Positions 1-64,000 of a stretch of 64,000 bases of DNA are shown piece by piece. The notes beneath the pieces are model-generated. The model was not told where the DNA came from and made no database searches. It worked only from the letters and a program-made list of their open reading frames with translations. The translations under genes were made by a program, and so were the position numbers. Origin of the DNA: Promethearchaeota archaeon. GTDB lineage: Archaea > Asgardarchaeota > Lokiarchaeia > Sigyniarchaeales > SOKP01. The stretch spans positions 128,001-192,000 of the forward strand of contig JAUVNS010000008.1 of the NCBI GenBank assembly GCA_030599585.1, read 5' to 3'. How positions within the stretch are numbered: the stretch's first letter is position 1; each line of letters opens with the position of its first letter.

Positions 1-623
1 GCTCCGCGCGAAATCCCAAACCTTTTTTCAATTTTTTTTAACCCCCCCTTTATCTGTAATCTCCTGAGTAAAAAACACACATCATAATGGATCTGGTTAA
101 AATCGATTCCCATTTCGTGTTGGATGAATGGAATATCAAAAGATTTACCGTAAAAAGTTGTTATTGCTGGAAATTTCGAAATAAACGCGGGAAATTCGTC
201 TAAGTTATCACCTCGGACAAAATCGTGAACGCTCACTCCATCGTAAACGGCAATAGTCGTTATATGGCTATAGTGAGGGCTTAAACCCGTGGTTTCAATA
301 TCAAGGTAAGCAATACTGTCAATTAAGTTTGGAATCATCTTCCAATGTTGTATTTTGGGTATAAGGCTTGTTAATTGGGAAATATCGAGGATTTTTAGCG
401 CTTCTATTGCTGAATTGACACCATTCCATATTGCGTTCCATTTTTGTTTTGGAAACAGTTCAGGACACTGCTTTTTTATCACATCGTTCCAACAGCATAT
501 CCCTAATTCTCTGAGTGTCGTTTCTGCCTTAACGCCAATCCCTTTTACAAAAGTAAACGAGTTAAACAGTGGATGGTCATTTTCTAAAGATAAATCGTCG
601 TCTCTTATCACGATTTCTTTCAC
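1..623 (-). CDS. YprB-like RNase H-fold (DEDD) exonuclease with N-terminal HhH motif; runs off window edge
   Basis: Not in the ORF track. Manual translation from GTG 623 (an in-frame TAA lies a few codons upstream): ...NSFTFVKGIGVKAETTLRELGICCWNDV...YLDIETTGLSPHYSHITTIAVYDG...TFYGKSFDIPFI...HYDVCFLLRRLQIKGGLKKIEKRFGISRG. Contains DIETTG, FxGKSFDIP and GGLKxIE motifs. Confidence 0.85.
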   Translation of the reverse strand, partial: MKEIVIRDDDLSLENDHPLFNSFTFVKGIGVKAETTLRELGICCWNDVIKKQCPELFPKQKWNAIWNGVNSAIEALKILDISQLTSLIPKIQHWKMIPNLIDSIAYLDIETTGLSPHYSHITTIAVYDGVSVHDFVRGDNLDEFPAFISKFPAITTFYGKSFDIPFIQHEMGIDFNQIHYDVCFLLRRLQIKGGLKKIEKRFGISRG

Positions 624-707
624 ACTATTAGTTTGAGATGTATTAAAGATAATTTTTTAGTAATAAGTTACAATTTGAAATCGCATATTTAAACTTTTTG
701 GGTAATG

Positions 708-738
708 TACGGAGCGTATCTAAATAATACGCAGCGTA
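708..738. promoter_or_regulatory. Pair of TACG-N3-CGTA palindromic boxes (candidate operator) upstream of the exonuclease gene
   Basis: TACGGAGCGTA at 708-718 and TACGCAGCGTA at 728-738, 20-bp period. They lie just upstream of a minus-strand TTTAAATA TATA-like box at 686-693. Confidence 0.45.
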
Positions 739-776
739 AGTAAAGTAAAACATAAATATTGGTTCCAACTTTTAAC

Positions 777-830
777 CAAAACAAAACAAAACAAAACAAA
801 AAAACAAAACAAAACAAAATCAAAACAAAA
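777..830 (-). repeat. (CAAAA)n microsatellite, about 10 copies; U-rich (TTTTG)n on minus strand, probable terminator of the micro-ORF transcript
   Basis: caaaacaaaacaaaacaaaacaaaaaaacaaaacaaaacaaaatcaaaacaaaa. Archaeal intrinsic terminators are oligo-U tracts; the terminator role is inferred. Confidence 0.7.
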
Positions 831-963
831 TCTCTGCTTTTGCATTCGTTCGCGATTGGTTTATCATTTTAGAAGAGATTTTATTTCCCCATCTGAATCT
901 CTTATTAAAAAATTGGTTGTAATTCTAAAAATAAAGTGGTTTAAAAATAGTTAAAAAAAATAA

Positions 964-1038
964 TTAATATCTTAATGTTGTAATATGATATCTCGTCGGG
1001 TTTAGGATTGTTTGGGTATCCATTTCTTTTCTTTTCAT
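964..1038 (-). CDS. Micro-ORF C, 24 aa: MKRKEMDTQTILNPTRYHITTLRY
   Basis: ATG at 1038, TAA at 966-964. AAGGT SD-like motif at 1051-1047, 8 nt upstream (accaAGGTAAAAgcatATG). Confidence 0.55.
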   Translation of the reverse strand: MKRKEMDTQTILNPTRYHITTLRY

Positions 1039-1154
1039 ATGCTTTTACCTTGGTTTTTTAATATGGTTTTTTAATTATGTGTAGTATTTGTCGTTAAATC
1101 GCAATTTTTTATTGTTATTAGGTTATTATTATAGAAAAAATGTGTTAATTACAT

Positions 1155-1226
1155 TTACATATCAAAACGGTCAGGAAAATATCCGCCGTTTCTGATGATT
1201 ATCGTTCTTTTCTCGCTATTTTTCAT
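1155..1226 (-). CDS. Micro-ORF B, 23 aa: MKNSEKRTIIIRNGGYFPDRFDM
   Basis: ATG at 1226, TAA at 1157-1155. GAGGT SD 8 nt upstream (gcGAGGTAAAAAAAAATG). Confidence 0.6.
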   Translation of the reverse strand: MKNSEKRTIIIRNGGYFPDRFDM

Positions 1227-1309
1227 TTTTTTTTACCTCGCTTTTTTTTTGGGTTTTGTTTATTTTCTTTTTTGGTTATTGGTGGAAAAATTATTAAAAA
1301 AAATTATTT

Positions 1310-1384
1310 CTAAAATCTTAAAACTAAATTTTCAGGATTGAAGTTTTTCGCAAATCTAACTTCTTTTATTTCGGTTCTTTCCAT
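1310..1384 (-). CDS. Micro-ORF A, 24 aa: MERTEIKEVRFAKNFNPENLVLRF
   Basis: ATG at 1384, TAG at 1312-1310. Strong AGGAGGT SD at 1400-1394, 9 nt upstream. Confidence 0.65.
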   Translation of the reverse strand: MERTEIKEVRFAKNFNPENLVLRF

Positions 1385-1457
1385 GATTTTTTTACCTCCT
1401 TTTTTTGGTTTTTTTTTTTTTTTTAATTCCTGGTGTTTTATTTTTAAAATTTTTTAA

Positions 1458-1745
1458 TTAAAAATTGATTAGATTATTTCTATATGCCAAAATTCTCGTA
1501 TCAAGGTTCGCATTCACAGCGTTTATGCATTTGACTTCCTCGTTAATTTTCGCATTTAATTTAACTTTATTGAACACTTTCCTAAGTTTCTTTTTAATCG
1601 ATTGTGATTCAAGTTTTTCAGTCGTAGCCTTCCTGACCAGCACCTGAGGCCGTAGCACCTCAGGTGCTTGGAGTTGGAAAGGAACCTGGCTATCGATGCT
1701 GGCGCTTTTTTCCTCTGCTTGTTTTTTTATTGTTGCTTGAGCCAT
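1458..1745 (-). CDS. Small basic hypothetical protein, 95 aa (MAQATIKKQ...YRNNLINF); first gene of the micro-ORF array
   Basis: ORF track 1458..1757. ATG at 1745 is preceded by the SD-like AGGATGTGA and a long A-rich leader. No recognisable family. Confidence 0.6.
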   Translation of the reverse strand: MAQATIKKQAEEKSASIDSQVPFQLQAPEVLRPQVLVRKATTEKLESQSIKKKLRKVFNKVKLNAKINEEVKCINAVNANLDTRILAYRNNLINF

Positions 1746-1811
1746 TTTTCTTATCACATCCTTTTTTTTTTTTTTCAGTTTTCTTTTTTTTGTTTCTAAT
1801 TTTATTTAGTT

Positions 1812-1888
1812 CCGAAGTTTAATATAGTTTGACTTCTTGAAGTTCGAACGAACTTCGAACTTCGGTGCGAATCGCAAACCTTAAATAC
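1812..1888. promoter_or_regulatory. Divergent promoter region with inverted-repeat operator GAAGTTCGAA-N5-TTCGAACTTC
   Basis: Perfect 10-bp arms at 1839-1848 and 1854-1863. Additional GAAGTT/AACTTC half-sites (CCGAAGTT 1812-1819 vs AACTTCGG 1858-1865). Minus-strand TATA-like TATATTAAA near 1818-1826; plus-strand aaaccTTAAATA at 1877-1887. Confidence 0.6.
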
Positions 1889-1909
1889 CTACAAGACCAT
1901 AATATAACT

Positions 1910-4876
1910 ATGAGTATAACAAAATATCCACCTGAAGGTATAATTACACCTATGAAAATCAACAAAGATTTTGAATATATTATACTCTGGATGCTCTATA
2001 ACAACGATCACTGCACTTGGTCTGAATTTAAGTCAAAACCTGTAAACATTAGTCCAGCGACATTATCAAAATACTTGAATATTTTGATAAGTAACGGTCT
2101 TATTGAGAAGGAAAAGAAAGGAGAGTATAGGATTACCCCTGAAGGTCGGATACAATATGCGGAGTTACAGGTTAAAGGCTCATTGGAGAAATCTCTGAAT
2201 TATCCTCCTGAGATTATAACAAAAACTAGGGAATATGATCATTGGATTCTCTGGATGCTTTATAATAATGCGTATTGTAAGTGGTCCGATTTTATTGAAC
2301 CCCCTCTTTCAATCAATCAATCTTCATTATCAAAAAACCTGAATCTTTTATTAGATAAAGATCTCATTGAAAAAAATAATCGTGAGTATAGAGTTACAAG
2401 GGACGGTGAAATAGAGTACTTCAAAGTGTTAAAAACATATGATTTAGATCGCCAATCAATATTGGACGAAGAAAGCAAAAGAGTTGAAGTCATTACAGAT
2501 AAGGTTGGCAAATTCTTTGACGAATACAAGATAGAAGATGATGAGATTAGATATCGTTTCTTGAACATGGTCTTAAGGTTAGATTATACTAAGGTTGAGG
2601 CTACTTTGTCAGACGAGGTAGATTTTGATAAAATTTTGTTATTTTTATCGATAAATCACCCTAACAATTATCCTAATTATATTACAGCAAAAGATTTTGC
2701 GTTAGAGTATGATATAAAGCTAACAACATTGGACTTTTTTATAGAAAAAATCGTGGAAGATAAACTTTACGCGATTAAATTCTTTAAATTAAATGTTGAC
2801 AGTAAAATTACATATTACATCCAAGCTGAAGAAAGATTAGAAAAAATGTTAGGCGTAATCATTGAAGACTATATTAGGAAGTTCACATATTTGAGTAAGT
2901 TTCAGAAAAAAAATGGAGATCAATATCAAACGCCTGATATCAACCAATTACTCTACAATGTCCTAGAAGATTTATGTAATAATCTATTCAATGAAGGATT
3001 GAAACAGCCACTCAGGAAATTTTTAATCGAATATATTGAACATTTAGCATATAAATTTGAAACAGAGAAGAGTTTAATTAACCATACAGATAAAATAAAG
3101 GGGATTGCGTTTCAAAATGTGTTTGAAGTAATACAAAGCTTTGGAACATCGGAGACGGTGAATACGATAAGCACCCCTCCTGATAATGAATCCTTTTACT
3201 TTTTGCACAATAGAATTTTTGACACATTGGACATACTGTATTTATCGAAAATAGATTATATTCGAACCGCTGAGTTCAAAGAGACATATTTTCCGAAAAA
3301 TGGAGAATTTTTAACGAAGATTGAGCGTAAATTGGCGAAAGGAAGAGTATTGAAAGTAAACGAACTGCTTACTGCTAATCTTAAGAATCTAAGCGAAATA
3401 GAATTGATGATCCTGAAGGATTTAATTTACACATATAACGGAGAATTAGAAGAGTCACTAAACCTAACAAAAGAAATCATAGAAGCTCATCCTAACGAAT
3501 ATGTAGGGTATCTTTTTCAAGCCATTTCATATTTTTTTATGGGAAGATTCAAGGAAGCGTTGGATATTATCGAATTAGGTTTGAACATGTCCTATAATGT
3601 CTTGTTGATCTCTCAAAAAGCGCAAATTCTCATTAATTCCGATCACAAAAAAGCACTTGAAGTCGTAGATGAAGTTATTGAAGATTATCCAGATAATTTC
3701 GCTTTAGCACGCACGAAATTTCTAATTGAAATGACGGATAAAGAATGCTGCATACGAAATATTGACGAACCTTTGAATTTGATAAATTCACTTATAAGCT
3801 CGAATCCTGACGATTCAGAACTCTCAATACTAAAAGCGATATTATACATTGTGACCAATAAGTATAAGGAAGCAAAAAACTGGATTAAACAGACCGTAGA
3901 ATTCAATTTACTTAAAGGTAGTCCGAGAGTTGATACTGCTGCGTACTTAATACTATCATATTCATATTTAGCTAGGGGTAAATTTGAAAAGGCTTTAGAT
4001 ATTGTCAGCAAAGTCAGATTTCACTATCCAAATCACCCACTTTCACATATTATTACTGGTTTAGTTCACGGATTCAACATAGTCTACAAATTCGATCCAA
4101 GTAAAGCAAACAAAGAGCTATTTAGAGAAGAATTTCAGAAAGCAGAAGCAAATGAACAGAGTAAGAAGAAGTTGTCTAGGTATTATCAACTGGAAAGTTA
4201 TATTTTGAATGAGATAGATGGTCTTGAAGAGGCAATAAAAGTAATCGATAAAGCAATTAAATTAAGTCCGGAGCACTACGATATTCATAGCACAAAAGCC
4301 CATCTATATTTAGCCTATAGCGATAAAGGAGAAGAAGTTTTAGCATTTTACGATGAATTATTAGAGAAATTCCCTACTGAAGATAAAAGCATTCGCCAGA
4401 TGAAATCATTCTCTTATTTTGCGATGGGAAATGTAACAGAAGGAATTAAAATTCTTAAAGAAGGTCTTAAAGTTTACCCTGATGCGATAGGAATGTTAAA
4501 CAACCTCGCCGTATTCTTAAGTGATACAGGAAAATTTGAAGAAGCTTTGGAGACAATTGAAAAAGCTATTGAAATTGACCCACTCGAAGCAAATCTATAC
4601 GATACATACGGAGAAATATTAATGTTTGGTAAGGATTACAAATCAGCTATAGAAAAATTTTATCAAGCGTTAGAGATGAGTCCAACGGGATGGTTTAGGT
4701 TTCATACATTCTTAAAACTCTCGAAATGTTATCAAAGTCTAGGAATGCTTGAGGAAGCTACAACCTGCCACGATAAAGCAAAAATTTTAACGGAAAAAGT
4801 TATACCTGGAAAAAGAAAGGTATATTTAGATCAATTAGAAGCGAGTTTTGAAGATTTAACCACTTCTGAAAAGTAA
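1910..4876 (+). CDS. Large regulator: two tandem N-terminal winged-HTH (MarR/ArsR-like) repeats plus C-terminal TPR array
   Basis: Internal duplication YPP..I..(F/Y)..ILWMLYNN..C.WS.F...P..I....LSK.LN.L....LIEK....Y..T.(E/D)G, present twice. C-terminal TPRs such as LNNLAVFLSDTGKFEEALETIEKAIEIDP and YDTYGEILMFGKDYKSAIEKFYQALEMSP. Start moved to ATG 1910, about 22 nt after the TATA-like box (leaderless-type spacing). Confidence 0.85.
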   Translation: MSITKYPPEGIITPMKINKDFEYIILWMLYNNDHCTWSEFKSKPVNISPATLSKYLNILISNGLIEKEKKGEYRITPEGRIQYAELQVKGSLEKSLNYPPEIITKTREYDHWILWMLYNNAYCKWSDFIEPPLSINQSSLSKNLNLLLDKDLIEKNNREYRVTRDGEIEYFKVLKTYDLDRQSILDEESKRVEVITDKVGKFFDEYKIEDDEIRYRFLNMVLRLDYTKVEATLSDEVDFDKILLFLSINHPNNYPNYITAKDFALEYDIKLTTLDFFIEKIVEDKLYAIKFFKLNVDSKITYYIQAEERLEKMLGVIIEDYIRKFTYLSKFQKKNGDQYQTPDINQLLYNVLEDLCNNLFNEGLKQPLRKFLIEYIEHLAYKFETEKSLINHTDKIKGIAFQNVFEVIQSFGTSETVNTISTPPDNESFYFLHNRIFDTLDILYLSKIDYIRTAEFKETYFPKNGEFLTKIERKLAKGRVLKVNELLTANLKNLSEIELMILKDLIYTYNGELEESLNLTKEIIEAHPNEYVGYLFQAISYFFMGRFKEALDIIELGLNMSYNVLLISQKAQILINSDHKKALEVVDEVIEDYPDNFALARTKFLIEMTDKECCIRNIDEPLNLINSLISSNPDDSELSILKAILYIVTNKYKEAKNWIKQTVEFNLLKGSPRVDTAAYLILSYSYLARGKFEKALDIVSKVRFHYPNHPLSHIITGLVHGFNIVYKFDPSKANKELFREEFQKAEANEQSKKKLSRYYQLESYILNEIDGLEEAIKVIDKAIKLSPEHYDIHSTKAHLYLAYSDKGEEVLAFYDELLEKFPTEDKSIRQMKSFSYFAMGNVTEGIKILKEGLKVYPDAIGMLNNLAVFLSDTGKFEEALETIEKAIEIDPLEANLYDTYGEILMFGKDYKSAIEKFYQALEMSPTGWFRFHTFLKLSKCYQSLGMLEEATTCHDKAKILTEKVIPGKRKVYLDQLEASFEDLTTSEK

Positions 4877-4908
4877 ATCAACTTTACTTAATATATTTTT
4901 TCTATTTT

Positions 4909-6039
4909 TTATTTTTTATGTTCTTTTACGAGTTTTACCAAGTCTGCTTTCCTATAAGAAGCGAGCACTTTAAGATCGTTTTCAATACAATATTCTTTTA
5001 GTTTTTTTACCGTCCACTTGTTATAATCAAGCGGTTGTTCAGTGATTTCTTGAAGGGGTCCACCTCGGATGAGGTTAATAATTTGCGCTTTTCTATAGGA
5101 TGTTGGAACTGAAATGTTGTTTTCTTTGCAGTATAGTTTCAATTTCTTTACTGTCCAGGAATTGTAGTCTATTTCGTCTTTCTCTTCTATAATTTTTTCT
5201 TCAATTTTGGAAGTATCAAGTTTTTGGAGAATTTCTATTCCCTCAATACTACCAGAATTGGAATCAACATAGAGTCTTATAGTTCGATCTTTAAGTTCAA
5301 TTGGTCCTTCTGGTATTGAACTAACAGGTTCCCATTCGGTTTCCTCTATCTCTTTCCCGAAAACTTTTGCTTTTTTGACTGCTGCTCCGTAAATTTGAAA
5401 ATTCCCTAAAATCAAATTTTGTCTTTTAAAAGTAGCGGGAACTTTGTTTTTCACAATTTTATTAATCAATTTTTTATTATCTAACTTAGGTGGTTTGATT
5501 GTCTGTTGAGGTTTAGGGGCAATGACATAATCCTTCTTTTTTCCAATTAATGTGGATTTAACGTCACCATTAAGAGTCGGAGGTGGACCTTGCCATCCGT
5601 GAACCTTTTTATCTTTAGTTTCTGCAGATTCCTTGAGAGAAGACTGGTGTAAATGTTTAAACTCTATAGAGTTTCTTTCTAAGATTTCAGGAACTTCGGC
5701 TGTTTTAAAATTAAAGGCTCTCATAAATTCGTTGGGTTCATCTCCTTGATCTACTGAAATAATCTTACATCGATGGAAGTGGCTGTTAACAACTAAATCG
5801 TTTTGTAATTCAGCGGCAATCCGAGATGCTATAAATTTTTTCCTGACATGTGAATTGACGCCTTTCCAGATATAGATTCTCCTTAACCCCTCCTTGACAA
5901 TTATTAACACTTGGTTCGGATCTAATACATCTTGACCATTATTCAACAGAAAGGTATCTTCAGAAATATCTAACTTGACTTTTTCTCCGGTACTTTCTAG
6001 TCCAAAGATCATAAAGTTCTCATAAATTTCAGACATCAT
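4909..6039 (-). CDS. Single gelsolin/villin-like domain protein with two C-terminal SAP/HeH-like repeats
   Basis: Gelsolin-like segment VLDPNQVLIIV..RRIYIWKGVNSHVRKKFIA..IISVDQGDEPNEF. C-terminal repeats DYNSWTVKKLKLYCKENNISVPTSYRKAQIINLI and DYNKWTVKKLKEYCIENDLKVLASYRKADLVKLV. Confidence 0.75.
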   Translation of the reverse strand: MMSEIYENFMIFGLESTGEKVKLDISEDTFLLNNGQDVLDPNQVLIIVKEGLRRIYIWKGVNSHVRKKFIASRIAAELQNDLVVNSHFHRCKIISVDQGDEPNEFMRAFNFKTAEVPEILERNSIEFKHLHQSSLKESAETKDKKVHGWQGPPPTLNGDVKSTLIGKKKDYVIAPKPQQTIKPPKLDNKKLINKIVKNKVPATFKRQNLILGNFQIYGAAVKKAKVFGKEIEETEWEPVSSIPEGPIELKDRTIRLYVDSNSGSIEGIEILQKLDTSKIEEKIIEEKDEIDYNSWTVKKLKLYCKENNISVPTSYRKAQIINLIRGGPLQEITEQPLDYNKWTVKKLKEYCIENDLKVLASYRKADLVKLVKEHKK

Positions 6040-6358
6040 TAAATACGATTTTTTTTTAAAATTTAAAAATGAGACAACTCTTACGAATTTTGAAAATCCA
6101 TTCTCTTTGTACTCAAATTAATATTGTAATAAATTTAAAATTGCTAAATACAACATCTTGTATTAACATTTAAAATTATTGAAATAGAAAATTTCGCACA
6201 TATATAAACACGTAAAGTAAATTAATTCTGCACAAATCATGCTCAATCTGCTTTTTAGTATAGTTTATTAGTCATTATCTATTTTAATCGTTAAGTTTAG
6301 GGATATTTAGTTTATTCTTATCTAATTCCTCTCGAAAATTGTTTAAGGTTATTAATTT

Positions 6359-7573
6359 ATGAATGAGAACAACAACCGAAAACTCTTCAAATATAAAATG
6401 TTAACACCTTTATGGATTGCGATCTTTATAGATGTTTTAGGCTTCACAATTCTTTTTCCAATGGTAGGTTATTTTAGCGAGCTTTTCAATACTTCGCAAA
6501 CGATGATTGGTTTAATTTTTTCTGTTAATGCTATGTTTGGTTTTGTTTTTGGACCTATTTTAGCAAAACTCAGTGATAAATACGGAAGAAAGCCGCTATT
6601 ATTAATTTCTCAATTTGGAACACTTTTGGCTTTTATATTAACCGCTTTTTCAGGCAATTTAATGATGTTAGTAATAGCGCGTATGATTGACGGCATGTTT
6701 GGAGGAAATTTCCCTATTGCAAAAGCTATTATTAGCGATAGAGTCCCACCAAAAGATCGGGGTATTCAAATGGCTAATGTGGGAATTGCGCATGTTTTAG
6801 CTTCATTAATTGGCCCAGCCATAGGTGGATTTTTCTTCACATATTTTGGGCTTTTAGGACCTGGATTATTTGCAGCGGGATTTACAGTTATTACGATTAT
6901 AGTTACTATAGTTATGTTGGAGGAAACCTGGACAAAAGAAGATAGAGCTCAGAACCATCGAGAGAAACTTGAAACTTCGCTTAAAATAAGGAATAATAAA
7001 AACGCTCTGTTCATGTTAGTTCTCTGGGCTTTTCATACGATTTCATTCACCACAGTTATGACTTCTATATCCTTTTTTAGTGCTAGCGTTTTGCATCTCG
7101 AACCACTTGAAATGTCTTTTCTATTTATGATCTCTGGCATTTTTAGAGCTGGAGTGAGATTTACACTTTTTAAACCCACGATAAGAAAACTTGGGGAGAG
7201 TAATGCAATACGATTAGGATTAGCTATGTTTGTTGTAAGCTTTTTTTTATTAGGTTTTTCTACAAATGTTATCGCTGTCATAATACTTTTTATGTTTATC
7301 AGTTTTGCTGCCTCCTTAACCCGGGGGCCTTTGAATAGTAAAATTAGTCAAACAGCATCTCCTCAGGAACAAGGCAAAATAAATGGACTTTCTTCCGCAT
7401 TGGATAGCGTCGCCCAGATATTGGGGCCCTTAATTGGACCTTTTATACTTGACACACTACCACCGTATTGGTTAGGGATAGTTGTTTCATTAATCGCATT
7501 ACCAGCACTTCTAATGTCCACGAGGAAAATAGAGAAAAAAAAATATGATCTCTCAAAGAACGCATTACTTTAA
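6359..7573 (+). CDS. MFS transporter, DHA1/TetA-like efflux family
   Basis: IFIDVLGF, motif A (AKLSDKYGRKP), ARMIDG and GPAIGG motifs; about 12 hydrophobic segments. Confidence 0.9.
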   Translation: MNENNNRKLFKYKMLTPLWIAIFIDVLGFTILFPMVGYFSELFNTSQTMIGLIFSVNAMFGFVFGPILAKLSDKYGRKPLLLISQFGTLLAFILTAFSGNLMMLVIARMIDGMFGGNFPIAKAIISDRVPPKDRGIQMANVGIAHVLASLIGPAIGGFFFTYFGLLGPGLFAAGFTVITIIVTIVMLEETWTKEDRAQNHREKLETSLKIRNNKNALFMLVLWAFHTISFTTVMTSISFFSASVLHLEPLEMSFLFMISGIFRAGVRFTLFKPTIRKLGESNAIRLGLAMFVVSFFLLGFSTNVIAVIILFMFISFAASLTRGPLNSKISQTASPQEQGKINGLSSALDSVAQILGPLIGPFILDTLPPYWLGIVVSLIALPALLMSTRKIEKKKYDLSKNALL

Positions 7574-7603
7574 TCTTAAACAAAAATAGAAAAAGTAGGA
7601 ATT

Positions 7604-8440
7604 TTACTCGTTTAAGAAATCTATTATTGTCTGATTTACTTCAGGGGCTTTTGAGAGAGGGCTACTATGACCCGCTTTATCAATTACTACAAGTTTACTA
7701 TTAGGTAATTTTTCGTGAATCTGTTCCATTGATGATTTTGACATTAACCTATCGTGAGAAGCAACAAGTATTAGGGTTGGATTTTTTATAGTATCTAATC
7801 TATCAAAAGTATCGTGAGTCTTTAAAGCTTCAGCTTGCATGGTAATGTCCTTAGCTGTTGGAGGATCTATTGTACTCATTTCTATCAAATCTTCTGCAGA
7901 CCAAAGACCATACCATTTTTTAGAAGGTTCAGCTTCTAATTGCTTTCTGAATTTTATATAGTAACTAGATCGAGTTCCAGACCACCATGCTTTAACTGGG
8001 TCTTCTTTTTTCATTTCTAACTCACTTAACCGCATATTTTTATAAACTGTAGGTCCCCCCTCGTCAGGGAAACCATAATTGGTGTTAATTAATATTATTT
8101 TATTTACTCTCTCTGGATACTTCAAAACGAAATTCTGCACGATCATTCCACCAAGGCTCCAACCCGCAATATTTGCTTTTTCAATTCCAAGATGATCCAT
8201 AAGACCGTTGATATCATCTGCGAAAACTTCCATTGTATATTCAGTATCAGGTCTATCAGATTTTCCTGCTCCACGATTATCTAATCTTATAACCTTAAAA
8301 TGTTTTGATAAATCGGGTATTTGAGCAATCCACGATTCCTTTTTCGCTCCAAATCCGTGAATTAAAAATAAAGGGTAGCCATCTCCAAAGACTTCATAAC
8401 ATAGCTTAACACCATTAACATCTGCATATTGTTCTGTCAT
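7604..8440 (-). CDS. Alpha/beta fold hydrolase (enol-lactonase/aminoacrylate hydrolase-like)
   Basis: HGFG, DNRGAGKSD, nucleophile GWSLGG, catalytic His in AGH. Confidence 0.9.
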   Translation of the reverse strand: MTEQYADVNGVKLCYEVFGDGYPLFLIHGFGAKKESWIAQIPDLSKHFKVIRLDNRGAGKSDRPDTEYTMEVFADDINGLMDHLGIEKANIAGWSLGGMIVQNFVLKYPERVNKIILINTNYGFPDEGGPTVYKNMRLSELEMKKEDPVKAWWSGTRSSYYIKFRKQLEAEPSKKWYGLWSAEDLIEMSTIDPPTAKDITMQAEALKTHDTFDRLDTIKNPTLILVASHDRLMSKSSMEQIHEKLPNSKLVVIDKAGHSSPLSKAPEVNQTIIDFLNE

Positions 8441-8619
8441 TTCTAAACACATTTTACTTATTAATTATTTAGTTTAACAAGGATTCAGTTTTATTTAAGA
8501 TTTCTTCTTCACTAAAATAAAGAAACATAGTTTACTTAATCTCGATAAAAAAATTATAAAAACAATTCTATTTAGAAACTTTACTTCTAATTTGTTATAT
8601 ACATAAGAGAGTGAGAAAA

Positions 8620-9381
8620 ATGGAAGAAAAAAGAGTTTTAATCCCTTCTGCTACTGGTAATAAACTTCATGGAGTTTTATACATTGCGTCTGAAAAAAAC
8701 ATTCCTCTGACAACGCCAATTTTAATTATGTGTCATGGTTTCACGGGAGATAAATACGAGTGGGGGCGCTTTCCTAAAACAGCAAAAGTTTTAAATAAAG
8801 AAGGTTATGATGTGCTCATATTTGACTTTTCTGGTTCAGGAGAAAATAAGAGAGAAGTAGTTAATTTATCAAAACAAGCCACTGATCTAGAAAATGTCTA
8901 TGAATGGGTAAAAATTCAGGGATATTCAAAAATCGCTGTATTGGGCCTCTCTTTTGGCGGTCAGACGGTATTAAAAGCAAGTTTGCCTGAAATAATAACT
9001 TACATATTTTGGGCACCACTTCTATTACTCCACACAACAGGAGACCAGGCTGATTGGTTTAAGGATATAGCTAAAGGACCTGTAGAAATTCCCTCATCAG
9101 GAGAATTTGACCCCATAATAATTGACATGAGTTTTGTGACAGATATGGGACAATTCCGAGTAAAACCTGCTTTAAAGAAATTATATCCGCCTACTCTTAT
9201 AGTTCAAGGCACTAATGACGATAAAGTTCCTTTGGAATTGACTAAGAAAGCATTCAGTATGATGCCTCAAGATAACAATCATAAGTTAGTAGAAGTTCAA
9301 GACGCAACTCACGATTTTAACGAAAAACACTTACAAGAATTTATTAAGGAAACAGTAAGTTGGTTGAAAAGCTATTTATAA
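8620..9381 (+). CDS. Alpha/beta hydrolase (serine aminopeptidase/esterase-like)
   Basis: CHGFTG, FDFSGSGE, GLSFGG, QGTNDDKVP and ATHDF motifs forming a Ser-Asp-His triad. Confidence 0.9.
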   Translation: MEEKRVLIPSATGNKLHGVLYIASEKNIPLTTPILIMCHGFTGDKYEWGRFPKTAKVLNKEGYDVLIFDFSGSGENKREVVNLSKQATDLENVYEWVKIQGYSKIAVLGLSFGGQTVLKASLPEIITYIFWAPLLLLHTTGDQADWFKDIAKGPVEIPSSGEFDPIIIDMSFVTDMGQFRVKPALKKLYPPTLIVQGTNDDKVPLELTKKAFSMMPQDNNHKLVEVQDATHDFNEKHLQEFIKETVSWLKSYL

Positions 9382-9387
9382 AAAAAA

Positions 9388-11748
9388 TTATTTATTACTT
9401 TTGCTCTTTATTACTCTTGGAGGGTCTAATTTTAATATTTTAAAATTATCTAATAAGTCCTCAAATCCTTTATTAGAAATAATAAATTTACCCTGAGATT
9501 TGGATAGAATCTGAGAGTTGGAGGCTTTTTCAATGTGGTTAAGTATCATTGTTCCATAGTAGTTATTAGAAAGGTCATGAATATCATACGATGTATCGTT
9601 AATTTTGTATATTTTGCATTTTAAAAGTTCTTGTCTCAACATGTAAATTACTTTAACAGACCATTTTTTGAAAGTAGGGAATTTTTTCAGCGATTTTAAG
9701 TTAATTAGCTCCAATTGATTGCTTTTAATTAATTCGCTTAGTTTTAACGATACGAATTTCTTAAAATCTAACTTTAGCTCCTGTAACGATTGCTTTTTTA
9801 AGGAATTACTTTTAAATCCGGTTAGATACGATGGATCTGTGAAAATCTTTGAATGTCGTTCAAAACCAATTATTCTTAAAACTTTTTTTTTATAATTTGG
9901 TTTCTGTATTATCTTTAAGTACGTTTTATTTAATTCTTTTAGAATTTTACTTTGAATAAAATTACTAAAATATTTCCTGACGCTTTCTTTTTTTGGTAAA
10001 AAACTTTGTTTGAACCTTTCATCTATTTTATCATAAGCATCTAGTTCGTCAATTTGGTATTCTTTTAATTGGGTTATAATCTCGAAAGGGATATATGTTG
10101 AGACGAATTCTATTCCTTCCCATATGAGTTCTATTGCTGTCTTTATGTTAATCCTTCTTAAAGGCCTTATAATTTTAATATTACCCGCTTTAATTGCGAT
10201 TGGGGTCGTTTTACACAAAATTAGATCAAAAGGTTTAATTTCATGTGTTAAGGGATGATTATTATCTGGGATCAAGAATCCATCAGAAAATTGGCATATA
10301 TAACTCCCTAATATGGGCTTTTGGGCTAAGTCCCACTCAAGTATCATAAAATTCTCTAATTCTTTAAAGTTCACATCAAAATCTAAGTCAATTACGTTGT
10401 CGGTATAAACGGTATTTTTAATTTTTGGATTCTCACTTCCCCAGAATTGTTTTACTGGATTTCTAACTGGGTTATTTCCATCAAATATTTCATTAAATAC
10501 GGGATAGTTTTCTATAAAATAACTTTGTTCAAGATATTCTAAGTGGTGTTTTTCGAGGCCGCACTTTTCTAAAACGTAATAATACAATGGTATTTCTGAC
10601 CGGGAGGAAGACACCCAGATTAGTGTAGGATAGTTGTATCTATAATTAAATTTCATTTGTTTGAGTTTATCTGATTGAGTGTTCGCAATTACTAATGACC
10701 TAAGAAATCCATGTTTCTGCTTAAGCCCCTCTAAATATAGATCGCTCAACTTTTCCTTGTAGGTACCTATTTGTGAATAGATTTCGGTATTATTATTGAA
10801 ATTGCAATTTTTGGCAATTTTTAAATAACCATCCATGTTATCTTCTGATTCCATATTCAAAATTGCTTCTTTAACGCTTTCTAAAGTTAATTCTGCGATC
10901 TGCGTTTTTAAATCTATCTTTGAACTCTTGGGAAGATTTTTAAAAAAATCATCTAAATAAATTCCAGGAGCAAACTTATGAAGTAATAGATATCTAAGGA
11001 TTGGATTTCCCAGAGCAGTTACATTCATTTTTTTAATGGTTTCAACAACAAGTTTTTTAGGGAAATCGAAGAAAAGATTTTGTAAGTTGAGAATTGTGTC
11101 AATCTTTCTGTATAATTCATATTCCACAATGCTACTAAAAAGCGAGCTTATAAACTTAGGATAATCCGTAATAAAATCTCTTATTTCCTTAAATTTGACA
11201 GCGTATTTTATGAATTGGTCATTTAAATTGTATTTCAGAGAAATGTCTGCGATTTTCTTAACGTAATCTAAATTATTAGATTCTTTATGAGCTTGTTCTA
11301 AAAAATTTATTGCTTCATAATATTTTGAGTCTTTAATTAACTCCTCTGCTTTAACTATGAAATTCTCAGTTTTACTTTGCTTAATCAGATTAAAATTCGC
11401 AGAGAAATTTATAGTTCTTATATCTTTACACACGCTTTTGCATATATCTGGTTCAAGTAAGAGTAAAACTTTGACAATGTGTTTACAGAATTTCGTATTT
11501 TTTTTAAAATCAGGGCAGTCGTGGACGATATTTACTCGTCGCTCGTCTTGAAATATGTTTACTACATATTTTGAGTTACCGGAGCCTTGAAGATTAACTA
11601 AAATTTTAATTTTTGGATTCTTTACCACATTGAAATTAATTATGTTTTTATTTGGAATGTTTTTTCCTCGATTAAATCTAGCTCCCATTACATGTCTTCT
11701 GAATAAATCGCCATTCTGAAAATAATTTTTAAGACTTATATTGTTCAC
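9388..11748 (-). CDS. SWIM-type Zn-finger protein (786 aa), third gene of the MoxR-VWA operon
   Basis: GSGNSKYVV..HDCPDFKKNTKFCKHIVKVLL is SWIM-like (HxC..CxH) and is followed by a TPR-like helix pair. Confidence 0.7.
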   Translation of the reverse strand: MNNISLKNYFQNGDLFRRHVMGARFNRGKNIPNKNIINFNVVKNPKIKILVNLQGSGNSKYVVNIFQDERRVNIVHDCPDFKKNTKFCKHIVKVLLLLEPDICKSVCKDIRTINFSANFNLIKQSKTENFIVKAEELIKDSKYYEAINFLEQAHKESNNLDYVKKIADISLKYNLNDQFIKYAVKFKEIRDFITDYPKFISSLFSSIVEYELYRKIDTILNLQNLFFDFPKKLVVETIKKMNVTALGNPILRYLLLHKFAPGIYLDDFFKNLPKSSKIDLKTQIAELTLESVKEAILNMESEDNMDGYLKIAKNCNFNNNTEIYSQIGTYKEKLSDLYLEGLKQKHGFLRSLVIANTQSDKLKQMKFNYRYNYPTLIWVSSSRSEIPLYYYVLEKCGLEKHHLEYLEQSYFIENYPVFNEIFDGNNPVRNPVKQFWGSENPKIKNTVYTDNVIDLDFDVNFKELENFMILEWDLAQKPILGSYICQFSDGFLIPDNNHPLTHEIKPFDLILCKTTPIAIKAGNIKIIRPLRRINIKTAIELIWEGIEFVSTYIPFEIITQLKEYQIDELDAYDKIDERFKQSFLPKKESVRKYFSNFIQSKILKELNKTYLKIIQKPNYKKKVLRIIGFERHSKIFTDPSYLTGFKSNSLKKQSLQELKLDFKKFVSLKLSELIKSNQLELINLKSLKKFPTFKKWSVKVIYMLRQELLKCKIYKINDTSYDIHDLSNNYYGTMILNHIEKASNSQILSKSQGKFIISNKGFEDLLDNFKILKLDPPRVIKSKSNK

Positions 11749-11772
11749 CTTTAAAACATGAGTGGAATTAAT

Positions 11773-14361
11773 TTATTGGCTGGTAATGATTTCAGATATT
11801 AATTTTGGAAAGTCTCGCCACTGGTTTAGTGTTAAAAGTACTCCATTTGCCTCTTTTACCATTTTCTTTGCCATTACCGGAGAAAATCCAAATTTTGGAA
11901 CAACCATAACGAATTTTATATCTTTATCCTTCATTTTTTTTAATTCTCTTAAGCTATTTTTGAAGTCAAAAACATCTGCGTCTGTGAATAATATATTCAG
12001 TTTGTATTTCGAGCGAGCTTTTTTTTCAAATTGAAGATTTGCCCATTTAAGAGCGTGGTTTATACATGTGCCTCCCCTTGCGGTTATATCAAGTAATTCG
12101 TCAACAACTTTTTCCAATTCAACATCCTCATCAAGATTCTTTAATTTATGCGTGTTAGACTCAAAAAAAGTGAGTGCGATTTCTTCTGGTTTAAATGCAT
12201 ATACTAACATTGTTGTGCATAACGCCATTTGAGCTAACTTGTTTCCACTCATACTCCCGCTTATATCCAATTCAAGAACCATGCATCGAAGCCCATCAGT
12301 AGTTTTTGACACTAAAAAATCGTCGTTAGAAATTGTTTCAACGGTTTTCCCGCCTTCCAGTAAATTACTTATAGTCTCTTCTAGATCAATTAATTCAAAA
12401 TCGTCTCCTAAAGTGTAAGGGATTACAATGTTTTCTACGAGGGGTCCAGATTTGGCGGTACCAATTAGGGAGTTTGCCGCATTAATACCTAAATCAATCA
12501 TAATTTGTTTTATGATCTCTTTCAACTTCTTCTTGATTTTGGCTGAAACATTGTGCCTTGAATAAAACCACTGCTCCAATAAATCCAAACCACTACCTGC
12601 ACCCAAAGAGGAAAATGCCATATCTAGAGCATCGTTGCCCATTTGTTCAGCTGATCTTAATACTTGAGATAAATTTTTTTCGCTTAATGCGCTTAGAACA
12701 TCTAAATTCGGCTGTTTTGGTGGAACACCTCCTAACGCTAACTTAACAATCTCATCAATCTGTTGGGGAGATATTTCCATCTGCTCGAGATAATCCTTAT
12801 ATGTTTGGTAATTTGATTGATTCTCCTTAACAATTTGTTTAAAAACTTTATAACTTTTCTCGATTAAGTTAAGAATTTCTATTTCTGTCATATTTAGCCT
12901 TTTGCCTGCGTTTTTGATTGAGTTAATGTTCGGAGAAAAGCCTTTCTTGTTAAAATCTTTAACCATATTACTTAATGAGCTTTTATTTGCTGCACCTTCG
13001 ACTGCGTTATTAACTAAATCAGAAATTTTATTGGTCAGTTGCGCTTGGCAAGAGAAATCGCTACAATTTTCTTTAGATCTAACTAAGTTATCGATGTAAT
13101 TCTTTATCTGGGCATCGACCATTTGCTTATCGCTGTAATCGTCGTTTATTGATTGAACATCTTTATCAATAATCTTTGACATTAATTTTCGCCATGCAGG
13201 AGACTTAATAGGGTTATTAATTAAATCTTTTTTAATGTCAGTTGAATTTTTTCCTTTACTAAAATTATCAAAATTGGCGATAATTTGATCTAAATATTGT
13301 TCGCTCAAATTATCTCCAAAATATTGATCAAAGTTCTTTGCATTATTATAAGCGTCTTTAAATGGGAGCTTCAAACTAGTATTTAAGATATTAACCATTT
13401 TTTTCTTCGCTATATTGGGATTTGACCCCAAGACTCTTGAAGTGTTAAAGATATCGTTTAAATTTTTGTTAGAATTAGAGAGATTTTGTTTCAAAAGACT
13501 TTTTAATATGTTTTGACCTTGTTGGGTTAATATATTAGATTTCAAGGCAAATTCAGCAATGTTCAATCCTTCAAAGGAATTATCCTTTAAAGCTTTTTTA
13601 AGACTTTCCTTAAATTTGTCCAAATTTTGGTCTTTTGCGAGTTGAGACATTATTTTTTCTTTTAACGAGTCAGATTTCGAAATAATATCGTCCAGCAAAT
13701 TTAATTTTTCTGCCGCATCTATATCCTCAGGTTCTAAATGGTTTATTTTATTTTTTAATAATTCTTTTGCGTAATCGAGCAAAGCTTTTAAATCCTTAAA
13801 TTGATTGAAGTTTGCTATAGCGTTATTGTCAATAACATCTAAAGCTGTTTTATATGGATCTTCTTCCAGCTCTTTGCTAAATTGGTCAAAAAAATCGTTT
13901 AAACTCTCGTCCATTAACTGATCTAAATCAAGATCTTCTAACTCTTTAAAAAAATTATTTAATAATTCAAAATCGTCAAACATCTCATCTAATTCACTCA
14001 AATCTAATCCTAAATCATCGAGTAAGTCTTGGGCCGTTTCGCTCCCAAACATATCAGATTTTGCCATGTCAGAAGACATACGATTCTTCATGGGTTCATT
14101 ATATGTTAATAACTCTGTGGCAATTTTGCGGGCTAAAGCTTGATTTTCAAGAGGACTAGTAACAACTGCAATTTCAATAAAGTCGTTGATTTCACAAACA
14201 CCTTTATTCATAAATCTCGCTATTATTAATTTACAAATTGCAATTGCCTGGCGAATCGATGGCTTATACATACTTTTCTCATGGTTCCTTAATGCATTTA
14301 TGAACTTAAGAGAAAACCAAACTGGGCTTTGGGGGAAGATTATCATCCAGATCAATACCAA
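11773..14361 (-). CDS. VWA domain protein (C-terminal MIDAS), MoxR partner
   Basis: LELDISGSMSG, GGTCINHAL and FTDAD motifs, with IDLEETI preceding the VWA domain. An alternative start is ATG 14346. Confidence 0.9.
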   Translation of the reverse strand: MVLIWMIIFPQSPVWFSLKFINALRNHEKSMYKPSIRQAIAICKLIIARFMNKGVCEINDFIEIAVVTSPLENQALARKIATELLTYNEPMKNRMSSDMAKSDMFGSETAQDLLDDLGLDLSELDEMFDDFELLNNFFKELEDLDLDQLMDESLNDFFDQFSKELEEDPYKTALDVIDNNAIANFNQFKDLKALLDYAKELLKNKINHLEPEDIDAAEKLNLLDDIISKSDSLKEKIMSQLAKDQNLDKFKESLKKALKDNSFEGLNIAEFALKSNILTQQGQNILKSLLKQNLSNSNKNLNDIFNTSRVLGSNPNIAKKKMVNILNTSLKLPFKDAYNNAKNFDQYFGDNLSEQYLDQIIANFDNFSKGKNSTDIKKDLINNPIKSPAWRKLMSKIIDKDVQSINDDYSDKQMVDAQIKNYIDNLVRSKENCSDFSCQAQLTNKISDLVNNAVEGAANKSSLSNMVKDFNKKGFSPNINSIKNAGKRLNMTEIEILNLIEKSYKVFKQIVKENQSNYQTYKDYLEQMEISPQQIDEIVKLALGGVPPKQPNLDVLSALSEKNLSQVLRSAEQMGNDALDMAFSSLGAGSGLDLLEQWFYSRHNVSAKIKKKLKEIIKQIMIDLGINAANSLIGTAKSGPLVENIVIPYTLGDDFELIDLEETISNLLEGGKTVETISNDDFLVSKTTDGLRCMVLELDISGSMSGNKLAQMALCTTMLVYAFKPEEIALTFFESNTHKLKNLDEDVELEKVVDELLDITARGGTCINHALKWANLQFEKKARSKYKLNILFTDADVFDFKNSLRELKKMKDKDIKFVMVVPKFGFSPVMAKKMVKEANGVLLTLNQWRDFPKLISEIITSQ

Positions 14362-14379
14362 TATATTAATTAATTTAAA

Positions 14380-15537
14380 TTATGCTGACCCTAGAACTTG
14401 AGAGATTATGTTGGTAATAACATCCTTAGCTTTAACGCCAGGCTTAGCCTGGATAGCTCCAAATAAAACATTGCTTGCAAGATTCCTTAGAATTTTATGT
14501 GTATCTGCTTTCTTATTTCTTTTCTGAGCTACACCCGTTAACCTGGCCAACGCAATCCCACTTCTTAAACTGGCTGGTGTTTGGACTTGGTGATGGGTGC
14601 GAGTTCTATTAATAATTAAGTAGATTTTCTCTAAAATGCTCTCATCGACTTTATAATATGGGTTGTTATGCTCTATTATTTTCATTTCGGTCTTTTTATC
14701 AGGGTAGTCAAGCTCAATCCAGACGTTAAATCGATCTTTTAGGGCTTCACCTAATCTATGTGTTCCTACTAATTCTGATGGATTCATAGCGCCAATAAAG
14801 AAAAAACCAGGGGACGATTTGACGCGCCCTATGTGCGGAATGGATAAAGTCCTTTCTTCTAAAGGTTCTAATAATGAATTCTGTGTGTATTCAGTAGCAC
14901 GATTTATTTCATTCGCTAAAAACAATCCACCGTTTAACATCGCTTTTATGAGTGGCCCTGGATTGAACGCTTCGAACGAAAAACCCTTTTGAATCGTTGT
15001 TGCTGGATTAAATGAACCTATTAAGTGAGAGGGTTTAGTTGATTCGTCAAATGTTATCCACTCAAACGAATCATTTCCAGTGATTTCTGCTCGTGATTGA
15101 GCGTAATACCTACATAGTGTCGTCTTGCCTATTCCTGGTGGCCCTACTAAAATTGGGTATAAGTTGGAAGCGTCTGCTTCAAACATTAAATCAAGAGCTT
15201 TCTCATACTGACCTGTTAAAACGATGTCTAGCTTTTCTTTTTTCTGAAGAAGTAGATTTCTTTCAAACAAATCTTTTAAGCTTGCTTGTTTCTGATTCAG
15301 CTGACTTTTATCATTCCCTCTGAAATACGGAGAACTCTTTAAAATTGAAATGTTATCTAATATTTTTTCTTTAGGCTCTTTCGGAGGTGTTTTTTTAGCA
15401 GTAGGTTTTTTTGCTGTGATACTAGTTTTTGCCGTCGTTTTGGTATTAGTTTTAAGAATTGTTTTAGTTGGAGTTTTATTTGGGCTTTTTTGAGTTTTTT
15501 TAATCTGATTATTTTTAGTTACGGGTTTCTTTGCCAT
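14380..15537 (-). CDS. MoxR-family AAA+ ATPase with Lys/Thr/Pro-rich N-terminal tail
   Basis: Walker A GPPGIGKT, Walker B variant LFLANEINRA, QNSLLEPLEE, GAMNP and ALKDRF. Confidence 0.92.
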   Translation of the reverse strand: MAKKPVTKNNQIKKTQKSPNKTPTKTILKTNTKTTAKTSITAKKPTAKKTPPKEPKEKILDNISILKSSPYFRGNDKSQLNQKQASLKDLFERNLLLQKKEKLDIVLTGQYEKALDLMFEADASNLYPILVGPPGIGKTTLCRYYAQSRAEITGNDSFEWITFDESTKPSHLIGSFNPATTIQKGFSFEAFNPGPLIKAMLNGGLFLANEINRATEYTQNSLLEPLEERTLSIPHIGRVKSSPGFFFIGAMNPSELVGTHRLGEALKDRFNVWIELDYPDKKTEMKIIEHNNPYYKVDESILEKIYLIINRTRTHHQVQTPASLRSGIALARLTGVAQKRNKKADTHKILRNLASNVLFGAIQAKPGVKAKDVITNIISQVLGSA

Positions 15538-15745
15538 ATAGAAAACCTTTACAGTTAAATTTTTGAATTTATGTCTGATGTTTAGTAATAAACATCACTA
15601 TTATTAACTTTCAAAATCTATATATAAATCCAGAGAATAAAGAAAAAGTGAATTATTTAATATGATTCTAAGGGATAGAAACTCATTTAATTTTGCGTTT
15701 ACTTCATAATAAGAATGTTTCTCTTATTTTTTAACCCTCAATCTT

Positions 15746-16573
15746 TTATGGTGCTATAATTAAAACGATGGTATAAACAAGTATCAGATTTCCTAAAATT
15801 ATACCAACATCCTTTAGTGCGGTTCTACCTAATAAATCTTGACGAGGTTTCCTGAATATATACATGATTCCAAAAGGAAAGAAAATTATAGGGAGAAATA
15901 TAATGAATTGTGTAATGATTAGTGAGATTATTGCTATGGTTAGCGATACTAAGGAAGCAATCCAAATCACTACTTGAGAAGCCTTTGGAGATAACTTAGA
16001 TAAGGAGTCTCCATCAATTAACTCATGTAGCATTTGACCCGTAAAACCTACGGATGCTACTGAAAGTAGTATTAATAACTCAAAAACAGATAGATCGGGA
16101 AAAAAACCTAAGATAATATCACCAGCATTAATTTTTATCATCATCCATGGCAATACGATATGTGAGATTCCTAAAATGATATGGTTAATGATTACTAGTG
16201 ATTTGAACAGACAATAAAAAATTACTAAAATAACTATGATAACTAAATAAATTCCTAAGATTGGATACACAACAATTCTATTCATAAAACACATGGTTCC
16301 TATTAAGAAACATGCTAACGAGATTGTAAAAATTTCTTTACGACTATAACCTTGGATTCTTTTGAGGGTTTCGCTTTCGTCTGGATCCTTCATATCTATT
16401 ATGTCATTTAAGGTATTTCCTGTAATAGCATAAAAAGCAAACCCTGTTAATATCCAAATGTGTGCGGTGATCTCATACCCATTTAAATAAACGCTTAATA
16501 AACAAGGGACAAGAACTGAAAATAAGTATTCAATTCTTAATAATTTAAATCCATTACTCACTGAAAAAATCAC
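15746..16573 (-). CDS. UbiA-family prenyltransferase-like membrane protein
   Basis: GNTLNDIIDMKDPD (NDxxD motif) and multiple TM segments; second acidic motif degenerate (HELIDGD). Confidence 0.7.
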   Translation of the reverse strand: MIFSVSNGFKLLRIEYLFSVLVPCLLSVYLNGYEITAHIWILTGFAFYAITGNTLNDIIDMKDPDESETLKRIQGYSRKEIFTISLACFLIGTMCFMNRIVVYPILGIYLVIIVILVIFYCLFKSLVIINHIILGISHIVLPWMMIKINAGDIILGFFPDLSVFELLILLSVASVGFTGQMLHELIDGDSLSKLSPKASQVVIWIASLVSLTIAIISLIITQFIIFLPIIFFPFGIMYIFRKPRQDLLGRTALKDVGIILGNLILVYTIVLIIAP

Positions 16574-16727
16574 TTTAAGATATCGTATAATGAATTAATA
16601 ATTAAATAAGTAAAAAAATTTAGGATTTTAGAACAAATACTCCTAAAAATCAATTAAGGAGTAGAAATCTGGATTCATTAAATTAGAAAAAGAAAGGTGC
16701 AAGGATATGGCAGGATTGATCTAATTA

Positions 16728-17915
16728 TTAAACTACATTTTCATGGTGAAATTTTTCTATTTCGTTATCATCATACCCTAATTCTAAAAGGATTTCTTTA
16801 GTATGTTGTCCTAATATGGGTGGAGATGTTAAAACCTCCCCTGGTGTGGCAGAGAGTTTAACAGGAATTCCTGTTACCCTGATTTTTCCTGCTTTCAAAT
16901 GATCGAGATCTTTGACCATGTTTCTATGGAGCACCTGCGGATCAGTAAAAATCTTATCCATAGTATAGATCGGACCACAGGGAACTCCAGCCTTTGTTAG
17001 AATATCCAGCCACTCTTGCGCAGATTTCGAACTAATTATTTTACTAATGGTAGTTACTAAATCATCCCTATTTTCGACACGTTTTGCATTTGTAGAATAT
17101 TTAGGGTTATCTATTATGTTTTCTAATCCAACAGCATGACAGAATTTTTGCCATAATTGATCGTTACCCGCTGCAATATTAACATATGTGTCATTAGCTT
17201 TGAAAGCTTGATATGGTACAATATTTGGGTGTCCAGAGCCTAAAGGTTGCGGTATTTCACCAGATGCAAAAAAGGATCCTGCCCTATAAGTTAACCAAGC
17301 AACTTGGCTATCTAATAAAGATACATCAATCAGTTGACCTTTGCCAGTTCTTTCACGATTAAAGAGAGCAATCATAATACCATAAGCTGCAAACATACCT
17401 CCGGCAATATCAGCCACCGCTATCCCCACTTTAATTGGAGGACCTCCTGGTTCACCGGTAATACTCATAAGCCCGCCCATTCCTTGTAATACTTGATCAA
17501 AACCAGGTAATAACTTGTATGGTCCATCCTGCCCAAATCCAGAAATACTCGCATATATAATTTTTGGATTTAACTCTACAACGCTCTTATAGCCTAAACC
17601 AAGTTTTTCCATCGTTCCGGGCCTAAAATTTTCAACAACAACATCTGCTTTTTTTATTAATTTTTCAATGATCTCTTTCGATTTCTCACTTTTCAAGTTC
17701 AAAGTTATACTCTTTTTATTTCGATTAACGCTCATAAAATACGCACTTTCTCCTTCTACGAAAGGAGGTCCCCATGATCTAGAATCATCTCCCCTACCAG
17801 GCATCTCTATTTTAATAATTTCAGCCCCCATATCTCCTAACATCATTGTACAATAGGGACCCGCAAGAGCTCTTGACAAATCCAAAACTGTAATGCTTTC
17901 TAGTGGTCTTACCAT
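16728..17915 (-). CDS. Family III CoA-transferase (CaiB/BaiF/Frc)
   Basis: LAGPYCTMMLGDMGAE, NRNKKS, VENFRPG and catalytic ADIAGG. Confidence 0.95.
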   Translation of the reverse strand: MVRPLESITVLDLSRALAGPYCTMMLGDMGAEIIKIEMPGRGDDSRSWGPPFVEGESAYFMSVNRNKKSITLNLKSEKSKEIIEKLIKKADVVVENFRPGTMEKLGLGYKSVVELNPKIIYASISGFGQDGPYKLLPGFDQVLQGMGGLMSITGEPGGPPIKVGIAVADIAGGMFAAYGIMIALFNRERTGKGQLIDVSLLDSQVAWLTYRAGSFFASGEIPQPLGSGHPNIVPYQAFKANDTYVNIAAGNDQLWQKFCHAVGLENIIDNPKYSTNAKRVENRDDLVTTISKIISSKSAQEWLDILTKAGVPCGPIYTMDKIFTDPQVLHRNMVKDLDHLKAGKIRVTGIPVKLSATPGEVLTSPPILGQHTKEILLELGYDDNEIEKFHHENVV

Positions 17916-18034
17916 CTCCTATTTCACTTTTCTTATATATATCATGCTTAATAATGTTATGAATAAATTATTAACTATTATAATTGAAGATTTCCATACA
18001 AAGACAATAATTTATCTTCATAGATAAAAATCAT

Positions 18035-18835
18035 CTAGAAAAACATGGTTATTGCCAAACCTATTAAAACTACTGCCACAAAAAGTTTTAAATAGAATTT
18101 CGGCATTTTTTTTGAAATTTTCGCTCCAATTATAGATCCAAAAATAGATCCTATTGATATTATAATTCCAACAATAACATCAATTTGTCCTGTAATAAGT
18201 TTTACTAACGTATTATAAATTGCTGTGAAAAAAACTATTGAAGTTGATATGGCAGTAGAATTATGAATTGGAAAGTCTAAAATAATATTAAGTGAGGGAG
18301 AGTTAATAATTCCTCCTCCAATTCCTAAAAGGTTAGCTGCAAATCCTGCTAAAATAAAATATGGAATTGATTTCTTAAAATTAGATTTATAGTCATGAGA
18401 ATCTAAAGAAAATACAATTACTTCTTCAGTTTGATTTTTTGTTCTTTTATTTGTTTTTAAAGTCTTATAAATCATATTTATTCCAGCAATTAATAAGGTG
18501 CCCGCAAAGATTATTTTTAACACATTACTTTCAACATGAACAAATGAAAATAAAATCGACGATAAAATACTCCCCAAAATTGAAAAAGCAGCGAATATTA
18601 AGGATAGACGAACCTTTGTTCTTTTTTGTCGCAAATAGGTTATAAAACCTGCTAAAGAAGAAAAAAGAATTATGAAGGTGCTTGTATCTACTGCAACATT
18701 AATAGGGAAAAGAAAAAGGAGCGTCATGATGGATACAAAGAACACTCCTCCGCCTATTCCGGCAATAACAGAGACAATACCGGATAATAGACCCAGTAAA
18801 ATTAATAAGGAGACAAGATAGAAAGATAATTCCAT
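18035..18835 (-). CDS. TauE/SafE family (sulfite exporter-like) membrane protein
   Basis: Duplicated GIGGG motifs, AxxTS motifs and GAKISKKMP. Confidence 0.9.
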   Translation of the reverse strand: MELSFYLVSLLILLGLLSGIVSVIAGIGGGVFFVSIMTLLFLFPINVAVDTSTFIILFSSLAGFITYLRQKRTKVRLSLIFAAFSILGSILSSILFSFVHVESNVLKIIFAGTLLIAGINMIYKTLKTNKRTKNQTEEVIVFSLDSHDYKSNFKKSIPYFILAGFAANLLGIGGGIINSPSLNIILDFPIHNSTAISTSIVFFTAIYNTLVKLITGQIDVIVGIIISIGSIFGSIIGAKISKKMPKFYLKLFVAVVLIGLAITMFF

Positions 18836-18983
18836 GGGCGATAAAATGGTATATTCATCATAAATCTTTTTAATAATTAGAAAGAGAATCTTAATCGAAA
18901 ATTGAAAGAAAAATCAAGAATTAAATTATAAAAGAGTTATTAGATAGTAAATATATAATTTTGAATTCAAATAGTTATCATTT

Positions 18984-19379
18984 ATGCCCGATTCTAACGA
19001 AGATAAGCTGGTTGTTGCTCTCGTTGCTTGTTCTAAGTGTGGAAATGCTTTCATGATAAAAAAGGGACAAAAAAAAACCGATGATTTGGTATGTGATAAC
19101 TGTCTTAGGTTAGAACAGCGAAAAAAACAGCTTACAGACTCAGTTAAAGAATCTCAAAAAGAAATTGAAAGTTCTATAAGGGGATATAAAAATTCGTTGC
19201 GAGTTGCTAAATCTCAACAAATAAAACAAATATACTTCGATAAGATTAAGAAAACTTCTAACACATTAAATAACTCTGTCGATCTTCTTAAAAAGATAGA
19301 AGAAACTAACGATGAGAATTATATTGAAGAATATAAGAAGTTGTTTGAAGAAATGAAAAAAGACTATGCAGATAAATAA
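18984..19379 (+). CDS. Hypothetical protein: CxxC..CxxC Zn ribbon plus coiled coil
   Basis: CSKC...CDNC followed by a charged helical region. Confidence 0.75.
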   Translation: MPDSNEDKLVVALVACSKCGNAFMIKKGQKKTDDLVCDNCLRLEQRKKQLTDSVKESQKEIESSIRGYKNSLRVAKSQQIKQIYFDKIKKTSNTLNNSVDLLKKIEETNDENYIEEYKKLFEEMKKDYADK

Positions 19380-19513
19380 TAAGCAATACTTTCTTCTTCT
19401 TTTATATTTTCATTCAGAATCATTTTTAAACAATCTAAATTTCAAATTATTTAAGTAGAAATATCATTTAAAGATTAAAATATTAAATAAAATACATTTC
19501 CCGTGAACAGAAA

Positions 19514-19936
19514 ATGCCATTAAAACAAATATCTCTATTTCTCCCAAATAAACCAGGACAACTAGCTAATTTCTTTGAATTTTTGATGAACAACAAAATA
19601 TACATAAGATCTTTAACTGTTGCTGAAACAGAAGACTATGGATTATTATTACTTCTTGTTAACCCTTTTGAAAAATGCATAGCATTATTAGAAGATAATG
19701 ATTATTTACATTCAGTAACGGAAGTTGTTGCTGTAAAGTTATCTGACAACATCACTCAATTGTATAATATAGCTAAAACGCTAGGGAATCACAATATAAA
19801 CATCGAATATATATATACATTTGCCGAAAAGACCTCAGAAATAAGTACAATGACAGTTCTGAGGTTAGATGATAACGAAAAAGGAATAAATGTTTTAAAA
19901 GAGCACGGTTTTGAAGTAGTGGAAAATTTAGAATAG
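19514..19936 (+). CDS. Tandem ACT-domain protein (type usually found with IOR/phenylacetate-CoA ligase)
   Basis: KQISLFLPNKPGQL, AETEDYG and NINIEYIYTF. Confidence 0.9.
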   Translation: MPLKQISLFLPNKPGQLANFFEFLMNNKIYIRSLTVAETEDYGLLLLLVNPFEKCIALLEDNDYLHSVTEVVAVKLSDNITQLYNIAKTLGNHNINIEYIYTFAEKTSEISTMTVLRLDDNEKGINVLKEHGFEVVENLE

Positions 19937-19975
19937 TTATGGAAGCTAATATTCCCCATTTTTTAAATATAAATT

Positions 19976-21343
19976 CTATGTATTCAATTTCATGCGATCC
20001 AACAATACTTTTATCGCATAAGCTGCCTCTGTTGGCGTAAAAAACACTGGTGCTTCTTCTTTTTTAGCAAAATCTCTTAGATCTTTGAAATTTTCTCCAA
20101 AAAAAACAAAAGGTACGAGCGGTTTTAATCTCTTTGTGTCATTCCAAGCTCTAATCATACCCCTATAATGCTCATCAGATTTCATTTCTAAGAATGGGGG
20201 GATAACCAAGCATGGAACGACTATATCTATCTTTGAATCTTCCAACATGGCTTTTGTTATCTCGTAAAATTGTTTTTCAGCGGCTACACCAATCATGTCA
20301 AGAGGATTCTGAATTTTAACAAGTGAAATCAAAAACGGTTGAATTTTTTGTTTGAGAGCATCGGAAAACTCAGCTAATGTCAAATTAAACTCTTCTACCT
20401 TATCACTAAATAAAACAGAGCTTCCCCCACTATTCGTCAAAACTCCTATTCTCTTACCCTTAGCGTTTGGTAAAAATGAAAACGCTTTTAATGCTGTAAT
20501 AAAGTCAGTGGCATTTTCACACAATGTTGCTCCTGCTTGTTGTATAGAAGTTTTCAACATTTTATAGTTTGTGGCTATTGAACCAGTGTGACTACTTGCA
20601 GCTTTCATCCCCGTTGAAGTTCTTCCTCCCTTTAAAATGATAATTGGTTTAATAGGAACAATTGTTTTTAATGTATTTAATAGTTTCCTTCCTTCCTCAA
20701 CTGTTTCCATGTAGATACATATAATTTTTGTGTTCGCATCTTCTTTATAAAAATCAAGAATTTCATCAAATGAAACATCAATGTTATTTCCGATATTTGC
20801 AAATTTAGAGCATCCAATATTTTCTCGGTCCATAGCGTAAAAACTAGCACAGCTAAATGAACCTGATTGACTAATCATGCTAATATTCCCCCTTGGAGCT
20901 GCCTGTATAAAAGAAGCGTTGAGTCCGATATCAAGATTTTGTATTCCAACGCAATTTGGCCCCATAACTCGAATTCCCGCTTTTTTACATTTTTTTGCAA
21001 TTAAATCTTCAGCTTTTTTTCCTTCTTGATTAATTTCTCCAAATCCAGCAGTTATAATTATTACACATTTTACATGCTTTTCAATACACTCATCAATTAC
21101 ACTGTCTACAGCTCTAGCAGGAACTAAAATTATTGCAAGATCGATTTTTTTCTGAACATTTAATATGCTCTTATAACATTTAATTCCAAGAATTTCCTTA
21201 GTATTTTGAGTTATAAGATATAATTCACAAGCAAGATCTTTGTTTTGAAGGATATTTATGGTAACAGCATTTCCAAACTTTTTTGGATTAGCAGTCGCTC
21301 CGATGATTGCAATCGTTTTGGGAGAAAAAAAAAGAGAAATCAT
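19976..21343 (-). CDS. acdA: ADP-forming acetate/acyl-CoA ligase alpha subunit
   Basis: SPKTIAIIGAT, GPNCVG, SQSG, phospho-His motif SHTGS, TNSGG and NPLD. Start placed at ATG 21343, just after the iorA stop. Confidence 0.9.
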   Translation of the reverse strand: MISLFFSPKTIAIIGATANPKKFGNAVTINILQNKDLACELYLITQNTKEILGIKCYKSILNVQKKIDLAIILVPARAVDSVIDECIEKHVKCVIIITAGFGEINQEGKKAEDLIAKKCKKAGIRVMGPNCVGIQNLDIGLNASFIQAAPRGNISMISQSGSFSCASFYAMDRENIGCSKFANIGNNIDVSFDEILDFYKEDANTKIICIYMETVEEGRKLLNTLKTIVPIKPIIILKGGRTSTGMKAASSHTGSIATNYKMLKTSIQQAGATLCENATDFITALKAFSFLPNAKGKRIGVLTNSGGSSVLFSDKVEEFNLTLAEFSDALKQKIQPFLISLVKIQNPLDMIGVAAEKQFYEITKAMLEDSKIDIVVPCLVIPPFLEMKSDEHYRGMIRAWNDTKRLKPLVPFVFFGENFKDLRDFAKKEEAPVFFTPTEAAYAIKVLLDRMKLNT

Positions 21344-21347
21344 ATTT

Positions 21348-23252
21348 TCATTCAATCTCCTCATATATCGCATCTTGAGGACAAACATCTATGCAGACTT
21401 TGCACCACCTACAAACAGAACTCTCAATCGAAACTTTTTTATCAGCTTCATTAAAATTTAACGCTTGACACCCAAATTTATTAATGCATATCATACAACC
21501 TATACATTTTTCTTGATCTACCACTATGGAGGGAGGTGTTATTTGTTGAACCCGAAATTGGTTAGACTCTACCAAGGAACACAGATGTCGAGAAATGAAA
21601 ACTCGAACCCCATCTGCCTTGACTGCTTCTTCAAGCTTTTTAATTGTCGCGTTCAATTTATAAGCATCTTCAACCCAGATCTTTTCGGGAGGGACGCCAC
21701 AACCTTTCACAAGATCTTCTAAGACAACGCGAATGCCGGGTTCTTTAGTGATGGTAACGCCTGTACCCGGATTATCTTGAAATCCTGTCATACTTGTTGA
21801 TCTGTTATCTAAAATAACGACCAACATATTATTTTTGTTAAATACAGCATTGATTAAAGCTGGAATCCCTGAATGGAAAAATGTAGAATCACCTAAAATT
21901 GCCAAGACTGGATTATCTGAACTTTGAACCTTTGCAATTCCGTTTGCTAAGCCTATTGAGCCTCCCATACACACTTCTGTGTCTATTCCCTCTAACGGTT
22001 TGTAAACTGCGAGAGTATAGCAACCAATGTCAGATGAGTTCACAAATTTCGTCTTCATCGTCTTTTCTACTTGTTTAATCGCATAGAATGTGGATCGATG
22101 TCCACAGCCTGGACATAAGATCGGAAGCCTTGGAGGGATGATTAATATATTTTCAGGAACAGATACTTTCTTATATGATAAACCAATCAATCGAGCAATA
22201 TTTTCGAGATATATCTCCCCAGAAAATTCTCCGTTTTGTGGAAAAATGTCTTTACCATGAATAATTAACTCTTTTGAGTAGCCTTCTTCAAACGCAATTT
22301 GCTTCATGATATTTTCAAGGAAAGGTTCGAGTTCTTCAACTACCACGATTTCGTCTGAGTGAGTAAATAATTTCTTTATTAACTCCTTAGGTGGTGGATA
22401 AACTAATCCAAGTTTTAAAATTGAAACCTTATCAGTAATACCGTAGTGATTAAGGGCATCTAACAATTGAGAATATGGTACTCCTGCAGCTACAAACCCA
22501 TATCTAACACCGTTAATTTTTTCTCCCGATAATTGTAGCGAATTAAAGGGAAAATAATCAGCAAATTTGGAGATTTCTTCTAACCTTTCTAACAACCTCA
22601 AACGCAATATTCGGGAGTGAGAAGGTAAACAAACCCATCTTGAGCGGTCCCAATCAAAACCGTAATCACGATCTATTAGATCCACATCTCCAAGAATCAC
22701 ATCACCTCTACCGTGGTTTAATCTAGTAGTAGTACGAAACAATACCAAGGATTGATATTCTTCTGAAAAATCAAATGCGTACTTTATCATGTCTTTTGCT
22801 TCTTGTGGGGTTGAAGGCTCAAACACAGGCACAAGAGCATGTAATCCAAAATATCTGTTATCTTGTTCATTTTGAGAGGAATAACAGTTAGGATCATCTG
22901 CCGAGATCAATACCATTCCACCTCTTGCTCCTGCATAACATGCTGTCATGAAGGCATCTGATGCAACATTGACTCCAACATGTTTCATAACAGCAACTGA
23001 ACGTACATTCGACATCGAACCACCGTACGCTACCTCAAAGCCTACTTTTTCATTTACACTCCATTCTAATTTGAGATGAGGATAGAACTTTTGCATAACC
23101 GCTAAAGTTGGTAATATTTCTGATGAGGGAGTACCGGGGTAACCAGCACCAATTACAACTCCTGCTTCTAGAATTCCTCTGGCAATTGCTTCGTTTCCCA
23201 ACAGTATTATTTTTTTTCCTGGATTCTCCTCAGCAAATTCGGGTCTAATCAT
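21348..23252 (-). CDS. iorA: Indolepyruvate:ferredoxin oxidoreductase alpha subunit
   Basis: LLGNEAIARG, YPGTPSSE, NEKV, KHVGVNVA, SSQNEQD, LCPGCGHR, DIGCYTL, GDSTFFHSG and a C-terminal 2[4Fe-4S] domain. Confidence 0.96.
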   Translation of the reverse strand: MIRPEFAEENPGKKIILLGNEAIARGILEAGVVIGAGYPGTPSSEILPTLAVMQKFYPHLKLEWSVNEKVGFEVAYGGSMSNVRSVAVMKHVGVNVASDAFMTACYAGARGGMVLISADDPNCYSSQNEQDNRYFGLHALVPVFEPSTPQEAKDMIKYAFDFSEEYQSLVLFRTTTRLNHGRGDVILGDVDLIDRDYGFDWDRSRWVCLPSHSRILRLRLLERLEEISKFADYFPFNSLQLSGEKINGVRYGFVAAGVPYSQLLDALNHYGITDKVSILKLGLVYPPPKELIKKLFTHSDEIVVVEELEPFLENIMKQIAFEEGYSKELIIHGKDIFPQNGEFSGEIYLENIARLIGLSYKKVSVPENILIIPPRLPILCPGCGHRSTFYAIKQVEKTMKTKFVNSSDIGCYTLAVYKPLEGIDTEVCMGGSIGLANGIAKVQSSDNPVLAILGDSTFFHSGIPALINAVFNKNNMLVVILDNRSTSMTGFQDNPGTGVTITKEPGIRVVLEDLVKGCGVPPEKIWVEDAYKLNATIKKLEEAVKADGVRVFISRHLCSLVESNQFRVQQITPPSIVVDQEKCIGCMICINKFGCQALNFNEADKKVSIESSVCRWCKVCIDVCPQDAIYEEIE

Positions 23253-23865
23253 TAGAACCACCCTTTAAATCTATTCCCTTTTCAATTCCAATTTCAAATG
23301 CTTTCTTGTTTATATCATGAAACTTTGAAGGTAGATAACTTAAGATAGCTTTCTGGAGCGTTTCTTTTTTAAGTGGTAATACTTGTAAACCAATTAGAGT
23401 TCCTACCATTACAACATTCATTGTTCTTGGATTCCCCAAATCCGTGGCAATTTTTACGGCGTCTATAAAAAATATATGCGGCGATACACTTTTCAAAAAA
23501 TCGCGAATTTCTGTTATGTTTGGATAGTCCATTCCCATCTGGTGAATCATTGGAGGAATGATAATGTTCTCATTAATCAAAAAAACGGTTTCTGGTCCAG
23601 CATAATTAAAAATCCTAACAGCCTCACTCGCCTCAAATGCTAAGATGGTATCAGTTTTTCCTCTTGGAATAAGTGGACCTTCTACTTCGGTGCCAAAACG
23701 TAGAAAAGACGTAACTGAACCACCTCTCTGGGCCATACCATGAGTTTCTGCAGTTCTAATTTTATAATCATCTAATAAAGCAGCATATGAGAGAATTTGT
23801 GCTGCCCGAATTACTCCTTGGCCACCCACTCCTACATTCAATAAATTATAACTTTTGATTTCCAT
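23245..23865 (-). CDS. iorB: Indolepyruvate:ferredoxin oxidoreductase beta subunit
   Basis: GVGGQG, ETHGMAQRGGSV and GNPRTMNVVMVG. Confidence 0.95.
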   Translation of the reverse strand: MEIKSYNLLNVGVGGQGVIRAAQILSYAALLDDYKIRTAETHGMAQRGGSVTSFLRFGTEVEGPLIPRGKTDTILAFEASEAVRIFNYAGPETVFLINENIIIPPMIHQMGMDYPNITEIRDFLKSVSPHIFFIDAVKIATDLGNPRTMNVVMVGTLIGLQVLPLKKETLQKAILSYLPSKFHDINKKAFEIGIEKGIDLKGGSND

Positions 23866-23952
23866 GATTAAGTATCATCAAAAATTAAGCTTTTTACTAT
23901 CCTCTTTAGTTTTTCTTAATCTCTTAAATTTAATTAAATTATTCCTTAAAAT

Positions 23953-23985
23953 AGATAATGGGAAGATAATGGGAAGATAATGGGG
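23953..23985. repeat. 3 x 11-bp tandem repeat AGATAATGGG(A/G)
   Basis: agataatggga agataatggga agataatgggg, about 90 nt upstream of iorB. Confidence 0.85.
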
Positions 23986-24606
23986 AGCACCTATTCATTT
24001 TTAAATATGGATTAAGAGAATTAAAAAAGAAAATTTTAATCTGAAACTAAGTTTGCGTTTAGCAAAATAAGATTTGTATTATGCAACTTTAGACATTGCG
24101 AGATATATATAATTGAAAAAAATGAAAAGTAGTCGTTAAGCCAAAAAATAATTATCTATTAAATGGTTTCACCAATCAGATTTATTCTTAAGTATCAAAT
24201 CTAAAATCATAATTAATTAAATTAAAGATGAGTTGTTAATCGCTCTTTTAATGAAGGATTTATGCCTATTAAGTTCTTAATAAATTTTGATTTTGAATTT
24301 GTAATAGCTTGTCGATCAAAAATTTTGCACACAAATTTGGTTAATTTTAGTTGAATAAACTGGTTTAGGTCTGAAGAAATTCGAGAATTTTTTTTTTTTT
24401 AAATTAAATCTATGAATTATCTTCACATTTATATTTAAATCTAACATTAAATAGATAAAGTAAATGAGAATATATTTCAAATGTGCTAATATCATTTTAA
24501 TTTATTGAATATTCAAATAGAACGATTGTAAAATTAACGAATGAATCGTAATATTTTTATAGGTTTAAAATCATTATTATGTTAGAAAATTTCGATTTTC
24601 TATCTT

Positions 24607-24698
24607 GTAGTGGAATGTTTCGATTTTAGCCCGTAATTTATTCCTCCACGAATGAGTTTTTCCCGCTAAAAGTATTTGCATTCCATTACGTTTTTTTT
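24607..24698 (+). ncRNA. Candidate structured RNA (long interrupted hairpin followed by U8)
   Basis: Stems 24607-17/24679-89, 24624-30/24665-71 and 24637-43/24650-56, with G-U pairs only on the + strand. Followed by T8 at 24691-98. Confidence 0.35.
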
Positions 24699-24955
24699 AT
24701 TTTTACCTACCTGACATTCCATTTCAGGCAAGATTGTTTGAATTTTTATTCGTCAATCATATTTTAGTGCTATTTCTAGAAGATATTATTCAACATCAGC
24801 AAGAGAAATTCAAAGGTTTTAAATGTTAACTATGTCAAAAAAGTGTAGATTTAATTATATAAATTTTAAATCGTTGTTATTATTCAAATTCATATTGAAC
24901 TGAAGTTTAAATTTCAATCAGTTTATAAAAAAAATAAATCTCAAGGTTGAATATA

Positions 24956-25747
24956 ATGGGAAAATTTGATGGAAAAGTAGCATTTCTAACAGGTGGTGCA
25001 TCTGGACTGGCAGAACAGGCTGCTAAAGATTTTGCTGCTGAAGGATCAAAAATTGTAATTTTTGATATTGATAAGGAAAACGGAGAACGTGTAGAAAAAG
25101 AAATAAAAGACGCTGGTGGCGAAGTTTTTTATTTTGAGGGAGATGTAAGAAAATCCGATTCTGTTGATGCTGGAGTTAATCAAGCGTTTGAAAAGTACGG
25201 AACTGTTGATTTTTTAATTTACTCTGCTGGTATCTTAAAAGATGGAATGATACATAAATTGTCGGAGGAATATTGGGACGATGTGATTAACACACACCTT
25301 AAAGGTTTTTATCTATCTTTACAAGCTTGTGCTAAACGATGGATCGCCTCTTGCAAGGAAAATCCGAAAGAAAAAATTGCCGATTACCCCGATAAGAGAG
25401 TGATCACAATTAGTAGTCAAGCAGCTGAAGGAAATATTGGGCAATTGAACTATGCAGCAGCTAAATCTGGTATGTTAGGGATGGTTAAAACAGCAGGGTT
25501 AGAATTGATTCGTTATAATATTAGAACGCACGCAATCATGCCTACTTTAATCGAAACTCCAATCCTCGGTGAATTATTAAGCAAACAAGAGGGTAAATGG
25601 AGAAAATACTATTCTGGAAGGATTCCCTTAGGAATAGGAGAATCCAAATATGTATCTGAAGTCATATTATTTTTATGCAGCGAAGCCGCATGGTTTATGA
25701 ACGGAGAGATTATAGGTATAAACGGCGGTCGTTTAGATAAGGTTTAG
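24956..25747 (+). CDS. Short-chain dehydrogenase/reductase (FabG/3-oxoacyl reductase-like)
   Basis: TGGASGLA, SAGILKD, ISSQ and YAAAK. Confidence 0.92.
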   Translation: MGKFDGKVAFLTGGASGLAEQAAKDFAAEGSKIVIFDIDKENGERVEKEIKDAGGEVFYFEGDVRKSDSVDAGVNQAFEKYGTVDFLIYSAGILKDGMIHKLSEEYWDDVINTHLKGFYLSLQACAKRWIASCKENPKEKIADYPDKRVITISSQAAEGNIGQLNYAAAKSGMLGMVKTAGLELIRYNIRTHAIMPTLIETPILGELLSKQEGKWRKYYSGRIPLGIGESKYVSEVILFLCSEAAWFMNGEIIGINGGRLDKV

Positions 25748-25789
25748 ATAAAAGCTAATTAATAAATAAAAAATTATTTTTCATTTTTC

Positions 25790-26992
25790 TTATTCTTTAT
25801 TTAGGGTCATTTTCTTTATTTCTTCAATCAATATAGGAATTATTTCATGAAGATTTCCTACAATCCCATAATGAGCAAAATTGAAGATAGGAGCATCTGG
25901 ATCCTTATTGATTGCTACGATAATATTTGAATTTTCCATACCAACGATATGTTGGATAGCTCCGGAAATACCGCAGGCAATATATAATTTTGGAGAAACT
26001 GTTACACCTGTTTGGCCAATTTGCCTGTCCGGATCAAGCCAATTTAACTCAATGGTTATTCTTGAGCCACCTAATTCTGCCCCCAATACAGTTGCTAAAT
26101 CTTCGATGAGTTTAAAGTTTTCTTTTGAACCAACTCCTCGTCCACCTGCCACTATGATTTTTGCGTCTTCGAGGTTTACTGGAGTTTTACTCGTATTTAT
26201 GACTTTTATTATTTTGGAAACAGAATCTGCTTCTGTAAAATTGTAATCAATTACTTTAACGGGTACCTCTTTTTTAATCTTTTTGGGTGCTTTAAAAATT
26301 CCCGGCCTTACTGTAGCCATTTGAGGTCTACTAAAAGGAGTTCTAATAGTTGCCATGATATTTCCGCCAAATGTTGGGCGAGTTTGTAAAAGATTTTTAG
26401 TCTCGGGATTTATGTCCAAACCCGTACAATCTGCTGTCAACCCTGCGTGTAGTCTTTTGGCTACTCTAGGCGCAAAGTCCCTTCCGGTTGGAGTAGCTCC
26501 AATAAGTACTATCTCCGGTTTATGTTCTTCGATAAGCTCTGAAATTACTTTTACATATAAATCTGAATAATAATCTTTTAAAAGAGGTGATTTGACGTAA
26601 ATTATCTCATCCATTCCATATTCGCTAAAATCTCCAATATCTTCGTCGAAATTAGCGCCTAAAATTACGAATGTTAACTTTGAATCTAATAGATTTGACA
26701 ATTCTCGTCCTTTTCCTAACAGTTGGTATGCTACTTTGTGAACTACCTCTTTGTAGTGCTCGGCTATAACCCAAACACCTTTATATTGAGATAAATCTAT
26801 TTTATCTTCTGACGCTTTATCTCGCTCTAGAGTTATTGCCTCAACAGGACAGTTTTCTACGCATATTCCACAAAGATTACAATTTGGTAACACTATTGCT
26901 TTATCGTTTTCTAATTCAATTGCTCCATACGGGCAACTATCAACACAGTTCCCGCAACCAGTGCATTGATCTTCGTCAATGATAATGCTCAA
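25790..26992 (-). CDS. etfA: Electron transfer flavoprotein alpha subunit with N-terminal 2[4Fe-4S] ferredoxin domain
   Basis: CTGCGNCVDSCP and CNLCGICVENCP; GLTADCT, RPTFGG, QIGQTG and GISGAIQH. TTG start with GAGG SD. Confidence 0.95.
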   Translation of the reverse strand: MSIIIDEDQCTGCGNCVDSCPYGAIELENDKAIVLPNCNLCGICVENCPVEAITLERDKASEDKIDLSQYKGVWVIAEHYKEVVHKVAYQLLGKGRELSNLLDSKLTFVILGANFDEDIGDFSEYGMDEIIYVKSPLLKDYYSDLYVKVISELIEEHKPEIVLIGATPTGRDFAPRVAKRLHAGLTADCTGLDINPETKNLLQTRPTFGGNIMATIRTPFSRPQMATVRPGIFKAPKKIKKEVPVKVIDYNFTEADSVSKIIKVINTSKTPVNLEDAKIIVAGGRGVGSKENFKLIEDLATVLGAELGGSRITIELNWLDPDRQIGQTGVTVSPKLYIACGISGAIQHIVGMENSNIIVAINKDPDAPIFNFAHYGIVGNLHEIIPILIEEIKKMTLNKE

Positions 26993-27004
26993 CTATAATT
27001 CCTC

Positions 27005-27808
27005 TTATAAAACTTTATCATCCTTTAAATTTTGACATAATTTTTGAACAACTTCTTCAATTGTCCCCCTTAAAATAACTCGATCTCCCTTCCGTTTGGG
27101 CACGAAGATTTTCCAAACTTCGGTACTTGAACCATTTAACCCAATTTTCGACGGATCAGCGTTTAAAGCAACACTATCTAAATGCACAATTTCTTTATTG
27201 TGTGCCTTCATAATTCCAGCCATGCTAGGATATCTAGGTTCGTTGATGTCGTTCAAAACAGAAATTAAAGCCGGTAAATTTGTTTCAATTACAACAATTT
27301 CTATTGCTCTAAATTTTCTCTCAGCAATTAATTTATTTCCCTTTAATTCCACATTAAGCACATATGCAATTTGCGGTATTTCTAACTCTTCAGCTAATTC
27401 GGGAGGAACTTGACCAGTATCTCCATCAATAGCTTGAGCACCGCATATAACAAGATACTTTTCTTCAGAATCTGATTCTTTTAATATTTTTTTGATAGCT
27501 AAAGCTAGTGTATATGAAGTAGCTAGCGTATCTGCTCCAGCAAAAGCTCTATCAGTTAATAAATAAGCTTGATCTGCCCCCATCGCTAAAACTTCTCGTA
27601 AAATTTCTTCTGCTTGAGGAGGCCCCATACTTAAAGCTATAACCTCAGCAGTATATTTTTCTTTTAATGAAAGAGCTATTTCAATTGCATTTCGATCGTT
27701 GGGATTAAGTATAGATAAAATTCCCTCTCTTACGAGCGTATTGGTTTTAGGGTCAATTTTTACCTCTGATACACCCGGAACTTGTTTTACGCAAACAAAT
27801 ATCTTCAA
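27005..27808 (-). CDS. etfB: Electron transfer flavoprotein beta subunit
   Basis: VCVKQVP, SMGPPQA, AGADTLATS, DGDTGQV and NEPRYP. Confidence 0.95.
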   Translation of the reverse strand: MKIFVCVKQVPGVSEVKIDPKTNTLVREGILSILNPNDRNAIEIALSLKEKYTAEVIALSMGPPQAEEILREVLAMGADQAYLLTDRAFAGADTLATSYTLALAIKKILKESDSEEKYLVICGAQAIDGDTGQVPPELAEELEIPQIAYVLNVELKGNKLIAERKFRAIEIVVIETNLPALISVLNDINEPRYPSMAGIMKAHNKEIVHLDSVALNADPSKIGLNGSSTEVWKIFVPKRKGDRVILRGTIEEVVQKLCQNLKDDKVL

Positions 27809-27843
27809 ATCGAAATCACAACTTCTATAACCTATTTTAATTT

Positions 27844-27855
27844 AATGCATACTAT
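27844..27855. promoter_or_regulatory. AATGCATACTAT box upstream of etfB (identical copy upstream of the acyl-CoA dehydrogenase)
   Basis: Exact 12-mer about 36 nt upstream of the etfB start; second copy at 29158-29169. Confidence 0.45.
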
Positions 27856-27965
27856 TTTTTGTTAAAACGAATAATTTATTTAAGAGAAATAAATTTTTCG
27901 ATATTGAACCAAAAATGTGAAAGAAAAATTAGTTATTTAATAATAATGAATTTCATTTAAACCAC

Positions 27966-29120
27966 TTACGCTCCTTTTCTAAGTAAATTAGCAGCAATTA
28001 CTAATCTTTGTATTTCACTGGTTCCCTCGTAAATTTCGCCCATTTTAGCATCTCTGAAATACCGTTCTACAGGGTATGCTTTCATCAACCCATAACCGCC
28101 GTGAATTTGAACAGCACCATGAGCTGCTAGCATAGCTGCTTCAGATGCAACTAATTTCGCCATAGCACTTGCCATACCAAAATCCGCACCAGTATCATGC
28201 AGATAAGCAGCTTTATACGTAAATAACCGCGCTGATTCAATAGCACAAGACATATCGGCGATTTTCCATTGGATAGCTTGAAACCTTCCAATAGGTTTGT
28301 TGAACTGGACTCTTTCGTTTGCATATTTAATTGAAGCTTCTAATGCTGCTTGTCCTAATCCTACACATTGAGCGGCAATACCTATTCTACCAAAGTCTAA
28401 AATTTTCATAGCCATTTTGAACCCCTCACCAGGATTACCTAAAATGTTCTCTTGGGGCACTCTAACGTCTTGAAACACAAGTTCAGATGTGTTTGAGGCT
28501 CGAACTCCCATTTTATCCTCTTTCACGCCCACAGAATAACCGGGGGTGTTAGCATCTACTATAAAAACGGTCAGTTTTTTTCTACTATCTTTTTCTCCAG
28601 TTTTAGCTACGACTAAAAGCGTTTTCGCAATTCCACCGGATGTTGCAAAGATTTTAGTTCCATTTAGAATGTAATCGTTTCCATCCTTAACAGCTGTTAA
28701 TTGAACGCCACCTGCGTCTGAACCCGCATTCGCTTCGGTCAAACAGAATGCTCCAATCTTATTTCCCTTAGCAAGATCAATCAGAAATTTTTGTTTTTGC
28801 TCTTCAGTTCCAAACTTATAAATCGGATAAGCGGCGACACCATTGTGTACTGCTGTTGTAATACCCCATGCTGCGTCTCCTCTAGAAATTTCCTCAATAA
28901 CAATACAAAATCCGATTGAATCGTTGTGGAGTCCAGCTCCTCCGTATTCTTCAGGTATACAACTCCCAAAAAAATTCATTCCTTTCATTCTTTGAAGAAC
29001 ATTATCGTCTAACTCTTGTTTTTCATCGCTTTCACGAGCAACAGGTACGATAAATTCTTCTGTAAACTTCCTTGTGACATTTTTTAACATTTTTTGTTTT
29101 TCACTTAACGAAAAATCCAT
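27966..29120 (-). CDS. Short/branched-chain acyl-CoA dehydrogenase (butyryl-CoA dehydrogenase-like)
   Basis: AFCLTEANAGSDA, LNGTKIF, KMGVRAS, GRIGIAAQ, QIHGGYG and EIYEGTSEIQ. Confidence 0.95.
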   Translation of the reverse strand: MDFSLSEKQKMLKNVTRKFTEEFIVPVARESDEKQELDDNVLQRMKGMNFFGSCIPEEYGGAGLHNDSIGFCIVIEEISRGDAAWGITTAVHNGVAAYPIYKFGTEEQKQKFLIDLAKGNKIGAFCLTEANAGSDAGGVQLTAVKDGNDYILNGTKIFATSGGIAKTLLVVAKTGEKDSRKKLTVFIVDANTPGYSVGVKEDKMGVRASNTSELVFQDVRVPQENILGNPGEGFKMAMKILDFGRIGIAAQCVGLGQAALEASIKYANERVQFNKPIGRFQAIQWKIADMSCAIESARLFTYKAAYLHDTGADFGMASAMAKLVASEAAMLAAHGAVQIHGGYGLMKAYPVERYFRDAKMGEIYEGTSEIQRLVIAANLLRKGA

Positions 29121-29157
29121 AAATTCATCAACTAAGTTTTTTTACTTTTATATTTTA

Positions 29158-29169
29158 AATGCATACTAT
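29158..29169. promoter_or_regulatory. AATGCATACTAT box upstream of the acyl-CoA dehydrogenase
   Basis: Exact repeat of 27844-27855, about 38 nt upstream of ATG 29120. Confidence 0.45.
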
Positions 29170-29233
29170 AATTTAAATTACCTTAAAAGATGTAATCTTA
29201 CCGCTTAAGAGTCGTAGTAAATAGTATTCCTAT

Positions 29234-30007
29234 CTATGTTTCTGATCTTTTTAAGAAGTTTGTTAACTTTTTTTTAGGTTCTCCAGAGGAAAACCGCTCA
29301 TGGAACGCATTACATTCCATTTGAAATCCTTCCTCGTTGCTGTAAATCCCCATTTTTATCAATTGCTTACTTAGTGTGATTGCTTTCCCTGAATTTTTAA
29401 TCATCATGTTTGCTACTTCTTTTACTTTAGTTTCAAGATCTCTTAAAGGGACGAGTTCATTAATCAAACCAATCTTTAGAGCCTCTTCTGCATTTATGAT
29501 TCTTGAAGTAAATATGAGGTCTTTAGCTTTTGAAGGTCCTATTAAGCGGAGTAATCTTTGAGTAGATCCAGCAGCAGGAGTCATTCCCCATTTCGTCTCA
29601 ACTTGCCCAAATTTCGCATTGTCGGCGGCAATAATGATGTCAGTACACAACATGAGCTCAAATCCGGCAGTAAGATTTAACCCTTTAATTGCTGAAATAA
29701 CGGGAATAGGTAAATTTTCTACCATTTTATAGATCTTCTGGAGATGTCTTGTCATATCTCCCGCTTCTGATTCTTCTAAAGTTACAAGCCACTTAATATC
29801 AAGACCTACCGTGAAGATTTCATCGAGTGACGTAGTAATTACTAAAACGCGAACTTCTCCTAAATTCTGTTTAATGTCTTCTTCTAAAATTCGTTCCAAT
29901 TCGTCAAAAACATTAAGATCAAAGGCGTTTTTCTTATCCGGTCGGTTTAAATAGAGCCAAAAAATTTTATTTTCGAGTTTAATTAACCAGTATTTATAAT
30001 CTGCCAT
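29234..30007 (-). CDS. Enoyl-CoA hydratase/isomerase (crotonase family)
   Basis: LNRPDKKNA, AGFEL, FGQVETKWG and AEEALKIGLIN. Confidence 0.92.
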   Translation of the reverse strand: MADYKYWLIKLENKIFWLYLNRPDKKNAFDLNVFDELERILEEDIKQNLGEVRVLVITTSLDEIFTVGLDIKWLVTLEESEAGDMTRHLQKIYKMVENLPIPVISAIKGLNLTAGFELMLCTDIIIAADNAKFGQVETKWGMTPAAGSTQRLLRLIGPSKAKDLIFTSRIINAEEALKIGLINELVPLRDLETKVKEVANMMIKNSGKAITLSKQLIKMGIYSNEEGFQMECNAFHERFSSGEPKKKLTNFLKRSET

Positions 30008-30307
30008 GATTATAATTATATTTTTTCGTAATTTAATAATTTTTTACTTAAATTCAGTAGACCTTTAACAGTGAAGGAATTAAAAAAAAGAGATAATTTA
30101 GGCATTCATATGAGGTTAATTCTACAACTATTTTAATCCTAAATTTGAGATGAAATTTACTTTTTAAAAATTTTTTTCGAATTTTATGTTAATTGTATAA
30201 ACTAGAATGTTAAGAATATTATATTTCTGAGCCCCTATCTTTAAAATTTCTAATACTTGCAATATAATTGTAATAAGTAATAATTTAAATAAAAAGGTGT
30301 TAAAAAA

Positions 30308-30676
30308 TTGAGTACAATCATGAAATTAAACAAAACATTCGAACGCCTATCTTTAGAAAATGAGGAATTCAAGGAAGAATTAACTTTTTTCAAAAAAAAT
30401 GTCATCCAAGTAAATATGCCTGACTCTGATTTCAATTTCTGGATTGAATTTGGAAACGGAGTATACTTAACTGAAAAGGGAGTAAAAGATAATCCACCGA
30501 TTACGTTCACTATTCCTGAGAAAAACTTGACTTTAATTCTTGAAGGAAAACTTGTATGGTTTGGTGAGTTTTTCAATGGAAATCTCAAAGTTGAAGGCGA
30601 TCTTCAATATACATTAGTTTTCTTTGATATCGTAAAGTTAGCATTAGAAATTACTAACGAAATAGGAGGTGTGTAA
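30308..30676 (+). CDS. SCP2 sterol/lipid-binding domain protein
   Basis: C-terminal FFNGNLKVEGDL signature; about 120 aa. Confidence 0.8.
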   Translation: MSTIMKLNKTFERLSLENEEFKEELTFFKKNVIQVNMPDSDFNFWIEFGNGVYLTEKGVKDNPPITFTIPEKNLTLILEGKLVWFGEFFNGNLKVEGDLQYTLVFFDIVKLALEITNEIGGV

Positions 30677-30677
30677 T

Positions 30678-31430
30678 TTGAATAGGACATTTATATGGGG
30701 TCATCGTGGAACTGGATTCACAGGTACACAAAATACTATGTCTTCTTTTCGGAATGCAATTCATGATATGAGAGTCGATGGAATAAAAACGGAAACAAAG
30801 TTATCAAAAGAAGGTGAAGTCGTATTAAGTTATTTTAATACTCTTAAAATAAACGGGGAAGATGTTCCAATCCAAGAATTAACTATAGAAGAAATCAAAA
30901 AATTTGAACTCGAAAATAATGAAACAATCCCTACTTTACGCGAAGTTCTTGAAGCGTTTGAAAGTTATGATACTAAATATAATTTTGACATTGCAAATCC
31001 TGAAGAGGGAATAGGAATCATCAGAACCGCTAAGGAGTATGGATTAGTAGATCATATAGAACTCGCTAAACCTTCAACACGCCCAGATTCTCTCAGCAAT
31101 TTTTTTACTGAAATTAGAAATTTCGATAAAAATGTAACTTTGATCAATTCTGTCTTCTTAAAACATTCAGTAATTGAAGATAAACATCTAGAACTCGAAG
31201 ATATGAGAAAACTAAACATCAAAGGTTTTAATGTAAACTACAATTTAGCAAATTTCGAACTATTTAAAAGAGTTAAAGAACATGGGTTCAAATTTTGTGT
31301 ATGGGGCGTTCTTTTTAAAAGATCAATGAAAAATTTTCTTACTATGAACTACAAAGGTGAATACATAGACGCAATAATGTCAAATCAACCAGGAAGATTA
31401 GTAAAATTCCGTAATGAATTTCAAAACTAA
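30678..31430 (+). CDS. Glycerophosphodiester phosphodiesterase-fold protein (degenerate active site)
   Basis: WGHRG, QNTMSSF, IPTLREVL and VWGV..DAIMSNQP. TTG start after an AGGAGGTG SD. Confidence 0.8.
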   Translation: MNRTFIWGHRGTGFTGTQNTMSSFRNAIHDMRVDGIKTETKLSKEGEVVLSYFNTLKINGEDVPIQELTIEEIKKFELENNETIPTLREVLEAFESYDTKYNFDIANPEEGIGIIRTAKEYGLVDHIELAKPSTRPDSLSNFFTEIRNFDKNVTLINSVFLKHSVIEDKHLELEDMRKLNIKGFNVNYNLANFELFKRVKEHGFKFCVWGVLFKRSMKNFLTMNYKGEYIDAIMSNQPGRLVKFRNEFQN

Positions 31431-31522
31431 ATATTTCTTTTGTTTTCTTCTTTTTTTTAACAGATATTGAATTTAAAGGATATCTTGAATGTTTGGTATA
31501 TTATAATAAAAAAAAGGGTGTT

Positions 31523-31825
31523 TTAGTGCCCATCTTGGACTCCTAGTACGACTAAGTTTTCGAGACATTTTATACCTCTTATTTCATCAGCTTTTATAAA
31601 GATAAAATCGTTCTTTTTCAGATTAACTTCTTCTACATTTTTTGTAAAAATTCCCGAACCACTTAAAACTAGAAAGAAAACAGCGTAAGGTTCCGGGTGG
31701 GGCTTTATTTCCAGTCCTTTTTCTAAACAAACGCGAACTATGTTAAACTTCTTTTTTGATTTAACGATCCTCTTTAACGCCGGCTTTCCTGATAAAAATT
31801 CTAAATTTTTTAAAAAATCTGCCAT
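31523..31825 (-). CDS. Cupin domain protein (paralog 2)
   Basis: IKPHPEPYAVFFLVLSGSG; closely similar to the neighbouring gene. Confidence 0.85.
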   Translation of the reverse strand: MADFLKNLEFLSGKPALKRIVKSKKKFNIVRVCLEKGLEIKPHPEPYAVFFLVLSGSGIFTKNVEEVNLKKNDFIFIKADEIRGIKCLENLVVLGVQDGH

Positions 31826-31867
31826 AATTACGTCACTTTAGGTGCTCCTATATTTTTTTTAATAGTT

Positions 31868-32167
31868 TTAGTGTCCGTCTTGCACAGCTAAAAACACTAA
31901 GTTTTCAATACATTTAATTCCTCTTATCTCATCGGCTTTAATAAATTGAAAGCCATTTTTATTAAGGGTGACCTCTCCAGCTTCACTTGTAAATATTCCA
32001 GAGCCCTCTAACACTAAAAAAAATACGGCGTAAGGTTCTGGGTGTGGTTCTATTTCAAATCCTGTTTCTAAGGTGACACGATTAATATTAAACATTTTAG
32101 ATTTAATAATCGTCTTTAACAGAGGTTCACCTGATAAAAATTTTACATCTGAGAGAAAATCTTTCAT
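31868..32167 (-). CDS. Cupin domain protein (paralog 1)
   Basis: IEPHPEPYAVFFLVLEGSG; ATGA overlap with the ABC permease stop. Confidence 0.85.
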   Translation of the reverse strand: MKDFLSDVKFLSGEPLLKTIIKSKMFNINRVTLETGFEIEPHPEPYAVFFLVLEGSGIFTSEAGEVTLNKNGFQFIKADEIRGIKCIENLVFLAVQDGH

Positions 32168-32979
32168 TTTTTCATCACTTCCATTTTTTTTTTCATCATC
32201 ATCATCTTTTTCTTTTTGCCTGTTTCTGCTAATCTTTTTGGCATTGTTCTTTTATGTAGAATATAACCTAAAATAATCATACCAACGATCCAAATGAATA
32301 ACATACCAATATCAAATTGATACGTAAAGTAATTACTCCCACCTACGGAATATCTTAACAAATCCGTTAAAAATGTTATTGGAGAAAGAAATGCTAAAAA
32401 CAATAAGTGGGAAGGCATGGTTTGAAGAGGAATAAAAATTCCACTTATAAAAAGTAGAGGGAACTTAATTAAATTCATGATTATCATTACATCTGAAGTC
32501 ATATCTGTAGGGTTCGCTGCAATTAACAGACCAAGCGAAGAACCTAAGATTGACATAAGGACTATACCCAAAAATATTAAAAATATCCCAAAAAACGAGG
32601 TAAATACAATGGAAAATAGTAGAGCAAAAATAAGCGCTATTATTGATGTAATTATCAATGAATATAGAGATGAGGCAATTATTATCCCTAATAATATTTC
32701 CTTTAACGATATGGGAGAGACTAAAATTCGTTCCAATGATTTTTCACGAGTTTCAATAGGCAGCACCACAGGACTAATTGCTGTAGCAGTAAAGAACGAA
32801 GTCATAGATATAATTCCAATAAATACTTGATTGAACGAAATTTCTCTGCCAATAACCCAAGAAAGTGTCATAAAGAAAGGAAACATGAGACCAAAAATTA
32901 ACACTGGACCTTTTTTGATATAGAGAGAGATATTTTTTTTACTTAATATCCAAATCCTCTGTAAACTATCTTTTATCAT
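32164..32979 (-). CDS. ABC-2 type transporter permease
   Basis: About 6 TM; ETREKSLERILVSPIS, FISGIFIP and SPITFLTDLLR. Confidence 0.92.
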   Translation of the reverse strand: MIKDSLQRIWILSKKNISLYIKKGPVLIFGLMFPFFMTLSWVIGREISFNQVFIGIISMTSFFTATAISPVVLPIETREKSLERILVSPISLKEILLGIIIASSLYSLIITSIIALIFALLFSIVFTSFFGIFLIFLGIVLMSILGSSLGLLIAANPTDMTSDVMIIMNLIKFPLLFISGIFIPLQTMPSHLLFLAFLSPITFLTDLLRYSVGGSNYFTYQFDIGMLFIWIVGMIILGYILHKRTMPKRLAETGKKKKMMMMKKKMEVMKK

Positions 32980-33960
32980 TTATTTCCCCTCCCCTCTAGA
33001 ATCTTTATTAATTAGATGGATAAATACCTCTTCTAACGACGTCTCTTCTATTTTTAAATCAGAAATCTTTAAATTATTTTCTTCAGAAAATTTATTTAGT
33101 TTAGTTATATCCTTTAGAGCGTTAGAACTCGAAAAAACAAGATAATCGTTCTTTTCCTTCAAATTCTTAAACATTTTCTTCATCTTATTTTTTAGATCAT
33201 CGGATAAAACGCCATCAATTTTAAATATAATAGAATCTGTAGATTTAAATCGTTCGCGCAGGTTATTAGGACTCTCATCAGCAATTATTTTGCCTCTATT
33301 CATAATTAGAATTCTATCGCAGATAGTTTGCGCTTCTCGTAAGTCGTGAGTAGTGATTAAGATTGTTTTCCCTTCTTTTTTTAATTGAAGAATATAGGTC
33401 CTCATCATCTTAGCGGAAATTGGATCCAAACCGCTTGTAGGTTCGTCAAGAATAAGGATTGGTGGTTCGTGAAGTAATGCTAAACAAAAATTAAGACGTT
33501 GTTTGAGCCCTTTCGATAGTGTTTTTGTTTTAAAATGCCTTTTTTCAATTAATTCAAACTGGTTCAATAATTTTTTAGCTCGGATTTCGATGTCTTCCTT
33601 TGATATACCATAGATTCCACCTGAAAAATTCAAATTTTGCCAAACGGTATAATCTGAAAACGCATTACTAATTTCTGGAACAATTCCAAAATTCATTTTA
33701 TATTTATTTGGATTTTCTGTCATATCCTTTTCAAATATTTCAATTCTTGCCTGGTCATCTAATTTAAAAATACCCGTCAATAATCGAATTGTGGTGGTCT
33801 TTCCCGCACCATTAGGACCAAGGATACCTACAATTTCTCCCTTATTAATAGTAAAGGAAACATTGTCTACAGCAATAAGATCTTCAAATTCTTTTCTAAG
33901 ATTGAAGGCTCTAATCGCACATTTATCTTCTTTATTCGGATTTTGGATTTTTGTTGCCAT
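32980..33960 (-). CDS. ABC transporter ATP-binding protein (DrrA/CcmA-like)
   Basis: GPNGAGKTT, LSKGLKQR, LILDEPTSGLD and TTH. Confidence 0.95.
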   Translation of the reverse strand: MATKIQNPNKEDKCAIRAFNLRKEFEDLIAVDNVSFTINKGEIVGILGPNGAGKTTTIRLLTGIFKLDDQARIEIFEKDMTENPNKYKMNFGIVPEISNAFSDYTVWQNLNFSGGIYGISKEDIEIRAKKLLNQFELIEKRHFKTKTLSKGLKQRLNFCLALLHEPPILILDEPTSGLDPISAKMMRTYILQLKKEGKTILITTHDLREAQTICDRILIMNRGKIIADESPNNLRERFKSTDSIIFKIDGVLSDDLKNKMKKMFKNLKEKNDYLVFSSSNALKDITKLNKFSEENNLKISDLKIEETSLEEVFIHLINKDSRGEGK

Positions 33961-34181
33961 GTGAATAACATCCTACAAAATAAAACAATAGCACTTAAAA
34001 ATAATTTTCTTTGAGCATTATAATTACTGCTTTACAGATAAAGCCTATTGTATAAAATGCAGAACAAAATCAATCAATAATACAATTATTTTATAATCAA
34101 AATTTTTCAAGCAGCCATAAAATTATTTTAAATTGAATGAAAATTTAACATTACATAGCTAAATATAATGTGATTTTAACC

Positions 34182-35855
34182 ATGTTTGACAAAGATTATT
34201 TAGAAAAAATCAAAATAGAAAAGGAAAAGTGGGAAGAAAAATTAAAAGAATCAAAAGAGCGCGATGTTAAGTTCGTAACTGATTCTGAAATTCCTATAAA
34301 AAGGATTTATACTCCATTAGATGTTAAGGGGGATTATTTAGATACGGTAAATTTTCCAGGACAAGAACCCTTTACACGAGGAGTTTATCCTAGTATGTAC
34401 CGAGGGCGATTATGGACGATGAGGTTATTCTCCGGGCATGGAACTCCTGAAGAAACTAACTTGCGATGGAAGTACTTGTATGAAAATGGTGAAACAGGTT
34501 TCAGTGCTGCTGTAGATGCCCTCACATTTAACGGTATCGATCCAACGAATCCTGATGGTGCTCCAGAGGTCGGTACGTCTGGTGTACCTCTATATTGCAT
34601 TGATAGTCTTTTTGCTCTAACTGAAGATATACCTATAGATAAAATTAGTGTAGCTTTAGTCGTTGAGCCCTTTACGTGCGCTCCCGTCTGTGCAATGTAT
34701 TTTAACATGGCTAAAATGCGTGGCTATGATTTAAAAAATTTGATGGGAACAACTCAAAACGATATTTTAACGATGACGGTCGGGTACATCCCGTACAAGA
34801 ACAGTCCACCAAACCATTTGTTAAGGGTTGCGTGTGATTTTATTGAATGGACAGTAGCTCAGAAAAACGTTCCTCTTTGGCATCCTATCAATTTTACGGG
34901 ATATAACTACAGAGAGGGAGGCATAGACGCGGTTCAAGAATTAGGTTTCGTATTTGCGAGCGCTTGTTCTCACATTGATAATTTAATCGAGAGAGGTTGG
35001 AAAGCTGATGACTTTGTAGGTAGACTAGCTTTTCATTTAGCCGCTCATAAAGATTTCTTTGAAGAAATAGCCAAATACCGCGCAGCTAGACGAATTTGGT
35101 CTAAGCTCATGAAGGATAAATACGAAGTGAAAAACCCCAAAAATCTTGGTTTTAGATTCCACGTACAAACTGCAGGAAGCTCTTTAACTGCCCAGTTACC
35201 TATGATTAATATCGTTCGCACAGCGATACAAGGGTTAGAGGCTAATTTAGGGGGGTGTCAATCTCTTCATACTAACTCTTACGATGAAGCAATATGCTTA
35301 CCATCGGAACAGGCGGCTCTTGTTGCGTTAAGAACTCAACAAGTGATCGCAGATGAAACTCGAATTACCAATACGATAGATCCCTTGGCGGGGAGCTATT
35401 ATGTCGAATGGTTAACTGATGAAGTCGAGGAAAGAGTATGGAACTACATGGATAAAATTCAAAAAGTAGGGTCCATCGATAAAGCATTGTCTACGGGCTG
35501 GCTCTATAAAGAAATGCGAGACGCTTTCCATAAGAGAAGAACCCGTATGGAGAAAGGGGAAGAAATCATGCTTGGTGTCAATAAATATAACGTACCTTAC
35601 GATACGGTTACCGATGTTTTCAGAACATCAAAAAAAGCTATCGATATCGAAGTAAATAGGATTAATAAATTAAAAGCAAGGAGAGACAACGCAAAACTAG
35701 AGAAAATTTTAGACAAGTTAAGAACTGTATGCGAGAAGGAGGAGAATGTTATGCCCATAATAATGGAAGCTACAAAAGAAGGAGCCACTGTTGGCGAGAT
35801 ATGTGATATTTATAGAGAAATATGGGGCATATGGGAACCACCATTAGCTATATAA
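34182..35855 (+). CDS. B12-dependent acyl-CoA mutase, large (substrate-binding) subunit; non-canonical specificity
   Basis: PGQEPFTRGVYPSMYRGRLWTMR, GTTQNDIL, FEEIAKYRAARR, QSLHTNSYDEA, ALRTQQ and DPLAGSYYVE. Confidence 0.93.
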   Translation: MFDKDYLEKIKIEKEKWEEKLKESKERDVKFVTDSEIPIKRIYTPLDVKGDYLDTVNFPGQEPFTRGVYPSMYRGRLWTMRLFSGHGTPEETNLRWKYLYENGETGFSAAVDALTFNGIDPTNPDGAPEVGTSGVPLYCIDSLFALTEDIPIDKISVALVVEPFTCAPVCAMYFNMAKMRGYDLKNLMGTTQNDILTMTVGYIPYKNSPPNHLLRVACDFIEWTVAQKNVPLWHPINFTGYNYREGGIDAVQELGFVFASACSHIDNLIERGWKADDFVGRLAFHLAAHKDFFEEIAKYRAARRIWSKLMKDKYEVKNPKNLGFRFHVQTAGSSLTAQLPMINIVRTAIQGLEANLGGCQSLHTNSYDEAICLPSEQAALVALRTQQVIADETRITNTIDPLAGSYYVEWLTDEVEERVWNYMDKIQKVGSIDKALSTGWLYKEMRDAFHKRRTRMEKGEEIMLGVNKYNVPYDTVTDVFRTSKKAIDIEVNRINKLKARRDNAKLEKILDKLRTVCEKEENVMPIIMEATKEGATVGEICDIYREIWGIWEPPLAI

Positions 35856-35869
35856 TTGAGGTGTTAACT

Positions 35870-36268
35870 ATGAGTGATAGAAAAATTAGAGTTTTAATGT
35901 CAAAACCGGGTATTGATGGTCATTGGCGAGGCGGTATCGTAGTGTCCAGAGCATTAAGAGATGCTGGAATGGAACTTATTTTCGGAGGATTTCAGAATGT
36001 CAATCAGATAGTTGAAGCAGCAATTCAAGAAGATATCGATGTTCTTGGCTTATCCATACATAGTGGGGCTCATTTTGCGTATACAAAACAGGTGATCGAT
36101 TTATTAAAAGAAAAAGGTGTTTTCAAGGACATTCTCATTTTAGTAGGTGGGGTTATACCTGCACAAGACTTTCCAAAATTAAAAGAAATAGGCGTAGCTA
36201 ATGTTTATGGTCCTGGTTCAATGACAAGCGATATTGTAGAATTTATACGAGATAATGTAAAGAAATAA
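35870..36268 (+). CDS. B12-binding small subunit of acyl-CoA mutase
   Basis: KPGIDGHWRG (DxHxxG), GLSIHSGAH and GGVIP; GAGGTG SD. Confidence 0.93.
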   Translation: MSDRKIRVLMSKPGIDGHWRGGIVVSRALRDAGMELIFGGFQNVNQIVEAAIQEDIDVLGLSIHSGAHFAYTKQVIDLLKEKGVFKDILILVGGVIPAQDFPKLKEIGVANVYGPGSMTSDIVEFIRDNVKK

Positions 36269-36345
36269 TCTCATATTCATATTCTTTTTATTAATTCTTA
36301 AAAAATAAATCAGCACATTGTAATAATAATCTGAGCTGTAAAAAA

Positions 36346-37584
36346 ATGGTAAAATCTTTTCAAATCCCTTGGGCAGCATGGAGAGAGCCTGATTATTTGG
36401 AATTATCCTTTCCCGATTCCTGGGATGTATCTGCTTGTAGGATGAATGGTGCTGATGGACCTGTTTTAAATGATGATGAAATCAAACATTCGATTTTAAA
36501 TCCGATTGGGACTCAAAGGATATCGGAGTTAGCAAGATGTAAGGAAACTATAGTTATTGTAGTTGATGATATGACAAGAACTACTCCCGTATCAAGAATC
36601 ATTCCTCATGTCCTTGAAGAATTAGATAAAGCAAGTATAAATCTTGATCAAATCACAATATTACTGGCTTTAGGTGCCCACAAGCCAATGAATAGACAAG
36701 ACTGCATTCTTAAACTCGGAAAAGATGTAGTAAATACAATTAACATAGAAAATCATCATCCCTACGAAAACTTAACAAACTTTGGGGAATCCAAGATAGG
36801 CACGCCAATAGACGTTAATTCGACTTATTTGAAATCTGATTTAAAAATTTCTATTGGGGGTGTGATTCCTCATCCATTAGCCGGATTTGGGGGAGGTGCT
36901 AAAAATGTATTACCTGGAGTATGTGGAATTCGAACACTTGAGGCCAATCATTCTGCTGGTATGCGAGGGATTGGTGCGGGGATAGGGCGAATGACGGATA
37001 TTAGAAAGGATATCGAGGATATTGCCGATAAGGTTGGATTAGACTTTTCTATCAATGCAATCTTAACCGAATCAGGAGAAATTGCGGCCATGAGTTCAGG
37101 ACATTTCAGAGACGCCCATAGAAAAGCAATGGAAATAGGGAAAAGGAATTACTGTACTAAAATCACTATTAACAACCAAATTTGCTTCTTCAATCTATTT
37201 CCTGAGGATTCTGAACTAAACCAATCAATTAAGGGATTTAATTTTTTAATGAACGCTCCAAATAACATGCTCGAAAGAAGAGGTAGTATTGTTCTAATGT
37301 CGTCTTCATACGAAGGTCGAGGATATCATAGTCTGATTGCCGAAACAGGAGCTAAACTATATAAAAATATTGGTGATAGTATCGTATGGAAAGCATTTGT
37401 TAAAAAAAGAAAAGTATATTTCTTTTCACCAAATATTAGTGAACCTGAATTGTATCATTTTTATCCAAAGTCCGTGAAACTATATCACGATTGGAACAAT
37501 TTACTAGACGAATTAACCAAAGTCCATGGAGAAACTCCAAAAGCAGCACTCTTTCCGTGTAGCATACAATTAGCTGAAAAATAA
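36346..37584 (+). CDS. LarA-family (nickel-pincer) lactate racemase-like protein
   Basis: VVDDMTRTTP, ALGAH, PHPLAGFGGGAKNVLPG and ANH. Confidence 0.88.
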   Translation: MVKSFQIPWAAWREPDYLELSFPDSWDVSACRMNGADGPVLNDDEIKHSILNPIGTQRISELARCKETIVIVVDDMTRTTPVSRIIPHVLEELDKASINLDQITILLALGAHKPMNRQDCILKLGKDVVNTINIENHHPYENLTNFGESKIGTPIDVNSTYLKSDLKISIGGVIPHPLAGFGGGAKNVLPGVCGIRTLEANHSAGMRGIGAGIGRMTDIRKDIEDIADKVGLDFSINAILTESGEIAAMSSGHFRDAHRKAMEIGKRNYCTKITINNQICFFNLFPEDSELNQSIKGFNFLMNAPNNMLERRGSIVLMSSSYEGRGYHSLIAETGAKLYKNIGDSIVWKAFVKKRKVYFFSPNISEPELYHFYPKSVKLYHDWNNLLDELTKVHGETPKAALFPCSIQLAEK

Positions 37585-37675
37585 CATTAATTATTCTCTT
37601 TTTGGAGAATTGATTAATAAAAAAATAAAAAAATAATCTTACGATTTTTGGTTCTAATACTAATTTTGTGTTCTT

Positions 37676-39151
37676 CTATCGCTTAACATTCAATTTGTCG
37701 TTGATTCCCGCAATGTCTTTTACAATTTTTTTTCTAAATTCAAGATCGTATTGTGATGTGATGGCAATTTGTTCCATTACTGGGGAACCCCCACCATGAT
37801 AACCTCCCATTTGAGATATTCCTCCTGTTGCGGAACAAAGCATATCTCCAACAAATCTCCAGAATTGTGCAGCATTTTCAGGTGCGATCTTTGGATTTCT
37901 CGTAATGTATTTATAAAGATGATCCTTAACTTCTGGATTCAGAAAATCTCTTTCATGAGGGAAAGTAGCTGGTATACCACCTGAGATATCACATATTATT
38001 TCTGCCTCTCGGTATACATTTTCTCCCGTTAAGCATCTTCCTACATTACAATAAATTGAATTTGGAATATAACTCCCCGGTCCATAAGGAACAAAGCCCA
38101 TACCTGGCACGAATACTTCGGGTTTACCTAGATCCGAAGCTGTATATCCCGCAGCGTAGCCTAGTTCCGTAACCATAATTAATTCCGCTAATTTATGTCT
38201 CACATGGGAAGCTCTTTGAATATTATTGTATTCTGCGGCTAAAGCGGCCGTACCTACTATCAAATCTCCAATAGCAGGCTTACACCCTGAATAGCTGTGT
38301 CGATGAAATAAACCAAATAACAAGGCAAGAACACCACCGTGTTGATGTTCCCCACAAAGAAAAACTCTCTCCCAGGGAACAAAAACATTGTCAAAAATTA
38401 TGTAAGAATCCGTAGCCCCTGGCATAAATCCTCTTTTGAAATGTTCTCTTTCTCTTAGGTTGTGAATTGTAACAACTTGTTTTACGCCTTCATAATCACC
38501 AGGGACTGCAAATGCAACGGCATAATCTTTATCTTCTGGTCTTAGCGCTCTTGTAGGAACAACTAGTATTTCATCGGAGACTGAAGCTTCAGAAATGTGA
38601 ACTTTACATCCATTCACAATAATTCCGTCGCTTCTTTTTTCTACCACATGAACATACATATCTGGGTCTTCTTGATCAGCGGGTCGTTTTATTCGATTAC
38701 CTTTAACGTCTGTTTGAGCACACGCAGCAATTAAATCTTCCTTTTGAAACCGTATCATCCATTTTTTAAAGTTTTCGTGGTAATTAGTCTCTCCTTTGTT
38801 TAATTTATCCGCTTCAAAGCTAACATTATATATTGCGTTAGCTGCGTCACAGCCCATACACCGTTGAATGCAACCGCCAACCTTTTGACATAATCTCCGG
38901 GTCATGTCTTGTTTTTTATGAAGATCGTCCGTACTTTGGTGGATGTGTGTAAATCGATTAATTATTTCACCGGTTAGATGAGATTTAACTTTCATTAAAT
39001 CGCCGTATTCCTCAAACATATCGAAGGTTGTCCCGATCGTGTTAATGCAATTCATTTGTCGTTCGTCTAATCTATCAATCTTTTCGCCGTTGTAGTAGAG
39101 ATTGCTTTTCATTTTACTTAAATCGTTCATATATTCTTCTTTTGTTCTCAT
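37676..39151 (-). CDS. abfD: 4-hydroxybutyryl-CoA dehydratase/vinylacetyl-CoA isomerase family
   Basis: CIQRCMGCD, TDVKGNR, HRHSYSGCK ([4Fe-4S] ligands) and HGGGSP. Confidence 0.85.
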   Translation of the reverse strand: MRTKEEYMNDLSKMKSNLYYNGEKIDRLDERQMNCINTIGTTFDMFEEYGDLMKVKSHLTGEIINRFTHIHQSTDDLHKKQDMTRRLCQKVGGCIQRCMGCDAANAIYNVSFEADKLNKGETNYHENFKKWMIRFQKEDLIAACAQTDVKGNRIKRPADQEDPDMYVHVVEKRSDGIIVNGCKVHISEASVSDEILVVPTRALRPEDKDYAVAFAVPGDYEGVKQVVTIHNLREREHFKRGFMPGATDSYIIFDNVFVPWERVFLCGEHQHGGVLALLFGLFHRHSYSGCKPAIGDLIVGTAALAAEYNNIQRASHVRHKLAELIMVTELGYAAGYTASDLGKPEVFVPGMGFVPYGPGSYIPNSIYCNVGRCLTGENVYREAEIICDISGGIPATFPHERDFLNPEVKDHLYKYITRNPKIAPENAAQFWRFVGDMLCSATGGISQMGGYHGGGSPVMEQIAITSQYDLEFRKKIVKDIAGINDKLNVKR

Positions 39152-39257
39152 TTTTATACCTCTTTTTACGCTTTGATAAATTTGTTTATTTGATTAATCA
39201 TTATTACTTTTATCTATAAATAATTAATACCTTTTTTATGAAAAAGATGATGCAATA

Positions 39258-40463
39258 ATGGATATTTATGATGAAATTTTTAAAATGTGTTCTGCGCATG
39301 GTATAACGTTCTATTCTACTTTACCTTGTTCGCATAATTTAAAATTTATACAAAAACTTGAAGGACTTAATGGAGAAATCTTACAAAATGCAGATAAACC
39401 TTTAATTCACATTCCCCTTGTAAGGGAAGAAAGTGGTGTGTCATTGAGCGCCGGAGCTTATCTTGGGGGTAGAAAAACCGCTATGGTAATTCAAAACCAA
39501 GGCTTAGGGAACATGATTACCCTGTTGCTTTCATTAAATAGCCATCTTAATGGTTCATACAGAATTCCTAATTTATTAATAATAAGTCACCGTGGATTAG
39601 CGAACGAAAAAATCAATGCTCAAAAGCCCGTTGGCTCAAAATCAAAAAATATTCTTGATTTAGTTGGATTTAAACATTGTTCTGTTAAATATATATCAGA
39701 TCTTACAAAGTTTCAAGAATTATTAGAAGAATATGATAAAGGTCAAAATATAGCATTATTAGTAGAACCTGATCATTCTAAACCTCTTTATAGAATTGAA
39801 AGTGAGAAAAATATAACAAGGGATTTCAAAGGAAACACAATTCCAATGAATAAAATCCAAACCACTATGACTAGACATAAAGCGATTTCTGAAATAATAT
39901 TTCAAATAGAGGATGAATTTGTAGTTTCTAATTTAGGTCATCCAAGCAGAGAATTACATAGGATAAAAGATAGAAAGAGAAATTTCTATTTGACATCTTG
40001 TTTAGGTCATTCCTATACCTTATCGCTAGGATTAGCGTTAAGTACAGAGGATTTAGATCAGAAGATTATATGTCTTGAAGGTGATGGAGGATTATTGATG
40101 AATGCTGGGTCTTTATCGATCCTAGCTCATAAAAAACCAAAGAATTTAATTGTAATACTTCTGGATAATGGTGTTTTGGGATCCACCGGAAATACTGAAA
40201 CATATGCTTTAAATGACGTGAATTTAAGCGGTGTAGCACAAGCATTTGGATTTCCAAAATCTAATATAAAAATTATATCAAAAGAAGAAAATTTAGCAGA
40301 AAACTTGAGAAAAGCACTAAAAAACGATGGTCCTTTTTTATTTCATGTTATTATTACAGATGAGTATGAAAGCGTTCCTATTCTGCCATTTTCCGTTATA
40401 GAGATTAAGGAGAGATTCATGAAATCAATTGAGGATGCTAGAGTATCTAATGATCAAATATAA
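39258..40463 (+). CDS. Fused ThDP-dependent sulfopyruvate/phosphonopyruvate decarboxylase (ComDE-like)
   Basis: LPCS, REESGVSLSAGAYLGG, QNQGLGN, SNLGHPSREL, NFY and EGDGG...LDNG. Confidence 0.85.
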   Translation: MDIYDEIFKMCSAHGITFYSTLPCSHNLKFIQKLEGLNGEILQNADKPLIHIPLVREESGVSLSAGAYLGGRKTAMVIQNQGLGNMITLLLSLNSHLNGSYRIPNLLIISHRGLANEKINAQKPVGSKSKNILDLVGFKHCSVKYISDLTKFQELLEEYDKGQNIALLVEPDHSKPLYRIESEKNITRDFKGNTIPMNKIQTTMTRHKAISEIIFQIEDEFVVSNLGHPSRELHRIKDRKRNFYLTSCLGHSYTLSLGLALSTEDLDQKIICLEGDGGLLMNAGSLSILAHKKPKNLIVILLDNGVLGSTGNTETYALNDVNLSGVAQAFGFPKSNIKIISKEENLAENLRKALKNDGPFLFHVIITDEYESVPILPFSVIEIKERFMKSIEDARVSNDQI

Positions 40464-40565
40464 AATTGTTGAAGATTTTGAATTAGCAAGACGAAATACG
40501 CTGAATTCATAAATTTTTTTGAGTAGAATTAATTTATGTTATGATATTATTAACATAAATTTATC

Positions 40566-41774
40566 ATGACTGAAGACAGATTGCAAGTTTATTCTTATCG
40601 ATGGATTCTCTTATTCATCTTTATGTTAGGTAATGTATCACTTCAGATTTTGTGGATTTCTTATGCGACTGTAACACTAGAAGCGGCTGTATATTATAGT
40701 GTAGGTGAATTTGAGATTCTTTTTTTATCGACAATTTTCATGATTACCTACATCCCTGTTTCGTTTATCGCGACTTGGTTTATTAATAAGTTTGGTTTTA
40801 AAATGGGTGTAGGATTAGGAGCTATAATTAATGGCGTTTTTGGCTTTTTAAAAGCTTTAGCTGGACCAAATTATCTTCTAGTTTTATTCTTTCAGATCAT
40901 GATTTCTGTAAGCCAACCGTTTTTCTTAAACAGCGTTTCATTACTATCCGCTAATTGGTTTCCGGAGTCGGAACGCACTAAAGCAACCGGTCTTTCAATA
41001 ATTTCTCAGTTTTTAGGTATCGCTCTTGGTATGGTTCTAACACCAATTTTAGTAGTATTGTACAGTTTTGAAGCGATGATACTTATTTATGGGTTATATG
41101 CTTTAATAATTGGTATAGTGTTTGTCATACTAGCTCGAGATAAACCTCCTACACCACCATCAATAAAGGTTCTTAAAAAAGATGATAAAATAAAAGGAGG
41201 ACTAAATCTACTTTTTTCTAATAAGCAGTTCTGGATACTAATTATTATTATCTTCGTAGGTTTTGGAGCATTTAATATGGTAACAACTTATATCGAGCTT
41301 ATTGTTGCTCCCAGAGGATTAACTTCTATCGAAGCTGGAAATCTTGGTGGATTAATGCTTTTAGGAGGTATAATAGGAGCACAAGTGTTGTCAACATTAG
41401 CAGATAAATTACGGAAAAGAGTATTATTAATAAAAATCTCGCTAATAATTACAGTCACTTCTTTTTTTCTATTATCATTTGCTAACACTACCATTATGTT
41501 ATATGTTTCTGGTATATTATTAGGATTCGGATTATTTTCTGTTGGTCCTGTTTTAATAGAATATGCCGTTGATATTACGGCACCCGTTCCGGAAGCAACT
41601 TCAAACGGGTTGCTTATGGTGATAGGTTCTATCAGTGGAATTATATTTATCTTAGGTTTTGAAGGATTTACTACTCCTTCAGGAGATTATTTCCCTGCTT
41701 TGATCGCATTGTCCATCCTTTCCTTAGTTTCATTTCTTCTCTCCTTCTTTCTTAAAGATCTCAAAATAGATTGA
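40566..41774 (+). CDS. MFS transporter (FLVCR/SLC49-like)
   Basis: VYSYRW, SQPFFLN, WFPESERTKATG, PPTPPS and PVPEATS. Confidence 0.88.
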   Translation: MTEDRLQVYSYRWILLFIFMLGNVSLQILWISYATVTLEAAVYYSVGEFEILFLSTIFMITYIPVSFIATWFINKFGFKMGVGLGAIINGVFGFLKALAGPNYLLVLFFQIMISVSQPFFLNSVSLLSANWFPESERTKATGLSIISQFLGIALGMVLTPILVVLYSFEAMILIYGLYALIIGIVFVILARDKPPTPPSIKVLKKDDKIKGGLNLLFSNKQFWILIIIIFVGFGAFNMVTTYIELIVAPRGLTSIEAGNLGGLMLLGGIIGAQVLSTLADKLRKRVLLIKISLIITVTSFFLLSFANTTIMLYVSGILLGFGLFSVGPVLIEYAVDITAPVPEATSNGLLMVIGSISGIIFILGFEGFTTPSGDYFPALIALSILSLVSFLLSFFLKDLKID

Positions 41775-41899
41775 TATCGCATTCTTCATTTTATGCGGTC
41801 CTCTCTAAAGAATTTGTAAGTAAATCTTTATAAACCAATTTCGCATATTTTTACCTTATATCAAGAAAACGATATACGCTTTTTTGGAGGTAATAAAAA

Positions 41900-42100
41900 A
41901 TGAGTTCTTACGGTGAACAAAGAGATAGGGACGATGAGCGCATGCGCAGAGATATATCAGCGATACAAGATGGTATCCAAAGTTCGCACTCATCTGGGAG
42001 GGGTGGATCGGTTAGTAAGAAGAAAAATACAATGATTTGTGTTTCATTCCTCATGATTTTGATAGTCGCAATTGTTGTTGTTGTCCTTATTAATTTATAA
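41900..42100 (+). CDS. Small tail-anchored membrane protein (66 aa)
   Basis: GGAGGT SD; charged N-terminus and a single C-terminal hydrophobic helix. Confidence 0.7.
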   Translation: MSSYGEQRDRDDERMRRDISAIQDGIQSSHSSGRGGSVSKKKNTMICVSFLMILIVAIVVVVLINL

Positions 42101-42258
42101 TTATGTAAAGATCAGAACTTATCATAATACTTTTTTTTTCTTAAAAACATTTTCAAGCGAAATCCTAAGATTATGTCAAAAACTAAAAAACCAATCTAGT
42201 ATTTTTCTATCTAAGTAATTTATTTCTATAACTAAGAATCTAAGGAAGTCAATTTTTC

Positions 42259-43230
42259 ATGAGGAGTTATGATTTAGGAACATTAATAGCTAATTTTAAG
42301 AAAAAGGACAAAATTGCTTTAGCTAGATTAATTACCATTATCGAGAACGAACCTGAACGGGCACACGAGGTTTTTAAGCATTTTGAAGGAATAAAACACG
42401 AATCTTATATAATTGGACTTACTGGATCTCCTGGAGTGGGAAAAAGTACGTTAACGGGTGCCATAGCTCAAAAAATTTTGGATGAAGGAAAATCTGTAGG
42501 TATTATCTCCGTAGATCCAACGAGTCCTTTTAGTGGAGGGGCTTTTTTAGGAGATAGAGTTAGAATGACTAATATATCCTTACACCCTAATGTTTTTATG
42601 CGTAGTCTTGCTTCAAGAGGTTATAAAGGTGGGATATCAAGAGCAGTTTTCGACATCACAATGCTATATGAAGCTTTTGGAATCGATATAATCATTATTG
42701 AAACGGTGGGAGTTGGACAAGCTGAGTTTGATGTCTACAATTTAGTTTACACAGTTGTAGTTATCTTAGTTCCTGGTTACGGTGATGTTATTCAGATGCA
42801 AAAAGCTGGTATTATCGAGATTGGAGATATCTACGATGTAAACAAAAAAGATTTAGGGGGAGAAGATATAGCCGTACAAATTGAAATGATGCTCGACGAT
42901 ACTATATTTCAGAGTGGATACAGACCACCGGTTGTATTAACTGATGCTATTAAAGGTGAAGGTGTAGATGATTTGCTCCAATACATTTGGGAACATAAAG
43001 AACATATTGAGTTATCTGGTACAATTAAAGAAAAGCAAAAAAATCGGTTTAATTATAAGATAAAAGAACTGGTTTTCACCAAAGTAGAAAAATTAATCTC
43101 AGAAGAAGTTCTCAATAAGAATAAAATTAAGGAAATAGTAAATGACGCTTTGAATAATAGCAGCTTTAGAATTTATGACAAAGTCCACAATCTTTTCGAG
43201 AAACTGAAGTTTAAAATTGAAGGAGAATAA
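42259..43230 (+). CDS. meaB: MeaB/ArgK GTPase chaperone of B12 mutases
   Basis: GSPGVGKST, VDPTSPFSGGAFLGDRVRM, ETVGVGQAE and NKKD. Confidence 0.95.
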   Translation: MRSYDLGTLIANFKKKDKIALARLITIIENEPERAHEVFKHFEGIKHESYIIGLTGSPGVGKSTLTGAIAQKILDEGKSVGIISVDPTSPFSGGAFLGDRVRMTNISLHPNVFMRSLASRGYKGGISRAVFDITMLYEAFGIDIIIIETVGVGQAEFDVYNLVYTVVVILVPGYGDVIQMQKAGIIEIGDIYDVNKKDLGGEDIAVQIEMMLDDTIFQSGYRPPVVLTDAIKGEGVDDLLQYIWEHKEHIELSGTIKEKQKNRFNYKIKELVFTKVEKLISEEVLNKNKIKEIVNDALNNSSFRIYDKVHNLFEKLKFKIEGE

Positions 43231-43362
43231 CACATCTTCCTCATTTGGCTCATTTTATTTAGAAAGGTCCCATTGTAACTACCTTATTCTCTCAAGAATT
43301 AAATAACCGTCTTTCAAATTTAGAAGGTAAAACTTATAACACTTTTTATCTAACTCGTGACT

Positions 43363-44283
43363 ATGCTCTATAAAAATAAAAGAATCTCTCTCGAAGGGAA
43401 AATGGATGATTGGGGGCCCTTTGGCAAAGATGAGGGGAAATGGTTGATTTTTTCAATTGGAAACCCTGTAGAAGGTCATGGATATGCGCTACCAAGAAAC
43501 ATTGACGATCTACACTCACAACGAATTGCTCATCTTATCTCGTGCAGAACTGGAGGACGATATGTTGGTCATATACCATGGGCAACAGACAATTTCACTT
43601 CAATCGCCAAGGATTGGGCACCAAAATCAATTCCAGTAAAAGAAATAGTAAAAAATATCATATATTTTATAAAATTCCACACTGAAATTTATAAGAAAAT
43701 GGATTTACCGGTTTCGAGAGTTTTTATTTATTCGGGACATGGAGGAAACAATCCCCTTGTTCATCATGCTAAAAAAATACAAGATGCAATGCACTTAGAG
43801 AAACTAATTATATCTACAACGGAAGGAATCGCTGATGATAATATCGACAGGATAATGATAGAATTAGACAAACTATCTATTGAACTCGCAATTAAGGATG
43901 GAAATCCAAGGCAGATAAAAAGGACTTTACTTAAAATATTATTAAGTGCTGCGCATGCGGGGCATTTTGAACATTCACTTGGAGCAGCTTTAGGAGTTTT
44001 GGACGAAGAAAAGCTTAAAATTATGAATGCTGAATTGGAAAGAGATTTTGAATCTGCTCTTAATAAATGGCCTCCAATTGGAGGCTTAAGTGGTTTTTTA
44101 ATAGCAGGTGGAGAATATACAGAAGCTTTAGGGACAAAGGATAAAGATAAATTTGGATTATGGAATTGTTTGAAGCGACTACGCACACTTGATAATGGTA
44201 AAGTAAAAATTTTTAAAGAATTAGGGGAATTGGTTATAAATTTGTTAGTTGAATATTATTCTGAAATAATTTTGAGTAATTAA
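43363..44283 (+). CDS. Creatininase/ArfB-family amidohydrolase
   Basis: EGHGYALP..DD, GHGGN and HAGHFEHS. Confidence 0.8.
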   Translation: MLYKNKRISLEGKMDDWGPFGKDEGKWLIFSIGNPVEGHGYALPRNIDDLHSQRIAHLISCRTGGRYVGHIPWATDNFTSIAKDWAPKSIPVKEIVKNIIYFIKFHTEIYKKMDLPVSRVFIYSGHGGNNPLVHHAKKIQDAMHLEKLIISTTEGIADDNIDRIMIELDKLSIELAIKDGNPRQIKRTLLKILLSAAHAGHFEHSLGAALGVLDEEKLKIMNAELERDFESALNKWPPIGGLSGFLIAGGEYTEALGTKDKDKFGLWNCLKRLRTLDNGKVKIFKELGELVINLLVEYYSEIILSN

Positions 44284-44453
44284 TTTCTTCTTTTATTGAT
44301 AGGTAGGATCATTTATACTGAATTTTTTTTGAATTCCCTTCATATACCAATAAATCTTTAGATATAACTTTAAATTAAATCTAAACGTAAATTCATTTAC
44401 TAAAAAAATTTAACAATAAGTAACCTACTATAATTTAAAATAAGGTTTTGCAA

Positions 44454-45854
44454 ATGGAAAAAGAAATTGAAACAATTGAAATTAAACACTCTAAAAAGAA
44501 CATGGTTTCATATGGTTTTGGGGCTTATATTAGCGAATTTTTTGGTATGGCCTTCGGAGCGTATGTATTCTTTTATTATGAGACCGTGATTGGATTAGAT
44601 GTCTGGTTAACTAGTATAGGCTTCATCATTTTCGCACTCTGGAACGCAGTGAATGACCCCTTAATTGGTTTTTTAACAGATCGTCCCTTTAAATTTACAA
44701 AAAAATGGGGAAGGCGACTTCCATGGGTTATAATTGGAGGGGTTCCTTGGATACTTAGTTACCTACTGCTATTTACTCCACCAGACGTCGATCCAAATAG
44801 TGGGGCTATCATTTTATTTATTTGGCTCGTGGTTATGACATGTTTGTATGACACATTTGCTTCACTCTTTCAAGTAAATTATTATTCTATTTTTCCAGAT
44901 AAATTTCGAGGAGATAGCGAACGAAGATTAGCTTCTACTTTAAGTACTCAGGTGGCAGCTCTTGGATTAGCCTCAGGATCGCTAATTCCAAGTCTTTTTA
45001 TTGTATTTGGAGAAAGAAGCACATATACCCTACAGGCAGGAGTTGCTGTAATTGTATGTTTACTAGCTCTAGTAGCTGTAATTCCTGGCAGCCGTGAAGA
45101 TCAAGTGCGAATTGATTGTTATCTTGAGAATTGTGAAGAAGAAGTGGAAAGAAGGCCATTTTTGAAAGAATTTAAAGCTATCATAAAACACAAGAACTAT
45201 ATGGCATATGTGATTTCCTTTATGTTTTACACGTGCTTAGTGGCAACAATGGTAGGATCCATTCCATATGTGGCACAATTTGTATTAAATGTGGAAGCTA
45301 AGGATATTATGCTAATAATGGCTGCTCTTCTTATAGGATTGTTTATATCGATGCCCATTTGGAGTAAGATAGCCGATAAAACGAATAACGACAGAAAAAC
45401 AATGTTAATTGCTGCCACATTCTTAACAATTGCTACAATACCGCTTTTCTTTATCAATAATTATTTCATCATGATCTTGGCAATGTTTATCTGGGGAATC
45501 GGTGAAGGTGGCTATTGGGTTATGCTCTCCCCAGTTAGATCGACTGTGATAGATGAAGCTGTGGTTATGTCAGGTAGGAGAACAGAAGGAATCTATCAAG
45601 GCTTTCAAACATTTGTCAGCAGAGTAGCTTTAGTTGCTCAAGCTCTTAGCTTTTCTATAGTCCATACTATTACTGGGTTCGTGGAAACATCCGACACTCA
45701 AACTCCCTCAGCGATATTAGGTGTTCAAATACATTTTGCTTTACTCCCCATGATTTTCATGGTTATCTCAACAATAATCCTCTGGAAATTTTTCAAGTTG
45801 ACACCTGACAAAGTTAAAGAAAATAAAGAGAAACTAAAAGAAATGCGTCTATAA
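44454..45854 (+). CDS. GPH family (MFS_2) sugar/glycoside:cation symporter
   Basis: WNAVNDPLIGFLTDR..WGRRLPW and G.RTEGIY. Confidence 0.92.
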   Translation: MEKEIETIEIKHSKKNMVSYGFGAYISEFFGMAFGAYVFFYYETVIGLDVWLTSIGFIIFALWNAVNDPLIGFLTDRPFKFTKKWGRRLPWVIIGGVPWILSYLLLFTPPDVDPNSGAIILFIWLVVMTCLYDTFASLFQVNYYSIFPDKFRGDSERRLASTLSTQVAALGLASGSLIPSLFIVFGERSTYTLQAGVAVIVCLLALVAVIPGSREDQVRIDCYLENCEEEVERRPFLKEFKAIIKHKNYMAYVISFMFYTCLVATMVGSIPYVAQFVLNVEAKDIMLIMAALLIGLFISMPIWSKIADKTNNDRKTMLIAATFLTIATIPLFFINNYFIMILAMFIWGIGEGGYWVMLSPVRSTVIDEAVVMSGRRTEGIYQGFQTFVSRVALVAQALSFSIVHTITGFVETSDTQTPSAILGVQIHFALLPMIFMVISTIILWKFFKLTPDKVKENKEKLKEMRL

Positions 45855-46004
45855 TTAAACCAATCTAATATATTTTTTTTTTTCACCTTTTTTAATACTT
45901 CAATCTAGTTGTAAAAGACAATCTCCTTGCTTTTTTATGAAAAAAAACGTTTTTATAGTTTAACAACTAAGATCAAATAATTAAAGTAAAAGAAATGAAA
46001 AAAT

Positions 46005-47501
46005 ATGAATAAAACGGTCATTATTGAAACTAAGTCGGGAAAAATACAGGGCTTTAAGGAAAACGGAATAGAAATATTTAAAGGAATTCCTTATGGAGAA
46101 CCTCCAATAGATGATTTACGATTTTCTCCTCCCGTTTTGAAAAAATACTGGGACGATATATTAGAAGCTACTGAATATGGGCACTGTGCGCACCAAGGAC
46201 ACACTCAACTCGAAGATTTTATGGGTAAACTTCAACCCGAAAGTGAAGACTGTTTAAATCTTAATATTTGGACACCTAGTATAGATAATAAGAAGCGCCC
46301 AGTGATGTTCTGGATTCACGGGGGTAGTTTTATTTTTGGAGGTGGGATTGATACCGTGTATGATGGTTCAGCTTTAGCCCGGCGTGGCGATGTTGTGGTA
46401 GTTACAATCAATTATCGATTAGGGGCTTTAGGTTACTTACATCTTCCCGGTGTTACGGCTAATGTCGGGCACCTCGATCAAATCTTAGCGCTTAAATGGG
46501 TTTGCGATAATATTGGACTATTTGGAGGGGATTCAAGTAATGTAACGATTTTTGGTGAATCTGCGGGGGGTTATTCAGTAGTTGCTTTAGCTGCTATGCC
46601 TGCTGCTAAGGGATTGTTTCATCGTATAATTGCACAGAGCGCTCCTGCTATTGATCCAAAGGTAACAAAGAAACCCTCTAAAAAATTAATGCGTATGCTA
46701 GATGTTGAAAAGGGGGATCTTGACGCATTGCGTAAGATATCTCCCGAAAAAATCATAGAAGCGCAGAATAAGCTTATAGCCGAGGATCCTACAAATCTTC
46801 TTGCTTTTCGACCTCTTATAGACGGAGAGACATTACCAATGCATCCTTTAAAAGCTTTTCAAAATGGTGCTTGTAAGGATATTGAATTTATGATTGGCAC
46901 TAATCTGGATGAAGCTAAGTTGTTTACTGCTCTTGATCCTGAAATGAGTAAAATGAATAATGTCGATGGAGAAAAACACCTTATCGGTTTTCTAGGCAGA
47001 TTAGGTATAGATCTTGCTAAAAGTAAAGCGATAATTGATGCATACAAGCAAGCAAGAGAAGGCATTTTTTCTATCGAACCCTTAGAAATTATGAACGCAC
47101 TTCTCACCGATTACATTTTTCGTATTTCTACAATACACTTACTTGAAGCTCAGAGTAAACATCAATCCAACACATATAACTACCTGTTTACTTGACCATC
47201 TCCAGGTTTCAATGGAGAATTAGGTGCTTGTCACGCTCTTGAGATTCCTTTCGTTTTTAACACACTCACTAATCCTGCTTTTAAAGTTTTTATGGGCAAA
47301 AGTCCCGATTTAGATGCTATTAGTCATAGAGTTATGGATGCATGGATTGCCTTTGCTCGTACTGGAAACCCAAACCACGAAGGTATACCTAAGTGGTTGC
47401 CATATGATGTTGAAAAGAGGCCGACTATGTTAATAGATCACGAGTTTAAAGTCGTTGAAAAGTTTCTTGATAAAGAACGAGTTGCTTGGGACGATATTTA
47501 G
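46005..47501 (+). pseudogene. Type-B carboxylesterase/lipase interrupted by an in-frame TGA at 47193-47195
   Basis: FKGIPYG, SEDCLNLNIW, WIHGG and FGESAG. The frame continues YLFT*PSPGFNGELGACHALEIPFVF...MDAWIAFARTGNPN to TAG at 47501. Confidence 0.85.
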
Positions 47502-47528
47502 TAAAACTCAAATTTTTTTTAAATTTTT

Positions 47529-48317
47529 TTAATCTTTTTTAAGCCATTCTTTAAGTGCTGCTTTAACAGAGCGACGCATTTCTACTGAATATTCGGCCCC
47601 TAGTTTACCAAGATAGAGTTGTTGCCCCATATTTTCTGCTCCTTTCACTACGATTTTTCTCTTGTCATCCTTTAACATGTCCTTAAAATCTTTTTCGCTT
47701 AATTTTGAGTATTTATTTGTGAAGAGAATAAATTTTTGAGGAAAGCGTGTTGTGAGGGGGATTTTGTTTTTATCTCCTTTAGGATAACCATAACAGATCA
47801 TTGTTATAGGAAATACCCATTTAGGAAGGTCAAACATCTCACGGTGAATTTCGTAGTTTTCCATAATATCTCCAATATAACATGAGCCAATACCTAAAGC
47901 TTCAGCGGCGACTACGGAATTTTGAGCAGCAATTAAAGCATCACAACAAGCAAGAAGTAAATCAGATTCTTGAGGTGTTTGGAACTCTTTACCTATTTCA
48001 TCACATTTTTCCTTGACTTTACTTACTTCAAAGTAATCCCACCATCGCTGCATGTCAGCTAAAAACAATAAAACTAACGGTGCTTTAGCAATATGAGGTT
48101 GATTATCGCAAGTTTTTACTAATTTATCTTTTAGTTTTTGATCACTAACTTGAATCATCGAATACATCATTAAGTTTCCAGCTGTAGGGGCTCTCATTGC
48201 TCCTTGGATGATAGCGTCTATTTCATCTTGAGAGAGAGTTTTAGGATTGTACGCACGAATCGTTCTTCTATTTTTTATTAAGTCTAATGTGTGATTTTTT
48301 TGACTTTTCTCATCCAT
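47529..48317 (-). CDS. Nitroreductase (NfsA/FRP-like NADPH-flavin oxidoreductase)
   Basis: RRTIRAY, APTAGN, DALIAAQN and GIGSCYIG. Confidence 0.92.
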   Translation of the reverse strand: MDEKSQKNHTLDLIKNRRTIRAYNPKTLSQDEIDAIIQGAMRAPTAGNLMMYSMIQVSDQKLKDKLVKTCDNQPHIAKAPLVLLFLADMQRWWDYFEVSKVKEKCDEIGKEFQTPQESDLLLACCDALIAAQNSVVAAEALGIGSCYIGDIMENYEIHREMFDLPKWVFPITMICYGYPKGDKNKIPLTTRFPQKFILFTNKYSKLSEKDFKDMLKDDKRKIVVKGAENMGQQLYLGKLGAEYSVEMRRSVKAALKEWLKKD

Positions 48318-48516
48318 AGTTAATTTCACATTATTTAATATTTAAAAATTTATTTTTTTTTGTTCAACTGTATCCTCAAACATCTTTAATTCGTAAATCT
48401 AAAAATTAGGTAAAGAAGAATTATAGCTCTCTGATTGTTAGATAACTGTACCTCATTCTTTAAAAAGGGACATAAATATTCTAGATATAAATACTGACAA
48501 TAAAAAGGTGTATTGA

Positions 48517-49110
48517 ATGAAATCAAGAAATTATAAAATTAAAGCTAAGCTAAGTTCGGCATTTACCAGCCTTTCCTCATATCTAATCCTCCTAGTCCAA
48601 TATGTTCCTGCAACGGGTATATGGTTTGGTATCATGAGTATTCCATTGGTTACCTACATAATCTTCTTTTTCCAGGATCCAAACATTCTTTTTAATGACA
48701 TTCAATTCTTAACGCGATCTTATGGGTTTTATGTGGTAATATTTGGCTTAATATTTTTTATTTATACTGTTGTTTATCAATTAACACATAGGAAACAATT
48801 AATGCGAACTGGACCTTATAAATACATTAGACATCCGCAGTATATATCTTTCATTATCATGACTCTAGGTATGACATTAGTAGCTTTTCAAACATCTCCC
48901 ATATTCGATTTTATACTTTATAATGTTGAGGGCCATACAATCCTCTTTTTAATCTGGATTGGTGAGGTACTGGCTTATATTGTTTTAGGCAAGATCGAAG
49001 AACTAGCCTTAAAATCTAAATATGGAGATAAATTCTTAGAATATGCAAACGAAGTATCATTTATGATTCCTTTCCTTAAAATTAATAAGATAAACCTCAA
49101 TAAGAAATAA
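48517..49110 (+). CDS. Isoprenylcysteine carboxyl methyltransferase/PEMT-family membrane protein
   Basis: LMRTGPYKYIRHPQY and EELAL..KYGDKFLEYA..V..MIP. Confidence 0.85.
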   Translation: MKSRNYKIKAKLSSAFTSLSSYLILLVQYVPATGIWFGIMSIPLVTYIIFFFQDPNILFNDIQFLTRSYGFYVVIFGLIFFIYTVVYQLTHRKQLMRTGPYKYIRHPQYISFIIMTLGMTLVAFQTSPIFDFILYNVEGHTILFLIWIGEVLAYIVLGKIEELALKSKYGDKFLEYANEVSFMIPFLKINKINLNKK

Positions 49111-49118
49111 GTAGGAAT

Positions 49119-49823
49119 ATGAAATTTCATAAATTTAAAATATCTTTTTTTTTCAAATTAGGTTTAACTCTTTGCTCTCTTGCTCTACTCATAATTATCT
49201 TCACTTTGTTAATCCTTTTTTTAGAGCCTATATTCGATCCTAGCATTTACTTCATAAGCCAAGTTGTAATCACCCTTCTAATAATAACTCTAATTTTTGT
49301 TACTGTTTTTACAGTTCTTACAGTTAACGATTATAGGATATATTTTACTAGAAAAAATTATGTAAAACAAGGAAGGTCGTATCTATCTCTCGCTGACATC
49401 TTTGAAAACGAAAATCGGTTGAAAATTTTGACCCAAATCCTCAATAATCCCGGAATCCATCACAATGAATTGCAAAGATCCTGTGATTTGCAGAAAGGTC
49501 AATTACAGTGGCATTTAGAAACATTATTAAAAAATAACATAATAAAAAAGGAAAAACATGGGCAATATACTATCTATTTTCCAATAACATCCTCTTCAGA
49601 AGCAATTAACACGTATAAAAATCGATTAAATAAATCAAAGACTACTAAAAATGTGTTTGATATAATTATAAAAAATCCGGGGATAAATTCCGCTGAAATC
49701 TCTCGTGTGTTAAACCTTTCCCGTAATTCCATTAAATACCATGTTGATAAGTTAATTGAAAAGCAACTAATCAAGTTAGAAAAAAAAGGACATACCTTCG
49801 AATTATATGAATCCAATCCTTAA
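49119..49823 (+). CDS. Membrane-anchored winged-HTH transcriptional regulator (2 TM + 2 wHTH)
   Basis: Two N-terminal TM helices, then NPGIHHNEL..LQWHLETL and NPGINSAEISRVL..IKYHVDKL. Confidence 0.85.
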   Translation: MKFHKFKISFFFKLGLTLCSLALLIIIFTLLILFLEPIFDPSIYFISQVVITLLIITLIFVTVFTVLTVNDYRIYFTRKNYVKQGRSYLSLADIFENENRLKILTQILNNPGIHHNELQRSCDLQKGQLQWHLETLLKNNIIKKEKHGQYTIYFPITSSSEAINTYKNRLNKSKTTKNVFDIIIKNPGINSAEISRVLNLSRNSIKYHVDKLIEKQLIKLEKKGHTFELYESNP

Positions 49824-50172
49824 GATAGTAATTTAAGAAATCTCAGCATCATTTTTAATTCTTGTTGGTTGATTTCGGCAATAGATATTCTCATTCTTTT
49901 CCAAATAGTATTTCCAATTTTCTTATATTTAATGGGTTTAATATATTCTCCAATACAAATATCAGCAGAAAAGCGAAAAAAATTGGAACCCAAAATTAAA
50001 GACAAGATGAACCAAGGGGGAGTAATATACTATGATAACAATGTGGATTATGAATGATTAGTGATTAAAACTGTGAAAGAAACTATGAAACCTAAGGATA
50101 TTTATATGAATAAAAATAATACTTTTTAACAATTAATATTAGAATTTAAAAATAAAAAAATTGGTTTAAAAT

Positions 50173-51600
50173 ATGTCAAAAAAAGAAGAACTTTCCGAGT
50201 GGAAAATCGCACCTACAAAGAAGATGGCTGGCTATGGCTTCGGTTATATCATTGTGAATTATTTATTACTGTATGGATTATCTTCAATGGACTTTTTTTA
50301 CCGAAATGTAATTGGTCTTAGTGCTGAACTAATTCTAGCGGCGATGATTATATTTGCAATATGGAATATGATCAATGATCCATTATTAGGCTTTTTAACT
50401 GATAGACCAATGAAATGGACTAAAAAAAGGGGATTACGAGCACCTTGGGTTGTACTTATGACTGCTCCAATGTTGATATTTTTCATACTTATCTGGACGG
50501 CACCAGTAGCAACTGGGGATGGAATGAATAGTCTCATATACTTGCTTGTTATTGTAAGCCTATTCGATTCATTTTTCTCAATTTACAATGGCCATCTATA
50601 TGGCGGATACACTAACCAATTTCCTTCAAAGTTCGAGCGTAGGAAATCGTTTATGTTAATGACAGTGATGTTGTTTATAACGCTTATTGTTTTGCAGGTT
50701 GTGCAATCACTTATTTTAGAAGCAGGGGAGATAGAGCAGCAACCGTATATCACTAATTCAATAGTAATGGTGATAATATTGGCCATTTTCACTGTCCCTA
50801 CTATAAAGTTTGGAATTGGTGAATCAGAAGAAATGAAATCGATGTTCATTGAAAAATATGAATCTGCTGAAAAAGCCAGTTTCATGGAAGTGGTAAAAAC
50901 AGCTCTTAAAACAAAGAACTTCCGGATTTCGCTCCTTGGGTACACTATTCAAGTAACAGCGACAACTTTATGGAATGCAGCTCAACTTTACTTCTTTAAT
51001 GATGTCTATGGAATAGGTATCGGTGCACAAAGAATACCACTATTGCTTAGTATTATAGCTGCTATTGCTTCGATCCCGTTCTGGTCTAATTTTACTAGAA
51101 AAGGTAATTTCAAGAGAACTTATTGGGTTGCATTTTTGTTACATGGTATTGCGTATCTACCTTTTATGGCTATGTTAGCTATACCTTACGGATCAGGAAC
51201 ATTAACTATAATGCATACAGTATTTTTATTTATCAATAATATATTTTTCGCAGGCGAGGTCACTATGTTGATGCCGGTGGCAGCAGACACATATGACGAA
51301 GTAGCAATTAAATTAGGAAAACGAGCTGATGCCACATTCGTGGGGATTCGGAGCTTTTTCTTCCGTATAGCGTTTCTCGTACAGGCACTAGTGTTCTTTA
51401 TAGTATTAACTTCTACGGGTTATGTTCCCGCCGCCCTAACTCAATCTGAGCCAACTAAAGTGGGAATTATGGTAATGGGGGCATTGATTCCGAGTATTTT
51501 ATTCATTGTGATGTCCCAGATATTTAGAAAATACTATACTCTTGAAGGAAAAGAAAAAGACGACATGATCAAAGCTCTTAAAGAAGCTGGTTTATACTAA
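50173..51600 (+). CDS. GPH family (MFS_2) symporter
   Basis: WNMINDPLLGFLTDRP..GLRAPW; paralog of 44454-45854. Confidence 0.9.
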   Translation: MSKKEELSEWKIAPTKKMAGYGFGYIIVNYLLLYGLSSMDFFYRNVIGLSAELILAAMIIFAIWNMINDPLLGFLTDRPMKWTKKRGLRAPWVVLMTAPMLIFFILIWTAPVATGDGMNSLIYLLVIVSLFDSFFSIYNGHLYGGYTNQFPSKFERRKSFMLMTVMLFITLIVLQVVQSLILEAGEIEQQPYITNSIVMVIILAIFTVPTIKFGIGESEEMKSMFIEKYESAEKASFMEVVKTALKTKNFRISLLGYTIQVTATTLWNAAQLYFFNDVYGIGIGAQRIPLLLSIIAAIASIPFWSNFTRKGNFKRTYWVAFLLHGIAYLPFMAMLAIPYGSGTLTIMHTVFLFINNIFFAGEVTMLMPVAADTYDEVAIKLGKRADATFVGIRSFFFRIAFLVQALVFFIVLTSTGYVPAALTQSEPTKVGIMVMGALIPSILFIVMSQIFRKYYTLEGKEKDDMIKALKEAGLY

Positions 51601-51639
51601 ATTCATAGATTGCAAAATTAAAACGATGCGTGATAAAAA

Positions 51640-52062
51640 ATGTCGATAGACACTCCTAAAAAACCAAGACTCAAGGGTTTTGCCAAGTTCATAGGAAGTT
51701 TAGTTAATATATCCATGGGAAAACAAGAATGCCAAGATTTCGTTCAAGCACAAAAGACCCGGGTTCTTTTAAGTAATCTACAAGATAAAAAATGGGCTGC
51801 ATTGGTCTCGGTTATTAACGATTGTGTTACAGTTGAAGGGATAGAAAAGGGTCCAGATTTCGATATAAAAAAAGTGGGTAAAAATCTTAGAGCATGGGCT
51901 TGGTGGGAAATTCCATCAACCGAAACAATGGTAGATGCAAAAAACTGGAAATCTGGGAAATGGATACTTAAAATGGGAGGAAAGAAAACAAAAGGAGCCT
52001 CACAAATAGCGATTATTGCTCAAGTTCTATCGTATGCTCGTTCATCTGAATCATCTGAATAA
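51640..52062 (+). CDS. Hypothetical protein (possibly SCP2-like)
   Basis: Co-oriented ORF with SD-like GCGTGA. The size and C-terminal GKKTKG are weakly SCP2-like. Confidence 0.6.
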   Translation: MSIDTPKKPRLKGFAKFIGSLVNISMGKQECQDFVQAQKTRVLLSNLQDKKWAALVSVINDCVTVEGIEKGPDFDIKKVGKNLRAWAWWEIPSTETMVDAKNWKSGKWILKMGGKKTKGASQIAIIAQVLSYARSSESSE

Positions 52063-52194
52063 AGGGTATTAAAATTTATAACTTCTATTTTTTTTTTTTA
52101 ATTTTTTTAATAACTGATGTTTAACCACATTTGGTTTGCTTTAATGGTTATATATTTCTACTTGCTGATATTTGGGTATTTTTAAATCTTAATC

Positions 52195-53073
52195 CTATGA
52201 GAGTAATTTTGGAAATCTTTGCTTCATTGATAATTCTTTCTGGATGATTTCATTTAGTAATTCTTCTCTCTCTTTACCAGCAAGTATTTCCAATTTTCTA
52301 ATTTTTAAGGGATCAACTTTTTCTCTCAATACACTAATCTCTTTTATTGTTGGAGGATTTGTCTCTTGAATATTCTTAGGGATGACCAAATCAAACCCAG
52401 TTGATTCTTTAACATCCTCGATATCAACGCCAGGATGAGTTGATGCTAACCTCATACGCTTGGTTTTTTCATCAAAATCCAAATAGGCTAAATTAGAAAT
52501 CATACATTGCGGTCCCGCTCCACCACAAATAGAAGGATTACCATCAGGGAAGCCAACGCCGGAAATAAAATCTAATTTTTCGGTTGGAACAAATGTTCGT
52601 GAATCGTGACGAGGAGTGTACAGAAATGATCCTCGGGCGTAGAACATACTAAAGTCAGCTATCCCAGCACAACCCGGTAATCTTATTTTTGGTTTATTCC
52701 AATCTCCAATACAAATATTATTCGTATTGCCGTATTGATCTATTTGTGCCGGTCTAAAGAACTCAATCGTAGTAAGTTTATCCGAAGGAAGAGACTCTAA
52801 CGTACATTCCCCGGAATTTTGAAAGCGATAAGCTCTAGCGGTATTCATTTCTAAATAGAGCAGAGAGACTTGGCGAGGTTCGAACACAAAAGTATTCCCC
52901 ATAATATAATGATAAATGGCGTTTGGTGCGTGTGTCATTTTTGCTAAAGTAAATGCTGCCCATACGCAGGGAGTTGCAACTCCAACGATCATAACGTCAT
53001 CATCTTGAACTTCTCTAGCCATTAAAACTGTAATCATTTCGTCTACGGTATAATCTTTAGAAGTCTCACCCAT
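52195..53073 (-). CDS. Family I CoA-transferase-fold beta subunit (GctB/AibB/IpdB-like)
   Basis: AQIDQYGNTN, RLPGCAG, DFISGVG and MRLASTHPGV. Confidence 0.88.
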   Translation of the reverse strand: MGETSKDYTVDEMITVLMAREVQDDDVMIVGVATPCVWAAFTLAKMTHAPNAIYHYIMGNTFVFEPRQVSLLYLEMNTARAYRFQNSGECTLESLPSDKLTTIEFFRPAQIDQYGNTNNICIGDWNKPKIRLPGCAGIADFSMFYARGSFLYTPRHDSRTFVPTEKLDFISGVGFPDGNPSICGGAGPQCMISNLAYLDFDEKTKRMRLASTHPGVDIEDVKESTGFDLVIPKNIQETNPPTIKEISVLREKVDPLKIRKLEILAGKEREELLNEIIQKELSMKQRFPKLLS

Positions 53074-53246
53074 TTCTTTCCACTTTTCTTAGAGTATTAT
53101 ATTTTTTTAATCGAGAATTCTAGTGTTATATTTATTTGGTAATAAGAAAACATTTAAGATTTTCTAAGAGTCTAATCTGAAAATAATCATAAAGGTGTTG
53201 AAAAAAGTAAAAATTGAAAAGTTATTCGATATTTTTCTTTGTAATT

Positions 53247-53858
53247 ATGTACATTGTCTGTTTTGATTTAGAAGGCGTTTTCACTCCTGAAGTATGGATT
53301 GCGGTAAGTAAAGCTACTGGAATTGATGAACTTAAATTAACTACACGAGATATTTCTGATTATGATATCCTTATGAAAAATCGCATCGCAATATTAAAAA
53401 AAAACAATATCACTCTTAAAGAAATACAAGAGATTATTTCGAAAATGGATTTATTACCTGGTGCAAAGGAATTTTTGGATTATATTCGTTCTGTAGCCCA
53501 AGTAGTTATTGTAACTGATAGTTTTATTGATTTTGTAATACCTTTTATGAAAAAACTGGGTTTTCCTATGTGTTTTTGCCACAATCTTGAAATAAATAAA
53601 GAAGGTATTATTACTGATTATAAAATTCGTATTAGTGAGATGAAAAAAAAGACAGTTTTAGCTCTCAAAAAGTTAAATTACGAAGTGATTGCGGCAGGGG
53701 ATTCGTATAATGATGTATCCATGTTATTAGAAGCAAAACATGGTATTCTGTTTAGACCACCAAAAAATGTGGTCGAACAATTTCCAGAACTCCCGGTTGT
53801 TAATGAATACGATGAATTAAAAGATTTGATTTCTAAATATTTAGGGTTTTCCGATTAG
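53247..53858 (+). CDS. thrH: Phosphoserine phosphatase/homoserine phosphotransferase
   Basis: CFDLEGVFTPEVW, LKLTTRDISDYD, AAGDSYND and GILFRPP. Confidence 0.92.
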   Translation: MYIVCFDLEGVFTPEVWIAVSKATGIDELKLTTRDISDYDILMKNRIAILKKNNITLKEIQEIISKMDLLPGAKEFLDYIRSVAQVVIVTDSFIDFVIPFMKKLGFPMCFCHNLEINKEGIITDYKIRISEMKKKTVLALKKLNYEVIAAGDSYNDVSMLLEAKHGILFRPPKNVVEQFPELPVVNEYDELKDLISKYLGFSD

Positions 53859-53873
53859 GTTATAAATCGCGCT

Positions 53874-55232
53874 CTAATCTTGAAAATCTTCTAATAAATA
53901 TTCTTTAAAATCCGTATAATTGATAATTTCTTTTGGGTTTGGAAATTCGGATTTATCTTGTATTACTTTTAACGAATATGGCATTTTTGGAACGATGTCG
54001 ATTAATTTGATTATTTCTTCAGGAAATTTTGAAGGATTAGCAGTTTCAAAAGTTAATGATTTAATATCATTATTCTTCGGATAACTATCACGATATAGCT
54101 GGAGCGCAGCCCACCCAACAGCTCCGTGAGGTTCAATTATTTTTTTATATTTATTATAAAAATTAACTATTGCATCTTTAGTTGCTCCATCGCTTATAGA
54201 ATATGAAACAACTTCATTACGAAGCTCTTCCATGTTTGGTATTTTATGTATTACTCCTTTCTCGTCTATTTTACCTCCATAAAGATCAAAGATTCTTGCT
54301 AAATTTGAAGGATGACCAACATTCATAGCATTAGATATGCAGTTTATTGATGGATCGACTTTAGTATAAACTCCCGTTTTTAGAAATTTTGGAAATTCGT
54401 TGTTTTCATTTACAGCTGAGATAAATCTCTTTATAGGAAGCCCCATTTTTTTAGCAATTAGACCTCCGGTAAGATTTCCAAAATTCCCTGAAGGAACAGA
54501 AAATATGACCTTTTCGTTCTTTTTATCTACAATTCTGGAGTATCCCCAGAAATAATAAAGCGTTTGAGGTATCAAACGACCAAAATTTATAGAATTCGCT
54601 GATGACAAATTTATATGGTTTAACTCTTTATCGCCGAAAGCACTTTTTACTAACTTTTGACAATCATCAAATTTACCCTTTATTCCAATGGCAGTTATAT
54701 TTTCACCCAGTGTCGTCATTTGTTTTCTTTGTAAGTTACTGACTTCGTTTTTTGGAAATAATACTACAACTTTAATTCTATACATTTTATAAAATGCTTG
54801 AGCGACAGCACCTCCTGTATCTCCTGAGGTCGCCGTTAAGATTGTGATATTCTTATCATCTACTTCGAGAAAATGTTCCATTATTCTTGCTAACGTTCTT
54901 GCTCCAAAATCTTTGAAGCTACATGTAGGACCACGATCTAAATAGCATATATAATCATTATTAACAATATTTTCTATAGCTATTTCAAAATTTAAGGCAT
55001 TATTTACGATTTGCTGAAGCTTCTCTTGCGATATGATTTTTCCAATGAATTTTGCAATTATAATATTAGCAATATCAACAAAATCCATGTTTTTGAACGA
55101 ATCAATCGTATCATTAGTCAGTCTTGGAATTTTATTTAGCATATATAATCCATTGTCTATAGCTTGGCCTTGTAAAACAGCAGTTTTGAAATCTACATCG
55201 TCTGAATTATAATTTGTTGAGTGAAAACTCGT
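53874..55232 (-). CDS. thrC: Threonine synthase (long bacterial/fungal type); homology extends to an ACG codon at 55232
   Basis: GPTCSFKDFG (PLP Lys), ATSGDTG, SANSINFGR, VPSGNFGN and EPHGAV. The conserved N-terminal FHST..VDFKTAVLQGQAIDNGLYM lies upstream of the track's ATG at 55142. Confidence 0.9.
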   Translation of the reverse strand, partial: TSFHSTNYNSDDVDFKTAVLQGQAIDNGLYMLNKIPRLTNDTIDSFKNMDFVDIANIIIAKFIGKIISQEKLQQIVNNALNFEIAIENIVNNDYICYLDRGPTCSFKDFGARTLARIMEHFLEVDDKNITILTATSGDTGGAVAQAFYKMYRIKVVVLFPKNEVSNLQRKQMTTLGENITAIGIKGKFDDCQKLVKSAFGDKELNHINLSSANSINFGRLIPQTLYYFWGYSRIVDKKNEKVIFSVPSGNFGNLTGGLIAKKMGLPIKRFISAVNENNEFPKFLKTGVYTKVDPSINCISNAMNVGHPSNLARIFDLYGGKIDEKGVIHKIPNMEELRNEVVSYSISDGATKDAIVNFYNKYKKIIEPHGAVGWAALQLYRDSYPKNNDIKSLTFETANPSKFPEEIIKLIDIVPKMPYSLKVIQDKSEFPNPKEIINYTDFKEYLLEDFQD

Positions 55233-55233
55233 C

Positions 55234-56256
55234 TCAAAAACCTCTTCTTTTTTTGACTATACTAATAAGATCGTTTAATATAGCAGATGCTGCTTCAAAA
55301 CCGCCAGCTCCCTTCCCTATTAAAATTATGGATCCCGCGTACTTGGTTTGAAGTTCAATTAGGTTCAATGTTCCTTGAACATTTAGAGGTGAATCTCTTT
55401 TAACCAACCTTGGCTCTACAGTTAAATTATTATCTTTAGCAATAGCTAGATGTTTTATTACATAACCATCTAATTTTGCTAGTTCCAATGCATGTGGCGT
55501 GATTTTAGTAATTCCTTTAATCCTTACATCTTCAATAGATTTTGACCATCCAAGTAACTCGTTTGATAGAATTACTAGTTTCCCAGCTGCGTCATAACCA
55601 TTAATATCTAAACTTGGATCCGTTTCTGCATATCCTAATTCTTGCGCCTCTTTTAAAGCTACTGAAAAAGAAATCCCTTCAGCTGTCATTCGACTTAGAA
55701 TATAGTTATTTGTCCCATTTAATATTGCTCTAATTCGAGAGATTGTATTTCCTATAAGACTTTCTTTAATTGATAAAGCAGGAACGCAACTTGCAACCGT
55801 TGCTTCAAATTTAACTAAACAATTCATCTTTTCAGCTAAATTTTGTATATTAGTGTACTGTAAATAAAACGGTGCTTTATTTGATGAAATTACATTGATA
55901 CTATTCTTTAATGCTTCTATAATGTGCGATAATGCGGGTTCTCCAGTATTTGGGTTAGTTGGTGTAGTTTCAATACATATTTCTATATCTAAAGTAGAAA
56001 TTAAATCCTGAGCTTTCACATTACTTGTCCAATATTGATTTTTTCTTAAATTATTGTAATCCTCCAATACATTATCTAAATTTATTCCAGCGTTATTAAT
56101 CAGAGCGCCGTCGTGTTCGAAAATGGCAACTAATTTGAAATTGAAATTAAAGTTAGCTCTAATATAATCTCGTTTTTCTTTTAATAACTGAAGAAAGCGT
56201 GTTCCAACATTTCCCATTCCAATTAAACAGATTTTCACTTCCATATCTTTACACAT
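55234..56256 (-). CDS. hom: Homoserine dehydrogenase
   Basis: IGMGNVG, SSNKAP, FEATV, ILNGTNNYIL, AQELGYAETDP..D..GYDAAGK and GKGAGG. Confidence 0.95.
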   Translation of the reverse strand: MCKDMEVKICLIGMGNVGTRFLQLLKEKRDYIRANFNFNFKLVAIFEHDGALINNAGINLDNVLEDYNNLRKNQYWTSNVKAQDLISTLDIEICIETTPTNPNTGEPALSHIIEALKNSINVISSNKAPFYLQYTNIQNLAEKMNCLVKFEATVASCVPALSIKESLIGNTISRIRAILNGTNNYILSRMTAEGISFSVALKEAQELGYAETDPSLDINGYDAAGKLVILSNELLGWSKSIEDVRIKGITKITPHALELAKLDGYVIKHLAIAKDNNLTVEPRLVKRDSPLNVQGTLNLIELQTKYAGSIILIGKGAGGFEAASAILNDLISIVKKRRGF

Positions 56257-56266
56257 AACTGATTTA

Positions 56267-56758
56267 TTATGATCGTATCAAAAAGAGATTTTTCTCTTTA
56301 CATATTTTTTCAATTTCAGTTGTTAGTTCAAATTTTGTCATAACTTCAGGAAATTCTGCTTTCATCATAACGCTACTTATTTCATCAACTTCAGTAAACT
56401 TAGCGTGTAATTCAAGAACTTTAATGCTCTTGGAATCCAATCGTTTAATGGTTTCTGTTATATCTGAGTCGAAAACGTGCCCAGTTAAAATGAAAGTCAA
56501 GATTTTATTTTTAGAGTTAACAGAAATCTTGGTGAGTTGTATATTATTTTCGGTTAAATTTTTTTTTATGTTTTCTAGCGATATTTCAATTAGTTCTTCA
56601 CTTAATTCAAACCAAATATCAACTGGAATCATGTTATTAAGTTTTTTATCATGATGGTGTAATACACCATGGATATTTCCCCCATTTTGGGAGATTGGTT
56701 TTATTAATTCAATTAAGCTTCCCGGAATATCCGGTAATTTAACTTCTAAGTAAATCAT
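56267..56758 (-). CDS. ACT-domain allosteric subunit typically encoded upstream of archaeal hom
   Basis: LPDIPGSL..GGNIHGVLH and ILTGHVFDSDITETI. Confidence 0.85.
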   Translation of the reverse strand: MIYLEVKLPDIPGSLIELIKPISQNGGNIHGVLHHHDKKLNNMIPVDIWFELSEELIEISLENIKKNLTENNIQLTKISVNSKNKILTFILTGHVFDSDITETIKRLDSKSIKVLELHAKFTEVDEISSVMMKAEFPEVMTKFELTTEIEKICKEKNLFLIRS

Positions 56759-56954
56759 TTTTGAAATAAGTCCTTTTTTTTTTTAGAAATATATTTAACA
56801 ACCAATTTCATAGATAAAAATGTATCTGGTTTACAACTACCGTATCAAAGGACACTTTTTAATTTTTCTACTAATTAATTGTAATTGAAATACTTGAAAA
56901 AATGATCAATCTCTTTTTAAACTATAATTACAAACTTAAAGCTGGGCTATGTCG

Positions 56955-57830
56955 TTACAATAATATATTTAATATCATTTCTGCGCCGCCAGCATTATCC
57001 AGATATTCAGCGTTCGATTTTACATCAATGAATTTACGCTTATATTCGTTAAAAGGCGTTTTAAGATATTCTTGAATGTGAAGTGCATCGAATGTATAAC
57101 GATCGTAGCACGAAGTGGGATGAGCTCCAAAAGGCACTTTTACGACGGCATTGGTAGTTTGCATTGGTAATTGCGCTTTTCCTTGTAGATATCTAATATC
57201 TTCTGTTTCAAGTAACCTTTCGCAGGTAATAATTGTTTTTTTTGCAGTCTTAGCCATATCGTCATCCATCCAAACTGCTCCCGCTATATTTCCATTGCCA
57301 TATTCATCCGCAAAAGGGACATGTAAAATTGCAACATCTAAGTCTATTTTAGGGATGGCCATAAGTTGAGTGCCTGAACCCAAAGGATCTTCGAACTGTT
57401 TTATATCGTTCCTGACTTTAGGAAAATCAGTACCTATCATCCCTTTTAATGGCATAAATGGAACTTTTAAATACGAGCTTTTCAATCCAAGAGCAATTGA
57501 TGCTTCACTTTCCTCGGAAATACTTACTGAACCTGATTCCACAGCCTTTCTATAATTCGGGGCCATGCCAAATATTTCCATACCAACAAAACAGCTTCTT
57601 ACTTCTGACACGCAGCCCGCACCAATAAGCATATCAATATCTATCCCACCAACAAAAGTACATAGCGATAAACCTTTTTTATTTTGCTTAATCATTTCTT
57701 TACAAGCACTTATTGGTTTTCTCCAAAAAGAAAGCCCTCCAATTCCAACTAAATCACCATCTTGAACATAAGTAGAAATTGCCTCATCTAAGGTCATTAG
57801 TTTACTTTTTTGAATTTTCGATCTCCTCAC
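56955..57830 (-). CDS. Family I CoA-transferase-fold alpha subunit (GctA/AibA/IpdA-like)
   Basis: MTLDEAI..VQDGD..IGG, DMLIGAG, VPFMP..GTD, DVAILHV..AD..GN and PFGAHPTSC. Confidence 0.9.
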   Translation of the reverse strand: MRRSKIQKSKLMTLDEAISTYVQDGDLVGIGGLSFWRKPISACKEMIKQNKKGLSLCTFVGGIDIDMLIGAGCVSEVRSCFVGMEIFGMAPNYRKAVESGSVSISEESEASIALGLKSSYLKVPFMPLKGMIGTDFPKVRNDIKQFEDPLGSGTQLMAIPKIDLDVAILHVPFADEYGNGNIAGAVWMDDDMAKTAKKTIITCERLLETEDIRYLQGKAQLPMQTTNAVVKVPFGAHPTSCYDRYTFDALHIQEYLKTPFNEYKRKFIDVKSNAEYLDNAGGAEMILNILL

Positions 57831-57965
57831 ATTATAGAATATTGAATTTTAGATATTAAAACGATATTTAGAAACAATTTTTGTTATGTTAAAAATATGA
57901 TATGTTGCACTCTTTTGAATGCAGAAAAAAAATGAAAAATAATTCAAAATTATTAATATATTGCC

Positions 57966-58730
57966 TTATTTTTTTGCTTTTTCTAATTGTTTCTTTAATT
58001 TTACAAAGAATTCTGGGGGCGACATTTGATATGGTGTTGGGTATCTAGTTCCTGCTCTGTGGGTTTTTTCCATACCTTCTATTATTTCGTCAATAATTCC
58101 CATAGGTATTGAGGCAATTAAATCCGTATCAGTTGCCATAGCAAAACGACGATCGCCAAGACATGGAAACGCAATCTGTAGTTCACCTGTAAGAATGGCA
58201 TTTGAGATAGTATCGGCGCAAACTCCATCACAAAACGTTGACATTGAAATTCTCCCTCCTTTTTTCCATAAAGAACCCTGGATTATTCTCATAATCTGAG
58301 CAGAATTACCCCAAATTAGGATCAAATCGGGTTGAAAATCAATTCGGCTTAAAGCACCCGAAACTATAGCAGAATATTGTCCGAATGGTAGTTTTGGCAT
58401 CGAATTTGTAGTTTTTTTAGCCGCTTCTTTTGTTTCATTGTAGCGTCCCACGAAAAAAGCGCCCTCTTCGAAAAGTTTATAAGATTCTTCAAATCCAAGA
58501 GATATTTCGGCTAAGGGACACAAATTATCCTCCTTTACACACCCCATTGTCCATCCGTAATACCTCGCATAACTGAATATTTGACAAAGTGCGATTTTTT
58601 TTTCTGTTTTCTTTAAAAATTTAATATTATTTAATTCTTCGGGATTCTGTAGTAATTTTACGGCAACGGGGAATGTAGCTAACCTAAGATATTTATTAAG
58701 TTTTTCATCTGTTTTTTCGTATTTACCCAT
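57966..58730 (-). CDS. DUF169 family protein
   Basis: PVAVK, ALCQ..AR, CPLA, PDLILI..N.AQ, GVCAD and PCLGDR. Confidence 0.85.
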   Translation of the reverse strand: MGKYEKTDEKLNKYLRLATFPVAVKLLQNPEELNNIKFLKKTEKKIALCQIFSYARYYGWTMGCVKEDNLCPLAEISLGFEESYKLFEEGAFFVGRYNETKEAAKKTTNSMPKLPFGQYSAIVSGALSRIDFQPDLILIWGNSAQIMRIIQGSLWKKGGRISMSTFCDGVCADTISNAILTGELQIAFPCLGDRRFAMATDTDLIASIPMGIIDEIIEGMEKTHRAGTRYPTPYQMSPPEFFVKLKKQLEKAKK

Positions 58731-58878
58731 ATTTACTCTACCATTTTTACCATTACAAATTCTAATATTAATTAACATTAACTTCTTTTAAATATTTTTT
58801 CTCAGATAATTTTATTATGATGATTTTTAATTGATTGAGTATTACATCATAATATATTAAGCTTAGAGGTAATGCATC

Positions 58879-59412
58879 ATTAGAAAAAGATTAAAACAAG
58901 GGCTAGTGCAAGTTTATTTTGGTAGGGGTAAGGGTAAAACCACTGCAGCCTTAGGACAAGGTTTTCGAGCTACGGGGCATGGATTTAAGGTATATATGAT
59001 TCAATTCATGAAAGGATATCCTCAATATGGAGAAGTAAAAGCCATAGAAAACACTCAGAATTTCGATTTAAAACAGTTTGGCACGCCAGACTTAATAGCA
59101 ACTCCCGGAGAAATTGATTTCGAAGAGGGAAGGAAAGGTATGGAGTTTGCAGAGAAAATAATTATGAGCGATGAATATGACATTGTAATTCTTGATGAAA
59201 TTGGGGTAGCCGTTGAGTATGGGATTGTAAAGATCGAAGATGTATTAAAATTAATTGAAAATAAACCCGAATTTGTCGAACTAATTATAACAGGCGGCCC
59301 TAAGATGCATCCAAAAATCAAGGAACGAGCAGATTTGCTTACTGAAATGAGGATGATCAAACATTACTATTCTTCAAAGGGTATTAAAGCTCGTTTTGGT
59401 ATAGAACATTAA
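58879..59412 (+). CDS. cobO: Cob(I)alamin adenosyltransferase (CobO/BtuR type)
   Basis: GLVQVYFGRGKGKTTAALG, IQFMKG, ILDEI, ELIITG and ADLLTEM..IKH. Start uncertain (ATT 58879 vs GTG 58906). Confidence 0.92.
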   Translation: MRKRLKQGLVQVYFGRGKGKTTAALGQGFRATGHGFKVYMIQFMKGYPQYGEVKAIENTQNFDLKQFGTPDLIATPGEIDFEEGRKGMEFAEKIIMSDEYDIVILDEIGVAVEYGIVKIEDVLKLIENKPEFVELIITGGPKMHPKIKERADLLTEMRMIKHYYSSKGIKARFGIEH

Positions 59413-59421
59413 CGAGGTATA

Positions 59422-60600
59422 GTGAGCTATAATATGGGAATTAGGAATTTTATATTTTCACTTGTCTTAAAATTCTCTAAAGTAAAGCTAGATAATATTC
59501 TTATAGATCACCACAAATATCTTGGAAAACGCGAAAATTCGCTCAAAATTTACGACCGCCCACCTAGAAACATGATTTTATCACCCTTTAATTTGACTTT
59601 TAATCCTACAGATCGATTGCTTATCGTAAATTTTGAAGAGGATTCTATTTACTACAGTATAGAGCTTCAAATTTTCAATAAAATTGACAAAGAATTCCCG
59701 CTTGTAATCATGTATCGAAAGGATAACATGAAAGATATTTATTACACTAATGAGATTGTTATAAAAAATAGAAAAAAGATGATCAGTGATTTATTTGGAA
59801 AAGTGTCGTTCAATCAACTTGACAATATCGAATACAAATTCCAATTTGATGAGATGGGCTTGGATGCTTACCTCTTTTTAAAAGATAAGTTAGAAAAAGA
59901 AATTGAGTTCAAAATTAAAGAAAAAATTTCTGGGAGAGAATTGACTTCAATTTTAACCCCTATTGGTACAGTCAGTAAGAAACCTGAGTACTTCACCATC
60001 GTTTTCCTCAACAAGTTCGGTATGGTAATCAAAGAAAACACAGAAATCTTTGTCAAAATTCACGGCTTTTCAAGAAATATAACAGAAATGCCTGTTCCAA
60101 TGAATAAAATGAGTTTTTATTCAGCTCACTATTCTTTAGAACCATTAATCTGTAACTGGAATAATAATTTTAATGGTAACATAAACCCTATAATTTTATA
60201 TCCACCAACCCTAAATGTATCTGATGGTAATATAACATTTAACCTTGTAAAGAACTCTGATTACTACGAGATAAAAAAAATCTCTGGAAACGACGATGAG
60301 GGTCATACTCTTTCCTTCGATTTTTCTCCAGCAATACCTAATTTATTATCTCTAGGAAGCAATTCGAAAATAAATGGAAGATTTTCCGTAATAATTGATA
60401 AAAAAAAGGGGATTTTTGCAGGGAAATATCATTTAGTTCGTATTGGGGAGGCTATTGAGTTTAGAATTACACCAAACAAAGGATGGCAACCATTTCCTGG
60501 AAAATTATGGTTAAAAACTTATAAATGGATTTCAAAAATATATATTCAAGATATCAAAGATATTAAAATCAGTTCCTATTGGCGAAGAATAAAAGGATGA
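59422..60600 (+). CDS. Hypothetical beta-rich protein
   Basis: 392-aa ORF co-oriented with cobO; no recognised motif. Confidence 0.7.
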   Translation: MSYNMGIRNFIFSLVLKFSKVKLDNILIDHHKYLGKRENSLKIYDRPPRNMILSPFNLTFNPTDRLLIVNFEEDSIYYSIELQIFNKIDKEFPLVIMYRKDNMKDIYYTNEIVIKNRKKMISDLFGKVSFNQLDNIEYKFQFDEMGLDAYLFLKDKLEKEIEFKIKEKISGRELTSILTPIGTVSKKPEYFTIVFLNKFGMVIKENTEIFVKIHGFSRNITEMPVPMNKMSFYSAHYSLEPLICNWNNNFNGNINPIILYPPTLNVSDGNITFNLVKNSDYYEIKKISGNDDEGHTLSFDFSPAIPNLLSLGSNSKINGRFSVIIDKKKGIFAGKYHLVRIGEAIEFRITPNKGWQPFPGKLWLKTYKWISKIYIQDIKDIKISSYWRRIKG

Positions 60601-60618
60601 TATTTTACTTGGAGCATT

Positions 60619-61848
60619 TTAATAGTACTTTCTTTCTGGAATAGTTTCTATAACATCTCGAATTTTACTTTTCATTTCATTAAAAATCTTTAGTGAACTA
60701 GTAAATTTATTCGATACTACGTCTACTAGATGCTTATCAAGAAAAGATTCCAATGATTTTAGTTTTTCAATATTTCCTTCTGTAATACAATATAAAAAGA
60801 ACTGATTTTCGAGTTTTTTAAATGATAAAAAACGATATTTTTGGAAACCTGATTTTACTGAAATCCATCTTGGATAACCTTTCATGTTTCCAAGAATTAT
60901 TGCTATAATCGCTTCAATTTTTGCAGTCAAGACTGATTCTCTAAAATCATTAATTTCAAATTCTTTTTTCTCTCGTTCTTCTTTAGAATTATTGTTTTCA
61001 GAATCAAGTTCAAATTGTTTTTGCTTTCCAAATTTTAAAACATCCTCTTTATCTAACAAAAGCGAAATAACACCAACCGTTTCAGATGATATTCCAAAAT
61101 AATCTAATCTGAGCCAATTATCTATATAATTAAAATTTGGTTTCTCGAATTTGACTTTTAATTCGACTGCTTCTTCTATATAATTTAAAAATATATTTAT
61201 TTTAATAGAAATCTGGCGTTTATCAATTTCAGCCAATTTTTTAATATTAATTTTATCCTTATGTATCATATCATTAAAAAACCATGAAATCTGATTGAAT
61301 ATCCAATCGCTATCTTTATCTGAAAAATTTCCTATGAGAATGTGTATAACTCCATTTTTCTCAAAAAAACGAGCGATTAACTTTTTTTCTCCTACATTCT
61401 CCTTGTTTCCAAAAATTATCAACATTTTGTCAAGCGTTCCAGATAAAATACTCGTAGAAATATAATCTAAATTATTTGTTAACTCTAAAATATACTTAGA
61501 TTTTTTATTGTTATAATATATGGGAATTCTCTCTTTTGAAACAATTCCGTAAAAAAAAAGGTTTTTGGGAATCTTTTTCTTTTTCTTTGATAAGACTTTA
61601 AGAGCTTTAGGTTCTATTTTTGGAATCTTTTTCTTTTTTGTTCTATTAATATTTTTTTTCGATTCAATTTTAAGATCTTTAGGTCCTACTTCAGTAAATA
61701 AATTATACTTTCCGTACATGAATCGAAACATTTTTATCGAAAAAAGATTACAATTTCTACAGATACAATCTTTTTGATAAGGCGCTACAAAAGTATATCC
61801 ACAATGTTCGCATTTTAACATATTATAAATTTTATCTTCATGTTCCAT
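60619..61848 (-). CDS. Zn-ribbon plus probable tandem longin-like domain protein
   Basis: N-terminal CEHC..CRNC. Two segments show a longin-like beta-beta-alpha-beta-beta-beta-alpha-alpha pattern (LFFYGIVSKERIPIY...; LDYFGISSETVGVISL...). The fold call is inference. Confidence 0.5.
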   Translation of the reverse strand: MEHEDKIYNMLKCEHCGYTFVAPYQKDCICRNCNLFSIKMFRFMYGKYNLFTEVGPKDLKIESKKNINRTKKKKIPKIEPKALKVLSKKKKKIPKNLFFYGIVSKERIPIYYNNKKSKYILELTNNLDYISTSILSGTLDKMLIIFGNKENVGEKKLIARFFEKNGVIHILIGNFSDKDSDWIFNQISWFFNDMIHKDKINIKKLAEIDKRQISIKINIFLNYIEEAVELKVKFEKPNFNYIDNWLRLDYFGISSETVGVISLLLDKEDVLKFGKQKQFELDSENNNSKEEREKKEFEINDFRESVLTAKIEAIIAIILGNMKGYPRWISVKSGFQKYRFLSFKKLENQFFLYCITEGNIEKLKSLESFLDKHLVDVVSNKFTSSLKIFNEMKSKIRDVIETIPERKYY

Positions 61849-62083
61849 TTTCTATTCTCTTTTTCAACCACTTTAACTATTAATAAAATCAAATTCTACA
61901 AATTTAAACTTATTTTTGTTTACTTTTGTGTAACTATAAAAAGATATGAACCAAAATGATTTTAAAATATTTAAGTAAAAAAAAAAGAAAAGAGATTACA
62001 TATATTTTCGTATAATTTTAAATACAAACTCATTATCCTTTAATTTAAAACATAGAATAAATAAAACTATTCAGCCTAAAGCG

Positions 62084-62434
62084 ATGAAAAAAGAAACCAA
62101 TTTGATAAGTGTATGCGGTTTAAACTGTGGCGAATGTGAGATTTATAATGCTCCTAAAAATGTAGAAATCGCTGAAAAATTAGTAACACATTTTTATGGT
62201 ATGTGGGATAACGTAAAAACTTCTGATTTTCATTGCGGTACTTGCAGAGGAGATCGATCAGAATGTTGGACTGAAGAATGTTGGATTCGAGAATGCTGCA
62301 TAGAGAATAAAAAATTAGATTTTTGTTTTGAATGTAACGAATTTCCATGTAATAAATTAATAGAATGGTCGAAAGAGAGTGAAAAATATGCCAACGCTTT
62401 ACAAACCCTCAAAAATATAAAAAAAAATAGATAA
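62084..62434 (+). CDS. DUF3795-like Cys-rich protein
   Basis: VCGLNCGEC, CGTCR, CWIRECC and FCFECNEFPC. Confidence 0.85.
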   Translation: MKKETNLISVCGLNCGECEIYNAPKNVEIAEKLVTHFYGMWDNVKTSDFHCGTCRGDRSECWTEECWIRECCIENKKLDFCFECNEFPCNKLIEWSKESEKYANALQTLKNIKKNR

Positions 62435-62460
62435 AGTTAGAAGAAAGTAAATTTCTATAT

Positions 62461-62892
62461 TTAATTCAATAATAAAACGACTGCTTCGCCATCAGTGACA
62501 AGTTCTTCGTTTTGATTATAAACCTTGGTATCGCATCTTATAAATTTTAATTTACCATCCTTTTTGGTGAACTTCTCTTTAACTGTTGCGACAGCCGTAA
62601 GATCATCTCCAAAAAAAACGGGTTTAATAAACCGTACGCTTTGTTCGCCGTAAAGTATCCCTGGTCCAAACAAATGCACACCTAAAGATGCTGATATTAG
62701 GCCTACACTAATAACTCCGTGAGCAACTTGCTTTCCAAACATTTGAGTCTTAGCATACTCTGGATTCACATGAATTGGGTTATAATCTCCAGAAACTTCA
62801 GCAAATTTCATCACATCTTCTTCTGTAATAGTTTTTGTGAATTTTGCAGAGTCTCCAACCTTATAATCATCAAATTTTACGGGTTCTAACAT
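62461..62892 (-). CDS. MaoC/PhaJ-like (R)-specific enoyl-CoA hydratase
   Basis: FAEVSGDYNPIH..AHG, GPG and F.KPVFFGD. Confidence 0.93.
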   Translation of the reverse strand: MLEPVKFDDYKVGDSAKFTKTITEEDVMKFAEVSGDYNPIHVNPEYAKTQMFGKQVAHGVISVGLISASLGVHLFGPGILYGEQSVRFIKPVFFGDDLTAVATVKEKFTKKDGKLKFIRCDTKVYNQNEELVTDGEAVVLLLN

Positions 62893-63042
62893 AAATTCAA
62901 ATAATGAATAGACAGATAAAAATTTTGATGATTAAAATACTAGTATTGAAAATAGGTAAATGAAACCGCTTAAACATAAACCAAAACATTCTTGAGATAC
63001 AAAGTATTATAGAAATTTAATTACAGGGATTAACGATTATCT

Positions 63043-64000
63043 TTGAATGATTTGAGTACTTCTAAAGGAAATTCAAGAGTTAAAAGTAGAAATATCTTAG
63101 CTTTATGCATCGCTAAACTAATCCATGGATTTGGAGCAAGTATGTTTAACGTTGTATATCAACCATTTCTTTTAGACATTACAAATTCACTATTTATTAC
63201 TGGAGTTTTAGTTACTTTAGGCAGTGTTATGCAATTTCTGCCCATGCCTTTAGTAGGTAAGTTATCTGATAGGATAGGGCATAAAACTACAATTATCGCA
63301 AGCATTCCAATATATATTTTAGGATTAGTGTTAATTTTCATTTCAGATTCAAATAATATCCTTTACCTAATTTTTGGAATCGTCATGTTCTTCTTGGGAT
63401 TTACCCTAAATAACATGAATGGTCAATTCCTAGTAGCCGAAAATAGTGGATCGTCGAAGGGATTGATGTATAGTCTGATATTTTTTTCGTTCTTTCTTGG
63501 AAGCATCGGTGGAAATGCTTTTGTGATTTTTAGTAAATCGATTAGTACGCGCGTCTTCTTTTTAATATTTATGGGAATATTAATAGTAGAAGGCGTAATA
63601 TTCACATTTTTCCTATCAACTAAATGGAAAAAACAAAAAGCTGACGAACTCATAAATGAGGATCTTCACAGTAAAAAGGAGAAGCTATGGCTGCAATTTT
63701 TTAAGAATCCGAGGATGAGATCGATCCTTATTTTTTTTACTCTAGATATTTTTATTTATGGAATCTCTTTTTCCATTTACAACGGGGGATTACGCGACTA
63801 TTACCATTTAACAACTGTGGAAATATCTTTCATAGTTATTTGGATGAATATTACAAATATGTTATTCCAGATTCCCGCTGGACGTATCACTGATAAGCTC
63901 GGTAAAAAGAAATCTTTAATTTTAAGCGCAATAACGGGTTTAATTTTTTTCATCATAAATATTATAGCCTCGATATTGTGGTCTAATGGAATGACGTTTG
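63043..64000 (+). CDS. MFS transporter, runs off window edge
   Basis: Not in the ORF track. Manual translation from TTG 63043 gives GKLSDRIGHK and GRITDKLGKK (MFS motif A twice) and hydrophobic helices. Confidence 0.85.
   Translation, partial: MNDLSTSKGNSRVKSRNILALCIAKLIHGFGASMFNVVYQPFLLDITNSLFITGVLVTLGSVMQFLPMPLVGKLSDRIGHKTTIIASIPIYILGLVLIFISDSNNILYLIFGIVMFFLGFTLNNMNGQFLVAENSGSSKGLMYSLIFFSFFLGSIGGNAFVIFSKSISTRVFFLIFMGILIVEGVIFTFFLSTKWKKQKADELINEDLHSKKEKLWLQFFKNPRMRSILIFFTLDIFIYGISFSIYNGGLRDYYHLTTVEISFIVIWMNITNMLFQIPAGRITDKLGKKKSLILSAITGLIFFIINIIASILWSNGMTF

Follow-up and report, generated by a model that had tools for sequence, protein, structure and literature searches.

Three real, conserved micro-protein genes, A, B and C, lie in a 1.2-kb array stretch between a divergent regulator gene and a co-directional RNase-H-fold exonuclease-like gene, as judged from the conservation of their frames and initiation signals, and they are presumably translated. 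Together with a preceding 95-aa gene they most likely form a cassette controlled by the divergent regulator, a protein with tandem winged helices (wHTH) and a long TPR solenoid, and the micro-proteins would feed back on the TPR domain of this same protein. The analysed stretch of DNA (the window) comprises 64,000 nucleotides and corresponds to C22:128001-192000 of genome G000; the features concerned, with positions counted from its first nucleotide, are the following.

623 to 3, continuing past the window edge, minus strand: RNase-H-fold exonuclease-like gene, co-directional with the array
830-777, minus strand: (TTTTG)n microsatellite (TRF), outside the conserved unit
960-953, minus strand: T-tract after C (T8)
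1038-964, minus strand: micro-gene C, 24 codons plus stop (ORF list)
1052-1047, minus strand: SD of C (AAGGT within this interval), 8-9 nt before the ATG
1099-1078, minus strand: 22-nt non-coding block between B and C, containing the TATA-like ATTTAA
1140-1135, minus strand: T-tract after B (T6)
1226-1155, minus strand: micro-gene B, 23 codons plus stop (ORF list)
1241-1235, minus strand: SD of B (GAGGT within this interval), 8-9 nt before the ATG
1303-1296, minus strand: T-tract after A (T8)
1384-1310, minus strand: micro-gene A, 24 codons plus stop (ORF list)
1400-1394, minus strand: SD of A (AGGAGGT), 8-9 nt before the ATG
1745-1458, minus strand: first cassette gene, 95 aa, C-terminus NLINF
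1746-1909, between the 95-aa gene and the regulator: divergent control region with half-site repeats, a TATA-like box and an A-rich leader
1828-1819: TATA-like box, followed by the A-rich leader
1863-1814: GAAGTT/AACTTC half-site repeats, abutting the TATA-like box
1910-4876, plus strand: wHTH-wHTH-middle-TPR regulator, 988 aa, with Pfam matches to HTH_45/MarR and to many TPR families

Coordinates and translations of A, B and C, and the coordinates of the 95-aa ORF, are exactly those given in an initial annotation of this DNA, and the Shine-Dalgarno (SD) sequences that it had claimed before the three micro-genes are all present in the sequence, 8-9 nt 5' of the ATG. The 3' terminus of the 16S rRNA encoded in the same genome, GGATCACCTCCT, is complementary to all three. 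Of the 41 family members checked, 40 have the SD core, at a distance of ~8 nt from the start codon, and the 5-mer core precedes only 5-8% of the long ORFs of this genome, consistently with a recent review according to which SD sequences are rare in Lokiarchaea (PMC12993045). The U-tracts of the initial annotation (U8, U6, U8) were likewise found, as T8, T6 and T8 after the stops. T-tracts are archaeal terminator signals; tracts of T5 or longer follow 11/11 A genes and 8/8 C genes, and 10/22 B genes. These tracts, together with the TATA-like block between B and C, indicate that the units may be partly or wholly monocistronic rather than forming the 'polycistronic' cassette that had been proposed. 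The 22-nt block itself does not differ between the two arrays of this genome (the second is described below), GATTTAAC recurs at the corresponding place in other species, and the block is possibly an internal promoter for C. The (TTTTG)n tract, with which the array ends according to the initial annotation, was found at the stated position, but it is missing from the paralogous array and does not belong to the unit.

Another A-B-C array is found just left of the window, 2 kb from the first and downstream of the exonuclease gene (C22:127084-127464); the frames, starts and stops of its three genes are all intact, as are the GAGGT sites. When the two arrays were aligned, the ORFs were 83% identical with zero internal indels, and the spacers 63% identical with 44 gap positions; more diverged A-B arrays are found on other contigs of this genome (C34:47716-47931 and C45:4736-4968). 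Seven loci of other species, retrieved by DNA similarity alone and thus not chosen for open frames, carry intact A, B and/or C with the same SD. Searches with a profile of B (A1) gave 28 copies in 17 of 41 congeners, and a broader profile (A5, cut-off E 1e-4 or better), whose matches are open frames by construction, gave 50 matches, distributed over 36 of the 161 Lokiarchaeia genomes (20/41 in genus g1 and 15/54 in genus g22, leaving out G000). The B-positive genomes all belong to two genera of one family; the A5 profile found no B copies in the other 125 Lokiarchaeia genomes, which also provide a check on the specificity of a profile this short.

The pattern of change within the families is of the coding type. 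Length differences within the A, B and C ORFs are whole codons, the other two sense frames contain stops in nearly every member, and amino-acid similarity exceeded that obtained by placing the same substitutions at random in 96-100% of pairs (mean z 1.6-2.0, the pairs being non-independent). On a contig from a close strain, A and B together differ from the window by four substitutions (two synonymous, one K-to-R and one K-to-Q) and every indel falls in the spacers. One copy elsewhere (G139) is broken by a TAG and one C copy is frameshifted, occasional pseudogene copies being expected for genes. A dN/dS comparison gave family medians moderately below 1 (0.44-0.69), with a modest third-position excess, but when the two arrays of this genome were compared over 68 codons the value was ~0.87, which points to weak or partly diversifying rather than strongly purifying constraint. 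Start, stop and SD are thus conserved together with a coding-type pattern of substitutions and indels, and the frames and SDs kept in two genera bear out the earlier proposal that these small ORFs are genuine genes below gene-caller thresholds. An origin from a pseudogene or split gene was rejected because an SD and an ATG are conserved separately for every unit; likewise rejected were a MITE or other repeat element, for lack of terminal inverted repeats, and a CRISPR-like array, because the A, B and C units are not repeats of one another. Among sequencing data, two short contigs covering 995-1248 and 1521-1760 were obtained from a run with the label 'metatranscriptomic ChIP-Seq', which can only be guessed to be RNA, and no run recorded as RNA contained the A-B-C locus.

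Three less likely readings of the ORFs were weighed against these data. Chance ORFs might be expected in AT-rich, low-complexity intergenic DNA, since short ORFs and AGGT-like words turn up at 25% GC with A-rich leaders, and per 645 kb of DNA outside long ORFs ~11 SD-led small ORFs (GAGGT or GGAGG followed by N5-10 and an ATG opening an ORF of 15-40 codons) are indeed expected. The 645 kb of intergenic DNA of G000, however, contain 31 such ORFs, compared with 5-20 (mean ~11) in 20 Markov-1 resamples; chains of at least two occur four times (0-1 in resamples) and a chain of three once (none in the 20 resamples), in agreement with the initial annotation, which had considered three successive SD-plus-ATG units unlikely by chance. 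Ten of the 31 are members of the A, B and C families. The conservation data, with 50 copies spread over 36 genomes as against none in the 125 others, already refute the chance reading, which is exceedingly improbable in our estimate. A non-coding function of the conserved blocks, as sRNA or cis-regulatory DNA with incidental ORFs, would fit the dN/dS near 1 between the two local arrays and the blocks that are as conserved as the ORFs, such as the identical one at 1099-1078. We consider it very unlikely, given that both genera keep the SD, the ATG, the length and the position of the stop, that indels are in-frame only and substitutions preserve amino-acid similarity, and that the units have neither a significant RNA structure (folding z -0.5 to +0.3) nor a relevant Rfam match (sub-threshold chance matches to mir-196 and CrcZ). 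Leader peptides or uORFs attenuating a downstream gene, or RiPP/antimicrobial precursor peptides, would account for the T-tracts directly after the ORFs, the three invariant Ile codons in B and the position of certain arrays upstream of the EF-2 gene on the same strand, and RiPP loci typically contain tandem arrays resembling those of precursor genes. This possibility appears quite unlikely: the genes downstream of regulator-linked cassettes differ by strain, conservation extends beyond codon content to the whole peptide sequence, the neighbourhood contains no conserved gene for a modifying enzyme, protease or exporter, and the peptides have no Cys/Ser/Thr-rich core.

The micro-proteins fall into three families. 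B, the universal member, has a basic N-terminus, the motif [KR]xIIIxN.G and an aromatic/acidic C-terminus; its common pattern of basic N-terminus, beta-prone xIIIx run, N.G turn and aromatic-rich C-terminus probably corresponds to a beta-hairpin. The A family (17 members among congeners) is defined by ..[FY]NPxxL[IV]x[RK][FY]-COOH, and C, present in some cassettes only, by MKRKEK..ILNPTGY..LR[FY] (nine members, 77% mean column identity). The central N-P/F-P turn that the initial annotation had read as common to the three peptides holds as a loose resemblance of the families, but not as a shared cassette feature, only the B type being universal. Every cassette product has a short conserved motif at its C-terminus, of which the last residue is aromatic or hydrophobic. 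The peptides are small (2.8-3.0 kDa), with pI 8.3-10, and hydrophilic (GRAVY -0.65 to -1.07), and A, B and C contain no signal-like segment or h-region (maximum 9-residue Kyte-Doolittle hydropathy 0.69). Alleles of the three genes are combined as a mosaic: compared with the window, A is 95% identical but B 60% in one strain, and in another A is 59% identical and B and C 85-86%.

At its N-terminus, the regulator is similar to archaeal winged helices of the Sso10a, Lrs14 and MarR types. Its TPR half was modelled with a pLDDT of 90.6 and 27 helices as a long canonical superhelix of 13 repeats, the best PDB matches of which (Foldseek) are OGT, APC/C Cdc16/23/27, Ski3, CTR9 and Tom70. There is no RRNPP-specific family among the Pfam and NCBIfam matches listed for the regulator, and a defence-system reading finds no support, PADLOC giving it generic wHTH/TPR matches only. 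Orthologues (63-82% identity) are found in 15 of the 42 genomes of the genus; 14 of these genomes have B arrays, and in the fifteenth the contig stops 250 nt past the 95-aa ORF. Full-length homologues of 38-47% identity occur in other species and in three further genera (g22, g23 and g15), and these diverged regulators also face a divergent cassette, in which a 70-79-aa ORF, occupying the place of the 95-aa one, is followed by SD-led B-type micro-ORFs of 21-29 codons that differ in sequence. The cassette is also present beside homologues of 29-34% identity (G102, G114) and beside a shorter paralogue (G144), two genomes (G014, G144) contain two regulator/cassette pairs each, with differing peptides, and in G005 and G145 the regulator adjoins the array although the 95-aa ORF is missing. 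Examination of the regions upstream of homologous wHTH-wHTH-TPR genes, as suggested in the initial annotation, thus revealed conserved SD-led small ORFs at orthologous loci; none were present upstream of four shorter regulator paralogues in G000.

Overall, with the profile matches treated as an unbiased sample, 33 of the 50 B-type copies lie within ~1.1 kb upstream of a regulator homologue (29-100% identity) and divergent from it, six of them in genomes from which no sequence had entered the profile. Position alone would predict fewer than 0.1 such copies, although shared ancestry inflates this figure, and much of the co-occurrence of B and regulator is shared ancestry within two genera. The linkage nevertheless persists despite divergence of regulator and peptides and turnover of downstream genes, which argues for functional coupling. 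The remaining 17 copies, including A-B arrays at cca/EF-2, are not beside a regulator, and three genomes (G137, G141, G010) have B genes and no regulator orthologue; B can thus function without an adjacent receptor.

Accordingly, two genomic contexts were distinguished. Type 1 comprises A-B-C, A-B or B-C arrays, and all 12 first-survey loci of this type (12 species) are divergent from a wHTH-wHTH-TPR gene, with the array downstream of a ~90-aa ORF in 11 of the 12. Metagenomic contigs fetched via the 95-aa protein have the same arrangement, and the genes downstream of the cassette vary by strain (exonuclease, LRR protein, or MCM with an SMC/AAA_15-like ATPase). Type 2 comprises A2-B2 arrays, which are either intergenic between the genes for the CCA-adding enzyme and EF-2 or upstream of a GNAT gene; the cca/EF-2 site is represented by seven surveyed loci and the C34 array of this genome, in eight species, with the arrays upstream of EF-2 on the same strand. 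This synteny is confined to one genus and may reflect inheritance only.

The control region keeps the same order in loci of both genera, namely GAAGT/ACTTC repeats, a directly adjoining CTATA[AT]AT, a AAAATTAAG-like element and the A-rich leader. Within G000, the GAAGTTCGAA-type operator occurs nowhere else and is missing at the other three arrays, and thus lends no support to a shared regulon.

As the most likely reading of this arrangement, we propose that the 95-aa gene and A, B and C form a cassette that would be transcribed from the promoter abutting the GAAGT repeats. The divergent tandem-wHTH/TPR protein most likely binds these repeats and would control both the cassette and its own gene; the micro-proteins, above all the B type, would act as cytoplasmic ligands of its 13-repeat TPR solenoid, and their binding would close a feedback loop on cassette expression. 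Long canonical TPR solenoids typically bind extended peptides or C-terminal tails, which the ligand role fits, and this role would explain why a B-type peptide that has itself diverged is retained beside every diverged regulator; we nevertheless put it forward tentatively, as a hypothesis with somewhat less than an even chance of being correct. Complex prediction for regulator residues 190-988 and peptide B gave ipSAE values of 0.01 and 0.00, for a partner shorter than 30 aa and thus outside the calibration, values that bear on binding in neither direction. The further step, in which an independently arisen archaeal peptide-receptor system would let each regulator sense its cognate ~23-aa micro-protein, with allele shuffling producing specificity groups, is a possibility that we regard as rather doubtful.

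The micro-proteins might instead be effectors, the regulator switching the cassette on or off in response to another signal and the peptides acting elsewhere, for example on the translation apparatus, or as stress or inter-strain competition factors. B genes without a regulator at cca/EF-2 (eight species) and upstream of a GNAT gene, and the three genomes with B genes and no regulator orthologue, are consistent with such a role, as are the independent shuffling of A, B and C alleles and the high dN/dS, which are typical of fast-evolving effector repertoires, and the unusually strong SDs, which suggest high output. No target is identifiable, however, the synteny with EF-2 in one genus could be inherited, and it would be left unexplained why diverged regulator paralogues each keep a different B-type peptide; an effector function is therefore possible, but on balance unlikely. 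Secreted quorum sensing of the RRNPP type, in which the TPR regulator would sense peptides that had been exported, processed and taken up again, deserves comparison, since RRNPP systems (Rap-Phr, NprR-NprX, PlcR-PapR, PrgX, AimR-AimP) likewise fuse a DNA-binding domain to TPR-type repeats, beside very small peptide genes, and also comprise several receptor/peptide pairs with diverged peptides per genome. The adjacency of small peptide gene and receptor that defines them is found for 33 of the 50 B-type genes, the peptides of the related Rgg/SHP systems are also ~23 aa long, and allele shuffling between strains resembles pherotypes. RRNPP and Rgg/SHP systems belong, however, to Bacillota and their phages, whereas the present genes are archaeal; the DNA-binding domain here is a tandem winged helix instead of an XRE-type HTH, and the 13-repeat canonical solenoid resembles OGT, APC/C and Ski3, with no RRNPP receptor in the Foldseek top 50. 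In contrast to RRNPP pro-peptides, the 23-24-aa products are hydrophilic and lack an export signal, neither an Opp-type importer nor an exporter is linked to the cassette, and the peptide genes are divergent from the regulator and form arrays with a 70-95-aa helical protein; peptide-TPR binding is here a hypothesis. The missing signal sequence and the OGT- and APC/C-like TPR fold disfavour RRNPP membership, and we judge this reading improbable.

A regulator-controlled cassette with feedback through the TPR domain can also be set beside two other kinds of system. The C-terminal half of the regulator belongs to the fold class of tail-docking TPR proteins (Hop/Tom70-EEVD, PEX5-SKL, APC/C Cdc27-IR tails), and the cassette products likewise have a conserved C-terminal motif, here with an aromatic or hydrophobic last residue; those proteins are, however, eukaryotic chaperone, import and ubiquitin-ligase scaffolds, whereas the protein considered here is a transcription factor, with other tail motifs and a hypothesised interaction. 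The micro-genes resemble the micro-proteins of fewer than 50 aa revealed by Ribo-seq or peptidomics in bacteria and archaea, for example Haloferax, Methanosarcina and E. coli, in being unannotated, in having their own initiation signals and in their restriction to a lineage, which is frequent among such proteins. They differ from these in forming multi-copy tandem arrays of three families, in their strong SDs in an SD-poor lineage and in being tied to one regulator family across two genera. The initial annotation knew of no equivalent, and in our literature searches we found no description of such micro-genes or of RRNPP-like systems in archaea; the putative regulator-plus-micro-protein circuit thus looks like an undescribed one. 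Dozens of genomes hide conserved, multi-copy genes of this kind, and their canonical SD initiation, where SDs are rare, provides a handle on start-site choice by the Lokiarchaeial ribosome. The tight pairing with a TPR transcription factor and a conserved operator makes for a compact circuit that is testable with a single protein, its operator and three synthetic peptides. Control of transcription by peptides, if these prove to be TPR ligands, would reach from Bacillota into Archaea, and if each regulator senses a cognate peptide, Asgard archaea would have their first described transcription switch with a peptide ligand, and possibly their first peptide signalling.

The 95-aa protein, whose ORF is present in 11 of 42 congeners, gave no Pfam, NCBIfam or PADLOC match; it has relatives in 74 metagenome protein clusters, all 'hypothetical', and some of these relatives carry the precomputed tag PF27216. 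Its model (AF2, pLDDT 67) consists of a disordered N-terminus and one long helix (35-94). In genus g22, the cassettes often contain an additional ORF of 32-46 aa encoding a CxxC...CxxC zinc ribbon.

Within the cassette of Shine-Dalgarno (SD)-led micro-genes A, B and C, a 22-nt block separating B and C (window 1078-1099, minus strand) was 100% identical between the two A-B-C arrays of the genome under study, while the sequence on either side of it had diverged. This block contains ATTTAA, and its GATTTAAC is retained in other species; C may have an internal promoter here. At three loci of other species (L016, L022 and L027), a short GC-containing palindrome (e.g. ATCACGGTCCCGTGAT) lay 3' of B in place of the T-tract. 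This palindrome may terminate transcription in a different way or serve as a binding site.

Comparison of the window cassette (964-1745) with metagenomic loci from close strains (L042-L049) revealed mosaic cassettes, in which alleles of A, B and C had recombined independently; in one metagenomic strain, B and C were closely similar to those of the second array of the genome under study. The spacers, each combining A-rich, SD and T-tract sequence, may have served as recombination joints between these alleles. In the sister genus g22, cassettes (L089, L091, L092, L096, L082 and L086) carried one or two additional CxxC...CxxC zinc-ribbon ORFs of 32-46 aa, many of them ending in FDF; these ORFs weakly resemble RNA polymerase subunit P and ribbons of the FmdB type.

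Convergent with the wHTH-wHTH-TPR regulator gene, which diverges from the cassette, lies:
Window 4909-6039 (-), gene for a protein with gelsolin repeats and, at its C-terminus, a pair of SAP/HeH-like domains.

Other short frames were found outside the window, on further contigs of the same genome (C-numbers):
C28:16292-16611 (+) and C8:13307 (-), second micro-ORF pair, led by GGAGGAAAT.
C24:310898 (-) and C26:76443 (-), short 'ORFs' whose last residues are ..AF[LM]C[WY]K.
C23:63359, C9:150154, C32:190476 and C39:3597, repeat in four copies.

The tandem SD-led pair (28 and 25 codons) is unrelated to A, B and C; both of its micro-ORFs begin with M.YNKK and one has a duplicate on a different contig, and the pair may constitute a further hidden micro-gene family. 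In the two frames ending in ..AF[LM]C[WY]K, this end is followed by TGA and then by in-frame GYG... Instead of sORFs, these frames look like the N-terminal parts of HdrA/MvhD-like proteins that contain selenocysteine (TGA=Sec). The four-copy sequence is a dispersed repeat element, in which TAGGG..GGAGGGCGAA-ATG opens into a frame of 19-22 codons (MS..LPKDKNPGR..).

Follow-up and report, generated by a model that had tools for sequence, protein, structure and literature searches.

A regulator that joins tandem winged helices to a long TPR solenoid is encoded back-to-back with a unit of small genes in a Loki-type Asgard archaeal genome, and the locus probably belongs to a family of local regulatory modules specific to Asgard archaea. 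The locus lies in a 64,000-nucleotide stretch of contig JAUVNS010000008.1 (the window). We found no paper describing the module.

The regulator and its divergent small genes

An earlier note, made from the letters of the window, had described a 988-aa protein with two N-terminal wHTH domains and a C-terminal TPR array, divergent from an array of micro-ORFs. The domain order was confirmed by Pfam and by an AlphaFold2 (AF2) model (pLDDT 82.5), in which a third winged-helix-like unit was additionally modelled. The features on the regulator's side are:

1910-4876, plus strand: regulator (wHTH-TPR), 988 aa counted from the ATG
1970-2134, plus strand: first winged helix, wH1 (residues 21-75; AF2 model)
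2234-2395, plus strand: second winged helix, wH2 (residues 109-162; AF2 model)
2540-2824, plus strand: third winged-helix-like unit (residues 211-305; AF2 model)
Regulator residues 309-409, plus strand: long helices (AF2 model)
3209-4873, plus strand: TPR solenoid (residues 434-988; AF2 model, paired helices throughout)

Pfam placed two HTH_45/MarR-type winged helices at the N-terminus (residues ~21-86 and 109-168), with HTH_45 scoring 50.3 bits over two stretches (cut-off 25.5) and MarR 35.3 (cut-off 24.6). NCBIfam added matches to Sso10a/Sta1/Lrs14-type families. For the DNA-binding part, only winged-helix families were matched in the two databases, in agreement with the proposed tandem wHTH rather than a Cro-type HTH, and AF2 modelled the winged-helix units as helix-helix-helix-strand-strand. 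The C-terminal half matched many TPR families above cut-offs in Pfam (TPR_19, E 3.6e-27; TPR_2, E 2.9e-22), and is a canonical TPR solenoid; the TPR superfamily is characterised by repeated 34-residue helix-turn-helix motifs that build such a fold. Among the PDB profile matches of the TPR part, the best 60 of 194 were canonical TPR proteins, as were its top 50 matches in Foldseek, and no RRNPP receptor was present among them. The best profile and fold matches were Hop/Stip1, Tom70, OGT and Cdc27/APC7 of the APC/C, none of which, unlike the regulator, is fused to DNA-binding winged helices. In canonical TPR domains, the concave groove binds extended peptides or C-terminal tails. The archaeal HTH_45, MarR, Sso10a, Sta1 and Lrs14 families are closest to both N-terminal domains; archaeal winged-helix proteins, however, are single-domain dimers of ~100-150 aa, whereas here a tandem pair and a third unit precede a ~550-residue TPR solenoid.

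At least 972 homologs of the regulator were matched; all source names listed for the matches were Asgard (Promethearchaeota or Asgard MAGs), and none of the names indicated a function. The neighbouring gelsolin-SAP gene is likewise consistent with an Asgard origin. Paralogs were 46-50% identical over the N-terminal 400 aa and ~33% identical over the TPR part, which varied in length. Coverage of the regulator gene by contigs assembled from RNA libraries was limited to its 5′ part.

The divergent unit contains:

1458-1745, minus strand: SP95, 95 aa, a basic, hydrophilic small protein; first gene of the unit
1310-1384, minus strand: C1, 24 aa, core motif FNPxNL, ends RF; SD GGAGGT; T8 tract after it at 1296-1303
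1155-1226, minus strand: B1, 23 aa, core motif IIIxNxG, ends FDM; SD GAGGT; T6 tract after it at 1135-1140
964-1038, minus strand: A1, 24 aa, core motif ILNPT.Y, ends RY; SD AAGGT; T8 tract after it at 953-960

The micro-ORF array was found as described and holds three SD-led micro-genes, but the first gene of the unit is SP95. Likewise, the xRF/xRY C-termini attributed to the peptides apply to C1 and A1 but not to B1. Each micro-ORF has an A-rich leader, an SD 8-9 nt ahead of its ATG and an oligo-T tract downstream; the SP95 ORF has GGATGTGA. SP95 begins M-A-Q-A and carries a C-terminal block of the form AKxxEE..I..K..D..Y/F; its gene was already called in public records, and it matched no family in Pfam or NCBIfam. 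The C, B and A micro-genes are unannotated, and C1 was absent from a 15-billion-protein collection. As had been noted for the peptides, a signal sequence or hydrophobic segment was detected neither in C, B and A, which are hydrophilic (highest 11-residue Kyte-Doolittle window 0.35), nor in SP95 (0.76).

Conservation within the genus was assessed in the 7 orthologous regulator loci having upstream sequence. SP95 was conserved (42-65% identity) in 6/7 of these and in L051 and L052. C1 had orthologs in 5 loci and a paralog, C2, all of which retained the reading frame, the start and the SD; B1 was present in 7/7 loci, as paralog B2 and as two orphan copies; A1 had orthologs in 4 loci and a paralog, A2. 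Pooled pN/pS values (0.70 for C, 0.49 for B and 0.55 for A) indicated moderate constraint. A second C-B-A cassette, 86% identical, lies just outside the window (C22:127081-127464); indels between the two cassettes were confined to the spacers, and the 22-nt block ahead of A1 was identical in both.

The micro-ORFs might be untranslated, and what is conserved might be promoters, terminators or small RNAs within AT-rich spacer sequence. In keeping with this, the spacers and the leader of the orphan cassettes were conserved as well as or better than the ORFs, and the clear RNA runs gave no contigs over A1/B1, the one contig spanning them coming from a library of uncertain type. Against it, the 6-11 diverged copies of each micro-gene family have kept their start codon, reading frame and length and an SD at 8-9 nt, the amino-acid motifs persisted despite nucleotide change, and no Rfam family was matched. 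Moreover, the density of SD-led micro-ORFs upstream of regulator homologs was 0.67 per kb on the divergent strand vs. 0.024 per kb per strand genome-wide, a ~28-fold enrichment, and the core motif was present in 22/204 small ORFs on the divergent strand vs. 1/175 same-strand controls. The arrangement exceeds chance, because the whole 4.85-Mb genome holds only 30 micro-ORFs by the same criteria, 12-13 of which belong to the C/B/A peptide families. An untranslated origin is therefore extremely improbable, and SP95, C, B and A are very probably real genes, as the earlier note had taken the small ORFs to be.

The candidate operator and putative promoters

The intergenic region, previously described as a shared promoter region of ~165 bp, spans 164 bp (1746-1909) and contains:

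1839-1865, no strand: candidate operator, palindrome GAAGTTCG-AA-CGAACTTC with a third half-site GAACTTCGG (inverted-repeat search)
1812-1819, no strand: distal partner of the candidate operator, CCGAAGTT
1819-1828, minus strand: TATA-like box in the small-gene direction, AACTATATTAAAC, read from the sequence and kept in orthologs
1880-1890, plus strand: TATA-like box in the regulator direction, CCTTAAATACC, ~25 nt before the ATG, read from the sequence and kept in orthologs

We infer a promoter role for both TATA-like boxes. Since the box facing the regulator is only ~25 nt from the ATG, a leaderless mRNA would be implied. An alternative in-frame GTG at 1865 would overlap the candidate operator, and the ortholog alignment begins at the ATG.

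The palindrome sits between the two divergent TATA-like boxes, a placement compatible with archaeal winged-helix regulators. The candidate operator was kept in 7 orthologous intergenic regions, and the exact palindrome was found only once in the whole genome. Within the 260 nt preceding 69 family members its half-site was enriched 37-fold, and it recurred in distant subfamilies that are only 42-50% identical. These data suggest that the regulator probably binds the predicted palindrome through its winged helices and could control transcription in both directions.

The C/B cassettes also occur at three sites that lack the candidate operator (the second cassette, C34 upstream of aEF-2, and C45), where they follow a different, highly conserved promoter/leader. 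The peptides thus exist independently of the regulator.

Recurrence of the module and its neighbouring genes

Homologs of the regulator do not generally lack divergent small ORFs: an SP95-like gene and/or a micro-gene was present on the divergent strand in 46/69 more distant homolog loci. Relatives of SP95, detected with an iterated HMM, accounted for 33/69 loci, most at 190-260 nt from the regulator. The co-variation of peptides and receptors, also raised earlier, was observed as a change of the partner set with the TPR length class. Regulators of ~635 aa had one micro-ORF at 163-170 nt and a Ras GTPase, those of ~850 aa had SP95 and one micro-ORF, and those of ~990 aa had SP95; only 5/27 loci of the nearest large subfamily (>900 aa) yielded micro-ORFs. 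Micro-ORFs next to distant subfamilies of the regulator also carried the B1 core motif. Among the long regulators, the divergent partner with the widest occurrence is the SP95 family and not the micro-peptides.

In sister subfamilies the module is extended by a radical-SAM gene, an MFS efflux pump, a Ras-like GTPase or oligopeptidase F. The window keeps a syntenic efflux pump:

6359-7573, plus strand: DHA1-type (Tet-like) MFS efflux transporter (matched by Pfam MFS_1 and by efflux families of NCBIfam)

Orthologs of this transporter (77-81% identity) were found on the regulator's strand, 4.4-5.8 kb from the regulator start, in 5/5 orthologous genomes tested, and we tentatively count it as a member of the module. 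It is separated from the regulator by the gelsolin gene. Efflux MFS genes of a different family lie beside 20/69 distant family loci, and in five distant loci SP95 and the peptide are directly followed, on the same strand, by another efflux MFS.

In streptococci, quorum sensing controls radical-SAM RiPP loci (streptide and other RaS-RiPPs). Like these, the sister subfamilies bring together a TPR regulator and an exporter with small peptide genes and a radical-SAM gene. SP95 and/or the micro-peptides might be RiPP-like precursors, substrates of a modifying enzyme in a small natural-product locus governed by the regulator. The radical-SAM gene directly follows the regulator in 30/69 sister loci, with CxxxCxxC intact beside the ~850-aa regulators; efflux MFS genes are frequent neighbours; and two SP95 relatives beside intact radical-SAM genes end in G-V-Y. 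The Fe-S cluster motif, however, was lost in most loci, including the copy beside the nearest (~990 aa) subfamily. The sister enzyme is a small core of 220-238 aa with no Pfam or NCBIfam match at cut-off to SPASM, twitch or RRE. No radical-SAM gene was present in the locus or in orthologous loci, the best match in the same genome (36% identical, on another contig) was not an ortholog, and the peptides lack Cys. We consider a precursor role highly unlikely here.

Proposed logic of the module

The winged helices of the regulator would bind the GAAGTTCG palindrome beside the back-to-back TATA-like boxes, and from there the regulator would control both the divergent small-gene unit and its own transcript, which is probably leaderless. 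The divergent unit would yield SP95 and then three separately terminated micro-proteins (C, B and A), all four being hydrophilic, cytoplasmic-type products. The TPR solenoid may then bind at least one of the small products, with a change in operator occupancy. Such a closed loop is the likeliest logic, although we hold it only tentatively, and SP95 is at least as likely a ligand as a micro-peptide. With no export signal in the small products, the loop would act as an intracellular partner switch rather than through a secreted pheromone; given the syntenic efflux pump, export may still occur.

The divergent gene may also be no more than a regulated target, because other paralogs in the family stand opposite unrelated cargo: a Ras-like GTPase, an HATPase_c gene or a membrane protein. 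The regulator would then be a local transcription factor of the usual kind, its TPR array would bind a different protein or ligand, and SP95 and the micro-proteins would act elsewhere in the cell. The C/B cassettes at other loci, which follow another conserved promoter and of which one is conserved ahead of aEF-2 in at least 7 genomes, fit this reading, but the joint variation of partner set and TPR length class, and the presence in every regulator subfamily of its own peptide variant at a fixed distance, do not. On balance, such an output-only arrangement appears somewhat unlikely. Vertical inheritance alone could explain both the co-variation and the subfamily-specific peptide patterns.

Short-peptide genes divergent from a regulator with TPR and DNA-binding parts also occur in Rgg/SHP. 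Like the RRNPP(A) systems of Bacillota (Rgg/SHP, PlcR/PapR, NprR/NprX, Rap/Phr, PrgX and AimR), the locus encodes a cytoplasmic DNA-binding and TPR-type protein with genes for ~20-25-residue peptides adjacent to it, here divergent, and its family shows paralog expansion with a peptide variant for each. In contrast, RRNPP(A) hosts are Bacillota, their plasmids and phages, and here the host is an archaeon and the named homologs are all Asgard; an XRE/Cro-type HTH (or the Rap three-helix bundle) is replaced by tandem winged helices only, 5-9 degenerate repeats by a long canonical TPR solenoid of ~550 residues, and several dissimilar peptides plus a 95-aa protein are encoded. The peptides also lack a signal sequence and an SHP-like hydrophobic tail. 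The RRNPP class is defined in PMC10075063 and PMC9765709. The RRNPP-like logic proposed in the earlier note thus stood in part: the regulator and small genes are recurrently linked, and a conserved palindrome lies between the TATA-like boxes, but the TPR is canonical with no RRNPP receptor among its top-ranked matches, SP95 is the commoner partner of the long regulators, and operator-free C/B cassettes exist.

Cell-cell signalling of the RRNPP kind would have the peptides exported, perhaps by the syntenic MFS, accumulate, re-enter, bind the TPR and switch the promoter. The divergent layout shared with Rgg/SHP, the efflux-type MFS syntenic in the orthologous genomes and following SP95 and a peptide in the distant loci, and an oligopeptidase F gene beside 9 family loci are consistent with it, and leaderless communication peptides show that such signalling can do without a signal sequence (PMC10518010). 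The peptides, however, are hydrophilic and devoid of any signal or hydrophobic segment, an importer was not found, the TPR appears canonical rather than RRNPP-type, and the DNA-binding domain is a wHTH. Pump synteny at the genus level, with a gelsolin gene intervening, is weak evidence, and three dissimilar peptides plus SP95, together with orphan cassettes, fit such signalling poorly. We regard it as distinctly improbable.

In a broader and still unlikely reading, cognate receptor-peptide modules would form a large, diversifying family in Loki-type Asgard archaea, every module pairing a wHTH-TPR regulator with an SP95-type small protein, with micro-peptides or with both, and some including a radical-SAM enzyme, an efflux pump, oligopeptidase F or a Ras-like GTPase as well. 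The small products would be signals read by the TPR solenoid, and the present locus would be a three-peptide variant. If true, this system of peptide-based regulation or communication would be the first to be described for Archaea.

The regulator and the small genes facing it

The source genome comprises 4.85 Mb in 52 contigs, and the window corresponds to C22:128001–192000. At the locus, a winged-helix (wHTH)-TPR regulator is encoded head-to-head with four small genes, SP95 and the micro-ORFs C1, B1 and A1 (24, 23 and 24 aa; cassette 1).

Features of the locus (window coordinates, strand)
964–1038, −, micro-ORF A1
1155–1226, −, micro-ORF B1
1310–1384, −, micro-ORF C1
1458–1745, −, SP95, a 95-aa ORF
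1839–1865, candidate operator within the intergenic region 1746–1909: GAAGTTCG-AA-CGAACTTC, then a third half-site
1910–4876, +, regulator ORF, 988 aa
4909–6039, −, gelsolin-domain protein with two C-terminal SAP/HeH/Ish1-type motifs, between the regulator and a syntenic MFS pump

Named relatives of the regulator carry the Promethearchaeota label, i.e., they come from Loki-type Asgard MAGs, and each of the hundreds of family members has either no name or just the label "TPR protein." Pfam assigned the N-terminus to two HTH_45/MarR winged helices and the C-terminal half to many TPR families; the NCBIfam families closest to the winged helices were Sso10a, Sta1 and Lrs14. Pfam and the AlphaFold2 model (42 homologs as input, pLDDT 82.5) bear out the earlier note's description of a 988-aa protein with two N-terminal wHTH domains and a long C-terminal TPR array.

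Regulator domains in the AlphaFold2 model (residues)
21–75, first winged helix (wH1)
109–162, second winged helix (wH2)
211–305, third winged-helix-like unit
309–409, long helices, then a disordered linker
434–988, TPR solenoid

A cyclin/TFIIB-like or Zur/PerR-like assignment of the middle domain (residues 176–432) was rejected, its Z values (5.7–8.7) being in the chance range for helical models.

Each micro-ORF of cassette 1 has an A-rich leader with GGAGGT, GAGGT or AAGGT at 8–9 nt 5′ of the ATG, and an oligo-T tract 3′ of it. The whole genome holds only 30 such SD-plus-leader micro-ORFs, 12–13 of which belong to the C, B and A families. Public records already call SP95 as a gene; neither Pfam nor NCBIfam has a family for it (a HEPN match, E 0.0056, fell below threshold), and the ESM Atlas gave no usable match. 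An Rfam scan of positions 1–8000 returned two sub-threshold, chance-level matches, and none reached the gathering score. A (GTTTT)n-type microsatellite lies just 3′ of A1 (window 770–850, minus strand), at the edge of the genome-specific insertion that contains cassette 2 (below).

Regulator orthologs were found in eight same-genus genomes (64–87% identity), with upstream sequence at seven of these loci. There, B is present at 7/7, C or a C-like gene at 6/7, A at 4/7 and SP95 at 6/7. SD spacing, length and start codon are kept throughout, and amino-acid cores persist although the nucleotides differ (B, IIIxNxG; C, NPxxL; A, ILNPT.Y), with pooled pN/pS values of 0.49 (B), 0.70 (C) and 0.55 (A). 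Among the assembled contigs, those of two metatranscriptome runs reach no further than the 5′ part of the regulator, and a run of uncertain type covers A1/B1 and SP95. A collection of 15 billion proteins contains none of the C, B and A micro-peptides. Given the conserved cores and SD spacing, we regard it as very improbable that the micro-ORFs are untranslated.

A candidate operator and its recurrence in the family

Two TATA-like boxes, one per direction, lie on either side of the candidate operator. The position of the regulator's box, ∼25 nt 5′ of the ATG, suggests that the regulator mRNA is leaderless. A sigma-70 promoter scan was discarded as not applicable to an archaeon. The operator element is kept in 7/7 orthologous intergenic regions, and similar half-sites precede regulators of only 42–50% identity. 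The exact palindrome occurs once in the whole genome.

To place the locus in its family, one genome per species was searched, yielding 79 homolog loci, 69 of them with usable upstream sequence. Within 260 nt upstream of the regulator the operator octamer is 37-fold enriched (1.29 vs. 0.035 per kb), and 19 of the 69 loci carry the octamer half-site. This recurrence is consistent with the nearly invariant N-terminal region of the regulators. Within 1 kb, SD-led micro-ORFs reach 0.67 per kb on the divergent strand; the figure for the source genome is 0.024 per kb per strand. The core-motif test gave 22/204 small ORFs on the divergent strand vs. 1/175 on the same strand. SP95 relatives were recovered by an iterated HMM at 33/69 loci, mostly 190–260 nt from the regulator start and always adjoining regulators of at least 817 aa; among the partners of the long regulators, SP95 is the most widespread. 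The earlier note had proposed checking co-occurrence across Asgard genomes; in all, SP95 and/or a micro-ORF is present at 46/69 loci. Clustering of the neighboring genes separated three module types.

Module types in the regulator family
∼635-aa regulators: one divergent micro-ORF at 163–170 nt; neighbors, a Ras-like GTPase and often oligopeptidase F
∼850-aa regulators: divergent SP95 and one micro-ORF; neighbors, either a same-strand efflux MFS or, following the regulator, an intact 238-aa radical-SAM gene
∼990-aa regulators: divergent SP95; neighbor, a 220-aa gene of the radical-SAM fold, its CxxxCxxC lost

The radical-SAM genes bear on the possibility that the small products are RiPP-like precursors. 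Directly after the regulator, CxxxCxxC is kept only in the 238-aa form (L102, L109, L111, L116 and L117), and the SP95 relatives next to intact enzymes at L111 and L117 end in G-V-Y, the ending also found in mycofactocin precursors. The 220-aa form beside the ∼990-aa regulators (L053–L085) is without the motif, and the present ortholog group, which has the three-peptide cassette, lacks a radical-SAM gene of the sister-subfamily type. We consider such precursors improbable.

At five loci of distant family members (L122, L094, L096, L124 and L080) the divergent strand continues, directly after SP95 and the micro-peptide gene, with a Mef/EntS-like efflux MFS gene; at L122 a 58-aa zinc-ribbon ORF intervenes. 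In the present group a Tet-like efflux MFS (6359–7573) is syntenic with the regulator in 5/5 orthologous genomes tested. The gelsolin-domain gene between them is of a kind typical of Asgard "eukaryotic signature" genes.

Further cassettes and regulators in the genome

A genome-wide tblastn search with the six peptides of both C-B-A cassettes revealed no additional close copies; diverged copies on contigs C34, C45 and C28/C8 turned up only with an SD-pattern scan.

Cassettes away from the regulator (contig coordinates)
C22:127081–127464 (window −919 to −536; L016:11081–11464), −, cassette 2 (C-B-A), outside the window
C34:47597–47934 (L013:8597–8934), orphan C/B cassette between the CCA-adding enzyme and aEF-2 genes, upstream of aEF-2
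C45:4733–5107 (L014), orphan C/B cassette

Cassette 2 is 86% identical to cassette 1 over aligned columns, with indels confined to spacers. It lies in a ∼5-kb block unique to this genome and absent from six orthologous loci examined further upstream. Also in the block are a gene for an RNase_H_2-type exonuclease (3–623, only part of it inside the window) and, after the cassette, genes for a membrane protein of 99 aa and for an 886-aa protein whose match to Rce1-like/CPBP proteases is weak. A peptide-processing role for the 886-aa protein was rejected because the block is genome-unique and 19 homologous loci in the genus have no cassette. Several homologs of this protein (among G020, G042, G048, G023 and G007) contain one to five in-frame TAA stops, which could reflect pseudogenes, assembly errors or recoding.

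Neither the C34 nor the C45 cassette adjoins a regulator of the wHTH-TPR family, and the exact operator is absent upstream of both. Together with cassette 2 they have a common, extremely well-conserved upstream element that differs from that of cassette 1. At C34 and C45 this promoter/leader measures ∼110 nt (GGTTCATCAAATGTTCAAGAGTCCATTC ... AAAAACTAATTATG) and is conserved above the level of the ORFs. The C34 unit shows 77–87% nucleotide identity in at least seven genomes of the genus, its leader again exceeding the ORFs. The peptides would therefore be produced under a second kind of control as well. Two GNAT genes (∼200 aa) lie near the C34 and C45 cassettes. Two other micro-ORFs with an SD, of 28 and 25 aa and each beginning M-x-Y-N-K-K, sit between NUDIX genes and SepSecS (C28:16292–16614), with an identical duplicate of the 28-aa ORF on contig C8 (13221–13307).

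Four paralogous regulators in the genome face a Ras-like GTPase, a HATPase_c protein, a membrane protein or a ∼66-aa small ORF that starts like SP95.

Paralogs with a short intergenic gap and no micro-ORF
C21:103031 (L005), faces a 186-aa Ras-family GTPase
C21:259869 (L002), faces a 258-aa HATPase_c protein

A tentative circuit and its meaning

Our leading but tentative reading is that (i) the regulator would act at the family-wide candidate operator and control the divergent small-protein unit; and (ii) one product of that unit, SP95 or a micro-peptide, would act back on the regulator via its TPR solenoid, which we see as the likeliest addition to this logic. Matches of the solenoid are to canonical TPR proteins (consensus TPRs, OGT, APC7/Cdc27, Hop, Tom70 and TTC7B), and a complex prediction for the TPR region (residues 430–988) with SP95 gave no answer (score 0.00), which is no evidence either way. 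That the small products are regulated outputs only, with the TPR domain binding something else, is a possibility we take seriously while doubting it.

The earlier note had proposed the logic of RRNPP systems, the Bacillota peptide receptors with a TPR-type domain. The layout supports the comparison; membership does not hold, because the taxon and the DNA-binding domain fall outside the definition, and the likeness is one of layout only. RRNPP receptors were not found among the top matches of the solenoid. A secreted-pheromone circuit of this type would share that layout; all four small products are hydrophilic and have no signal-like segment, the earlier note having already remarked that the peptides lack a hydrophobic signal sequence, and we judge such a circuit unlikely.

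A full-text literature search found no description of this regulator/small-gene module. To our knowledge, little is known about signal sensing and gene regulation in Asgard archaea, to which eukaryotes are more closely related than to any other prokaryotes, and we know of peptide-receptor logic only from Bacillota. Even if nothing more than the plain reading holds, the locus provides a concrete regulon that can be tested (a candidate operator, two putative promoters and four small products) and adds a set of conserved archaeal micro-proteins. The regulator family comes with a readable candidate operator and with accompanying small genes, here three micro-peptides, that annotation pipelines miss. 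Should the small products be ligands, the peptide-receptor logic of Bacillota would reach into Archaea, and a share of the large TPR expansion seen in Asgard genomes would gain a function.
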